Below are positions 1 to 64,000 of a stretch of DNA of 64,000 nt, piece after piece; positions within the stretch are counted from its first letter, which is position 1, and every line of letters starts with the position of its first letter. Below the pieces are notes generated by a model. The model was given only the letters and a program-made list of their open reading frames with translations. It made no database searches and was not told the origin of the DNA. This stretch comes from Auanema rhodensis (lineage: Eukaryota; Animalia; Nematoda), in contig OZ059897.1 in assembly GCA_964057225.1 (NCBI GenBank), forward strand, positions 15,686,001 to 15,750,000. Reading direction: 5' to 3'. Position numbers and translations under genes: made by a program.

Positions 1-3000
1 CTGCTACAGATGAGAAGACATTAAGAAATGATGTTCTGACTACAAAACAAGAGTTCAAAAGCAGATAAAGCGGATTCAAATTTATTCGTAGCAATTTGCT
101 CATTCCCTTTAACGACAAAAGCCGGTTGTTGCTCTGGCCTAGCCTTCCGCTTACGACAATTCGACTTCAAATTTCTTATGAAGAAAGCAGCAATTGTCAT
201 CCAGCTTACTCTTTCCATATCCAACTTTCCTTTTCTCTCTCCATCTCTCTTCTTCATACCTCCATATTTCTTGGTTCGTACTCAGCTACTATCTCTTTAT
301 ATTTATCTTTCCCGGAGGAACGGATGTTAGGCCAGTCCAGGCGTCAGCAATGGTCACAACCTTATTATCCTATTTTGCTCGATGGGTTCAAGTGAACTGC
401 ATGCTTATTACGTTTTTCAAAAAGACAAGATAAGAAATTTTAGAAATATCTCATTTTTACTTTTACCTGGACACTTTGAACAAGGACAGAAATAAAAATG
501 AGAATTTAATTTAATATAGTCGTGTTCGAATGAATTTATGAGTTTTAAGAAGGAAAACATAAAAGCTAGTTATAATAGGAATGATAAAATAAAGTTAAAA
601 CTTGAATGAAAAAGCAGCAATGATGGATGGAAAGGGAAGGAAGAGCGGATAATAGTGTATCACATGCTGTGAACTATTGAAAAACAGATATGATGGAAAG
701 CAGAAAGGTCAAAGCGAAAAGAGTGCTTTGAGTTCAAGTAGTTGAGCTAAAAGTAAAGTTATATGAATAGAAGAGAAACAAAGAAAATGACAACAAACAG
801 AAGGTAACTTAAATAAATTCACTGTGGGAGTATCAAGCCTTAGCTATTTTAGTATAAGATAGTTTGTTACTGAACACTAAGTCGACATCGTTTTGAATTG
901 ATAATACACGGAAGCTTTTGAATCGAAAGAGAAAAGCCGACCGACCATCCATTAAGAAAAAGAATTTTTCTTCCTTTTTGTTCCCAGAAACAAGACGACA
1001 TACCACTATTAGTACAGGTGATCTATCAGCTGTTCTACTATTATCTTTGAAACTGAAAGCCCGCTGTTTGTTGTTGCTCATTAAAAATTTTTTTTACAAA
1101 GTACCAATGCTGCAAAACGAAAAGAACAGAGATCGGAAGAACTTATAATTTCCTCTGATAAAGGGTTTAGGTTTTTAATTTTAAATAATTTTTCACTGAA
1201 TGTGTTCGACTGAACAACAAATTTCTGGAATTGCCAACAAAATGAATAAAGCCGAGATTATAAGAATATAATAAGAATTAACAGAAACATTTTCTTGTTA
1301 AATCACCTAATAATAATAGATTAAAAACTATTATATGAAAATAGTAGAGGTAAGAGAGAATGATGGATGAAACAGAGATCCAGGATTGTAGGCGAAAACG
1401 GAAGATCAGAATGTGAAATGCGAACGGATTGTTATAAAACTGGAGATATAATGAGATAGAAACAATGAAAAATAGCATGAGGTATGAAGCCATGTTCAAA
1501 GATGGAAGAAACCATATGATCAAATTATTTTGTCCATACAGAGTCTCACGTGACCAGCAGCAGCAGTACCAACAACATCATCGTCGTATTCGGCTTGTCC
1601 TGTCTTAAGCGAAAGAAATGACCACACAACAAAACCGATGTTTGTTGACTTGGGTGCTGGTGTTCATCTCAGCTCAATCTCTTCCTCATGCCTTCGTTTT
1701 CTCTTTTTCTAATTCACCCTCATGCTCTACCGCACTCTCTGCTTGCTTTCTCCCCTTTTCTATATCAATATATGTGCTTTTCCACTCTTCCTCTTTATCT
1801 TTCTTTGCACCTCCATCTTCTCTCGTTTTTGTCTCTTCAGGCCATTTTTTATTTGTGACGTCTGTATATTAGCCCATTATTTTCTTTTTACGAAGGAGGG
1901 GAAGCAGCCAAAAAAAAATCTTGGATTTTGCTTGAAAATAGAGAATGAATGAAGTAAAGATTAATAATATAGCAAAATTCATGAATACTTCTGCGAAGGT
2001 GTTGAAGATTATGAAAGAAACTTTGGAATCTACATATCTATTCATCTATATATGTATTTCTCTATCATATGCTATCCAATCAAAATATGGAAAAAGCTCA
2101 AAAGATTAAAAAAAATAAATATGATGTGTTATGATATAGAAAAAGTATATTATTACTATGTGTGAATATATATAATATATATTATATAATTTTGAAAGTA
2201 CTTCACTTATAGATAATACAAGATATATTATATGTTTGAAAATATAATAATTAGATAAAGAATATTTATAAAAAAATAAAATTTAAAAAGTATATGATAA
2301 GTTTCTAATCAAAATAATCTTAAAAGTTCAAAAATAAAATTATAAAATATATAATTCACGGAAAGACGGAAACAGAAGATGTTGAAGCTGCATGCTGCTT
2401 GCACATGAGAAGAAGAAGAACAGCACACTGACGTGCAAAGAAAATATAAGAATTAGGACAAAAAGCAAAAATTTTAAAAAAAATTTCGAAAATTGAATAA
2501 GATGAAAAAATAATAATCCATCGGAAAGGAATGGAGCGCAGAGAAAATGTTATAAATTTTCTTGATGAAAAATCAAACTTGTACAAATAATAGATATACA
2601 TTATATATATAAATATATATTTATAAATAGAAAAACTGGATAACAGATGTACTTCATATTATGAATATTATATATTTATATGAAACAATAAAGAATTACA
2701 AATATTAATTTCATTTTATATAATATATTTAATAGTTAAACTGGGCATTTATAATCGATTTGTGAAAGATTTTTCAGTTTTATTATTATAAAATCTACGA
2801 ATTTAATCTTTAATTAAAAAAACTAGACAGTAGAGTAAAGAACCTTATGCGGTCAGATTTCATTAATTCAAAAGTTGATTGTCAGTATGTATGGAGGCTC
2901 TCGAGAAGTCCTCTACCATAAAAGGTGTAGGGGATTTGAATTCAACTTATTAAAAAGGAAATATTATTGTATTAATACTTTAAATATCTTTTCATAGTTT

Positions 3001-3305
3001 ATATTTAGTTACTTGTATTAGTTTTTTTCATTAAGCAAAAGTTTCTTCAAATAAATAAAAGATTTTAATTATTTTTTTATTATTCTAAATTAAATCTAAA
3101 TAGTAGAACGTTGTTTAGAATTTTGACAAAAAAAAGTTATCTGAATACGTCAGATATTGGAAGAAAAATAATTAAAACATAACATTAATAAGGTAAATTA
3201 GGGATAAAGAAAACCAAACAAGAGAGAGAGACAGAAGGAATAGAAAACTATGGTTGCATACAAAGAAGAAGAAAAAGAGAGAGAGAAAAAAAGAGAGAGA
3301 GAGAG

Positions 3306-3351
<46 letters not shown>

Positions 3352-4705
3352 GGTGGAGGTTCTTTAAATAGTGCGAGAAAATTGGCGTTGAAGAGATTAT
3401 TTTATTGATACTGCTATATGAATATGATGAGATTTGAGGACAACAAACACAAACTGTACTTCACGTTCTCGAGGAATCGTACTTCTGAAGTTTATGTAAG
3501 CAGAAAAAATTTCAGCAGTGTATTCATAACCTCTTTCCATACTTTATGTTCAGTTTATCCTTTTATATTTCATTTTCCTTGTTTAGATTTCTTCAAACAT
3601 TTTGCAGATTTTTCTAGCAGAATATTAAATATACATACACACTTATGTAGTATATTGTGTTATAAATCATGTTAGTGATAAATTGAGCTTAATTAGAGAG
3701 AATTGATTATGCAGAACAAGTTATTTAGAAGAATATTTAATATAAGCATATGATTATCTTTGATTTTTCTTTCTTTCTCTTTCTATATACTATTTTTCCT
3801 TTCTGTACTTATTGTTCAAGTCTAAGATCTATAAAGAAATCATGTAATCTTAATGAAAAAAAAGACTAAAAAACAGATTGAAAAAGAAAAAAAGATGATG
3901 CACAAGCTTGACGGCCTACTAAGGTTACTCCGATTAAGCAAGACGAACTTAAACAAACGAATCGGAAATTATTGACCAACGCTTTTGTCAGTTTATTCTT
4001 CATCCAAAACAACAACAACAAAACAATTGTCCACAAAATCAAAAAAATCTTTTTATTATTATTCATTTTATCCCGAGAAATGTTCTCACTTCTACAATAT
4101 TTTGAGAAAGAAAGATTTTCTTATTATTCTCAGCTCTTAAAAGTTTCACCTTACCAATATCAATCTACCCGATATCTCTAGAGAGTATACCCATAAAGTT
4201 CAAAAGTATAAACTACACTTGAGAATCGAAGAATCATCAGTAGATCTATCGTTTCCGGTTTATTCATTGTTTTTGGATATTCTCAAGTATTATATATCAT
4301 AGACTTCAGTACCTAACTAGATTTTAAAAAAAATCGTAATAAGTTGATCGTATCTGATTGAAATGATGGATGAAATCAAGATGAAAAAGAAGTAACAGTA
4401 TTTAAATCAGAACAATAGAATTATAAAAAATAAATTTCTTAAGAAATACATATGAAATTGCAAAGAAAAAATTCTTAAACTTACGGTAATATCTCAAATC
4501 ACGTAATCCGTGGAATGTTGCTGATTTCTTTGGAGTTGATGATGGACTTGCTATTAAATGTTCCCATTCTTTGGCATCAGAGCCATCTAATGCATGATGT
4601 CGTGTATACCCATAAGTCTCTTCTTCTATCGTTCCTAGTTTTTCACCCTAAAATTCATAAAATTATGAGAAAATATTATATTTTTCTAAATACTGTATGT
4701 AACAT
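1..4705 (-). CDS. 5' part of an unidentified multi-exon gene running off the left edge (exons 4705-4694, 4647-4485, 39-<1)
   Basis: ATG at 4705 with an in-frame stop just upstream, then a 46-nt GT-AG intron and a 163-nt open exon ending in a GTAAGT donor (phase 1). The TTTTGTAG acceptor at 40 opens only in phase 1. Spliced product: MLHTGEKLGTIEEETYGYTRHHALDGSDAKEWEHLIASPSSTPKKSATFHGLRDLRYYLRTSFLNVFSSVA... Family not recognised. Confidence 0.6.
3277..3349. repeat. (GA)n microsatellite
   Basis: Long, partly interrupted GA dinucleotide run seen directly. Confidence 0.95.
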
Positions 4706-6960
4706 GGTTTAAACACTGTTTTCTAATTGAGTATAAACAAGCTTGTGAGATTGAAAAACTTTTCTTAAATTATTTTTCTGAATCTAGTCATTATGAAAAT
4801 AAAACTCAATTATTTTTTTTTCAAAATATGGTTTTATCTCATTTGCTGGAGTTGTTTATATCGTTCCGATTTACATGATTATCATGTTTCACGGCTGCTT
4901 TCCTCAATTCAAATAGCTTTGTCACGACTTTCTTTATTTCTCAAAATTTTTTTATATTTGAAGGAGAACGCAAAGATTTTCCCATTTTTAGTTTTTTTAT
5001 GTTGCCATTTATTAACATTTTAACCAAAAAAATGACCCCAGGGGGGTCAGGACATTTGAATGGTTATCAGTCATAAACTTCTCTTGGGAACAAGCATAGC
5101 ATTATCAGACAAAACTGTGAGTTATTATTTGACAGAGAAATGGGAAAAAAAAGATTTTAAAAGTAAAAATTTATTATGAAACGTCTTCCTTTTTTTGTTT
5201 TGCTTTTATAACTTTTCAAATATTTCCTACTTTCTATTTATATGAATAGATAGATATAGAATATATTTTTGGTCAAAATATACAAAAATATGAAAAATGA
5301 AATTGAATTGAATATGAAAGTACAAATAAAGTGTTTAGATAAATGATAACACTATACTAATATGTGTTTTCTCATAACTTTATAAACTATTTGTTGTATC
5401 AAATTCAAATCTCATTGCACTTATTTTCATCTGCTATTATATTAAATTTTCAAGATTTTTTTTGTATTTGTGGTCATAGAAAGAGATATTCAAATGTAAT
5501 TTATGATTATAATTATAGTTAGGACCAATAATAAGTCTTCGTTTTTTTGATCAAATGCTGTCAATGTTCCCTAATTTCATTTTTTTTTCTCAACAAAGTT
5601 TTCTTCATTGGAATAACTGAACAGGAAACGAATTTTCGAAAATTAGAGCACAAAAATATCTTAGCTATATGTATAAATTGTGCAATTATTCTGCTAGTTT
5701 AATTGAATATTTTCATTTATCTCATCAAGAAAAGTCGGTCATGCGTATGAGTAAAGATTATCAGATATGGTTGCAAGAAAAGTCTTCTACGTTATGAGCA
5801 ATTTGATTAAATTCAAAGAAAAATTAATCGTGTTTATATATAGTTAGTTAGCTATTTGTTCACAAAAATAACTTCCTTTTTTTGCTTTCGTATATTACGT
5901 TTTTTTGTTATATCGAACTTACAATAAGTATGAAATTAAAGGAAACAAATGAAAGAAATAGTTACATTAATGTATTTTTATATTTTTTTTACGAATTTTA
6001 ATATATGTATATATATATATCATATAATATCAGTATCATTACCGTTTTACTATATATAATACCCGGTCTCCGGAAACTTGGATCACTTGCTGAGTTATGC
6101 ATCTATAAAACAGGATGATTAAGATACTTTTCCGATAAAAAATGTGATAAACAAAATGAAAAAAAGGAAGATAAGCTGTACAATTCGTAAAAAATAGAAA
6201 AAAACCTCATAAAAGGGAAATGAATACTTTTTTACTGAATACATAGAAAAGTTAATGTGCTTTTAAAAAATCTGTAAATGTCTTTTAATGCAATTTAAAG
6301 GTATTAAAACAAAAAAGATGTAATTTTAAAATTTTAATTGGTTGTAAGCATGACATATTAAAATATTTCTTATTTATAACCTAAAAAATATAAAAAATAT
6401 AAAAACTTTTGGAGAAAAAAATAGATATTCCTGGATAAAAGCTTATCAAAAGAAAAAAGAAGAGATCAAAGAAAGTTCATATAAAGGTGATTTGAAAAAT
6501 TAATAAATCTAACTTTAGGTTGTTGATACTATATGTTCTATTGAGTACAACTCTAAAAAAATAACTAATAAGTTACTAACGAAAAAAATGCAATTCAACC
6601 GGTCTCAATGATATTTTTCAAAAAATGAAATAATTTTTGAAATTGAATTTACGTGGAAAACTCATGATGTGATCATTCGTTCGTCATTGAAGCATGAGTA
6701 ACATATATAACTATATATTATAGGTATTAAAAACTTGTTAATGAACTTTTTTCCAATAATACTATAATCACACACTTCCAGCTGTTGAAAATAGCATTTT
6801 TGTTTTTTGATTAAGAAACAAAAAGAAAGATTTTGAGACTAAAAAACAATTATTTCTCAGACTTAAAATAGGTTTGTGAAGTTTTATAATGGAGAGTAAA
6901 AAATTGAAAATGCATGCCTAAACGAAGACCAAAAATGGAGAAAGATGGGGTCCGGTATAG

Positions 6961-6970
6961 TCCCTAGGGA
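6961..6970. promoter_or_regulatory. COE (UNC-3/EBF)-type palindrome TCCCTAGGGA
   Basis: Exact match to TCCCNNGGGA in very AT-rich DNA, upstream of the 4705 start. Function is inferred only. Confidence 0.35.
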
Positions 6971-7484
6971 GACAATTCATATCATGAACAATACTGAGAA
7001 TTATGTTTATTTTGGGGTTCTCTTCTTGTAAACAAACCAAATTACTAAATCTACCATGTAAAATACAATGATCTGTTTTGGAAACCAGCTCAAAGGTAGA
7101 GATAGAACCTCTGAATAATGGCTCTTTTCCGCATGGGAAACTGAAAAAACTGAGAAATTTGCTGGCTGACTCAGTTCATGCTACTTTTCACCAATTATTC
7201 AGCAATAAAGGTGGGAACTGAACGACAAAAAAGACATGAAATCTACTTCTAATTTACGTTTTGTATTTCTTGTTATGCACGATAACTGAAAAAAAAGAAT
7301 TAAATGCGATACAAATTTCATGAAGTTACAATGCTTCATCTAAAGCTCTTAACGTCCACAGATATTCAAGTTCATGAAAGAATATCTTATTGAAAGTCAA
7401 ATAATATCAAAAACTAAAAAGCATTTTTCAACAGGAGTATAGATATTCAAACCATTGAAAATTCTTATTTGTATCGACCATTCT

Positions 7485-7486
<2 letters not shown>

Positions 7487-7532
<46 letters not shown>
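7487..7532. repeat. compound (TA)n(GA)n microsatellite
   Basis: A TA run directly abutting a GA run. Confidence 0.95.
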
Positions 7533-7533
<1 letters not shown>

Positions 7534-10500
7534 CTTGAGCATGAGAGAGAAAGAGATAGTATTAATTGAAAGTAAGAGATCTATGATATCACTTATAAGA
7601 TAATCAAAGGTATACATATATATTACTACATACATGCACCTTTCGCAACTGAAATTTGAAGAGTCTTTGTAATTTAAAGTCTTAGTATTGAAGTATAGAT
7701 TGTATAAAATAGAAAATGAAAACTAAAATAGCTATGGATATCCAAATATACCTTCATGTACAAATATGTCACAAAGTTACTAAAGGAATGAATGCATTCA
7801 GTTGCTCAGCTATTTTGTACAGACTCGTAACTTTTTTCTAAAAACAATAAAAGTATAATGAAAAACGAGAAAAAGAAAAATTGATAAGTAGGAACATTTT
7901 ATTCTTCTTCATCGTTCTTGTCATCAAATCATCTTATTATGTATTTAGTTTCTAATATAATATTTTTAATATTACTTATAACCCTACAAATATCTTGGGA
8001 ATTCAAAAAAAGAACAAACAATCTACAGCTGAATATCAATTTCCTTTTTCGTTTAAATTATGTCATTCACTGTTAGAAGTGAGAAAATACTTTTAATATT
8101 AAGTGTATGAATAGAAACTTTTTTAAACTTTTGAGTTAGGATTGAACGATTATTCATAAACTAAAACAGGTTGAAAAACGCATAAAAGCCGACCTAATAA
8201 TGGAAGAAGTTGGATAAGGAAGTTATGATGAAAAGGAAGCAAGAGGAAAAGTTAACCTTCAGCTAGTCTTTCACCTTATTCAGACTACATTCTGCGGTCG
8301 AAAGGTGTCCACATACTTATTCACTTACTCATGGCTACCAAGATGCAGAGCATGAGAGGATATGGAGAAAGGAAAGAGAAAACGAGAGAAAGAGAGAGAA
8401 GTATTTGAAGAGATGGAGTCAGAGAGGTAGGAAGATAAAACCATTTGAACAAATGAACTGGAACAAGCAAGCTGATTTACTATTCAAAAGCTTATTACTT
8501 GCACTTTGAACCTTCTCAAACACAAAACAATATTAATTTGTATTTGTGTATAAATTTAAGGATTGTTTTGCATGAATATCGAATGAATAGGTTTATAGAT
8601 CTGTGAAAATGAAATATGAGAAGAAAAAACAGAACAAAGCAGTATACCAAAGTTTGACAAGAAAGATCGAGAGTATGTTATAAAAGATCAAAAACATCAC
8701 ATTGTACAAAATAATTTTATATTTTAATTTTAATAAAGATATATCTAAATATTAATGAATCTAATAAAAGTTTGTTCAATGTCTTTGACTTTATTGTTGT
8801 TTTCTTGTTGACATTTACATAAAAATCAAATTTATTATAAAAAAATATTTGTATTTAAAATTATTCATAGATATGAATACAGTATTCGAAATCATTAAAG
8901 AATCTCTTTTTTCTTTATTCGTTTTTTTTGTAAATATAAATGGAATTAGTAACAAAAGGATGAATTGATATAGTATATTGCAAATCTGACATCATTCAAA
9001 TTCTTTCAGGTAAATAGAACATAATCTATGTCATACCTATATGCTTACATATACTATATACAATATATAAATATATTTTATGCAATTATAATATGTTTCA
9101 ATTATAAGAGTAAATGATTTTTTTTGTTTTAAATGATAATAACAAAATATATTTGTTATATGCTTGAAATATATTGAAAAGTAATATGGTAACTGAGTAA
9201 ATTATCGAAAATTGAAAAGGCTGCTTGTGAAAATTCATATGAAAATTATCAATCACAGAAAATAAAGGCAATTATTTATCATTCGAGTACACAAAAAGAA
9301 AGAAAAAAAACATAATACTTTTTAAATTTGAACATGGAAATGTCAACTTCGGGAAATTAAGAACGAATACAAGATTCGTTCAAGATTCAGTAAGTCTCAC
9401 GTGTATTTAGAGTATGTATAAATATTATGTTTACGTATAATTAAAAGAAACTAGTAGATCAAGAAGTAGACGACTAATATGAAGAAGAAAATAAATGTTA
9501 TGCAATAACTAGTGAAAAAAAGTCAATGAAATAGAAAAAAATATAAGAAAAAACAAACGTTTGTGCATAGTATACATGCTCTCATCGTATATGTGTTAAT
9601 GACCTATCCATAAAAAAAATTTATCTTCTAACTATCTTGAAAATAATTATTGAAAACATACATAAATATGTATTGTACATCACATGATATTCATTCCAAC
9701 TAATAGCATTAAAAGGCAAATCTTTTGCTCAAAATTATTTGAACGAACTTTAAAACAGGAATTGTCACAGATTTATCTCAAGAAATTATTCATATTTCAA
9801 GATTAATGAAGCCTCTTTTTAGGGATTTTTTAGGTAGAGCTGTGTGTAAATTCATTATGAATGAGAATATGTCAGATTGTTCTTTATATGTTTTAGAATC
9901 TATCTTCAAGATATATGTGCGGGAAACGTCAAATAAATAACATAGAAACCAAGTGGGAAATTTCAGAAAAAAATAAGTGCAACGATCATTATATCAGATA
10001 TCTCATTTTCAAAGAGCAATCTTATAGCGTTGACGAATATAGAAATATGACACCGGGAACTCTGACTATCTTTCTATTCAATCGGTAGGTTAGCCGTAAA
10101 AACCTGATAATTGGTAGCTTAGGAAACATATAATTCAAGCCTTATTTAAAAAGATAAAGATTCTTATATGATCATATGCGATAAATTATCTAAAGTTAAA
10201 AGCAAGAAAAATATTTTTTCTCACAATTTATTATAAAGCATAAGAGGTTCACAGCTGCGGAAGCTCGGCCCAATCGATGCTGCGCCTGAATGAGCTCCAG
10301 ACAGCATGAGACGTGTGTGTATGGCTGTGTGTGAGTTTGTAAGTGTGATTGTGTATATCTGTACACTTTTTTCAGTACACGAAATGAAATGACCAAAAAA
10401 ATAGAATTTTTCTTAACAGATAAAATCATGTTGTAAACATTCGATAACTTCTTATATAAAATTTTATTCGTATTGAAAAAGAAATTATAGTGGTAAACGC

Positions 10501-11061
10501 ACATTCAAAAAAAACATGGAATGTCATGAGCTAAAAGATCAAACTAAAAATATCACCATCAAATTAGAGCAATGGGTATAAGCAAAGAATAAACGGAAAT
10601 GTTTTCGAACGGTATTTTGAACTTTTCACAAAAACATGGCAGAAGGGTGTAGGCTTTTATTTTTATGAAATTACATAACTTGCATGTTCCCAAAACAAGA
10701 AACAATACATTTCTTCTTATTAATTTTCATTTAAACACCTCTTGCTTCAATTAGTTGTTGCAATTACCCCCATTTCCCTAAATAAATATTTTAATTGTGA
10801 CATTAGACCATGAAAATAACTCTTTGATTTATTTTTACTGAATTCCTAAACTAAATAATATTTTTGAAAAAAATAAGAAATGTTCACAGGTTTTTATTGA
10901 AAGAAAATATACTGATCCGTTCCCTTTTTACTCTTTTCTTTTTTTTTATTACAAGCAAGATGATTCTACTAAAAAGTGTTGATCAAGAAATAATTAGCAA
11001 GTGTTGTGTGTTGATTTTCATAAATCGTATCATTACTTGAACCAAAATGAACCTATTACTA

Positions 11062-11066
<5 letters not shown>

Positions 11067-11118
<52 letters not shown>
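11067..11118. repeat. (AT)n microsatellite
   Basis: About 26 AT units; explains the IYIYIY ORF artefact. Confidence 0.95.
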
Positions 11119-11127
<9 letters not shown>

Positions 11128-11456
11128 ATACTCTTATATGCAATTATAACTAATACACCAGCGCTTCAATCACTTTACTTCCATTCTTATATTATTTTTA
11201 TTTTGCTGAAAAAACTGCATTCGATTGATAGAATTCAAAAGCATTATTGAAATTCACTGGAAATATAAAGTATGAAAACGGTTGCTATGATGCTTGATTG
11301 CACAATAGCATGCAACATGTTTCTGTGTACTGTGCTATTTCAAACCCGTATTGCGTACTACTATTCAACTTCTATGTTTTAAATATATTATGGCTTTTAT
11401 GTATTGAAAGAGAGATAATAATTCCTTATATTATAGAAAACTAGGAACGGAAGAAC

Positions 11457-14400
11457 ATGGAACGATTTGCCTTTTTCGAATGCCTTCTTAGAAGCGTCGA
11501 AGAAGATGAATCCCCCAATATTAAGAAAGCCGGTACTTTTGCCATGACTATTACGTTAATTAAAGTTTTGCTTTCAGGCACTAAATTTGAAAATACTGTT
11601 GCCAGTGTTTTACCTCATCATCCTAGTGTTCGTTCCGCTCAAACAGAAAAGTCTCTTACTTCGAATAAGTTCAAAAATGAATACCAGAAGTTTGTACTCT
11701 GTTCTGCTCTCTTAATATTCGGTTATTTTCAGATTTTATTCTGATCTTGTGGGTTCTGTTCAAAATAAAAGCCTAATAGTAAGGCACAAACTATGTTCTG
11801 CACTATATACTTTGGAGAATATTGTACGCCTTATAGGTATGACTAATAAACAATAGCTTGTATATGGAGTAATTTAGATAAAAGAAAAATATATTATCGT
11901 TGTTTATTAGCGTTTAATATATTTAAAGATTCTAATGGTACTTTAACATCAAGCCATATCGAATTAAGTAAGGAATCTTTGTTTTCAAATGATTCAAGTT
12001 ATAGTAATAATGCGCTACAAATGATATTAGACGGTTTGCTCTTTTTTTATTTTTTGAAGTTTATATAGTTCTCATTTAGCTGTTGTACTTATCCGAGATA
12101 CCGTGGGATTAAAAAATCTTCAAGATGCTTTTGCTCCTGCATGGGATGCGATTAGAAAGCTGAAAAACCCTGCCGATAAAGACATGGTAATAACAGGGTC
12201 CATTCTTGCTGAACCTTACAGGTACCACAGTTTTTCAATAACTCTGTACTGCCTGTTATATCAGTTACACACCTACTATGATGATGTCTCGTGTTTTTAC
12301 TGCTCTTGCTCATCAGTATGAATGTGCAGCCTCGGATTTGACAATTTTCAAAGATAAACCAAAGTAAAACTGCATTATATTATATCTCATATGTTACTGA
12401 TTTAGAACTGTGGTGATTAACGAGATAGAATCAAAATCGACTGAATTGAATTCATCACAAGAAATTGGTTTTAACGACCCTGGCCCTTCAACTTCTTACA
12501 CAACTACGAATGCCCTCGATGATGTAAATTTATTGAAACTATTTTTTTATAAGTCATTTCAAAAATAACTTAGGCTCTTAATGCTCAAGGAATGAATTGT
12601 TTGAAACTTCTCTCTTCGTTGAAGCAGGCTTTTCCAGACACATATGAAGAAGTAGCAAAATATCTATTTCAATTAATTGAGTCGACTAAGTCCAATGCCG
12701 AACTGCAGGAAGAAGTGTGTTTAATCCTTTAGAAATGTATTGACACTATTAATATTTTCTATATTATAGGTCACAAACTTGTTAGGATTTGATCTCATCG
12801 AGTTGGCAATTTCTATTCTAGAAACTCGAGAGGACCTCTCAGCCGAAATTAAACGTAATAGACAAAAACCAGTAGATATAAATAGATTTGATCAATCATT
12901 ACAAGTGAGTTTTCTAATGTTTTATGCAATACGTATTCCGCATAGTTTCAAAATAGCACAGTTGATTGATATGATCACTATACCCATTGTAACATAATCA
13001 TAACCTCCCTTGAAGCATCTTTCTTGGCAAATATATAACTCTGAAGCCTGAAATGACTAGTATGCATACTTATCAATATTCATGCAAAATTCACTGTTTT
13101 GGCTTTTTCAATACTTTGTTCGCTACACCCGATAACTGTACGAAAGTTCTGAAAGCATTTGTATATCAAAGTATGATAAGATCCTCAACACCTGTAACTT
13201 CTTTCGCCAAATATGAGAAGAAATGTAACTGAATGGGAATTCAGAGTAGTTATTCGGTACTAAGGAACAAGATGTTTTATAGCCTTCTCCTAAATGTTGA
13301 TAAATATCCCTAAAATAACGTAAATATATTTAATTTTACCTGTCCAAATACAACTATTTGTACTGTTAATAAGATCTGTATTCAATAAAAACCCTGAAAA
13401 CGTATCGTCCTCACATAGTTCTTCTCGTATTGTCAGAAGTGTAGCGTTTTCTGAACTTTTACTAAACAAAAACTTATAGAATTGGTTTTTTTATATGGAA
13501 TCAATGTACCTTATGTATACATATACGCTGTTGCTTAATTCTGTTAATGCCGCCAATGTTACAGCCGCATTTTTCATTTTTACCCATTTTAAGCTTCTGC
13601 ATTTTCACTTATAGTTTTAAAATGTTCAACTTCTCACACTTCCTTCAAACAAAAAATTCCCTTGCCACAATGAACATTTGAAATAGAACTTGCTTGTAAA
13701 CCTACTGTTAATAACATTATTAATATAACCGCTTTCATGTTCTACAATTTCTCAAATGAAACAAACACAGTAGTTGTATGCTAATTAGTCCGATTTTGAA
13801 AATAATCTCTTTTCAGCTTGATCCTGTACGTAACAATGGTCCGGTATATTGTCAGCAGGTGACTGTTCAAACTAAAAGAGAAGTAGAAATTCGAAAAGAA
13901 ATGAAACGAGAACAGAAACGAATGAAGAAGGAATGGTCAAGGTATGGTGCTATTGATGTTTAGATCTTGAACTCATATTTTAGGATTCAAAATGCTTTCG
14001 GAGATGAAGAAAAATTAGAATTAGAGCTAGCACAAAAGGAGATGGAGAGAGAAAGGTAACCTTTTTGTTGATAATAGCTTAGTATATATTCTGTAGACAA
14101 CTCGAAATTGATCGACTAAAATGGACACCAACTTTGCGATCAGGACAAGTTCGAGAAACTTATCCTTTTGTCTTTGATGCTCGTTTCGAAAGTGGTTTCG
14201 CAGCGGGACTCAACAAGGTACACGGATTTTCCTATTTTGTGTTCATGCTTTTTTTCTTAGTCTTTTCTACCAGAAGGCTCGTTTCAAGAGGTTTATAATA
14301 GTCATGATCTTGTTGTTGTGCCAGCTGTAAAAAAAACGCCTGTAGGTATGGACAATGTGTATATAAACCAGTTAGATGAGGTGTGACAAAGTCGATATTT

Positions 14401-17400
14401 CAAGGCAACAGCTAATCTTTTAAGATTGGGCAATTAGGATTCAAGGGTTTTGAAAAGCTTAATATTATACAGTCTATTGTCTTCGAACAAGCATATAAAA
14501 CAAAAGAAAATTTACTTATTTGTGCTCCAACGGGAGCAGGTATTACTAGCTAGTAAGTTATAGAAAATTAATATGTTTTTTTTTCAGGTAAGACAAATAT
14601 TGCTATGCTGACTATACTAAATATCGTTCATCAATACTTAAAACCTAATGGGGACATAGCTAAAGACGACTTCAAAGTTATTTTTCTTTATAATAATTTT
14701 TAATTTTTACAAGTGTTTTAGATAATTTATATAGCTCCAATGAAAGCATTGGCTACAGAAATGACAGAAAGTTTTGGAAAACGATTAGCTCCTTTGGGTC
14801 TTACTGTCAAAGAATTGACTGGAGATACCCAACTGTCTAAAAAAGAAATAAGTGAAACTCAGGTTTTTGGCATACAACATTTTGCAATACTTTGAGCATT
14901 TAGATGCTTGTTGTCACTCCTGAAAAATGGGATGTTGTCACAAGAAAAGGTACAGCAGATAATTCTTTGGCTTGTCTTGTGCGTTTGCTCATCATTGACG
15001 AGGTCTTCAGATATATATATATATATAATTTTATCAATAATATCCATTAGGTTCATTTACTTCAAGATGACCGTGGTCCAGTTATTGAGACCATAGTGTC
15101 TCGAACTCTTCGACAGGTTGAGATGTCTCAATCTGGTATCAGAATTTTGGGTTTATCTGCTACGCTTCCTAATTATGTTGATGTTGCAAAATTTTTGCGA
15201 GTAAATCCATATAAAGGACTCTTCTTCTTTGACGAAAGATTCAGGCCAGTGCCTTTGAATCAACGGTAAGCTATATAAACTTTTTCGTTTAATGATTATG
15301 TGCCAGGTTCATTGGTGTCAAAAAAGCAGGTGGCACTCAGAAAGAGGTTCAAGAGATGATGGACGAGCTTTGCTATGAAGAAGTTCGCCATCATGTTAAA
15401 GATGGTAACCAAGTTTTGGTATATACCGTTTTCTATTTCAACAGATTTGAATGATTATTCTTCCAGGTATTTGTTCATGCGCGTAACGCTACAAGAAGAG
15501 TTGCTCTAGATATTGTTCAACGAGCGGCACGATTGGTATATTAAAACATTTTTTCTTTCTTCAATTCTTATCTGCAGGGACATCGCGACATATTTCTGCC
15601 TCCTACGTTGGACACAGCTGAATACGGAAGAACAATAAAATCTGTAAGATTTTTAATATCTTATGAATATTTCAAACTGTTTTAGCTTCAATCTCGCAAT
15701 GGCCAACTTCTTGAAGTTGTTCAGCATGGACTTGGTGTTCATCATGCAGGATTATTGAGAAAAGACAGATTGACAATGGAAAAAATGTTTGCTAATGGAC
15801 ATTTAACGGTACATTTCCATAGTTCTTTTATGATTCCAATGTTTTGTTCTAGGTTCTTGTTTGTACATCCACTCTTGCGTGGGGAGTTAATCTTCCAGCT
15901 CATGCAGTTATCATTAGGGTTGAATTATAGCAATAGAAGATTCATATATTAATTATTGTTTCAGGGAACAGATGTTTTTGATGCTGAAAAGGGACAGTTC
16001 AGCAATTTAGGTGTATTAGATGTACAGCAAATATTTGGTCGAGCAGGTCGTCCTCAATTTCAAACTGAAGGGCATGGTATTATTTTTTTACATAAAAAAT
16101 GCTCATATAAAAAAGACAATATTTTAAGGTACAATTATAACACATCACGCTAAAATGGGAATTTATTTGGGAATGCTAACCAGAAAAGATCCTATTGAAA
16201 GTCAATTTCATAAGCGTTTGCATGATAATCTTAATGCTGAAATTGCTTTGGGTACTGTATCTAACGTAGATGAAGCTGTTGAGTGGTTGACGTATTCTTA
16301 TTATTATACAAGAATTTTGATCAACCCTGTCAGCTATGGGCTTTCCTACAAGGAACTCGAACAGGTAATATCAAAATCTTCTTTATTATTTGAGTTGCTC
16401 TTTAAGGATCCGGATCTGTACAATCATTTACGAAAGATGATAACCACTGTTGCCACAAAGCTGGATGACTTACAGATGATTCGATATGATGGATTGTAAT
16501 AATTTATATTATATTGAAATATTAATTTTATTATTGATCAGGAATGGATTTTTAAATTCCACAGACCTAGGAAGAATAGCATCAGATTTTTACATTAAGT
16601 ATGAAACAATAGAATTGCTTGAAAATCCAGGTACTTTCCTTTAAAATACTTTATTTATTATTTCTATCTAGAAGGTGGAATGAAGTTTGGCCAATTTATG
16701 CCAGATGATATGATTCTAGGAGTTATATCAACTGCTAAAGAGTTCAGTCAAATCAAGGTTTTTCTTAGATGTTATAATATAATTAAAATACATCTTTCTC
16801 AACTAGGTTCGAGATGATGAGTATACAGATCTGGAAGAACTCACTAATTTTGCTTGTATGCTTCCAATTAAATCTGGTGGCCTCGCTAGTACTCCTGGGA
16901 AAATAAACGTTCTTCTGCAGGTATAAAAATATTTTTATTCCAAATATTATATTTTGTAACGTTTTGTTATAGGCATTAATATCGAAATATTTTGTCAAAA
17001 GTTTTTCATTGGCATCGGAATGCTTGTATGTGTCACAAAATGCTGGAAGACTCTGCCGGTATTATCTAAATTATAGTTTTTTTCCACGCTGTACTTTAAG
17101 AGCACTTTTTGAAATAACTCTACGCAAAGGTTGGGCTCAAGCTACTAATGCATGCTTGACTATGTCTAAATGTATCGAGAAGAAAATATGGAGACATCAA
17201 TCCTGCTTGAGGTACAATGTCTGTTTTACCATATTTCTATAATTATTCTATTTATAAGGCAATTACCCGAATTGGTACAAACATCTTTGATCGAAAAAAT
17301 CGAGAGACGAAATTTATCTGAAGATCAGCTTTTAGGCTTAACTCCGAAAGAATTAGGTTTATATTGAGGATAACATGAATTAATTATATCTTTATTTGGA

Positions 17401-20400
17401 CAGAAACAATGTTCCGTTGTGATGGGGAAAAAATCCATGAAGCTCTACATTCTTTGCCCAGAGTTGATATCGAAGCAACCATTAAACCTATAACTTAGTA
17501 AGATAATTTTTTGATTAACAAAGATATATACTTTTTTCAGCACCATTGTGCAAGTTGATGCTTGGATTTATCCTGCATTTAAATGGAATGATAGAATATA
17601 TGGAAAAACAGGTGTTCAATCATTTCTACTTTTATTGGAAAACATTAATGAGAATCTTATTGTGCACAACGAAAAAATTCTTCTTAATAAGAAAAAGGTA
17701 ATTCTTATTCCTTTTTAATTTTCTTAAATCTGCTCTTCTTTTAAGGTTCTCTCAGAGGAGCCTCTGCACATAGTATTCACAATTCCCGTTCGAGACCATG
17801 AACTGACTAATGTTTTTCAACTCCGAGTGTGCAGTGATTATTATATTGTGGACGATACTGTTGTGCCTCTCTCTTTGCATAATTGCGTGCTACCTAAATC
17901 TATCAAATCCCATACAGGTTTAAATCATTTCGAATTTATTATATAAATACTTTTTTTTCAGACTTACTGGATTTGGATCCATTGCCAGTTACCACTTTGC
18001 AAAATCCTTTGTTCCAATCAATTTATAATTATTCATATTTTAACCCAATCCAAACGCAGGTTTGTAATGCTGCTGAATGAATACTTTACATTTTGTTCAG
18101 GTGTTTCATTGTCTTTATAAGACCGATGAATCAGCTTTGATTGGAGCCCCTACAGGTTCCGGAAAAACTTGTTGTGCCGAACTCACTATATTCAGACTGC
18201 TACAAGCACATCCAGATAAAAAGGTACATTAACTCTAGTATATTTTCACAACAATTAGTTAAGTGTGTCTATATTGCCCCACTGAAAGCCTTAGTTCGTG
18301 AACGTGTTCAAGATTGGAAAGAGAAATTCGAAAATAACATGGGATATAAGTTCGGACATTGCGTGATACAGTTTCTTCTTATGCTTTTTTTAGAGTAAGT
18401 GAGGTATCTGGTGATTTCACTCCCGATTCCGCTACTTTATCAGCTGCCTCCATACTTATAACAACCCCTGAAAAATGGGATGGTATCACTAGGTTTGCTT
18501 TCGTCGTTTGTAATTCAGAGTTAAACAACTATTTTCCAGAAGTTGGACGACTCGTGAATATGTAAGAAAAGTGGGTTTAATCGTTATCGATGAAATTCAC
18601 TTATTAGGAGTCGATCGTGGTGCTGTATTAGAAGCAATTGTCACCAGGTTTGTTGTAGTATCAACTTATTTTAAAAATAAAATTCCAGGTTAAAATCTGT
18701 TACTAAAAAATCTTATCAGCGTGATACACCAGCTCGGTTGGTAGGCTTGTCAACTGCTTTAGCAAATGCTGGAGATATTGCCGAATGGTTGGGAATCAAA
18801 GATGTAAATGAAAATATTGATTTATTTGAAAATAATTTTTTTTAGGCAGGGTTATTTAATTTCCGTCCATCTGTTCGTCCAGTTCCTATCAATGTCCATA
18901 TTCAAGGTTTTCCTGGACAGCATTACTGTCCTCGAATGGCATTAATGAATAAGCCAGCTTTCAATGGTAAACCACTTCATATTTCTGCGCTAATATCAGC
19001 TGTTCAGCTATCACTACTTATTCTCCATTTAAGCCGGTTCTGGTTTTTGTAGCATCAAGACGACAAACTCGATTAACAGCAATGGCATTTATCTCTCACT
19101 TAGTTGCCCAAGGAAATCCGAAACAATGGCTTCACATAGAAGAAGACGAGGTTCATCAAGAAATAAAGTTTTCTTATGTTGAATTATTCAGCTTGAAATG
19201 CACCTTCTTTCTATAAAAGACGAAAATTTGAAACTGACTTTACAATTTGGAATAGGGATGCATCATGCAGGGTTGGCGCCGGCTGAACGTAGTGTTGTTG
19301 AACAGGTATAGTTTATTTTTCTTGATAATATAATCATAATAGTACTTGTTTTCAGTTATTTACGGAAAAAAAAATCCAAGTTCTTATTGCGACTTCTACG
19401 CTTGCTTGGGGTATTAATATGCCAGCTCATTTGGTAATTGTTAAGGGAACAGAATTCTTCGATGGGAAACTATGTAAATACGTAGATTTTCCAGTTACAG
19501 GTGTGATTATGTTCGAATACAATTAAACTGGATTTTATTACAGATGTGCTGCAAATGATGGGAAGAGCAGGTCGACCTCAATATGACGATTCTGCTGTTG
19601 CAGTTATTTATGTGCACGATATCAAAAAAGTTTTTTACAAACGTTTCTTGTACGAGCCATTCCCTGTTGAATCCAGGTATAACAAAAAAATACAAAAATA
19701 ATTTATAAAGATACATCGTAAACTAATTCAGTATGTTACCTGTGTTAGCTAATCATGTTAATGCCGAAATCAATTCGGGAACAATATCAAGTAAACAAGG
19801 TGTCATGGAATATATATCCGAAACATACTTGTACAGAAGACTTTTTGCAAATCCTAAGTAAGAAAATCGTGTAATACTTTTGTTAAACGTTGCTTCAGCT
19901 TTTATGGATTGGAAGAACCTAGCGAAACGTCTTTAATCACATTCCTCACAAATATCGTTGATCAAGTTGTGAAAGATCTCTTGGAATCTAAATGTATTAT
20001 CATTGACGAGGTAATACGAAATTATTCTCCAGTAACAAATATTATCTTTTCAGGAGCAAGGAAGTATCACATCTTCACCGTATGGTCGATTGGCATCGAT
20101 TTATTATCTTCGGCACGAAACTATTCGTTATTTATTAGATAAATTGAATGAGAATTCAACTATTGAAGATACACTCTTGATACTATCACATACTCCTGAA
20201 TATTCTGAGATTCCACTAAGACATAATGAAGACTTGGAAAATGCGTAAGTATTTTATTCTTCTTTTTATTAACCAATTTATTTATTATATAGACAGCTAC
20301 AAAGAAAAATGAGAATTCGATTTCCTACCAGTGCAATGGATTCGTCAAATACAAAAGCCCACCTTCTTTTCCAGGTTTCGTTTTTATGTATGTGTTTTTA

Positions 20401-21414
20401 ATAAACGTTATTTCAGGCCCAGTTCTCTCGTGTTACAATACCATGCGATTATCGGACTGATCAGAAAAGCGTATTAGATCAGTGCGTTCGTATTATACAA
20501 GTAAGTCAGTAATAAGCAGAACAACTTATTTCATAAATTCAGGCAATGAGAGATATTTGTACTTTGAATGGATGGGCTTCTACAACCATGGCTTGCACAA
20601 TTCTACAACAAATGTGTCATTCTGGAAGATGGTACGATGATCATCCACTTTCAGTTTTACCAATACTGAGTATTGATGAGTGCATACATCTAGGGTTTGT
20701 ATATTATTTGTTTCTGTTTTGCTAATATCATATCTAGCAAGGACATGACTATACCTATGTTACAAGATAAATTACGTATTGAAAATGCTAAAGACTTTCA
20801 AGACGTTCTTCGAAATGCTCGTAAAAGTTTCTCTGACCTCTCACTCTCCAAAGAACAATTGGAAAAGGTATTTTATTGAAATGTTAAGCGTCTATTCGGA
20901 ATTTGTCAGGTTGTTCATTATCTTTTGGATACTCCTATTTTGAACGTCAAAAAGTTCGAAATTTATTCCAACGAAAACTGTTTCATTGTTCCTTTGGCTT
21001 CTGCGTTTAGTACCAAGCTGCATGCTTCATCCACTTGTAAACTAATTATGCATATTGACAAGCTTGGACCTGGAAAGGTTAGACATACAGGAAAATTATT
21101 GTTAACATAAACATTTAAGTCGAATGTTAATGCAAATTTACCTTTATGGACAAAGGAAAAAACGGCAGGCTGGATAGTTACGGTGTCAGACCTACACTCT
21201 AGAAAACTATTATGCACATCTCATATTACTCCAATTAAAGATTTCAAGGCTGTGAGAGTACTTATTCCTACTCCCTCTATAAGGTGAAATATACTTTGGA
21301 CTATGATTCTAATTTTCAAGTTTCAGGGGTAAAACAACTTGGGTTGTTACTCTAGCATCAGATTGCTATCTAGGAATAGATCAAGAGTTCAATATACATA
21401 TCGAAATAGTCTAA
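11457..21414 (+). CDS. ASCC3: Activating signal cointegrator 1 complex subunit 3 (ASCC3), Ski2/Brr2-like tandem-cassette helicase, many short introns
   Basis: Spliced exons give two helicase cassettes: CAPTGAGKT / YIAPMKALA / TPEKWD / [11 protein letters not shown] / [11 protein letters not shown], and GAPTGSGKT / [11 protein letters not shown] / [12 protein letters not shown]. Sec63-like segments are present. The [16 protein letters not shown] segment is ASCC3-type rather than Brr2. Ends [20 protein letters not shown] at 21414. The N-terminal exons are less certain. Confidence 0.95.
12922..13738 (-). CDS. Nested antisense gene in an ASCC3 intron: 195-aa signal-peptide, Cys-containing, C-terminally anchored protein (possibly SPE-12-like)
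   Basis: Six exons (13738-13638, 13596-13510, 13461-13340, 13289-13192, 13148-13095, 13047-12922) and five GT-AG introns of 41, 48, 50, 43 and 47 nt. All phases are compatible, giving 588 nt with no internal stop. TTGTAG acceptor lies 3 nt before the ATG. Confidence 0.9.
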
Positions 21415-21735
21415 ATTACGGTTTACTGTTATGTGATTATTATTAATAATAAGATGGTTAGAGTATATATATTATCATATTATACCAAATTTTTGATAAA
21501 ATATTATCGTATGTCTCTTGTTATCTATGAAAAACATATTACGTTTATTGTTTTTTTGAAATTAACAATAACATAACGAAAATAAAAAATATTATATATA
21601 TTAACAGCGGTGAACATCTAAAAAGGTAACAATTGGTTCAACGAAAAAAACTATCAAGTAACAGGGGAAAGACGAACACAGGGAACTGAAATCATGCTGA
21701 AGTGAACACAGAAGTCAACAAAGGTTGTTGATTAT

Positions 21736-23088
21736 CTAAAAACTCTCTAACTCATTTTTATCACTTGCTATCATGACCCACTCATTTTCGTCTCCAGCAC
21801 GGTCAGCTTTCCTGATGTTATCCTACAATACATATTGAAGTACTGAGGACAGCATGGGGTATCTATTTACTAACTAGATGGGGAATGACGACATCCTGGG
21901 AAACCATAACAGATGCTCTAGCAGCAGACTGAAAATATAAGTGAAAATAAAACGAATTATAAGGCTTTGAAACCTTCATTTGTTTGATTTCTTCAGTCCA
22001 GTCTTCTTCAGCAATTCTTCCTACAGACCAGATAAAGAGTTTCTTTGCTTTTTCAGAATTCTGTTTAAAAGTCTCCATAACTTGTTCCACAGATACCTTA
22101 ACACATATTCATTAAAAGGAAATATAATAATTAGCCTACGTGCTCCCCCTCTTTCCAGCAATCATAATCAGTTACAAGAGCAACTGAAACATATGGAATT
22201 CCAAGCTCTTTAGCAAGAGCACACTAAGATATCTAATTAATACAACATAAAATTTTAATTATTCACTTCAGGCATCATTGTCATGTTAACCAAGCTTGCT
22301 CCATATGAACGAAAAACTTTACTTTCAGCCTTGGTAGAAAAACGAGGTCCTTCGATGCATACACCAAATCCATCAACATGGTGAGCAAATCCTAATTCCT
22401 TAGCACCACTGATCATAAGCTGAACAAAAATGTAAGTTTCTAATTTTTCAAATTTCATTACTTTTCTGAGTTTATTATTATAAACTGGATGCATTTGGAT
22501 ATGACATACTCCTGGGCATTCCGGACGAGTTCCATCAAAAAATGTTGAAACTCTTCCTGATGTTCTGGAATGTGCTCCATATCATATCAATCGACATAAT
22601 TCTCTGTAAAAAAGGGACAGATAAGAACAAACCTATCAAAAACAGAATCGGGGAACACCAAATGACCTGGTTCGATATGTTGTTGAAGAGAACCGCAAGC
22701 AGTAGAAGCAATAATGACCGAAGCCCCTTTATGAAAACTATTATAGGAAATTTTTAAACTCGTTCAAACCTAGTTCCATCAAACCCCAAAGGTTAGCACG
22801 ATAATTTACGTTTCCTGGCATAATTTCATGCTTTTTACCATGGCGAGAAAGTAAAATACAATGAACTCCGCGAATTGTACCTGTATTAACTTCATTTTAT
22901 CTCTATTAACAAGAAAAACATGCCAAGAGTAAATTTGCCACTTGGTTTGCCAAAAGGAGTATTGACTTCAATCTTCAAATAAAGCCACATAAAAAATATT
23001 TAACAACCTGAAATACCTCATGAGGATCCTGAAGAATGTTGGGATCCTCAAGACCTGAGCCACCAATGATTCCTACTTTGAAAACCAT
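21736..23088 (-). CDS. MTAP: S-methyl-5'-thioadenosine phosphorylase (PNP/MTAP family)
   Basis: [71 protein letters not shown]. Stop is at 21736 if the last 52-nt intron is spliced, or at 21863 if it is retained. Confidence 0.95.
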
Positions 23089-24159
23089 CTACAAGGTAAC
23101 TTTTTATATAGGTAAACATAAAGACGAACAGAGAGACTAGTAAGTCAGAAAGTAAAAACCCATAACAAACCGAGGAGAAATGAATGGAAACAGGTTAAAT
23201 CATACTTATAAACAGTACTGATAAGGTTATCTAAGTTTGTAGGTTGCGATACTCAATTGCTACTAATCGTAAAATTTAAAAGAAAACATGTATCATTTGA
23301 AATAAAATTGCAAGTAACTCCTAAGAAACACTTAGAAACAGTACACATGGTATCAAACCAAACGTTTTTCATATCAATCCAATTTATACCCTAATCAATT
23401 TCCATAATAAAATGTATATCGCATAAAAATCACTAAACGTGAAAAAAAATCATTTCATGTGGAATAATTACCACCAACAACAAAGAGCATATATTAAGAT
23501 TTTAATCCCATTTATTACCATCTATGAATTGCAAATAATAATATTTAGCACACTGTCTCACGGGTATGATAATTGTTCGGTAAATCAATCAAAATTCCTT
23601 ATGCCCGAACTTCATATTCTATGGCTATAAAACAAAAACATGTTCAAAAACAAAAATCATAAAAAGTTTCGTAAAATAAAGGAAAGAACAAACGAAATGA
23701 TAGGTTAGTCTGCTCCTCATTACAATTTTAAACAATAGGAGAGCACTTCTTCGCAGGATATTATAAAACGCTCATGAAGTACCAACATATATTGTGGACC
23801 CATTAAGAAGGCAATAGAACTACAACAATCACGTACCTAATCAACAACAAATTATATTTTAAACTAATCAGCTTTGAATCAGCTGGGTTAGGATGATAAC
23901 AGGGATAGATCTACTAAGGAAAATAGAAGCAATAAATAGAATTCTAAAAAATCTTTAAATTATTAGCCGATTGAAAACTCTACTTGTTTTGTGTGAGCAC
24001 CCGACCAAGAAAGGACCAACCCATCATAAGATACACTAAAAATCAACAGAAAGGCGAGCAGATGTTTGAAAGCTTATAAATACTTGTACTCAAACACAAG
24101 CCAAGAATTAGCAAATGGTCATAAATGACTGATTAGATTATATTGAGCAAAATGAAGAA

Positions 24160-27100
24160 TTAATTCTCCAGAAGAGCATGCAATGAAGAGAAACCGGTAT
24201 CCTTAGGTGGCTGGCAAGCTTTAAGTGCTGCTTCTAGCCGATCTTTATCAAGTGATGAAAGGAATGATAACTCATGGTACGCCATGGATGATGATGTAGG
24301 ATGGTCCTCACCAGCTAACAAAACATTTTTCTCAGCCTGAAACGCATTTATAATTTTGTTGGGGCGTATATATCTCACCATCATTCGTAATACTGTTACT
24401 AGAAGTTCATATGAGTGGTCTTCTCTGGTATCTTTTCCAGCATTGATAAAAGCATCAGCGAAGTCATTCAAACAAGGTCTCGGCCCATCAAACAAAGCTG
24501 TTTCACAGAAAATAGCATTAATGATAACCTGTAAGCATTTTATTAATGTTATCAGAACAGTTACCCGCTATTACCTTAGCGATTCCACCCCAAACAACAG
24601 CAGGGAAGTCAACCCAAGCCTCAGATTTTACGGCGTAAAAACAATAATTAGCAATACTGAAAATTTCAATATTGAAATCTGTTAAATGAAAAATTAAAAT
24701 ACCCAGTGAGAGCTTGACGTTTATTGTTATTATCTTCAAGAGCTTTACACAAAACATGACCCAGTGAAGGTAATAATTCAGGTTTGACCTGAAAATAACA
24801 AATTATAGAATTCATATTTTTAAGAAATTATACCTTTTCAACAGCTGCTTGCACCAATCGTTGGAATACATCAGCCACAGTTGGCTTGCCATACTTTTCT
24901 TGGCCAACGTAATCATATAAATAGGTGGACATCTGAATTTACATGTCAGATGTTTATAGACACTTTATTAAGAACCTGTTCAATATTAGAATCACCGGAG
25001 TTAACTTCATCGAGATCACTGGAAATAGAATTTACCATCTTAGACATCTTCTGCTCACGTTCTTGCTTCTCTTCCTCATTTTCTTCAGCATCCTAAAGAA
25101 TAGATTTTAGATAGAATTTGGCCGAAATCACAACAATACCTGAGAAGGACTTCGCTGATCTGTGCTACCCATGCGTTGGGCGGCAGCTAAGGCAGCAGTT
25201 CTATCATCAGCGAGAGAAAGTTTTCTATTTTCACTTCCATCTCTACTATTACTCTTATTCCATTTTTCCGTTAGTCTGTTATTTGTGTCAGCGCTAACAC
25301 CACCTCCAGTAGCGCCAGTTTTCCAGGTCTTCCGTTTGTCCTCTTGTCCCACCTATTGGAGAAATGTATGATTTGTTTTTATTTTCGACGTACCTGTGAC
25401 AAAGACATGTTCCTTGGAGGAGCAATGCTGGTAGTTAGCTTAGAGCTGGCTACAGCAGCGGCTCGTTTATCTTGCTTGCCTTGACCAAACCGATTATCAG
25501 AAGAATTCCTCATAGGTGGTGGGCCTTGTCTGCGAAGAGAACCACTTCCTGTTCTCAATCCTTGTCTCTTATCATACTAAATAAAAACAATATTAAGAAA
25601 ACGCAATTAATAAATTACTGATTCTCTTTGTTGAAGATTTTCCATCTGTTCTTGTTTAATCTCATTATGAATTTCAGTTATCTTCTTTGGACCTTGATCT
25701 ACAACCTTACGTAATTGCCATCTGTTCGCCCGTAACTCAATGATGCCAAGAATCATAAATCTGAAATAGATATTACCTTAGTCAGATTACCAAAAAAAAA
25801 ACCTCATTCTATTGGTACAGTAAGAGGAAATTTCTTGAAGATGCCCCAAAGTTTGATCTAAATACTGTTTTCCTGGGAAATCAGTAGCGTATTCTAGTTG
25901 TTTTCCTAAAGATTCCAACATTTGGACTGCGCATTGAAGAGATTCCTAAAAAAAATAGTTTCTTAAATAAATTCCAAAAAGCTTCTAACCTCATCATATG
26001 GAGGTTCTGGTAATACTTCATTAACTTTATGAGTGTGTCTGATGAGATCGTATAAACACCAATTAACAATCCTAGTGGACAACAATTGTTGGCAATATAG
26101 TTGACCGATAAAGCTGAAATGAGAAACTAATAGTTTCAGTGATCTCGGTCGAACAAACATGATATTTCCAAACTTTCTTCGTCTGAACTTTCCTTCAAAT
26201 TCTTCAATTTCTTGTTGAATTTTAGCTTTGCTTTCCTCTTCATCAGTGCCTTGTAACTAAAATAAAGGTTTGTCTTTATTCCAAAGATACTTTCTATACC
26301 TTAGCGGAGGTTTCTTGGAAATCTCTGTTAACAAATGTAGCTTGAGCTCTGTTAAGGAGAGCATTACGTAATTCTGAGAGTTTAGAGTTTTCAGAAAGCT
26401 CCTGGTCGACTTGTCGTTTGCATAACTCGGAATAAAGTGGGCAGAACTTAGGTTCTTCGACAGCCTTGTCGAAAATAATATTTACTACCTAAGAAAGATT
26501 GATCATGTGAATACATAATTAAGCTACTTCTCTAACCTCTTTTAATTGATCTTTTGCGGTGTAGGTGGCTTCAGGGTGAACTTGGCAAATCTTATATGAT
26601 AAAAATTCTTTAATAAGTTCTTCTTTGGTAGTTGGGGTGATCTTGTTGAGCAGAGCTCTCACTTTTCTCAAGAGTACCTTAAAACAAGGTGAATCAACTA
26701 AATACCAAAAAAAGTTTTACCTTTAAACTGCCATCATCCTCATCATTTTTCAATTTATCTGGTTTCCATGCATCCTCAGCTCTATGAGAAAGAGTCATCT
26801 AAATTACAAGGATTACATTGAACTTCCTCGCATTGTTTTTAACATACCTTTTTCTCCATTGGTCTATCAATAGAAAGACCCTTTCCACTATATGCTTTCT
26901 TGCTTCCTGATCCTCGTCCACTGCGATGTTCGTTATGTGAATTTCTTCCAGAGTACTAAAATAAAAATAAATACACGCGTATTTTATCAATCAAACCTGT
27001 GCTCCTCTTCCAGAACGTTGACCGGTGGTAGAGTTTCTTTGTAACCATGAAGGAGCGAAGTCTGGTCTTTTCTTGTCTGAACCTTTAGGCATAGAGAGTA

Positions 27101-28766
27101 TATCAATTCCGAAGTTTTCAAGCTCCTTTTGAGTTAGTGGGCAAGTAGTTCTTTTGAATTCCTAAAATTTAAACAGCACGATCCATGCATGCTATGATTT
27201 TTAACAAACCTTCTCAATATCTCTGACGCAATAAAGAAAGGCACGTCCATACCAGTTATTGGGAACACTCACTTCAGCTTCATTGGTCAATAACTTTGCT
27301 TTAAGCTCATCAAGCTCATGCTCGCGCTCTCGACGCTTCTCGGCCTCTTCCTACAACACGAAACAGTATTCAAAAATGACCTAATTTCAAGACCTCTTCC
27401 TTTCGGCGAGCTTCTTCCTCTGCATCAACTTCAGTTTCTGGCTCATCAACGATTTCGCCTTCTTCTGGACCATCAACAGAAGGTCTGAATATCATTGCAT
27501 TGAATTGAAATCACTTTTTGAATTCATACCTCTCTAATACCGCTGCAGGAGCTTCAGTTTTAAATTCTTCAATATTTTCTGGAACCTACAAAGAGATAAT
27601 GAGAAAAATTGAAATGAGAATGCAGCTACCTCTTGCGATACAGTTTCAATTTTCTCAACTTGTTCAGGAACATGCTCTGAAGTTTGTGCAATTGGTTCAG
27701 GTTTGGACACTTCCACAGGAACAGGAGTAGGAGTAGGCTCTTTAGCTTTAGCTGGAGCTGGAACTGGAGCTGATACTGATACTGGAACTGGAGCTGGAGC
27801 TGAAGCTTCAACAAGTGGAGGTTGAGCATTCTTTATGGGCTCTGAAGATATTAAACAATCAGTAATCTGAGATAATATGGTTCACCTTCAACTGGTAGAG
27901 GAGCAGGAGTTGCCACAGAGGCAGGAACAAAAGTAGGGGTTGAAGAAGCTTCAACTTTATCGACTTTAGCATCCTTCTTCTTAATTTCATTTAGAACTTT
28001 AGTGCTCATTTCTTTCCTGATTTGATCCTTCTTTTGGTCTTCAGGATTAATTTCTAGAAGAAATTTTTAGCCAATATTATTCTATGATGCTTACTTGGCT
28101 CAGGTTCAGTTCGAACAGTTTTATTGTCATCTGATTTATTCAAATTAATAGGGAGCCCAGTTTCGGGGTCAGTGATAGTCAATACAACCCTCTTTCTATC
28201 CGGTGCTGGATATCCTTGTGCCAAAGGCTGAAATATATTCCTCCCAAACCATACTAATCATTTGCAAACCTGAGAGCTGGACATAATAGGTGCGGGGATA
28301 TATGGAGTTGAAAAATTTATATCCTGTGCATAAAAAGGTGGTTGATATTGCCTGGAAAAAATTTTTTTTAGGTCTTACAAAATAAACTTACATATATCCT
28401 CTATTATCTAATCCAGGATATGGTCTGACATTTGCTGAAACTGTCAAGTATTAATTGAGAAAGAAACTAACAACTACCATCAACACGGAACACATTGGGT
28501 GATTCTTGGATGATATGTTGGTTTTGCGGTATGGTCATTGTGGGACTGAAATTACAATATGATGCAAATTGAAAGAACACATCGCGCATCCCTACAAAGA
28601 TCTAAACAAACTAAACTCACTTTGTAAAATTTCCATCATAAGGACGACTCATAAATGTGGGCGGGTGGATGGCACTTCCTTCTAGAAAATAATTTTTTAT
28701 AACTTAAATATCATTAAGATGATACAAACCTATACCTCTCCCACCACCTTTAGGTACACTTGACAT
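24160..28766 (-). CDS. ifg-1: Eukaryotic translation initiation factor 4G (IFG-1 orthologue)
   Basis: Starts MSSVPKGGGRG after a TTTTCAG acceptor (28790-28784). eIF4E-binding motif YGRAFLY at ~27251-27231. MIF4G domain: KVRALLNKITPTT, IIFDKAVEEPKFCPLYSELC, RKFGNIMFIGQLY, RMRFMILGIIELRANRW, GPKKITEIH. Ends GFSSLHALLEN-TAA at 24160. Confidence 0.95.
27750..27805 (-). repeat. coding hexamer repeat (Ala/Val-Pro) in the eIF4G N-terminal region
   Basis: CTGGAG/CTGGAA/CTGATA tandem units on +, encoding APAPVPVSVSAPVPAPA on -. Confidence 0.85.
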
Positions 28767-29379
28767 AGTTTAAGTTTAAGAAACTGAAAATATACATACA
28801 ATTACACGAAAAAGATATGGACTGCAAATGAAAGAAGCAAGTATCATTATATTAAAAAAAAATATTTCCGTTTTTTTTGTTAAATTGGCAATTCGAAAAT
28901 AGATCAAAAAATAAGTAGATGAAAACAAATCAGGATTTCCCTAGCATTTCCTTTTCATACAAAAATATCTCTTCAATATTTAATTATAAAATATGCAAAA
29001 AAATTACAACACAGCATAAAATCACTCCTCACAAACAAATAATAACAAAACATAGAATCGATTGAAAAATTTTTGGGAATAGTCAAGTTACGAAATTGGT
29101 CCCAAGCGGAGGTCTCCAACCTTTATTCTATATTTTTAAAAATGTACGTGAAAATGTGCTAGCAGCAGTTTTTATAAAACACTTATTGTTTTTACCGACT
29201 TGGATTTCTATAAAAGAATAGTTATAGTGCTTCATTTGTTTTCTCAGATGATAAGAACAAGAATTAAATTATTGATAAACACAAAGCTATTTCTATATTA
29301 GCTGGTTCTACATATTTTGTGTAGTTTTATTAACGTTTTTTAATATTCGTTTTAGTAGGTATTATTTTCTTCCACGAAT
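28767..29379. promoter_or_regulatory. Probable bidirectional promoter between ifg-1 and the RING-CH gene
   Basis: Divergent ATGs ~610 bp apart, with T-rich outron-like tracts and 3' acceptors facing each gene. Confidence 0.5.
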
Positions 29380-30186
29380 ATGATTATTGAAATGCTTTTG
29401 AAATTTTCTGTGATTGGAGGACAAACTATAGAAAAATTGTGTAAAGTCTGCTATGGAGAAGATGATCAAGATGGATGGCTTCGGCCATGCAAGTGTAGTG
29501 GAACATTAAAGGTTCTTAGTTTTTAAATGGAAAATATTATATACATAACTTTAAACTTTGAAGTGGGTGCATAGAGAATGTTTTGACCTATGGATGAAGC
29601 AAGCCCCTGTATTGCAAAAAGCTCAGTGTCAGACATGTCGGTGAGTAGCTATAATACATTAATACGAAAGCAATTCACATGTCTACTATATTTCAGTCAT
29701 ATCTATGAGAAATTATGGAGTCTAAAACCTTTAAAACAGTGGAGTAAGCCTGCAGTACAGGTAATATAAAATATGTTAAATGTGTATATTAAATAATTCA
29801 AGCTTTCAATGTGGGATTGGATAGAAGTTTTCCTTGATTCGTATGCTACTTATAAGTTTTTCCGTGGAATGTGGTGGACAATAGAGGGGAGAAGGTTTTT
29901 ATCTACTGACTATATTATCAATAAAATGTTGACTTAGGGCTATATGGGTTCAATTATTACATTTTCTGTTTTGGAGGACATTTATAGCAAGTAATCAAAG
30001 AATGGCTACGTACAAAACGTTGGCCATCACTTTGATGTCCGCTATTTTTGAGATGAAAGTTAAAGATTATGAAGAAAAAGCAAAGTAAACTGTTTCTTAT
30101 GAGTTTTACTATATTTGACCTTTTTCAGAATTGATACTACTGTGATAATCTTGGACAAACAAGTTATAGACGGAGGCAGGATTTGA
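29380..30186 (+). CDS. Small RING-CH (RINGv, MARCH-like) E3 ubiquitin ligase
   Basis: Spliced exons give CKVCYGEDDQDGWLRPCKCSGTLKWVHRECFDLWMKQAPVLQKAQCQTC (C4HC3 spacing) followed by Trp-rich hydrophobic segments. Six exons, TGA at 30184-30186. The start codon is uncertain. Confidence 0.88.
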
Positions 30187-30500
30187 ACACATAATGTTCA
30201 TTACAGGTTTAAAATTATAATAATCTGTCTAGTCAGAAAATAAAAAATTATTTAACATTAGCGGTAATTGTATATATTTTTTCTCTACGCTTATCTACAA
30301 AGTTTGTTCTCTTAAGTGTTCATCTTATTCATTTGTTTACTTACCCTACAGACCAGGTCTGTTCATCTACTTTTTATTGAGAAATAGCAACACCCGTTGG
30401 GTATAAAATATTTTATTTTGAATAAATGTCCTTCCTTAAAGATTATGAATTCTTCCTCATATTTATATTTTCTTTTCTTTTATGTATTTTAATTTTTCAG

Positions 30501-30824
30501 ATGGTATCTTATGAAGAACTAAAATATAAGTTTTTGCACATTTTAAAAAATTTGTCCGAGAATCCCATTGAAGCTGCTGAAAAAATTGTTTTACTGCTTG
30601 TTTTTTTGATAGTTGTTCTTCTCATTTTCAATTGGAAGGTCCAGAAAGCTATTTCAAAACAAAGAAAAGTATGTTGAAAACGAAATAAATGATAAAAGGT
30701 TTGTATTCTATAGGCTCAGAAGAAGCGTGAGAAGGTTCTTAAACTGCTACAGGGAAGTAGATACGAAAAGCCTGATGATGATAATATTACTGGAGACAAG
30801 TCAGATCGCCCAAAGCAAGAATAG
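30501..30824 (+). CDS. Small single-pass membrane protein, SMIM15/UPF0542-like (92 aa; exons 30501-30668, 30714-30824)
   Basis: ATG directly follows TTTTTCAG. Product MVSYEELKYKFLHILKNLSENPIEAAEKIVLLLVFLIVVLLIFNWKVQKAISKQRKAQKKREKVLKLLQG... shows the (D/N)P-TM-WK-Lys-rich coil pattern recalled for SMIM15. One 45-nt GT-AG intron. Confidence 0.8.
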
Positions 30825-33800
30825 CTTGAGACATAAAAACTCACAGCATAGATTTGTTTTTATCAAATTCTTATATTGTTTTCAAAATATATCGATTCTT
30901 AGAATTAGTGTTCTGCGTAATGTTTAGCAAAGACTTCTTAAATTGAGATCTCTTCTTTTTTAATTTTTTTATTTGAAGTTGCTTTATTTATTTATATCTA
31001 ATGTTCGTACCTGCTAATTTACTTGTTATTATCTTGAAAGTTTTGTTTTCATAGCCAAAGCATACATATGAACCGATAAATAAACTTAGCAAAAAAACTG
31101 ATTGACAACAGTTACGTATTTTATACTCTTAAACTCTCTTGAAGTAATTACTTGTCGTGTTCTAGTTCTGTCATTTCACCATTATTTAAAAATTAGTCCT
31201 ATAATTGTTCTTTATAATATGTGAATTATAAAGTTGAAGTTTGTTTAAATGTGTTAAAAGCTTCTAGATATTATCCTTTTACTTTTGCAGGCTATTAATC
31301 CCATTTAATTTGTAAATATAATCTGAAATTTGTAATTCATTCAGTCATGATCATTATTGTAGCAGTAGGCTTCGCTGCATTTGGACATCTATTTGGCCTT
31401 ATAATAGACAGGTACTTAACCTAAAATAGCATTAGAATGAGAGAGAGGTCATACTTAAAATAGGTTCTACTGTTGGGAAGGGATGACAATTTATGTGAGA
31501 GTCCAGAGAACGCAAACAGGGAAAGCCAGACGACACATTCATGCGACCACAGCCTCGGCCCGAATCCCTCTTTTGCCCTCTTCTACATCGCTCTTCGCAA
31601 TGCCTAGTTTTCTTGTCTCTTTCCTCGATTATAGTTATTTTCTGTTGAATTTCGTTGTTTCATTTTTTTTTGCTCACTTCAAATTTAATCCAAAAGAACA
31701 TAATGGTTCAGTTTTGAAAATATAAGCTTTTTCAAACAGCGTACATTTATGCTACATCGTTCTATGAGGGTCACGTGAAGCACTACACCCCTTTAGTTAC
31801 AGACAGATCTTTTAACCGGCTTCTATTCTCTATTTATCTATTTATTTTGTTCATTTACTTGAAGTAAAACCACCCTAGAAATATTTTTATATATTATTAT
31901 TCATATTTACTATTTTGCGTTCTTAATATATATTTTGTGTATGACTTGGTTCAACAACAGAACCAGCTGGAGAAAATCAATAATGCTGGAATTAAGATTA
32001 GCGCATGCTACTTCGACGGTCGAACCTGAGTTCCGTGCTAATTTTTTTCTTCGTGGTTTCTATTTCCTTTTTGATCGCTTTCTTCTTTCTTGTCGTTCTT
32101 GTCTTCTGAATGCTTCTTCTCTGCTCGTTGTTCCTTTGCTCGTATTCCTAAACCGTAAATAAAGTCCGGTTTTCCGTCTAGAATTGCTGTCCTTTGAAGC
32201 TTCAGTATAGATTCCAATGTCTTTATTTGGTCTTCTGCTCTACCGTCTTATGCACTTTTCTTTTTATTAAAGACTCATCGTTCAGCTCCAGCTCTGCTTC
32301 GTCTTCAATTTTTTCTGTTTTCTATCTGGCAGTTAGATGCATTTAACCAAACTAGGAAGAAGAGGTTAGTTTCCTGAATCATTCGCCACAGTACAAGCTT
32401 TTAGCTTAATCATATAGTCCAGGTCAGGCTGTTCTCTTATGTACAGCCTGAGAACCGCTTTGTTTATACAAGTCGAGTACTGTTCACTCCCCAGTTTGCT
32501 TTATCTTTGGATCCGTTTATAAAATAGAACCTTCTCACATTTCATTTGTTATGAACAGTCTCCATTTACCTGGACCTTTCGTTATCCCTCTATTGTTGTT
32601 AAATATACTGCCTTCCATAGATATTGTAAAATAAGAAATAATATTATCTCTTCTATGGTGAAGACTGTTTTTACTCCTTCACATCTCTTTAAATCTTCAT
32701 CTTTTATTTTCTCTCTCATTTTTCAACTATTTTCTCGCTAGCACTCGCTCTCTGGTTCCTCCATTTATGTAATATATTTTCACCCCTATACATGAATCTC
32801 TCTCTCATCAGCTGATATAGTGTCTACTGTTTTTCCGAACTTACCATCACATTTTCTAACAGCGATGACCCTTCTCTGCAATCCCTTTGTTATCCCCATT
32901 CCTCTTTCAGTCTCTCTTAATTCATTGTGGTTTTCGCATTTGTCATCATATTCGTCATCGCATATGGGAGGGATGACGGTCACCTTGTCCATAAATTGAC
33001 CCTTCCTTGTGTCTCTCTGAACATTGACATCAGCTGATTCTCACTGTTCAGACTCATGCTCATAGTCCGGTTTTTGAGGTTGCGTTGTTGAGATATCCGG
33101 AGCAGGAAGTGGACTATTTTCACTGTCTACACCATATGTTATCCTTCTTTGTTTAATTATTTTACTTCATTTTTTCATCAACTATATATCAGGAAAAAGG
33201 GGGAATATCAGAAGAGAAGCTCATAGAAACATTCACTTTATGTTTATAATTTGGGGAAATAAACAATTAATATGAAATCTATAAACGCTTCGATTCGTCC
33301 TATCGCATACACTTACCTAAAATTACTTCTCGTCTTTGTTTCAAAATGCGCGCTGAAATTTTTATTAGTTTAAATATTATAAATGCTTTTTAAAACTGGT
33401 CCAAGCTACAGACCTTGGCTTTGCATTAGCCAGTAGCAAAAGCAGATGATTCATTTCGATCCGGTTCTCCTTCTATCACTGATCTTCCTTCTTTACGCTC
33501 ACATTCAAGAAATAAATGGTGATATTTCGAATTTTCTCTGTTTTAACCGCTTAAATGGCCCATTTCCTTTTTTCGGTACAGCTTTTTCCTGGCAGTTCTC
33601 TTTCCTTAGTTCTATAAATAAGAAAAAGAGAGATCATACTATATAAGGAATATGAGAGATTATAGAGAAAAAAGCAAAGCAGCGGGCGGTTTCGGCCATC
33701 ATCATATTCACCGCTTAAGCCTGTTCCTATCCTCTACCTTTTCTGTAGCTTTCTTTTTCTAGTAGTATCCCATTCGATGGCTGCTTGTAATCTATATAGA

Positions 33801-34267
33801 ACGCCAGGACCATGGCTAAGTATTATGGTCCTCAGAATATACTTTTGATTCTTTTGCTCTTTATTTTTGAAAGAAGTTTTTTCCTTTGCTTATCCTTCTT
33901 TGAACTGAATCATTCGCCTCATGTCTTATGTTCACTATTTCTGCTAGACCGTATCGACTAATCGTAATCACCAAGAACCAGTTTATTCATGTCAAGCAGT
34001 TTTCGATTGCTTGACAACATTTATGTATCCGTGTTTTGGGCATTTGTATGTAATATGTTCGGTAAATTTATGTACCTTGAATAATTAGTATATTCTTACA
34101 CTAAACTTATTTTTAAATTAGTTTCTCTTATTCCATATTATTAAGAAGTTTTTCTCTATCATTTATCTGAATCATCCTCACTGCTTTGTTGGTTTTTTTC
34201 TTCTCTTATTCTTCATCTATCTCTCGATATCAACTTCAGTTGATAAATTATTCACCTCCCTGAATAT

Positions 34268-34973
34268 TGACGTCTCTTCAAAAATCATGGTGACGTTGCT
34301 GATCGTGGCAATCAGAGCATTTTCTTTGCAACTACATACATCAAGGTCACTCACCTGAGATGAACAATGAATTCACACTATTTCAAAATTAAAATCTAAC
34401 GGTGAAAGGGTATTTTTCGAAACATAACCTTTCTATGACTTTTCCCTACTCTGTGAATTAATGCTGTTCCAATGCATATTTGCTCAATGAAGATGTACGA
34501 AGAAAGCAACTTCTGAACATCGTACTAGTGAGCTGTGACATTTAGTTCTATAAAAAGCTGAAGACTAGACTACATGTTTGGTCAAATCGTTCTCTTGAAA
34601 GTATTGTTTGGGAAAACCAAATACTTATGATTCATCACTGTTGGCTTGTTGCAGTGATCAACACCCTAGATTTGCAAATGCTCATCTACTGTTGAAAGCT
34701 GCTGACGCGAAGATGACGGCGATGATGATAATGTGGGCGAGCGATGTTAAACTACTCAAAATATCTATTATCACTCACTTCGCATATGAATCCACTTTAT
34801 TTTTCTTGAAAACGGAGGAAACGATGAAGATAGACGTATGACCAAGACGTCATTGATCTCCCGAAATTTGGTTTGACGGTTTCGAAAGTGAGACAGAATA
34901 CGACAGGAAAGAGTGAAACGGTGACAACGATCATGACGTCGTCAGTCTAATGTGGCTTCTGCGCACGATGACG
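34268..34973. promoter_or_regulatory. Cluster of CRE/ATF half-sites (TGACG)
   Basis: Nine TGACG/CGTCA copies in ~700 bp of intergenic DNA upstream of dab-1. Confidence 0.4.
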
Positions 34974-37294
34974 CATACGATGCCTGGTGAAAGGAAAGCT
35001 GTGACCAAAGGGCTAGGAGATCTTACTGCCTTTATCTCTATCTGCAGTTTCTACTTTCATATTTGTTTTTCTTATATTCCCAATTTCTAGACAGTATGCC
35101 ATCAATTTGCCATTAAGAACGTCACAATTCCACTTTCTTCTATTGCAAATTATGAGAAGAATATGAAGTTTTTCTCCAATTTTCATCTTCTCGTTCTGTC
35201 TCTATGTATTCCACCCCTCGTTATCGAATTATGACCACAGAAGTGAAGAAGCTGCTCGCTTATCTTTTATCTCTGTCATTTAAACCGGCTTGGCCAGAAC
35301 AATATTTCTCTATCCTCTCTTTTTTTCGTCTAGTTATCATCTAAATGCCATTCATATGTTCTTAAAATGTACTTTTTTTCACATAGTTCTCTCACCTCCT
35401 TTTCAACCTGATATTTTGACAGCTTTTATTTTATTATGAAATTGAAAGATGACAATTTGATTTGGACAGTATATTTCGTTGATGTACTTTAGAATGTATC
35501 AAGCAAGTACTATGATAAATAGTAATTCGGAATTCAAAAAAGTAACCTAATATAGAAGAAAAGTTAAGAAATGTCATTAATTGCTGATCCAAAGGGCATT
35601 GGTACTGTTCAGACGATCATCTTTCGGTATAAAGTCTTACGAGTCCTCTACTGAATGGACTAGATCCTCCAATTGACTTGATCTTGATCAATTTTGGTTC
35701 TTTTTCTAGCAACAACAATGTTCCTACAAAAACTTCTCAAATCACTTCCTTCAATATATCCAAATCCTATCTAATGACTCTTACCTCCAAGTAATTTCGC
35801 GATTCTATGGCTTGTTGTGTTCATTTATGTCTTGTTTCTCTTATCGGTTTCAATAAAAAGCCTATTGATCCAGTAAAGAGCGACTCCTTTTTTCTCAATG
35901 ATTGGACAGGCCTTCTTGTTCTATTGTATTTTCTCTCGTCCCCAATCCGTTGCGCTTTTTTTCGCAAAATATCGGGTGAAAATCAGGAACAGGCTCTTCG
36001 TTTCCTCAGGGGGAGAGGCTAGCCGGCATACGTTCGTCTTTCCTTTTTTCCGGACGACAGTTTCTTGGACAAACATACGCCAGAATCAGCCGTCCGTCTG
36101 CAATATCTGGAGTTCTACATCTCTTCTTCTCTTTCTGGTGCTCAATCTTTCCTTTACATAGCTTTCGTCATTTTTCTCATCTCTTTGAAATTCCTTCGGC
36201 ACTTGTTTCCGGAACCTTCGTCTGCTGGTCTGTAATTGTCATTTATACCTTAGCCTGTTTGCGGATGAATTCATCTATTCTTTTCATTCTCATCATCTTT
36301 TTTTCTGGTCTGTTAGTTCTAATGTTAAATTATCTGGTGCCATAGTACATTTCCATGAGATTGATTTCTTCTCTAATTATATTTTGATACCCTGGAAACA
36401 ATTTTTTTGCACTTATATGATTTTATTGATGTTGTTTTTATTTCTCATAACTCTTTCGTGACTGAATTGAAAAAAATATTGTTAGTGACCCACAATTCTT
36501 CTCGGGAAGTATTGTTTTTCGCTTCATGATCTATGATGATTACTATGATTCAAACCACGACATTATTTGTATCTTTCAATTCCATTGCCTGTTGTTGTAT
36601 TGCAACAATTTCTATTCTCTTCAATAGCCGCAATCTGATTCAGAGCTAAACATTGTAGTCGAGCTGTGACAATCCTGCTGTTCAGATGTATTCTAGCACA
36701 ATCCTCACACACCTGCTTTTGGTTTTCTCTTCTCTTAGTACACCTAACATGTAGCTGAATAGTATAGAAATATGTACTAAACGAACGTCCTTCATAGAAC
36801 TAAATGTTACCAATTTTCATGATTATCTAGCTTATTCATAATATGCTAAACCACATCCTGATAATCTAAAATCGACATTATAAAGCATAATACTCTTATG
36901 CATACTTACAATGTTCTTAGCTCTGCATTGGCTGCCCTTCAGGAACAATATACTACGTTCACTGTCAGTGCTTTTAACAAGGAAAAAACTTAAAAGTGCT
37001 TAATCAGTTGAGTGTTTCTGTTAGTGTATAAGAATAAAAGCTTTACCTCCAGTTGGCAAGTTTACTAACACGGCCTGGACAACCATATTTACTATTAAAT
37101 GTTAAAAAATTGTTTGTTTTAAAACTTAAATTCAGTTTGCTATACAGTCAAACTCGTTTTTTCTCCTCTTCTGTTAGCAATTCTCTCATCAATTAGTCAT
37201 TTTGCTACAGAAATGGCCTTGGCTACATACGTTCCATTCCATATCCGAGCAAGATTAAGTGTATTCTAATAAAACTACTAGTGCACAAGTATAC

Positions 37295-37390
37295 CATGTT
37301 GGCGCGTAGGTCACAAATCTGTGATCGCCGCGCGCCAGGTGAGCGCCGAGGAGCGCGAGGTATACGAGAGACAACGGTTTGCGCCTTCTA
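37295..37390. promoter_or_regulatory. GC/CpG-rich island upstream of dab-1 (probable promoter)
   Basis: Sharp GC-rich patch with TTGGCGCG, CGCGCC and TTTGCGCC, ~700 bp before the dab-1 ATG and followed by a T-rich outron-like stretch. Confidence 0.45.
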
Positions 37391-38082
37391 GGCCACCTTG
37401 ATTCCGCGTTTGTTCAAAACCTGATTGTCATGTTTTCTTCATCGTTGTGGTCTTCTTCATTACCTACTACTTCTATATATTTCCAGTCCAACCTCTCAGT
37501 CCACCTGAGTCATCTTGTATACAATTATTATTATTATTCTTATTACTGCAATTTGGCATATACATTTTTTAAAATATGTCTGCCTTTTGTTGTATTGTAA
37601 ACAACCAAATGAGGCGTGCTATTTCGTCTTTTTTCTTTAATAACTTTATTAGAATAGTGTAATATGTTGTGTCTTTGTTTTATTCCGTATATCTACGGAC
37701 TGAGACATCCTCAAGTAGTTAAAAAAATTTCGATGGCATTGAAGAAGTGTGCATTTAACTGTTTTTTCACATTTTTTGACTCACATCATTTTTTCACTTA
37801 GTCTTCCCAACCTATTTTTTCGTTTTCAAATACCTTGTTACATTTATGATTCAAGACAAGTTCTCTGAAGTTTTTTCATAAACATTTTTTATTTTTCAAA
37901 GCGTGATTCGAAGTAAGCCAGATTTTAGTGGTTATTGTTGTCTCTTATCATGCCCTTATCGGCTGTGCAGCTTGTTCAAATTATTAATTTTTCTTGAAGA
38001 TTGTCTTTTCCTTTTACGAGTTTTTAATCGTTTCCCAATATGCTCTTTATTTTTTATAAATGCTATTTTTCTATTTACAGAA

Positions 38083-41000
38083 ATGGTGCAAAAACTCGAA
38101 AATGAGGTGACTGATGTCGTGGCACAGAAGAACCCACCGTCACCTAAGAGCAGATTAGGAGTTTTGCGTAGAAATAAGAAAGGTGAGTACAGAAAGCGAT
38201 AGAACTTTCTTCTTAATTTGCCGAACTTTATGAGATGAAGATTCATATCGAGTTGCGATTCTTTTCCAGTATCTGAAAGATGTATTTTCAGCTTCAAATG
38301 CATCTGATCCATTCCGGTTTGAAGGCCAAGGAGTGACGTATAAGGTAATATCGCAGCGATGTCCTTTTCTCTTTTCCTGAGATATTGTTTTTCCTTTTTT
38401 TTTGGTTTTTTGACGTCGGTAGCATGACAATCAACTGAACGTTGTCAGATATCGGTGCGACCTCGCTCCCAATAGGTGTGATTCAGATGTCTAAACATCG
38501 TAGAGGCTCTTTTACTCGAAGAGTCATGATGAAATGACAAATCTTACCAAGCGTCTGATAGAAAAATCTATTTTTAGTTCATTTTTGTAATACAGTTTCT
38601 GATCTTTTGATTTACAGGGTAAACTCATTGGTGAGCGTGATGTTGAAGGTGCCCGTGGAGATGGCATGTGCGCTGAAGCTATGCGTGTTGCTAAAGCTGC
38701 CGTTAAAGCCGCCGGGGCTCACAAGACCCGTATAATTCTTCAAATTAATATCGATGGAATCAAAATTTTGGATGAGAAGAGCAACGTAATATATAGCTAA
38801 TAAAGTTTAGGATTGTTTCATCTATAATTTTTAGGCTGTTATGTTCAACTTCCCTGTATCGCGTATTTCTTTTATAGCTCGTGATACAAGTGATGCACGT
38901 GCCTTCGGTTTAGTTTTCGGAGACTCGACAAGTACGTTTTATCATGCATAGTTTGGTAACCTTTTATCAATATTTAATTTGCAGATAAGTACAAGTTTTA
39001 CGGAATTAAGACTGCTCAAACTGCTGATCAAGCTGTACTAGCTATTCGTGATATGTTCCAAGTTGTCTTTGAGATGAAAAAGAAGCACATCGAACAGGTC
39101 AAGCAGCAACAGGAGAACCCTACGGTATGTCATTTTCTTCATATGTTTCTTGTCTTTAAATTATCTGGGACTGGTTTTCATTGACTGATTGGCAAAAGCA
39201 GTTAATGATTGCCTTATTGTATGTAAAGGTGTAGAGACTTCTTATAATAGTAATTGTCTGATATGTTGCAGTCCACTGGGGGTAGTTGTTTGTGTTCATG
39301 ATTGTGTGAGACAGGGATAGTGATGAAGTTAGTGATTAAACTCTCCAAAGTATGACATAGGGGAGCTGAGGACTAAGCCTTTAGTATAATTCGATCAATT
39401 GAACTGACTAGTCCTAACTGGTCATTCGTTGTAATACTAATTGGTCATGTGATGAACACGGTCATGTGCTTTGCGATTGAACTTGTATCGTAAGGCTTTG
39501 ACTGTTTTCTTCATACACATTTCGAAACAATCTTCCTCGTTGTTTTGGCTCTACTGTGTAACAAAGGAAAGAAATTAGGGGATACGTTTTCTCACTAAGT
39601 TTATAAATAATCTGAAAATCATATTTTGTCGAATATTAGGGAATATTTTGCTTCGTTGATTCTTTTCAAATGTGGAAATCAATGAATTGAGAATTAAAGG
39701 AGAAAACTGCTGCCACACAAGAAACCCGAAAATATTCAACTCGGCGTATTTTAGACGCGTGACTAAAATCCTGAAATATTGCTAATTCTTGGGGAACATT
39801 CAGGTTTTAGAATGAACTCTCCGTCATCTCTTTTTGATCTTATCTTAATTGCCATTTGAAAGCCTTATGAGATCAACCTCGACCCCATCGATGAAATTCC
39901 GAAGCGGAGAACGAAATTCTTAATGAGATTCGTTGGAAATATTAGAACAAGACTGAACAAGGCTGAGAGGTTTAAATCATCCATTTCACAGCTGATCATT
40001 CGGCTGGAAGAGATTGCACTGTTAATAGTGAGGTATTCAGTTAAAACCGTTATTAAAGGTATGAAACTTCTGCTACTTTGTAAATATGGCTTGCCGCTCC
40101 ATTCATAGTAATGTTGATTTAAAGGTTCTAGTCAACGGGTGGGGAAGAGGTGTGAGAGAAGACAAACCCAACATTTCTCTGTTTGTCGCTTACCATATCT
40201 CTCATAACAATGTATCACTTTATTCGTTAAGATTTTCTTTTAGTTGTATTTATTATGTATTCACTGGCGAGTACGTCATTCACTTAGGATTGTTAACTGC
40301 TTGTTTGTTAGTATTGGAAAGAGGGCCCAGCTGTCCGCTATTTTCTGTTTGAAACAGTTATATGAAAAATTCACCCATTCTAAGAGGTTGCGGAATGAAA
40401 AGCTGTGGTTCTATGGCAGTTACAGTGTAATCGTGCACATGCCCACAATTTAAGGTGTTGCAAGTTTACTACGTCCTAGTTTCAAATAGTGGTAAAATAA
40501 AAGGATTCGGGATTATTTTGAAAACCTGAAATGCAAAGCATGTTTTCTAAGTTAAGTGCGATCAAAATGCTAATGAGTACTTACATAAAAATTATTTTTC
40601 CGTGTTGGGGTCATGGACCTGTCGAAGACATGTTTTATAATTTTGGGTTGAATATTATTTTTTGTTTGCAGGAGTCCGCTGCTGCTGGAGTAGCTGTTGC
40701 CGATCTTTTAGATTTAGAAACTGAATTACACAATCTTGAACAAGGAGTACAACATTTGCAACAGATCCCAACTGATCCATTTGGTGCTACTCCATTCAAT
40801 GATCCATTCACAGACAGTTTTGCTAGCAACGTAAGCTTAACTCGATGATTTTCACTAGTTTTTAATGTTTTTAGGCTTCCTCTGTTATGAGTAATTCTGT
40901 TAATATGAATAGTTCTCTTGGTAATACATCCATTCCTCAACAAGCACAGCAGCAGAATCTCTTTGGAGGGTTCCAGTCTCCCGCACAGATATCAAACCAG

Positions 41001-41737
41001 CAGCAAGCCTGGGCTCAGAGCACTCCAACTAGCCTCTTAACTACTCAACAACAACAACAGCCACAGAATTATCAAACTACAAACTTTAACAACACATCTC
41101 CATTCTCGGTAAATTTTTTAAAATCAATTAACTTATAACCTGTTTAATTACAGCAGACTAATCCATTTGCTTCTGCTGTATATGGAAATGATCCATTCTC
41201 TGCACGCAGTGTTCCACAAATACCAGCTCAAGCTCCAGCGGTTCCCGCTGCTGCTCCAGCTTATCAAACTTCCATCGATTGGGGAGTTAATGAGAACGCT
41301 GTACCTCAAACCCAGACCATAAACTTTGCCTCATTCGATAGGTGAGCAAATTATTCATATATGTAAAGTCTGATTGTTTCTATGATATATAAAATGTATT
41401 TTGAAATATTCGTTTTTAGTCAACCAGCCAAGCAGGATTATAAATGGGATGAGCCAAAGCGAGTGACGTCTTTGGAGGAGGCGTTCAGTAAACTTGTGGA
41501 TATGGATAGTATTGTAGGACCAACGGAAACCAAGAAAAACCCTTTTGAACACATTTTAAATCCTCCCAAGGTGAGTGACGACAAATATTTTGTCGTAAAT
41601 CCGTTTCCTTTAAAAAAATGAAATTTTAAATTTAGGCCACATTGAACTCTATTGGTGCTGCTCAAAGAACTGGACCTCAAGCAGTTGTAGTTGCTCCTAC
41701 ATCTAACGATCCATTCGGAGATGATTTCTTCCGCTAA
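38083..41737 (+). CDS. dab-1: Disabled / DAB-1 PTB-domain clathrin adaptor
   Basis: MVQK...[76 protein letters not shown] (PTB domain). Clathrin box DLLDLE and several DPF/NPF motifs follow. Ends [14 protein letters not shown] at 41737. Confidence 0.97.
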
Positions 41738-42594
41738 TTCCATTTTCGGAATTTTCAATTGTGTGTATTATAGAACTATATAAGGCTCCTTGATCATTTT
41801 ATACCTATATTTTTATTCATACTACTCAATATTTATTTTAATGATCTTTGGTTTGGAGCTCTCATTTTTTGGGAATTTCCGTCATCATCATTTCTCAGCA
41901 TAACCGGTGCTCTAATCACGACATCACATTTACATCTGCGCCTACTTAAATCCTTGTAAAATTCTAACCTATCTTCTTTTAGAAGAATTTCTGGTGTGAT
42001 TAGTGATAGAGTTATCGCTGTGAACTCTATTTCTAATTCAATCCTTCCTTGAAGGCTCGGAATGCGAAACATTTTTTTTCGCAATTTGTGAATACTAGCC
42101 CTGCTTACCCCCTTTTACCGTTTAGTTTTCATTAATAACGTTTACTTTTTCACATTTTTTTCAGTTTGTATCATAATTTTCGTTGTCCCGCTAGGTTTTG
42201 GCAGGAGTTGATCCTCTGTTTAGCAAGTCACTCCTGCTGTTTTAAGCGAATTGGTATTATGATTGCCATGTAAGGACTTAAATAGCATAGCATAATTTCT
42301 TACTTCGAATCCTCGTTCCTAAGATTAAAATGTTCAACCTGTCTGTGATATTCCCATATCTATGCTATCAAAGTTTTCCTATCATCTAATACTCGTCTTC
42401 TCACCTCAGTGATTTTGACGGAGGGTTTCATTTTTTCTTTCATAAGCCGCTTCTGTAAAATGTGTTTATATGTACATGAAGATTAGTTGGTTTTATTTTA
42501 TGTTGAAGTTTTATTGAATGACAGTACAGTGACTGGATGTGATAGTCGATTTGATAGAAGGTCTTTCTTACTAGGTTTGTAATATACATTGATA

Positions 42595-43085
42595 ATGAAG
42601 ACGCATCTCAATCTGGCCTTTCTTGTAACCAGCAATATACACGCTAAGTCATCATTTCTAGTGCTAACTTAAAGATAGACAATAATTGATGTGTCTGTAA
42701 CGAAAGGGTAAGATGGCATCTTAGATGTCGAAATTTTCTTCTAACATCCATTAAACAATTTTTCTTCTCATTTTGTCGTAGATCAACTGTACAGCCTGAA
42801 GGTAGTTGCTACCATATAGCATGATGAGAATCGTTAATTTTAAATCAGGTTGCAGGCAACCATCGAAGCTCAATTTTTTGGACAATGAACCTCTGCCGAG
42901 GCCAAAAATGTACTCTTTTTAAAGTAACACACTCGCAAACTTGAAAAAAACGAGAATAACTCTAGACGACACACCTGTCGAGGTCATGCTTTATTCTGCA
43001 AGGTTTTTTTCCTTAAATTTTTATTTCTGATCAGTACGTAGAGGTTTTTTGGAAGTCATCGACAAGCTTGGAGAATGCCATCTAA
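42595..43085 (+). CDS. Putative cryptic small multi-exon gene (~75 aa, possibly secreted)
   Basis: Exons 42595-42624, 42679-42707, 42782-42801, 42849-42909 and 42966-43002 join in phase across GT-AG introns of 54, 74, 47 and 56 nt: MKTHLNLAFLTIIDVSVTKGSTVQPEGCRQPSKLNFLDNEPLPRPKIRHTCRGHALFCK... The 3' exon is ambiguous. Confidence 0.4.
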
Positions 43086-44496
43086 ATTTTTCTAAGCTTT
43101 TTTAAAAAAGATCGAACGATATATGGAACAAGACGATAGTTGTAATAAATCTATAATGGTACCAACCCCTTAGAAGGGTACCACAGTCTTCAGAGGTTTT
43201 AGTCAGTCTTTCATTTGCTCGACCCAGCAGTTTTCGAAATCAAAGCCATTATGTCTGCAAGTGAGTTTGCGTTTTATCAACAAAAATTGTTTCTTAAAAA
43301 ACAAGAAGAAGATTTAAAAGCATCTCAAATAACTAGCAATCGCAATCCCTCTTATTATGCATATCGTATATTTCGGCGCTTCATCGTTCTGACGATAGCA
43401 CCATCCCTTCTCTCAATAATTCGCTTTTCAACGACAAAAGTCTACAAAAATCGTATTTTTCAGAGAAATATGTTTTTATTTCTATTATATTTGTAGATAT
43501 TATGCTTCATCACATTTTCACCAATTAACTAGTGCTTTCTGAATCGGGCAAACGTCAGATTAGTTAAGGGAATAGATGCTGAACCGCTCCATCTCACTTT
43601 CTTGGTCTTTCATTTCGCTTTCTTTTTCACTCTCTTATCCAATACCCTATCTGTCACTTTTTCTTTCTTCCTGCCATCCTTTTTTAAAACCTGCTGAAGA
43701 AGCTAGTTGTTACAGCAGCTCTTTTCTGAGTTGATACTATTCATTTCGTTTAAATTGTTTGAACAAGACGGTTGTTTTTATCACTTCATTACAAAATATT
43801 TGAACTTTTTGAGCATTTTTTATTATATGATAGAACACTATTTTATAGTTTAATAATACATTCTCTTAGTAATTTACAAGCAGTTTATTATTATCAAATA
43901 TAGTGAACTAAGTATAGATATTGGTATTTAAAACATTAGCCATCATCTAGAACTATGAGCTACTTTATAATCATAAATTGAGATGTGGCCTATAAGTACA
44001 TCTTATAATATGGCTTTCTTCATTTCAACTTTATTTTAGTTCATAGAGTATCTGGAGGTAGCATTTGAATTCTCTGTGCAACTATAGTAATAGTGAAAAT
44101 CACATGGTGAGTGGCTTATTTAATCAACTCTGAATCTGTTTTTGAGCGATTTGATAAACGCTGTTTTGATTGTTACATCTATCAGTGTCATGATGATGTT
44201 GATGGCGATTACGAGTGTGATATTTATTGTTATTGTTATTATTATTTCTGTTCCATGTTCTCGTTCTATTGCAGTTGAAAAAGAAGCAGGAGGATCCTTT
44301 CTTTTCTTCTTTTTTTTTCTTTTTCATTATCAGAATCTTTAACGCTCTTCTATGTTCATTATTGTTTTAGAGAGCATACTATCACGCTCTCGTCATCAAG
44401 CAATATTAAATAATATTTTTTGATTTTTTAATATTAATATATCTATTTCTTACTATTTTTTTATTTATTTCAGTTTATTTTTGAAATTTAGATACC

Positions 44497-47400
44497 ATGA
44501 CTGTCAGTGCCAATGCCAATGCCGAAGTTCAACAAAGTGATGGGTTAGTTCGTTTTTGTGTTTCATTTAGGGAAAAAAAGTTTTTTAATGTTCTGTGTTA
44601 TCTCTACATAGGCACCTCTGAATCAGTAAAACCAATGTCAGTCTTCTCCTACGAATGAGAAATAGTATATTTGAACTTTTGGTCCAATCTAGTATGTCTG
44701 TCTCTAGATCACATGCTTTTCCACACTGTATCTTTTAATGGGTTGACTTTCTCTGATTACATCAGTCCCTAGACCACGTGGACAACTTTTTTCAAAAGAT
44801 CGAAGAAAAAATCGGAACAGTCAAGGAAAATAGAGAAAGAAATGGAAGTGCTAGAGATCTTAGAGGTGCAAAGATAGAGAGAAAGAGTGAGCAACGAAAA
44901 CGGGCTTTCCTTCCGCTTTGAAGTTCAATAGCTTGTCAATGAACAGATACAAGTTATAAATAGAAATCGTTTTAGCTTTTTTTGTTCAAAATTGTCATTG
45001 CATTACATTAATGAAATTATTTTTTTAGACTGAAAAAATTAATAAAAAGTACTGTACAACATAATTGTTGTTGCTTCGATGCAAACGAAAATTTTTCTTT
45101 TTTCGATTGTTTTTTCAGATTATTGAACAGTCTATTGCAAACAAGTTATTTTGATATTTTATTTTTGAAAATTCTTAGAATTCATACGATCTCAATGCTT
45201 CTTATAGTGTTTGAATGTTTTGACAGGACACTTCAAGTATTTAATTGTGAAGAAAATTTGAAATTTTCTTTATTAAGTATGATTGAAGAAAATTCTTTCA
45301 TGTATTTTAATAAAACATGGGGAATATTCAAGCAATGTATGTGAGTAATTCAAGAATGAGAGATTCACTAAATAAGAAAAGAAAAAGAGAGAAAAAAGAA
45401 CTAAAGGAAAATGTTTCAAATAAAAAGTTTGATGAAATTTTCAATTGTGAAATTGTTCCTTTTTTAATTTTTTGAACAAAAATCCTAATCTGCTATCATG
45501 TATATATCATACTTATCATCATGGAGATATAAAAATGAAACTTTATTAAAAGAAAAAACCGCATCGTGTAATCATTCTATTACTTTTTCTCAAAGTGCCG
45601 CCGGACACGTGTACAGCTTGCTTTCTTCTTCTTTCCAGTACACGTTTCTCGAATAAAGCAAGGTACTATGCTCTTTGAGCATCGAACCATCGTCTATCAC
45701 CAGGATATACCTTTCAAACTTTTCATTCTATCATATTTTACACAACAGACAGTACTGACAGATTTATGAACCCATAACTATTAAACCATTTCAACAGCAC
45801 GTTGTCACAACGTTGTTGAACCTTTTATAACGTGGTTGTAGTCATGGACAGAAAATTGTCTCATGGTGCGATGATCACAACTTCAGACAAGAATTCTCGC
45901 AGTAATTCATATCGAAATTGTCGTCGAGCGATCGCACGATACATCGATGATGTCCTTGAAATATGGTCCGTTCATTCTGAACCTAATCCTAGCGTATCAT
46001 ACAGTTTTGCTTCTTGCCGTTTGTACATGGGGTAGCATGCCTCTTTATTTTTTTCTAGATAATTTTCCAACAGCTATTACATACAAGCATTTCTTTAAAC
46101 ATTCAAGCATTTAGCAAACCTTATCCCAAATCATACTTCTTCAAGATTCAGTCTCAGCTAAGTTTAGAGATGTCTTAGATATCTTTTAGACATTTGTGAA
46201 CACTGAGTCGTTTTATTCCTCAACTACCTCTACACAAATGGTTTTTTTCAGATCATCTCTGATAGATTCTTGATTGTTAAATAGAAATATGTTTTGAAAA
46301 CAATCTCATTTCTCAAAAACAAATGATTTTAGCCTATATAATGAAATTTATCACAAGTTTCGGATACTTAACAGTGTCTATTTCTTCTCTTCTTTCTGTC
46401 TTTCTTATGTTCTCCTTTTTTTGAATTCTATCTAGACCTCTTTTCGAAAACGAATACAGTTACAGGATAGACAGGTACAGTCATGATAGCGCAATCACGC
46501 CATTTTGGTTGCCGAAAGCCTAGCCAATAAGCGATACGGCCTTTATTATTAGTTTATATTAAGAATAGACAATCGTGTATCTGACCAATGATACGATATT
46601 TTTCATTATTTTTTAATCTTGTGCTCGCTCACTTGCTTGCCTTCAGCCAGTGTACCCACAGTTCTTGCTATTCGTCAGGTGGTCCTAGTAGTCCTGGTTT
46701 TGCAATGCACCCAAAGCCTAATCTCTACAAACACATGCACACATATATTTCCTTTTTTGTCAACATACGATGTCTTGTTTTTGATATCGGGTCTTTACTT
46801 CAAGCTTGTTTTCTGCTCAATTGGAATTCATTCACTTCTACCATTAACTGTTCTTTCACAGCAAAGACAAACTGATCTTAGGCTTATTATGTTGATTTAA
46901 GAGATGAAATGTTTCTTAAACATCTATATATAGAAATATTTCCCTCTCGGACTTTTTTTTTGCGTTATGGCTTTTAACACAAATATGACATAAAACTCAA
47001 GACCGACATTTTGAATGGCTTGTTCCTCTTTATGCTTTTAAAAAGAAGATTGATAAATAAGTTTGTAAAGTTTCTTGTCAACAACTGAAATATAATATTA
47101 TTCATATAAACTATTAGAAAAAATATAATATTTATGGTATAATTAGTAATTCACATATTGTGTTTCCAATAGTCTTTTATTATCTTGATTAATAATCTTT
47201 ATTTCAATCAAATTATTCAGGAAGTATATCGGTATATAATCATTCCATAAAGTATTATCCATCATCTCAGATAGCTTATAGCTCATCTTGGAATCGGAAA
47301 ATCTCTTTTACGTTGACCTCTTACATCTCTTACAATCAAACTCAGGGTCAATTCATAGTGGAAATTCTTTCTTATCTCAAAATAAAACTGAGAACGATTC

Positions 47401-50400
47401 TTATTGAAAATTTTCAAATTCCTAATAGTTTTCGTTTCTTTGTTTTTCATTTTTTATGAAAGATATGTACAACAAAAAAAACCTTCTTTTTCCCAATATC
47501 CCATGTGTTACATATCGATTTTGGAAAATACAACACTAAATTCTTTTTTTTTAATCAAAATCCATCTTTATTACAGTTTTCGTATTAAAAGTTATGATTA
47601 AAAATTGATTTTATTAGAGATCGGAATGTTATTTTGTCGGATTTTAAAACAATTTTGTAAAAACGTTTCAAGAAAAGAAAGATAAATCGATTGAAAGAGA
47701 ATTGATATATCAAAAATACCTTCAAAAATCATTACTTTTAACTATTTTTGAAAAAAAAAGTCTTAATCTCTGTTCATTTAATCTCTGTTAATATCTATTA
47801 TTCTTGTGTTATTTTGAAAAAATGGCAACATACTGCCATTTTCACAAGTATCATATATGTGTAAAAATGAATTTTGCAGAGACATGGCTACTGAAGTTCG
47901 TCGCGATAGCTTCAAGAACTTTTGGGATAAGTATTCGGATAAGCCCGATACTAACACCATGATGTTGAATCATTCAGCTGATGACTTGGAATCTGCTGAT
48001 AGGTGAGATTAAATACTATGTTGAAATAATATTCTTTTTGATTTTAGAGCCGACATTCTCTCTTGCTTGCCCCAAGTTACCAACAAGGATGTTGTAGATA
48101 TTGGAGCTGGAATCGGGTTAGTTTCTTTGTTTTATTCATATATAATAATGTATGGTAAGAAAAGGAAATAGAGAGAGAGAGAGTGGGGGGGGGGGGGGAG
48201 GGGAGATGCAGAAGGCTTGTAAGTGTTGAAATTGAATGCTTCATAACGTAGTTCATCTCGTTCAACATTTATCTTTGAAGCATAAAATAATATATGGTTT
48301 CTGTTTAGTAATTAAATGTTTATGAGATTAAATAATTATATTAAACTGATAAGATGATTTTGATTAGATTCTGAGAAGTTTAAGATATTGTTAAAGTACT
48401 TGGAAGAAGGGAGGAGCGATTGTTGAAGCTATCTAATCAGTAACTGATTTGCTAAGGAAATTATCTTATTATATGTATATCTATCCTTTTTACTTTTATT
48501 ATTTCTTTTTGCTTCTATTTCTTATATCTATTTTCTTTTGGAAGATTTTATCAAATAGATTGTTGTTTGAGTATTATTTATCATGTGATTACGGTAGAAA
48601 AAAAAGGAAAATTGAAAAAAATTAAAAGAAAAGCTCATATTCATTGAAAAATGTAAAAGAAAATATTGTTCTAACATTAAGATCTATTCGTTAGATTATA
48701 TAAAATAATAATTATAGATCATTAATTATAAAAACTTAAAAAAAAGAATAATTAACTTAGATGTTTATATAAGATACGGTGGTACATAAAAAAGAGAGAG
48801 AAAGAGAAAGAGAGAGAGAGAGACAGTGAAGACTACTAATATATGTTGAGGCAATTATCTGTCAATAATATACAAAGTATACTGTAGCTATACAAAAAAA
48901 AATTTAAAATAGTTACTTTAAGTGTTGTAATGATGATTAAGCTCTATTTGATGGTGTAAGAGAAATGTGTATAACAAATGACGTAATAGATTATTGTATG
49001 ATAGTTTATAAAACGTAATTTGAGAAGTTTGAACAAAGATGAATCAATATTTTTAATATTTTGTTGAAATAAGAGTAAAAATATTTTTCTTTACAATCTG
49101 AATGATAGAATTTTGATGGGGGACGTTTTTAATTTATTTAGGGTTTATTGGTAATTTTTGATTTTACAGACGTTTCACTACCGTTTTGGCTGAGAGTGCT
49201 AAATCCGTTCTCTCAACTGACTTTATCGAATCTTTCATTTCTAAGGTTTGTTCATATACTTTGATTGAAAATTAATTTTTTTTTGTAATTCTAGAACAAA
49301 GAAAGAAATGCTCATATGGGTAATGTCCAATACCAAATTGGTGATGCTGTTAATTTGAAAATGGACAACACTAGGTTAAACTTCAATTTTTGAAATTAAA
49401 AATGTTATCTTCTATGTTTTAGTGTTGATCTTGTTTTCACTAACTGGCTTATGATGTACCTCAGTGATTCGGAAACCATTGAATTCCTCATGAACTGTAT
49501 GAGATGGCTTCGTCCAAACGGATATGTTCACTTGAGAGAAAGCTGTTCTGAGCCAAGTACCGGTAAGCTTACAAGTTCCTTATCATGTTGTTGAACTAAA
49601 CATATTTTTCAGGTCGTTCCAAGACCAATACTATGCATGCTTCTGGTGAAACCAACCCCACCCACTACCGTTTCTCCTCACTTTACATCATGGTAAGTTT
49701 AACATTGAAATACTATTGTATTTCTCAAAACTTTTTCAATCAATATGTATTACAACTAAAAATTTATTAACACTTTTTTTAGCTTCTCCGCAATCTTCGT
49801 TATGAAGATTCAGAAGGAAAGGTTTGGAAGTTTGAGGTTGAATGGAGTTGCTCAGTTCCCACATACATTAAGGTGAGTATACGTTTCATCGAATTGAGTT
49901 CAGTTACATCTCTCCGAAGGATATAGTGACTATTTGATATTTTCTAAGAAGCAAAATCAAGTCACAACATCCCTAATCTGTTGAGATATGAGCTGTTTTC
50001 TAAATTTTTGTTTTGCTATTCTGAGTTTTTTGGAACTAAAATGTTGAAAACATGATTGTTATTCATCTCTAAAGTACCTTCCATCAAAACTTGTCTTTAG
50101 GTTTATCTATATTCCAATTTCTCAAATCTAAATTAACTTATTATATTATAAGAGTAACGTTATATATCAAATAATCTAAAAGCTATATAATGAAACATTT
50201 TTTACAAATTTCTATTTATTCCAACTCTACATTCACTGTTTCAGCGTCAAAACAATTGGCGTCAAGTGCACTGGCTTGCCAAGAAAGTAGCTGCTGATGA
50301 AGATAAGCCAACTTCTAGAGAAGACCTTCTCAAAGTTTTCAGGTAATATTTCTGAACTTTATGTATTTACTTTGTTTTTTAAAATTGTTTAATATAATTT

Positions 50401-52757
50401 AATATATGTTCATTATTTTTTCAGCGATGACTGGCATAATGAGCAAGTTGAGTGGGATAGAAAACTTGATGGAGAGCAATACGTTTGGACTGATAATGTA
50501 AGTTCCACTACTTTTCTTTGCTTAGATGTTTTTTTAAAGTTTGTAAAACAAAATAATAAGTTCACTTAAAGCTTACGCTGCACATTAGTCATGTTAAGAC
50601 ATACTGATTGAAGATGTAAGCGTTAAGAACTATATAGTTGTGCTCATTTTGAATTTTTTTATTTTTTGGAAACAACAAATGGTTGGAAAATTTAGTCATT
50701 GTTTAGAAACTGACTGCAAAAAACTAGTGTCAAGTTGAAAAATATGAAAGATAAAGAAACTAATGCTTGAAGATTTCTATGGCATCTAGCACGAATCAGA
50801 TGAATTATTATTGCATTTTGATGTCTGTATGTCTCTTATATCTTGTCCTAAAATCTCTGTCACCGTAACTATGCATCAAAATTGAAAACATTCATTATGA
50901 AGACAACATGATGTGCTACTCAGCCAGTTGTTAGGCAATAGAAAATTCTCAATGTTGAGACATGAGAATACTTCTTTGTAAACGAAAATTCGTCAATGCT
51001 TAGTAATCTGTCAGATGCTTGCGTGATGAAGCATTGACGGCAATGACATTAACTCAAGATCTTCAATGGAAATGTGTAGTGTTCTTATATTTTTCTGGGA
51101 TAAAAAACCTATAGCTTTTGGGTATCTTCTGAGAGAGGAAAATATAATTTTGTGTGCCCTAATCTGATTTCTCTCTATCGACAGTTTCCTTTCATTTTGT
51201 TTCAAAACAAGTAACATAATAGAACATTATAAGAAAAAGCTACAAGATGTACTTTCGATTTTTTGTTTCCTTAAGAGTTTCTAATTTCTTTGATTATAGT
51301 TTTTGTTATTGAAAGCTTCTTATATTATTTCCTCCCCCCTCTAAAGTTACCAAAAATATCAAGAGGGGGTTCAATCAAATAAACGAGTAAAGTGAGTAAA
51401 ACGAGTAAGGCTTCAACTAACCTCAACATGCCAGCTTTTCTCTACCTAATCAGTATTTTCTTAAATTCTTCGACTTTGAAACTTTGGTTTCAATATTTTG
51501 AGTGGCAGATTTCTCTATGTTGATAGCAGTTTGTCATTTTAAAAATCAAAAATGAATATGAAGAGAAAAGATAGAAATATAATTTCAAACTTTTTTTTGA
51601 AAGATATTAACTGGACTTTGTTTGACTTGTTTGGTTTTTTATTTGTCAAATTTCGTCTCTACGGGATTAATGAATCTTGATAAAAGTAATAGAAAACGTC
51701 AAAAAAGATGTCAGATCGAACTTTAATATAGTACATATCAAGATTATGATAGCAACAGTGGTTTTTTTCATCGATCTTTGTTTTCTTATTTTTTTAAAAT
51801 CTAATATTGAACATAAGAGAGAAATACTGTTTCAAAAATTGGATAAAATTGATAGTTGAATATATTTATATACATTCAGATCATCGGAAATGTTCTGACA
51901 AGTGAAATTGTTCCAAAGAACTGTACTGCTTTCGTTTTTACTCCTCGTGAATCTTCAGCCTACGCTCACATCAATTCTCATCTATTGGCTGAGGTATGTT
52001 TTATGTAACTGTGGTGATGATGCAACTGATTATATTTAAGAAATTCACCTGCAACGTTTGGAATGTTGAGACAAAACCATATCTTTACCGTACTTCTCTG
52101 TCTAAGGCCAATACGATCAAGGACAAGAGAGTCAGGTGAATAGAATTTGTTTTACGAATTTGAAAAAATTCAATATCTTTATCTTGATTTAAATAAAATT
52201 CATGTTTAGTAACCTTATATGATATAATTTGTAGATTTGCATGGAATAATAATTTGGCTTCATCCATCAACTATTGGAAAACTCGTGATGCTTCTTTCGA
52301 GACTTTCATTGCTACTGAACTTCTTTCAAGCAGCACTGACGAAGAACTGAAGTCTATCCAGGTAAACATTTCAATTTTCAATTATTTAAATAAATATTCG
52401 TTTATTTAATTTTTCTCATTGATGTATCTTTTCAGACTATCATGAACCCTGAGGCTCATATTGTTATTCTTGAGCCCGTTGACAACTACGACGAAGAAGT
52501 CATCAAGGAGGTTTGCTTAAGATCAATTTATATAATTAATATATATTTGTTTCTTAGAAATTATCCGTAATAGGTTTGAAGAAGGCTGTAATCAAGGATG
52601 TTACATCTGAATGCCATAGTGCTCAATTGGAATACATGCAGAAACATCAACTCGTTAGTTCAAATACTATTTACAGCTTTTCATAATTGATGTAATAATA
52701 TTGCAGAAGGAAGACTTGGTATCCAAGAAGTGGCTTTTGATTCAGGGACATTTGTAA
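44497..52757 (+). CDS. pmt-1: Phosphoethanolamine N-methyltransferase PMT-1
   Basis: Exon 1 (44497-44543, [16 protein letters not shown]) splices in phase 2 to 47880. Then [38 protein letters not shown] (SAM motif I), [50 protein letters not shown] at 52755-52757. A second in-frame ATG lies at 47884. Confidence 0.96.
48185..48203 (+). repeat. G14 homopolymer plus G4 run after a (GA)n run, in a pmt-1 intron
   Basis: GGGGGGGGGGGGGG-A-GGGG seen directly. Confidence 0.9.
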
Positions 52758-53813
52758 ACAAAAGTTTTTGTGTTATTTTTGATTTCTCTACCCAAAATAG
52801 ATGTTTATGTTTCCTACAACAATTTGTTTCTTCTGCTCTCAAACAGCATTCCAGCTTACTGGTTCAAGAAAAACTCCATTTTTGCTGTTTTTTCATTATA
52901 TTTCTTTGACTTCTTTTTTTCTCCTATTATCCTCTTTAGAAAACGATTTGTTTAGTAGCCGTTTGAGTTACTTTTCATATGTCGCATGTAGGAAATTCTT
53001 TGGCAACTTATGTCATCGTTACTGTCATCCTCATCCACATCCTCATCATCATCATCATCACTATTATTATTAGTTTATTTTTTTATTTAAAAAAAGAAAA
53101 GAAAACAAAATCACTGTTTATGTACAGACAGCCTGTGCTATTTCGCTTTGTAGGATCTCAGGCTAAAAAAAATCGTATTTTTCAATTTTCTTCAGTCATT
53201 GTTCCATTAAAAGTAATAAAGATTTTTCTGTCTAATATAACTTAGATTACTGGGTTATAACAAGATAAATCACAATAGTTACGTTGATGAAAAAGATACA
53301 AATAGATGATAAAGTTTCATCAATGAACAAGTATCACGATTGAAAATTGGTATTTCTAAAAATGAAAAATTGCCAATGTTTTTTATGAATAACATTAGGT
53401 TATCCGTGAATATGGATACTTCCATCTCAGGTAATCTAATCCGTCAAAACTCTTCTGACGAGGATGGCAAGATTCAGGAGCTATTGGTAATTGGATAAAT
53501 GTATTCAGAAAACGATGACGAAAGTGATGATGTTGACAGTGATAAAGGGAAAGTATCATCATGCATATCAGAAAAACGTATTTGTTTTTAGAATAAGACA
53601 ATGACTATCATCTTCATCATTGCCATCATGATATTTGAAGATACTAGACACTTTGGAAGTGTCCTCTAACTCTTGAAATTGGCTATAATACTGCTTTTCA
53701 AGAATAATAAAGAAATTAGAGGTGTTAGAGATTAGAGATGATAAATTGATTCATTAACTTTCCTATTTTCCACAATTTTTACTTCCTTCCTTCCTGCTTT
53801 TTCTATGCTCATT

Positions 53814-53846
<33 letters not shown>

Positions 53847-53908
53847 AGTTCTCTCTCTCTCTTTCTCTCTCTCTATCTCTCTCTCTCTCTTTCTCTCTCT
53901 ATCTCTCT
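53814..53908. repeat. (CT)n microsatellite
   Basis: Long interrupted CT run. Confidence 0.95.
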
Positions 53909-56900
53909 TTTTCACATTCTCTTTATTTCTTTTTCGTATCAAATAAAATGTTGCTTAAATTTCACGTGAACCTGAGAGAGCCCTTACATTCATTATGTTG
54001 AACGGTTGGCATAATATCCTTTTTCGCTTTCATTCCTGCCAATGTATCTTCATTCATAAACTTTACTTGTTAATCTATGAACATGACAATTACATCGCAA
54101 TCAAACTTAAGTAATCACTAGGATTCAAAAAAGATTCATTTCGTACCCAATTGAATATTTGCTTTGTAACACAATCGCCATTAACAGACTCCTCCACAGC
54201 CTAGAACATTATCAAGAATAACCTGATCAACAAGCATAGACTTCTTTGAATATTGTGATATTGGTACAAGAATCTTCATTTTGAATTTTTTCCTTTTTTT
54301 CCACTTCCTCTTTCCTCATTTACATTGTTATAATTCACATAAGTTGAAAATTTCTTGATATGAATAATCTAAACAACTATTTATTTCTCGTAGCAACCCA
54401 ATATTCAATTAATCACATCAGTAGAACCTTGTAATATAGTTATATGTATATATTACATAGATGTCATATATCAAAAAGTTTTATAGTTTTATAGAAAATT
54501 AAAAAATATATTATAAGCTTATTATGTTACATACATATAGTTAATGTGATACATACGATTACTAGAAATGATCAAGATTTAAAGAGATATTGATGCTTAA
54601 GGACACTCTAGGTACGTTTAGTCTCCGGAAGAAATGTAAACAAAGCGTCAAATCAGTTTTTGCGTTCCGTTGTTCCATTCATCTTTCTGGCTCTTATCCA
54701 AACGGCTTACTCTCTTCATCTTTTTTTCAGTATTACTACCAGTTCTTGCTATTATGTTGAAACTATAGATGTGTATGCACATATCATCTTTCAAGTTCTT
54801 CAATTCATACTCTCATCATTGGAAGTGTTTTCAAATATTTTTGATTCTAGAAAAGATACAGACTGATATTATGATGAATCATCGTCAAGCTATAACATAT
54901 CAGATTAAGTTTTCTTTGAATCATGAAACGATCTTCAATAAAGCACTTTTAATCTTGATATCGTTTTGGCATTAAAATTTTAAAAGAATACTTCAAAAAG
55001 ACTTTTAATGGGACCATAGATTTATCATATGACATTTATTTATTGAAAGTAAATCAGCCATAGAAAAGGAGAGAGGGAGAGAAGATTGCAAGTAAAACCC
55101 GGAAGAGGATTAACCTTTTTTTGAGAAAGATATCAAAATGTACTTTTATCTATTTTATACTGAAAATTCAAAATTCAAATTTCAATTTTATGTTTTCTTT
55201 TTTTCTTGCTTGCAAGCAAATCGTCCACATCAAATACATATCCAAACGCTAAAGTTCGTATATTTCAAATTTATTTTTCTTTTCCTTATGTCAAAAGTTT
55301 TCTTTGTTTCCATACATACATATAATCTATAACAATGAAGTCAGATATCTAAACTGTCAGTTTTTTTACATCAAAGATGAGTCTATTTCATTGTTTCATT
55401 TTACAAAGAAAATCATCTTTATCAAACTTTGTTCTATATTTCTTTATCTATATATTGAAGCTTCATCTTTATCTCTAAATCTTCAAAAAATGTCTTTCTA
55501 TTTCGTTACCAGATTTCCTTTTTTCAGCATTTTTTCCTCTGGCCGGGACCATCCGTTTTGCTATTTAGTCTTTCTATCCTCAATCGCTCCCGTAACGTTT
55601 TGCTCAAACCTACTCCCTCTCCCTCCTTCTATCTCTCCCCCTCTTTCCACATTTTTACTCTCCTAAGTTTTCAAATTTTCCATATACGCCTCCCTCTCAT
55701 CTCATTCTTTTCAAAATGGTCTAATCCATTTTTTTTTGATTTCTCATTAGCCAAGAGCAAGTTTTTGAGCTCATTTCAATTTCTTCCGCCTAGCTTTTGA
55801 CCTTCTTGTTCTGCAGAATATTCGCGTACGATTTGCGTGGAAGCAATTTTCTTGCTCATATTCATTCTATAACGTTGGCTTTAAGGAAACGGTTGCTCTT
55901 AATTTTCTCTTTCCTCTGTCTCTTCATAGGTTTTGGTCTTTAATCACTTTCATTTTCAAAACTTTAAAAATATATGATCTTTTAGTATATTTTCTAACTT
56001 AACTAGTATAGTTTATAAACCATTCATATACATGTAAGAAATATATAAATCTATTTATTTATTATAATTTAATTATTATGACTTTATAAATTTTTATATT
56101 TAAATATGATTATAACAAAAATAAAATACGATTCTTGATTCTATGTTCTCATTTTATTATTTTTATTATTCTTTATGAGTTTTAATTTCCTCTAAAAATC
56201 TCAATTACAGAAGAGCATTCAAGTTAGATGAAGCTTCAAAGAATATATCCTAAAATACGATATTTATTCTGTTTAAAATATTATTTGGAGAGAAAAAAAT
56301 ATTTAGCAACTAAATTAAAGGCAATTTTTGTGATTTTGCATGATTGCTCAGATTAATAGATAATAACAGAGTTACTAATTATTTTGTTTTTTTGTTATGA
56401 TAAAATTAATATCCATATATGGTATAATGCTATTCTAATTTGCCGATATCTATTCTAAAATTGAATCTCATGACTCGATGGAAAGATAACCTGCAGGTTT
56501 TCCTCTTTATAGAAATTGTCAAAAAGAACTATTTTTATATGAATCTCTTTATATATTGAAATGACATATTTTTGGATTTTCTTAGATGAGCATCATCACA
56601 AATCAGTCAGTTGGGAATGAATGGCGAGACAAAGATACCAGTGTGTGAGAGAGAATGAAAAGAGGGAATAGCAACCATTTGAGTTTCGAGAGGAAGAAGA
56701 AAAAGAAGAAAGAAAAGAAATACACTTTAATGAATTTGAATAATTTTTTTATATTCATCTCATCAGCTGTTTATTTTGTCTCAGTTCCGGTAGAATACAT
56801 CCCTGCAGTGCTATTACAGATTTTAACAGAAAGGCTCAATTTTATCAAAAAAAACAACAAAATAATTCAATTTTAATTTTGATATTCACTATTACCGTTG

Positions 56901-57158
56901 TGATTGTTCAATGTGTTATAAATTTTTCTATTTCATGATATTCACATCGTTTGGCATATATCCTTCTGATGGCTACATAAAGCTTCTATTCCATTGTTAT
57001 ACTCTTTTTTTTCAGATAAAGTTTTTCTTGTTTCTGCTAAAAAGCATCCATGTTTTCATCATATTCTCATTTTCTTTGAATAAATAGTATTCTAGGATTG
57101 GATTACTCTATCATACTTTGAGTCATATATTAGCAAACTGTTTAAATGTATTTCCCTT

Positions 57159-57203
57159 CTCTCTCTCCCTCTCTCTCTCTCTTTCTCTCCCTTTCTCTCT
57201 CTT

Positions 57204-57296
<93 letters not shown>
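57159..57296. repeat. compound (CT)n(AT)n microsatellite
   Basis: A CT run directly followed by an AT run; explains the SLSL/IYIY ORF artefacts. Confidence 0.95.
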
Positions 57297-57299
<3 letters not shown>

Positions 57300-60200
57300 C
57301 TTCTCTTATTGCCAATTGTTGCCTTCTTTCCTCTATCAGACAATCTGAAATATGAGATGAATATGCAGTTCAAACGCATTTTTGAGATGAAAAAACATTC
57401 TTTCTCTTAACTTACTAGGAACTCTCCACTTATTCATTTCCATCAGAATGACATGTTGAACTCAACTTCCGTTGACATTTTCGTTTTCAGACGTCCTCTA
57501 TTTGGTCCCGAGACAGTTCTTTCTAAAATATTTAAAACTTATACTTCATTTGATCTCTATTTTTGATTTCATTTTCTCTATTTATTGAGCTAACAGTCTT
57601 TGATTTGAAAAAAACCACAAATCAAAAATGTTTGTTGTAATCAACATAAGAAGATTTATTTTGTGTCTCATGTTAATTTTAGCCAAATCATTCATTTTTT
57701 CTTCAAAATAGTCTAAAAATCATTCTCTTAAGCTTTGACTTGTTCATAACAACTACATCTTATCCAAGTGTTTAATGTCTGTTCTTCACAGACGTTTTCG
57801 TGTTAAGATCAAGTTTTCACACGTTACTTTGATATGAAAAAAAAGACAAGAAACCTTTATGAAAGAATATTAATCAAATCATGTTATTTTCAAGTTTTAG
57901 AGTTTTACGGTTAATGTTAAAATTTGAAAGTTACAAATTTTCTTTTATTTAAAACATAAAATCAAATAAAATACATAAACTCAGAACAAGGATATAATAT
58001 GTATATACAATTGACTATTTTATTTAAATTTTCAAATAAAAGTGAAAGTTGTTCAAATATTTCTTTTTTTATTTAAATTATTCAATATTTAAACTTATAC
58101 CGTATGCTTCAATTTAATAATGAAATAGTTGCAGATATTGAACTGATTCCCTTCTTTTAGAAGGCAAATCGTTGATATTTTGCAAAAAAAAACACAAAAT
58201 CACATTATCATCCACAAAAGCATGAATATTGTAAATATATACATATTTATATATAATATATTAATATATTCATGTAGTTTACACTTTCTTTTTTCTTTCT
58301 TTTTTTTTGTTTTTTTTTCCTTGAAAACCAACTTGTCATACAAAAGTTTTATATTCATAATCATAAATAATATTTTGTTCATTTCATTTAGTTGTCTTAA
58401 CTTTCTTATTCTTCAAGAACATGCTGCTAAATCTTCAAAAACTCTTTTGGATTCAAGTAATGATGATGCTCTAACATCAACTACTATAGGAAATACTTAG
58501 CTCTATATATTTTTCGGTCAATTCAGAATATTGTTTTCCAGACATATTTCTACAATATGAATAATTTTTTCCTATTCTCTCCTTTTTTTTCCTTATTTCC
58601 TTTTTGAGATCATTTTCAACATAAAACATGCTTTTTGATTTTCTAAATTCAACTATTTATCAGCTGACTTACGTTATTATATAAAAATATTGCAAATGAT
58701 ATAATAAATGATGATTTGCATGTAAATTATATGAGAAATTAATCTGTTTCCCCCTCAAATATCCAAGAATTGCATGTTCTAAACTAACGATTCTTGAATA
58801 GTTGAATTCAACAAACATTTAATAATAATGAAAATACAAACAAGAATCGTTTTCATCGTAATACTTTATTTTATTTGAAGTTTTAAGAATTATTTGAAAA
58901 TAATAATAAACTATGTACATACTCATCTGTCTATGTATCTCTATATACATACATGTAACTTCTACATTTTTTATATTTCTTATAATTTCTTTGTAATTTT
59001 GTGTTCTCTCTTAGTATTATTTCTTTATCTTATCATTCAAACAAACTGAATTATTCGTTATATCCCCAAAGGAATTTCATGAAAAGGAGAGACAAAGTGA
59101 AAAAAGAATTAGAAAGAGAGATTTTTAAAAAAATAAGTTTATTGAAGTGCCACATTGACCGTCATTCAAGCTTTCATGTTATCTGATTCTTTTTGTCTTT
59201 GTGGTTGGTCTGACAAAAATATATGAAAAGAGAAAGAGAAACCAAAAGAGGAATAGATATTGAAAAAGATTTGAATATAAAAAATAACACAAATCTGTTG
59301 AAAAATAGAAGAAAAGTCATGAAGAACTTACTAACCAAGATTTTTGTTAGAATGAAGCTTGCTTTTTCAATTTAACCAAAAAAATATAATCTATTAAGTA
59401 AAGTTGTAATGAATTAATTGTAAATATTCTTCAATATTAGTAGTATCTCATGGTAAAATAAAGATTCTTGAAATATCATTTATAACAACATCAAAATTAT
59501 TTATTCAATTAGCTTGCGATGATTTTTTTTGTTTTTGCTCTTTGTGGGAAAAAAAAAAGGAAATATTGTCAGAAACGCCTTCTATTTGGAAAAATCCACT
59601 TGGAAGTTTTTAAAGTATAGATAGTCAATGTTTGGCCAATACACTACAATTATAGCTTCAAGCTATTTATTTAAGTTCAGGTCGTTTTGATGATATTGAC
59701 GAATCAAATGATATACCAAAACCTCGTAATTTTAACTTTCCTTCCGTAAATTGAATTTTTCAATTTCTCTACTATTGTCTGAACAATTTCAAATGATCAA
59801 TTTCTTTTTGCTCAGTTGAAACGTTTTTTTTCCATTCTCAGGTATATTTCTGTATTTCCTCATTGCAAAATACTTATTTATACATAAAATTAATATATCA
59901 AAATGAATTAAATAGAAACTTAGATAGTTGTCGTAACACAACAGAATAACCTAATTTCTTGTATAGCTAAATAATTCTTTCATTGCCGTCATTTCAGTCA
60001 AGTTTTCCTGCCACAATTCCTTTTCTCGGGAAAAGCTTTGTCTAAAGCTTTCATGCCTCTTATCTCCGCCTTTCAAAAAACGATTTGAACTTTGCAAGCA
60101 TCACTACATCTGTTTTCATTTTTTTCTTCTTATTCCCCCTCTCTGTTTTACTTTTCCAATTAATCTCTTGTTTAACACAAATTTGAGATTATATTGAAAA

Positions 60201-63200
60201 TAAAAAAAACAATAAATAATATATTCTTTTCTAAATTATAAACCATTAATCCTTGTATATACCTTGAAGTCTGTCTTCATTATATGTATGTTTCTGTAAT
60301 ATTGTACCTCCTTAAAATATTATTTGTATCTGATTAAATACAGATAATCAGAAGTTTGTTATGAGGAACGTGATCGGCTGATAGATCAAAACATCATTTT
60401 TACGAAAAAAAAAGAAAGAAAGGAAGTACCGTTGGGAATTCACTAAACTGCTCGAAAGAGATTTACAGTTATAAAAACTTATTCTGTTCTTATGGATAAT
60501 TTTTTTCGTCAGAAGGCTATGAGTAGCTTATTAACTCGATCTAATTTATTTTATATTTTACTAATATTTGAAAATATTCTAAAAATTCTAACAAAAATTT
60601 GATTAAGTTTTGGGGATGAATAGCCTATTCATCAATGTAGACTGTTGATTGTTTGCCAGGTGGTTAAACGCAATATGACTTTAAGTTAAATGAAATGGCT
60701 CATTTTAAGTTGAAAATGAATGAAAAAACGTAATGATAGTTAACTATTAATGATTTATTATACAAATATTATATATCTAATATATATATATATATATATA
60801 TATTTATGATTATATATTAAAGATGAATTAGTTCGCTTCATTGATCATTTCTCTTTGTTTCTATTCTTTTCCTTTCTTTTTTCCTTTTAATATACTTTCG
60901 TCGTCATCCTCACAACCTTTTTAAGTCCCAAAGGTGTATGACTTAACCTCCTTCGTATTTCTTTTCTTTTTTTGTAAAAAAAAATCAAGAAATGACGTAA
61001 CAACTCACTTATACTGATTATAATATTTCTCCCAAATATTTAGTCTTGAATGATAATAAAACAATAATATCTTAATACATCATGTTTTTAAATAATAAAA
61101 ATCTTTAATCGTATTAATATTGTATATACATATACTATATAGTTATATATCTTTACATAACTATATTCATATTTATATATTATTTTCATTTTTTTTTTCA
61201 AAATAGATATGTATGAGAAATAATATTAATAATAATTCTTCTTTATAATAATAAAACGTAGATTTTGCTCTTTTATGTCTATTATGGTGTGCTTTCAGGT
61301 GATGGACTACTATTAGAACATCCTGAAAACTTTAATTTTCTATTTAATCTTCGTCATTTATTCGTTCATATATTCATATTTATTTATTTAACTTACTATT
61401 GTTATTAGACCTTTCAAAAGTAAAATTATATATTTTTTCAATTAAAAAATATTTTTTATGCAGATAAATCTAAATATTTTTGTAATAATATAAGATATAA
61501 ATCAAATTTTTATATATTTCAATTTCAATTTGACTTCTTTTTTTCTATTCCTCCCTCTATTCTTTAATTTTTCTATATGACTGATATAGACATATTATTT
61601 GGCAATCATACAAAAAAGTCAAGTTGACATTACAGAAAAAGTGGATGGAAGAGATAGATTGAGAGAGTTAGATGAAGAGAAGAGATGTGAGAGAGGTAAA
61701 ATAAGAGAAACAGAACGGGAGAAACTACATAAATGAAAAATGAAAGAGAAAAAAATCTACTATGAGTTCAGCGTATTATTAAAGCCTTTTTAAAGCATTT
61801 TTCTAGATCAATTTTCAGTGTCCCATCTCTTTGTTTATATTTCAACCTTATTTGATTTTCATTTCTTTGAAATGTTCGTTCAGCAAAAAAAAAAGTTTGA
61901 ATTTCAACTTTCGGTTTGCTCTCCTAAAATAGGAAAATAAAACTGCGAGGGTGGACGAACAAATGAACCAAGCTGAGATGGGATGGCAATGACGTGCAAG
62001 GGATATAACTTTCCAATTTCCTATCATAAGCTTAAAACAATTTTTTTGGTGTTTCCGATGTTTAGTTTATGAAATATAAAGAAATCTGTCAATCATTTTT
62101 ATATTTTGTAGACAATCATTTCATATTTCAAACAAAAAAAATAAGAAGTTTTTTCTATGTTCTTCAACACATCACAATATTCATTTTATTAGCTTCAAAA
62201 ATTTAAAAAAATATTAAAGTATTATTAAATAAAAATTATTATTTATATAAAATAAATAAATATATATATATTATATAAGTTTATCTATATATATATATAT
62301 CTAAAACTTAGAGGTTAAAATAATGAAAACAACATAAATATATCTATATATATTATGTATATACATATATTATATTATTTCTACTTTTTTAATATGTATA
62401 TTTAATTAAATTATAATATTTTATCAATTTATTCATTTCTTTATTTAAAAATAATGTTTCATATTAATATATTTCAATGTAAAATTAATATATGAAGTTT
62501 CATCTCCTAATCAACATTAAAAAAAACTTAGACAACATGTACTTTCATTTCAATTATATTAAATTTTTGTAAAATGTAAATTTCAATATATGATATCATT
62601 CAATTTTATAATTTTTCCAAACAATTCTAAACTATAAGTTCTATATATATACGGTATTTTAGAAAAGTTTATTTCTGTATATCATACGTGTTAACCATGC
62701 GTTTTTCGATCAGTTAGATCATTTGTAATTTATTTTATTAGAAATGTTCTAAAATTAAATAAAAAAAATGTTTACTGTCTTTCTAATACTTATAATTTTA
62801 TTCAATTTTATTATTAAAAAATGCTTTATAGTAAATAGTAAAGTTGCACATAATTTAGAAAAAATTAGAATATTTTCATTTTTTTTGCCATACTTTGATA
62901 CTTACTATGAGACAATTATTTTATTTTTAAAAGCGTTTGCATCTCAATTTAGAAAGGTTGGATAATCCAAATGAAGCATATACTATGTCATATAATACAT
63001 AAAATATTATATTAAACATATATAAATATAAATAAATATATATATATATATATATATTGTTTATTTTTATTTTATTTTATTATAACTCTTGATCCTGTGA
63101 TTTGTTTATGTTTTGCAAAATTGAATGAGATGCTCTTTTATCCTCACCTGACATCCGATTTATTGTCTGAATGTTTTTTCATCGTACTTATTGAAAACTT

Positions 63201-64000
63201 TAATATAATATTATACTATATTATTTGTAAATGCATCTATATCTATATATAACATTTTTTATTTATATATACTATATTAATCTATATAAAATAGTTTATT
63301 TATGCTGCCCTATTGGCATGAAAAACTATTGTGTATCAACTAAAATATCTTATTATTAATAATGACTCAGTTTATAAATTAATAAAAAATATAAGAAAAG
63401 TAAGTTCATAATGTTCAGGAAGTATTTGATTGTTCTTTTCTTGTTTTTCATTATCCATTCTTTTTCTTAGTTGAAATATTTGAAAGATATAACAAACATC
63501 TAAGGAATTGAAGCTCAACTATCTTTAACATTCATTTTCGAATATATTATATAAATTTATCTATCTATCTATATATATATATATAGATTTATATATTTTT
63601 ATACACAAATTTCTATCTTTTCTATCATTATTTTTGGTTCATTTTCTATTTTAAACTCTTAACATACATGAATTTCTTATTTCTATTTTCCTCTTTTTCT
63701 GTCGTGACGACACAAGAATTAGTTTGCAGAATCAAAACAGAAACAAACGAAATGAATTATATTTTTATTTTATTTTTATTCTTGAATCCTCTTATAATAT
63801 GGCCTTTGTGTTACAAGTTTCCTGTTACAGAGAGGTCCACGAGAGGCGGGACACAAAATTCTATTCTTGAATTCCCATATATGCTCCTCCCTTTGCGACT
63901 TCCAACATCATCTATTGTGGCTACTGAACTTTGACTACTCATTCCTTTCCTTTCACGAGAAAGAATCTAACCTCCTAACCTTCTGTATCATTTGATCGGT

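Follow-up and report, generated by a model that had tools for sequence, protein, structure and literature searches.

A six-exon antisense gene nested in an ASCC3 intron of Auanema rhodensis encodes a predicted membrane-anchored protein of a small nematode family

SPE-12, which belongs to the spe-8 group, is needed for hermaphrodite spermatids to be activated and for SPE-8 to be localised. It is a small 255-aa single-pass membrane protein of the cell surface without recognisable domains (PMC10136096 Table 1; PMC4105102; bioRxiv 10.1101/206441). A preliminary description of the window (the whole 64,000-nt stretch of A. rhodensis DNA analysed here) had proposed, from a sequence pattern, that an antisense gene inside a long ASCC3 intron encodes a SPE-12-like surface protein. 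Like C. elegans SPE-12, the product appears to be a small, domain-less, membrane-anchored surface protein (PMC10136096, PMC4105102), but it differs in length and shows no sequence link detectable in database searches. The locus also resembles other nested genes of animals, in that a full transcription unit lies on the opposite strand within a host intron larger than its neighbours, and the arrangement is also kept in Auanema sp. JU1783. The packing, in contrast, is unusually tight: only 78 nt separate the nested CDS from the host exon at its 5' end and 17 nt at its 3' end, which would leave room only for a minimal promoter and 3' end, unless these overlap host exons or the 5' end is produced by trans-splicing. 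Such tight and conserved antisense nesting provides a clean case for guest-gene transcription and termination inside a host intron.

The reading we favour, with a probability of roughly 0.8, is an independently transcribed nested protein-coding gene, whose product would carry an ER-targeted, membrane-anchored ectodomain of binding type and is not demonstrably related to SPE-12. RNA evidence was taken from contigs of coded samples (runs X1-X4 of a single study), which were regarded as RNA on account of their spliced contigs. The features of the locus are as follows.

12922-13738, minus strand: nested gene, six exons, CDS of 588 nt, product of 195 aa
13638-13738, minus strand: exon 1, ATG at 13738-13736, putative signal peptide and first Cys pair (C24, C30)
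13510-13596, minus strand: exon 2, both flanking joints present among X1, X2 and X3
13340-13461, minus strand: exon 3, the best-conserved exon, containing NST..CIWT, joints present in RNA contigs
13192-13289, minus strand: exon 4, joints present in X1, X2 and X3
13095-13148, minus strand: exon 5, NFR..IGCSE motif, joints present in X2 and X3
12922-13047, minus strand: exon 6, juxtamembrane C..RC motif, putative C-terminal hydrophobic anchor, TAA stop at 12924-12922
13739-13816, minus strand: 5' flank of the nested gene, 78 nt, with an acceptor-like TTGTAG site ending 3 nt before the ATG
12905-13816, plus strand: host ASCC3 intron, 912 nt, GT..AG, enclosing the entire nested CDS
12770-12904, plus strand: host ASCC3 exon on the upstream side of the 912-nt intron, with 17 nt between it and the nested stop codon
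13817-13939, plus strand: host ASCC3 exon on the downstream side of the 912-nt intron, with 78 nt between it and the nested ATG

Rebuilding from the window reproduced the six-exon antisense gene exactly, with a product that agreed letter for letter with the one described, and gave five introns of 41, 48, 50, 43 and 47 nt, all with GT..AG ends. All five corresponded to spliced joints in the RNA contigs of X1-X3 taken together (one study, 2019), and the CT..AC ends of these joints on the plus strand equal GT..AG on the minus strand. The joint between exons 1 and 2 (13596/13638) was present in X1 and X3 and that between exons 5 and 6 (13047/13095) in X2 and X3, while on the exon 1 side one X3 contig extends to, and ends at, 13742. 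The plain ORF list gave only fragments of at most 59 aa, so a simple ORF track misses the gene, as had been stated, and the protein collection that was searched did not contain it either. Paralogue searches of the species' own genome returned this locus only, indicating a single-copy gene, and Rfam and repeat scans of the 12905-13816 intron gave no match. The nested gene is a genuine protein-coding gene lying antisense inside the ASCC3 intron, and it corrects the annotation as an expressed, conserved gene that plain ORF listing had overlooked. The TTGTAG site upstream of the ATG may be a trans-splice site, and a CATAAA that overlaps the stop codon is a candidate poly(A) signal.

The host scored 119 and 112 bits as ASCC3/Slh1-like versus 88 bits for BRR2, and had Pfam matches to SNRNP200_wHTH and DEAD; by these sequence scores it is ASCC3/Slh1-like and not BRR2. 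The joint from 12904 to 13817, which removes the 912-nt intron, was present in X2 as well as in contigs of X1 and X4 that measure 6.7 kb. The nested gene occupies 817 of the 912 nt (90%). The adjacent host introns, inspected within 12500-14200, measured 50, 55, 42 and 41 nt. The long intron is thus exceptional among these neighbours, as had been proposed; the further statement that it is the only long one of the whole gene is consistent with the 6.7-kb mRNA.

The preliminary description had also pointed to the orthologous ASCC3 intron of related species as informative, and in Auanema sp. JU1783 this intron does carry an antisense orthologue. An exhaustive HMMER search with exon 3 against 1.84 billion representatives found JU1783 protein P0002 as the sole eukaryotic relative, with an E-value of 3.7e-6 for this one 40-aa exon and an identity of 59%. 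The JU1783 gene lies antisense between the two halves of an ASCC3 gene call. Host exon 12770-12904 is orthologous to JU1783 locus L002 around 10845-11141, and host exon 13817-13939 to 9666-9917 of the same locus, which places the JU1783 gene in the same ASCC3 intron. Between the window gene and the rebuilt full JU1783 model, the nesting intron, the orientation and every intron position and phase are the same, as expected of orthologues, and the exon lengths are 101/87/122/98/54/126 nt in the window versus 95/87/122/98/54/126 nt in JU1783. The two proteins are 44% identical, keep 10 of 10 Cys and have the NST sequon in common. Identity at the three codon positions was 54/70/34%, with a pN of 0.37 versus a pS of 0.86 that is saturated, and this pattern showed coding constraint.

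One sequence search and two profile searches, all word-indexed, admitted hits up to E<=10, the final one among lengths of about 107-341 aa; apart from proteins of Auanema and Steinernema, they matched just two unnamed proteins. The Steinernema and unnamed homologues had profile E-values from 1e-12 to 1e-74. The named members are as follows.

Auanema sp. JU1783: P0002 ('unnamed protein product')
Steinernema hermaphroditum: QR680_018718, QR680_000445, QR680_018709, QR680_006499
S. carpocapsae: L596_025631, L596_025478

A ten-sequence alignment that includes the window gene, the full JU1783 model and the Steinernema members showed 21 invariant positions, among them all eight ectodomain Cys as well as F138-R139, I142-G143-C144, R164-C165 and G169. 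The window protein shares with the Auanema/Steinernema set a predicted signal peptide, the eight invariant ectodomain Cys, the motifs LC.D...G..L, C(I/V)(W/R), FR..IGC and E...C..RC..G, a hydrophobic anchor at the C-terminus and a length in the range of about 193-215 aa, and the similarity runs over the full length with the Cys framework. On this sequence evidence, the window gene is a member of a small uncharacterised nematode family. It differs from the Steinernema members in being only 23-28% identical to them; Steinernema has several paralogues, of 195-215 aa, which are encoded elsewhere than ASCC3 and none of which is nested there. The tail motif NCA.LK.CGIRI is, within the family, confined to the window gene and JU1783.

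Pfam gave no relevant match for five of the six window exons or for eight family members, for the latter even at E<=10, and a literature search by gene tag returned nothing. A PDB sequence search with the family profile found no homologue (the best hit, adiponectin at E 0.074, was rejected as a chance match), and neither the ESM Atlas, queried by features and by structure, nor the fold searches with Foldseek and VIA gave a match. Four bacterial type IX secretion repeat proteins (P0001, P0003-P0005) reached E-values down to 5e-16 in the exon 3 HMMER search and were rejected as relatives. When realigned, they showed 11-15 tandem repeats, TINQIICEGETFQGY-like, with best scores of about 4-11 bits each, so that the adding up of chance matches, rather than homology, accounts for their totals. 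The small nematode family is defined by an invariant eight-Cys framework, with no Pfam model and no structural match. Its presence in the genetically tractable Auanema and S. hermaphroditum means that its function could be tested.

All claimed protein features were present: a signal-peptide-like hydrophobic N-terminus and a C-terminal hydrophobic segment in the hydropathy profile, eight ectodomain Cys (with two further Cys in the tail) and three sequons, NAT, NST and NYS. The earlier idea of a small surface-protein family held up as well: the product looks like a small secretory-pathway glycoprotein, rich in Cys and anchored to the membrane, from a small family of its own. An AF2 model of family member P0009 had a pLDDT of 79.6 and a pTM of 0.68 with a C-terminal helix at 176-194, from about nine effective sequences and with three of five models below pLDDT 65, whereas the model of P0002 from a two-species alignment (pLDDT 49) was unusable.

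From heuristics or AF2 we infer the signal peptide, disulfides, glycosylation and topology. A cleavable N-terminal signal peptide, with cleavage predicted near A16/S18, would direct the 195-aa product into the ER. The modelled ectodomain of about 150 residues would be alpha/beta, combining a four-stranded sheet with two long and two short helices, probably locked by four disulfides among the eight invariant Cys and predicted to be N-glycosylated. A C-terminal hydrophobic helix would tether the protein to the membrane, as a transmembrane anchor that leaves at most nine residues, two of them Cys, on the cytosolic side or, less likely, as a GPI signal. Having no catalytic signature and hardly any cytoplasmic part, the protein would most likely work as a binding module in the extracellular space or a lumen, be it ligand, co-receptor or auxiliary subunit, and would signal by way of a membrane-protein partner.

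If the C-terminal stretch were instead a cleaved GPI-attachment signal, the mature protein would be a GPI-anchored surface glycoprotein, which we regard as unlikely though worth weighing. In every family member the hydrophobic segment reaches the C-terminus or comes within four residues of it, the invariant small residue G169 sits 4-6 residues ahead of it, and the Steinernema context G-I/L/V-G suits small omega and omega+2 residues. However, the Y-D after G169 in the window gene and JU1783 makes a poor omega+1/omega+2 context, and their tail IIS.NCA.LK.CGIRI, with its Lys, Arg and two Cys, is strongly conserved between them. A signal destined for removal is not usually so conserved, as a functional transmembrane and juxtamembrane segment typically is, and AF2 modelled a confident helix at this segment. 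A more far-reaching and rather improbable extension of the membrane-anchored reading would make the family a nematode-specific surface module with a fold new among solved structures, serving as a co-receptor or ligand specific to a stage or tissue. The family would then date back at least to the divergence of the Rhabditina and Steinernema lineages and would in one lineage have been locked into an ASCC3 intron with transcriptional interference between host and guest. A bolder version still, a relative of SPE-12 outside its genus, has no support and is very improbable.

The contig depth of the nested gene relative to the host varied among X1-X4, which suggested regulation separate from that of ASCC3. 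By contig presence in these coded samples, a sperm-type SSP gene was best covered in X4 (share 0.57), which had no nested-gene contig, while the nested gene was strongest relative to the host in X2 and X3, where the SSP gene was less covered or unlisted. The samples thus gave no sign of sperm-linked expression of the nested gene and lean against it.

This opposite tendency of X4 and X2/X3, as judged from contig presence, also speaks against a divergent SPE-12 homologue or orthologue working on the surface of spermatids in sperm activation of the spe-8 class, a proposal that we consider very improbable. Its appeal lies in a general resemblance between small, single-pass, domain-less membrane proteins of the cell surface and in the ability of fast-evolving sperm proteins to evade sequence searches. 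The comparison with SPE-12 was indirect, made by database searches with family sequences. Exon 3 contains the larger part of the proposed SPE-12-like motif, and the exhaustive phmmer search of 1.84 billion representatives with it returned no Caenorhabditis or SPE-12-named protein. Nor did the word-indexed searches by sequence and by profile at E<=10, of which the last had a length window covering 255 aa. Furthermore, the family measures 193-215 aa, with its anchor at the extreme C-terminus, against 255 aa for SPE-12, and the motif parts TxLSxxV and TLxxI are not kept even in the JU1783 orthologue. The SPE-12 likeness therefore found no support in these indirect searches, which leave at most a slight chance of a very remote relationship, and the tempting claim on how spe-8-type sperm-activation signalling originated was removed for lack of evidence.

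CAP proteins are abundant in nematodes, secreted and Cys-rich. A degenerate CAP/SCP-domain (PF00188, venom-allergen-like) protein would share with the nested product the secretory pathway, the Cys richness and an alpha/beta character, and UniProt names the family member QR680_018709 of S. hermaphroditum (P0008) 'SCP domain-containing protein'. This reading is nevertheless very improbable: the eight family members had no Pfam CAP match even at E<=10, no CAP chain appeared among the Foldseek/VIA matches although the PDB holds many, and the CAP signature motifs were absent on inspection of the ten-sequence alignment.

A non-coding antisense RNA that regulates ASCC3, with an incidental ORF, would suit the antisense position 17 nt and 78 nt from host exons, a spacing at which nested UTRs or the promoter may overlap those exons, but it is effectively refuted by protein conservation across species, since the frame, intron phases, exon lengths, all Cys and the 54/70/34% codon-position pattern are kept with JU1783 and the Steinernema genes for homologous proteins lie outside ASCC3.

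The N-terminus of P0006 is apparently mis-called, and the JU1783 annotation gives the nested gene without its last exon and splits ASCC3 into two gene calls around it.

As shown by the minus-strand reading of window positions 12700-14000 with script assembly, the long ASCC3 intron holds a six-exon antisense gene, and its product was identical to the 195-aa protein of the preliminary description. The observation of a nested antisense gene is therefore confirmed. Its exons are as follows.

13738-13638, minus strand, exon 1
13596-13510, minus strand, exon 2
13461-13340, minus strand, exon 3
13289-13192, minus strand, exon 4
13148-13095, minus strand, exon 5
13047-12922, minus strand, exon 6

The coding sequence has 588 nt, and its five introns (41, 48, 50, 43, and 47 nt) are all GT..AG. 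The mechanical ORF list contained only fragments of at most 59 aa, so the gene escapes an ORF track, as had been noticed earlier. Rfam and repeat scans of the intron found nothing else.

RNA contigs of four small runs from one 2019 study (X1-X4) were mapped onto 12500-14200; the contigs were spliced, showing that the runs are RNA. Every predicted nested-gene intron (5/5) appeared in X1, X2, and X3 taken together as a contig joint (13047/13095, 13148/13192, 13289/13340, 13461/13510, 13596/13638) with CT..AC ends on the plus strand, corresponding to GT..AG on the opposite one, demonstrating spliced minus-strand expression. The host intron itself (12905-13816, 912 nt, GT..AG) was removed in X2 as well as in contigs of 6.7 kb from X1 and X4, and the introns next to it measured 50, 55, 42, and 41 nt. 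One host exon scored 119 bits to human ASCC3, 112 to yeast Slh1, and 88 to BRR2, and the host matched Pfam SNRNP200_wHTH and DEAD; by sequence similarity the host is ASCC3/Slh1, not BRR2. Downstream of ASCC3, an exon-sized ORF at 22255-22494 (minus strand) matched the purine/uridine phosphorylase family PNP_UDP_1 (E 6e-8) and is a separate gene.

In X4 the host was assembled at X1-like depth, with no nested-gene contig among those listed, while in X2 and X3 the contig depth of the nested gene equalled or exceeded that of the host. Contig depth, a poor measure, thus suggests that the gene is regulated independently of its host. At the 5' end, one X3 contig extends 4 nt past the ATG, to 13742, and a TTGTAG acceptor-like site (in 13739-13745) ends 3 nt before the ATG, the contig stopping 1 nt beyond it; this arrangement may be compatible with trans-splicing or spliced-leader addition. 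At the 3' end, CATAAA (12921-12926) overlaps the stop codon, with AATAAA at the same place in Auanema sp. JU1783, and could place cleavage near the border with the host exon. Together, these two signals suggest a transcription unit trimmed to the size of the intron. Four ACGTG(A/G) motifs lie in the 92 nt upstream of the JU1783 orthologue's ATG (L002:9910-10000) and none in the 78-nt stretch preceding the window gene; the cluster could be due to chance or could represent a promoter element specific to one lineage.

Exon 3 (40 aa) was used as query in an exhaustive HMMER search of 1.84 billion representative proteins. The sole credible match was P0002 from Auanema sp. JU1783, 156 aa long and entered as 'unnamed protein product', with 59% identity across exon 3 at the equivalent position. 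Four bacterial CHU_C / type IX secretion proteins (P0001, P0003, P0004, P0005) were rejected as homologues: realignment showed 11-15 tandem copies of a repeat about 47 aa long (TINQIICEGETFQGY...), the best reaching about 4-11 bits each, and these sub-significant matches summed to E 5e-16. Tandem-repeat proteins can thus mislead searches of huge libraries with short exon queries.

At its locus (L002), P0002 lies antisense between two gene calls, each covering one half of ASCC3 (1093 aa for the DEAD/Sec63 product and 380 aa for the N-terminal part). In tblastn, the host exons flanking the window gene also flanked the JU1783 gene, so the antisense orthologue occupies the same ASCC3 intron in this related species, interrupting the host protein at ...Q|L(D/N).... 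The public JU1783 annotation (GCA_943334845.2) splits the host around the nested gene (L002:4993-12252) and stops the orthologue at 156 aa, with the fifth donor read through and exon 6 missing. The gene was rebuilt as follows.

L002 10001-10095, 10139-10225, 10268-10389, 10430-10527, 10573-10626, 10670-10795, rebuilt JU1783 model, 193 aa

All intron positions and phases equal those of the window gene, with exon lengths of 95/87/122/98/54/126 nt against 101/87/122/98/54/126 nt. The proteins share 44% identity, 10/10 Cys, the NST sequon, and a strikingly conserved tail (...GYDY....IIS.NCA.LK.CGIRI). With pS at 0.86 (saturated), pN at 0.37, and identity by codon position of 54/70/34%, the comparison carries the signature of protein-coding constraint. 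Over the flanking N-terminal region the hosts share 60-64% identity, indicating that the nested gene evolves faster than that part of the host.

Profile searches with P0002 and the well-aligned window exons (alignments A2, A4) returned, at E-values from 1e-12 to 1e-74, four Steinernema hermaphroditum proteins (195-205 aa), two from S. carpocapsae, and two MetaClust entries without a name. Identity between the window protein and the Steinernema members is 23-28%. When ten sequences were aligned, 21 positions proved invariant, namely eight Cys (C24, C30, C79, C100, C111, C144, C161, C165) and A45, L78, D81, G86, L89, W131, F138, R139, I142, G143, E157, R164, and G169. Judged from these alignments, the family extends at least across Rhabditina (Auanema) and Steinernema (Tylenchina). 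The gene is single-copy in its own genome (181 Mb, 112 contigs), and nesting in ASCC3 is common to both Auanema species; S. hermaphroditum QR680_018718 lies outside ASCC3, on the same 18.2-Mb chromosome as its paralogue QR680_018709 (P0008). All these results demonstrated that the nested gene is transcribed and spliced, is conserved at the protein level, and forms part of a family. It is an unannotated new member of an uncharacterised nematode family known in databases only as hypothetical proteins, and its antisense nesting inside ASCC3 is conserved and very tight. Such a nested gene is an ordinary type of feature; this one is useful for correcting annotation and for defining an orphan family, and is of modest interest overall.

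Hydropathy and sequence reading recovered the proposed signal-peptide-like start (16 residues preceding |SS), three sequons, of which the shared NST is not conserved in Steinernema, and a hydrophobic segment reaching the C-terminus. The product would enter the ER, acquire disulfide bonds and glycans, and be displayed on a membrane, anchored either by GPI or by a C-terminal transmembrane helix whose tiny tail carries Cys. The helix is favoured, given how strongly the two orthologues conserve this tail, and a GPI anchor is rather unlikely. Since enzyme signature and cytoplasmic domain are both lacking, the product would most plausibly work as an extracellular binding module dependent on a partner membrane protein.

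AlphaFold2 gave pLDDT 49 from the two-species alignment, and pLDDT 79.6 with pTM 0.68 for another family member (P0009) with a 13-row family alignment (A5). In the P0009 model, two long helices are joined by a four-stranded sheet with two short helices, and residues 176-194 form a C-terminal helix modelled with confidence; as a prediction it excludes an obvious CAP/SCP domain and does not prove a new fold. UniProt calls P0008 an 'SCP domain-containing protein'; no Pfam CAP domain was found at E<=10, nor any CAP-like fold match for the family model, and the name looks unreliable.

The preliminary description had proposed, from a sequence motif, a relative of SPE-12, a 255-aa single-pass spermatid-surface membrane protein without recognisable domain (PMC10136096 Table 1; PMC4105102; bioRxiv 10.1101/206441). 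Neither the exon 3 search nor the sequence and profile searches with family queries returned any Caenorhabditis or SPE-12-named protein, and parts of the motif are not conserved even in the JU1783 orthologue. As a proxy for sperm expression, SSP-type MSP-domain genes were located in the window's own genome, and runs holding one were then sought: X4 matched best (0.57), X3 less (0.36), and X2 was not among the four runs listed. X4 being the run without a nested-gene contig, this is the opposite of co-expression, as far as contigs, coded samples, and a gene sperm-specific by homology only can tell. On this indirect evidence, kinship with SPE-12 is very improbable, and the alternative offered alongside it, a small surface-protein family, is the supported reading.

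The Pfam MSP-domain search gave at least 12 exon-sized matches in this genome (best 52 bits; loci L008-L013, for example L009:1380-2018 and L012:638-1695); no canonical full-length MSP gene stood out among them, and those read were SSP-like or VAP-like. In Steinernema, a minus-strand gene 5 kb from a family member (L003:15389-16248) encodes a 255-aa product with no Pfam hit, whose length happens to equal that of SPE-12.
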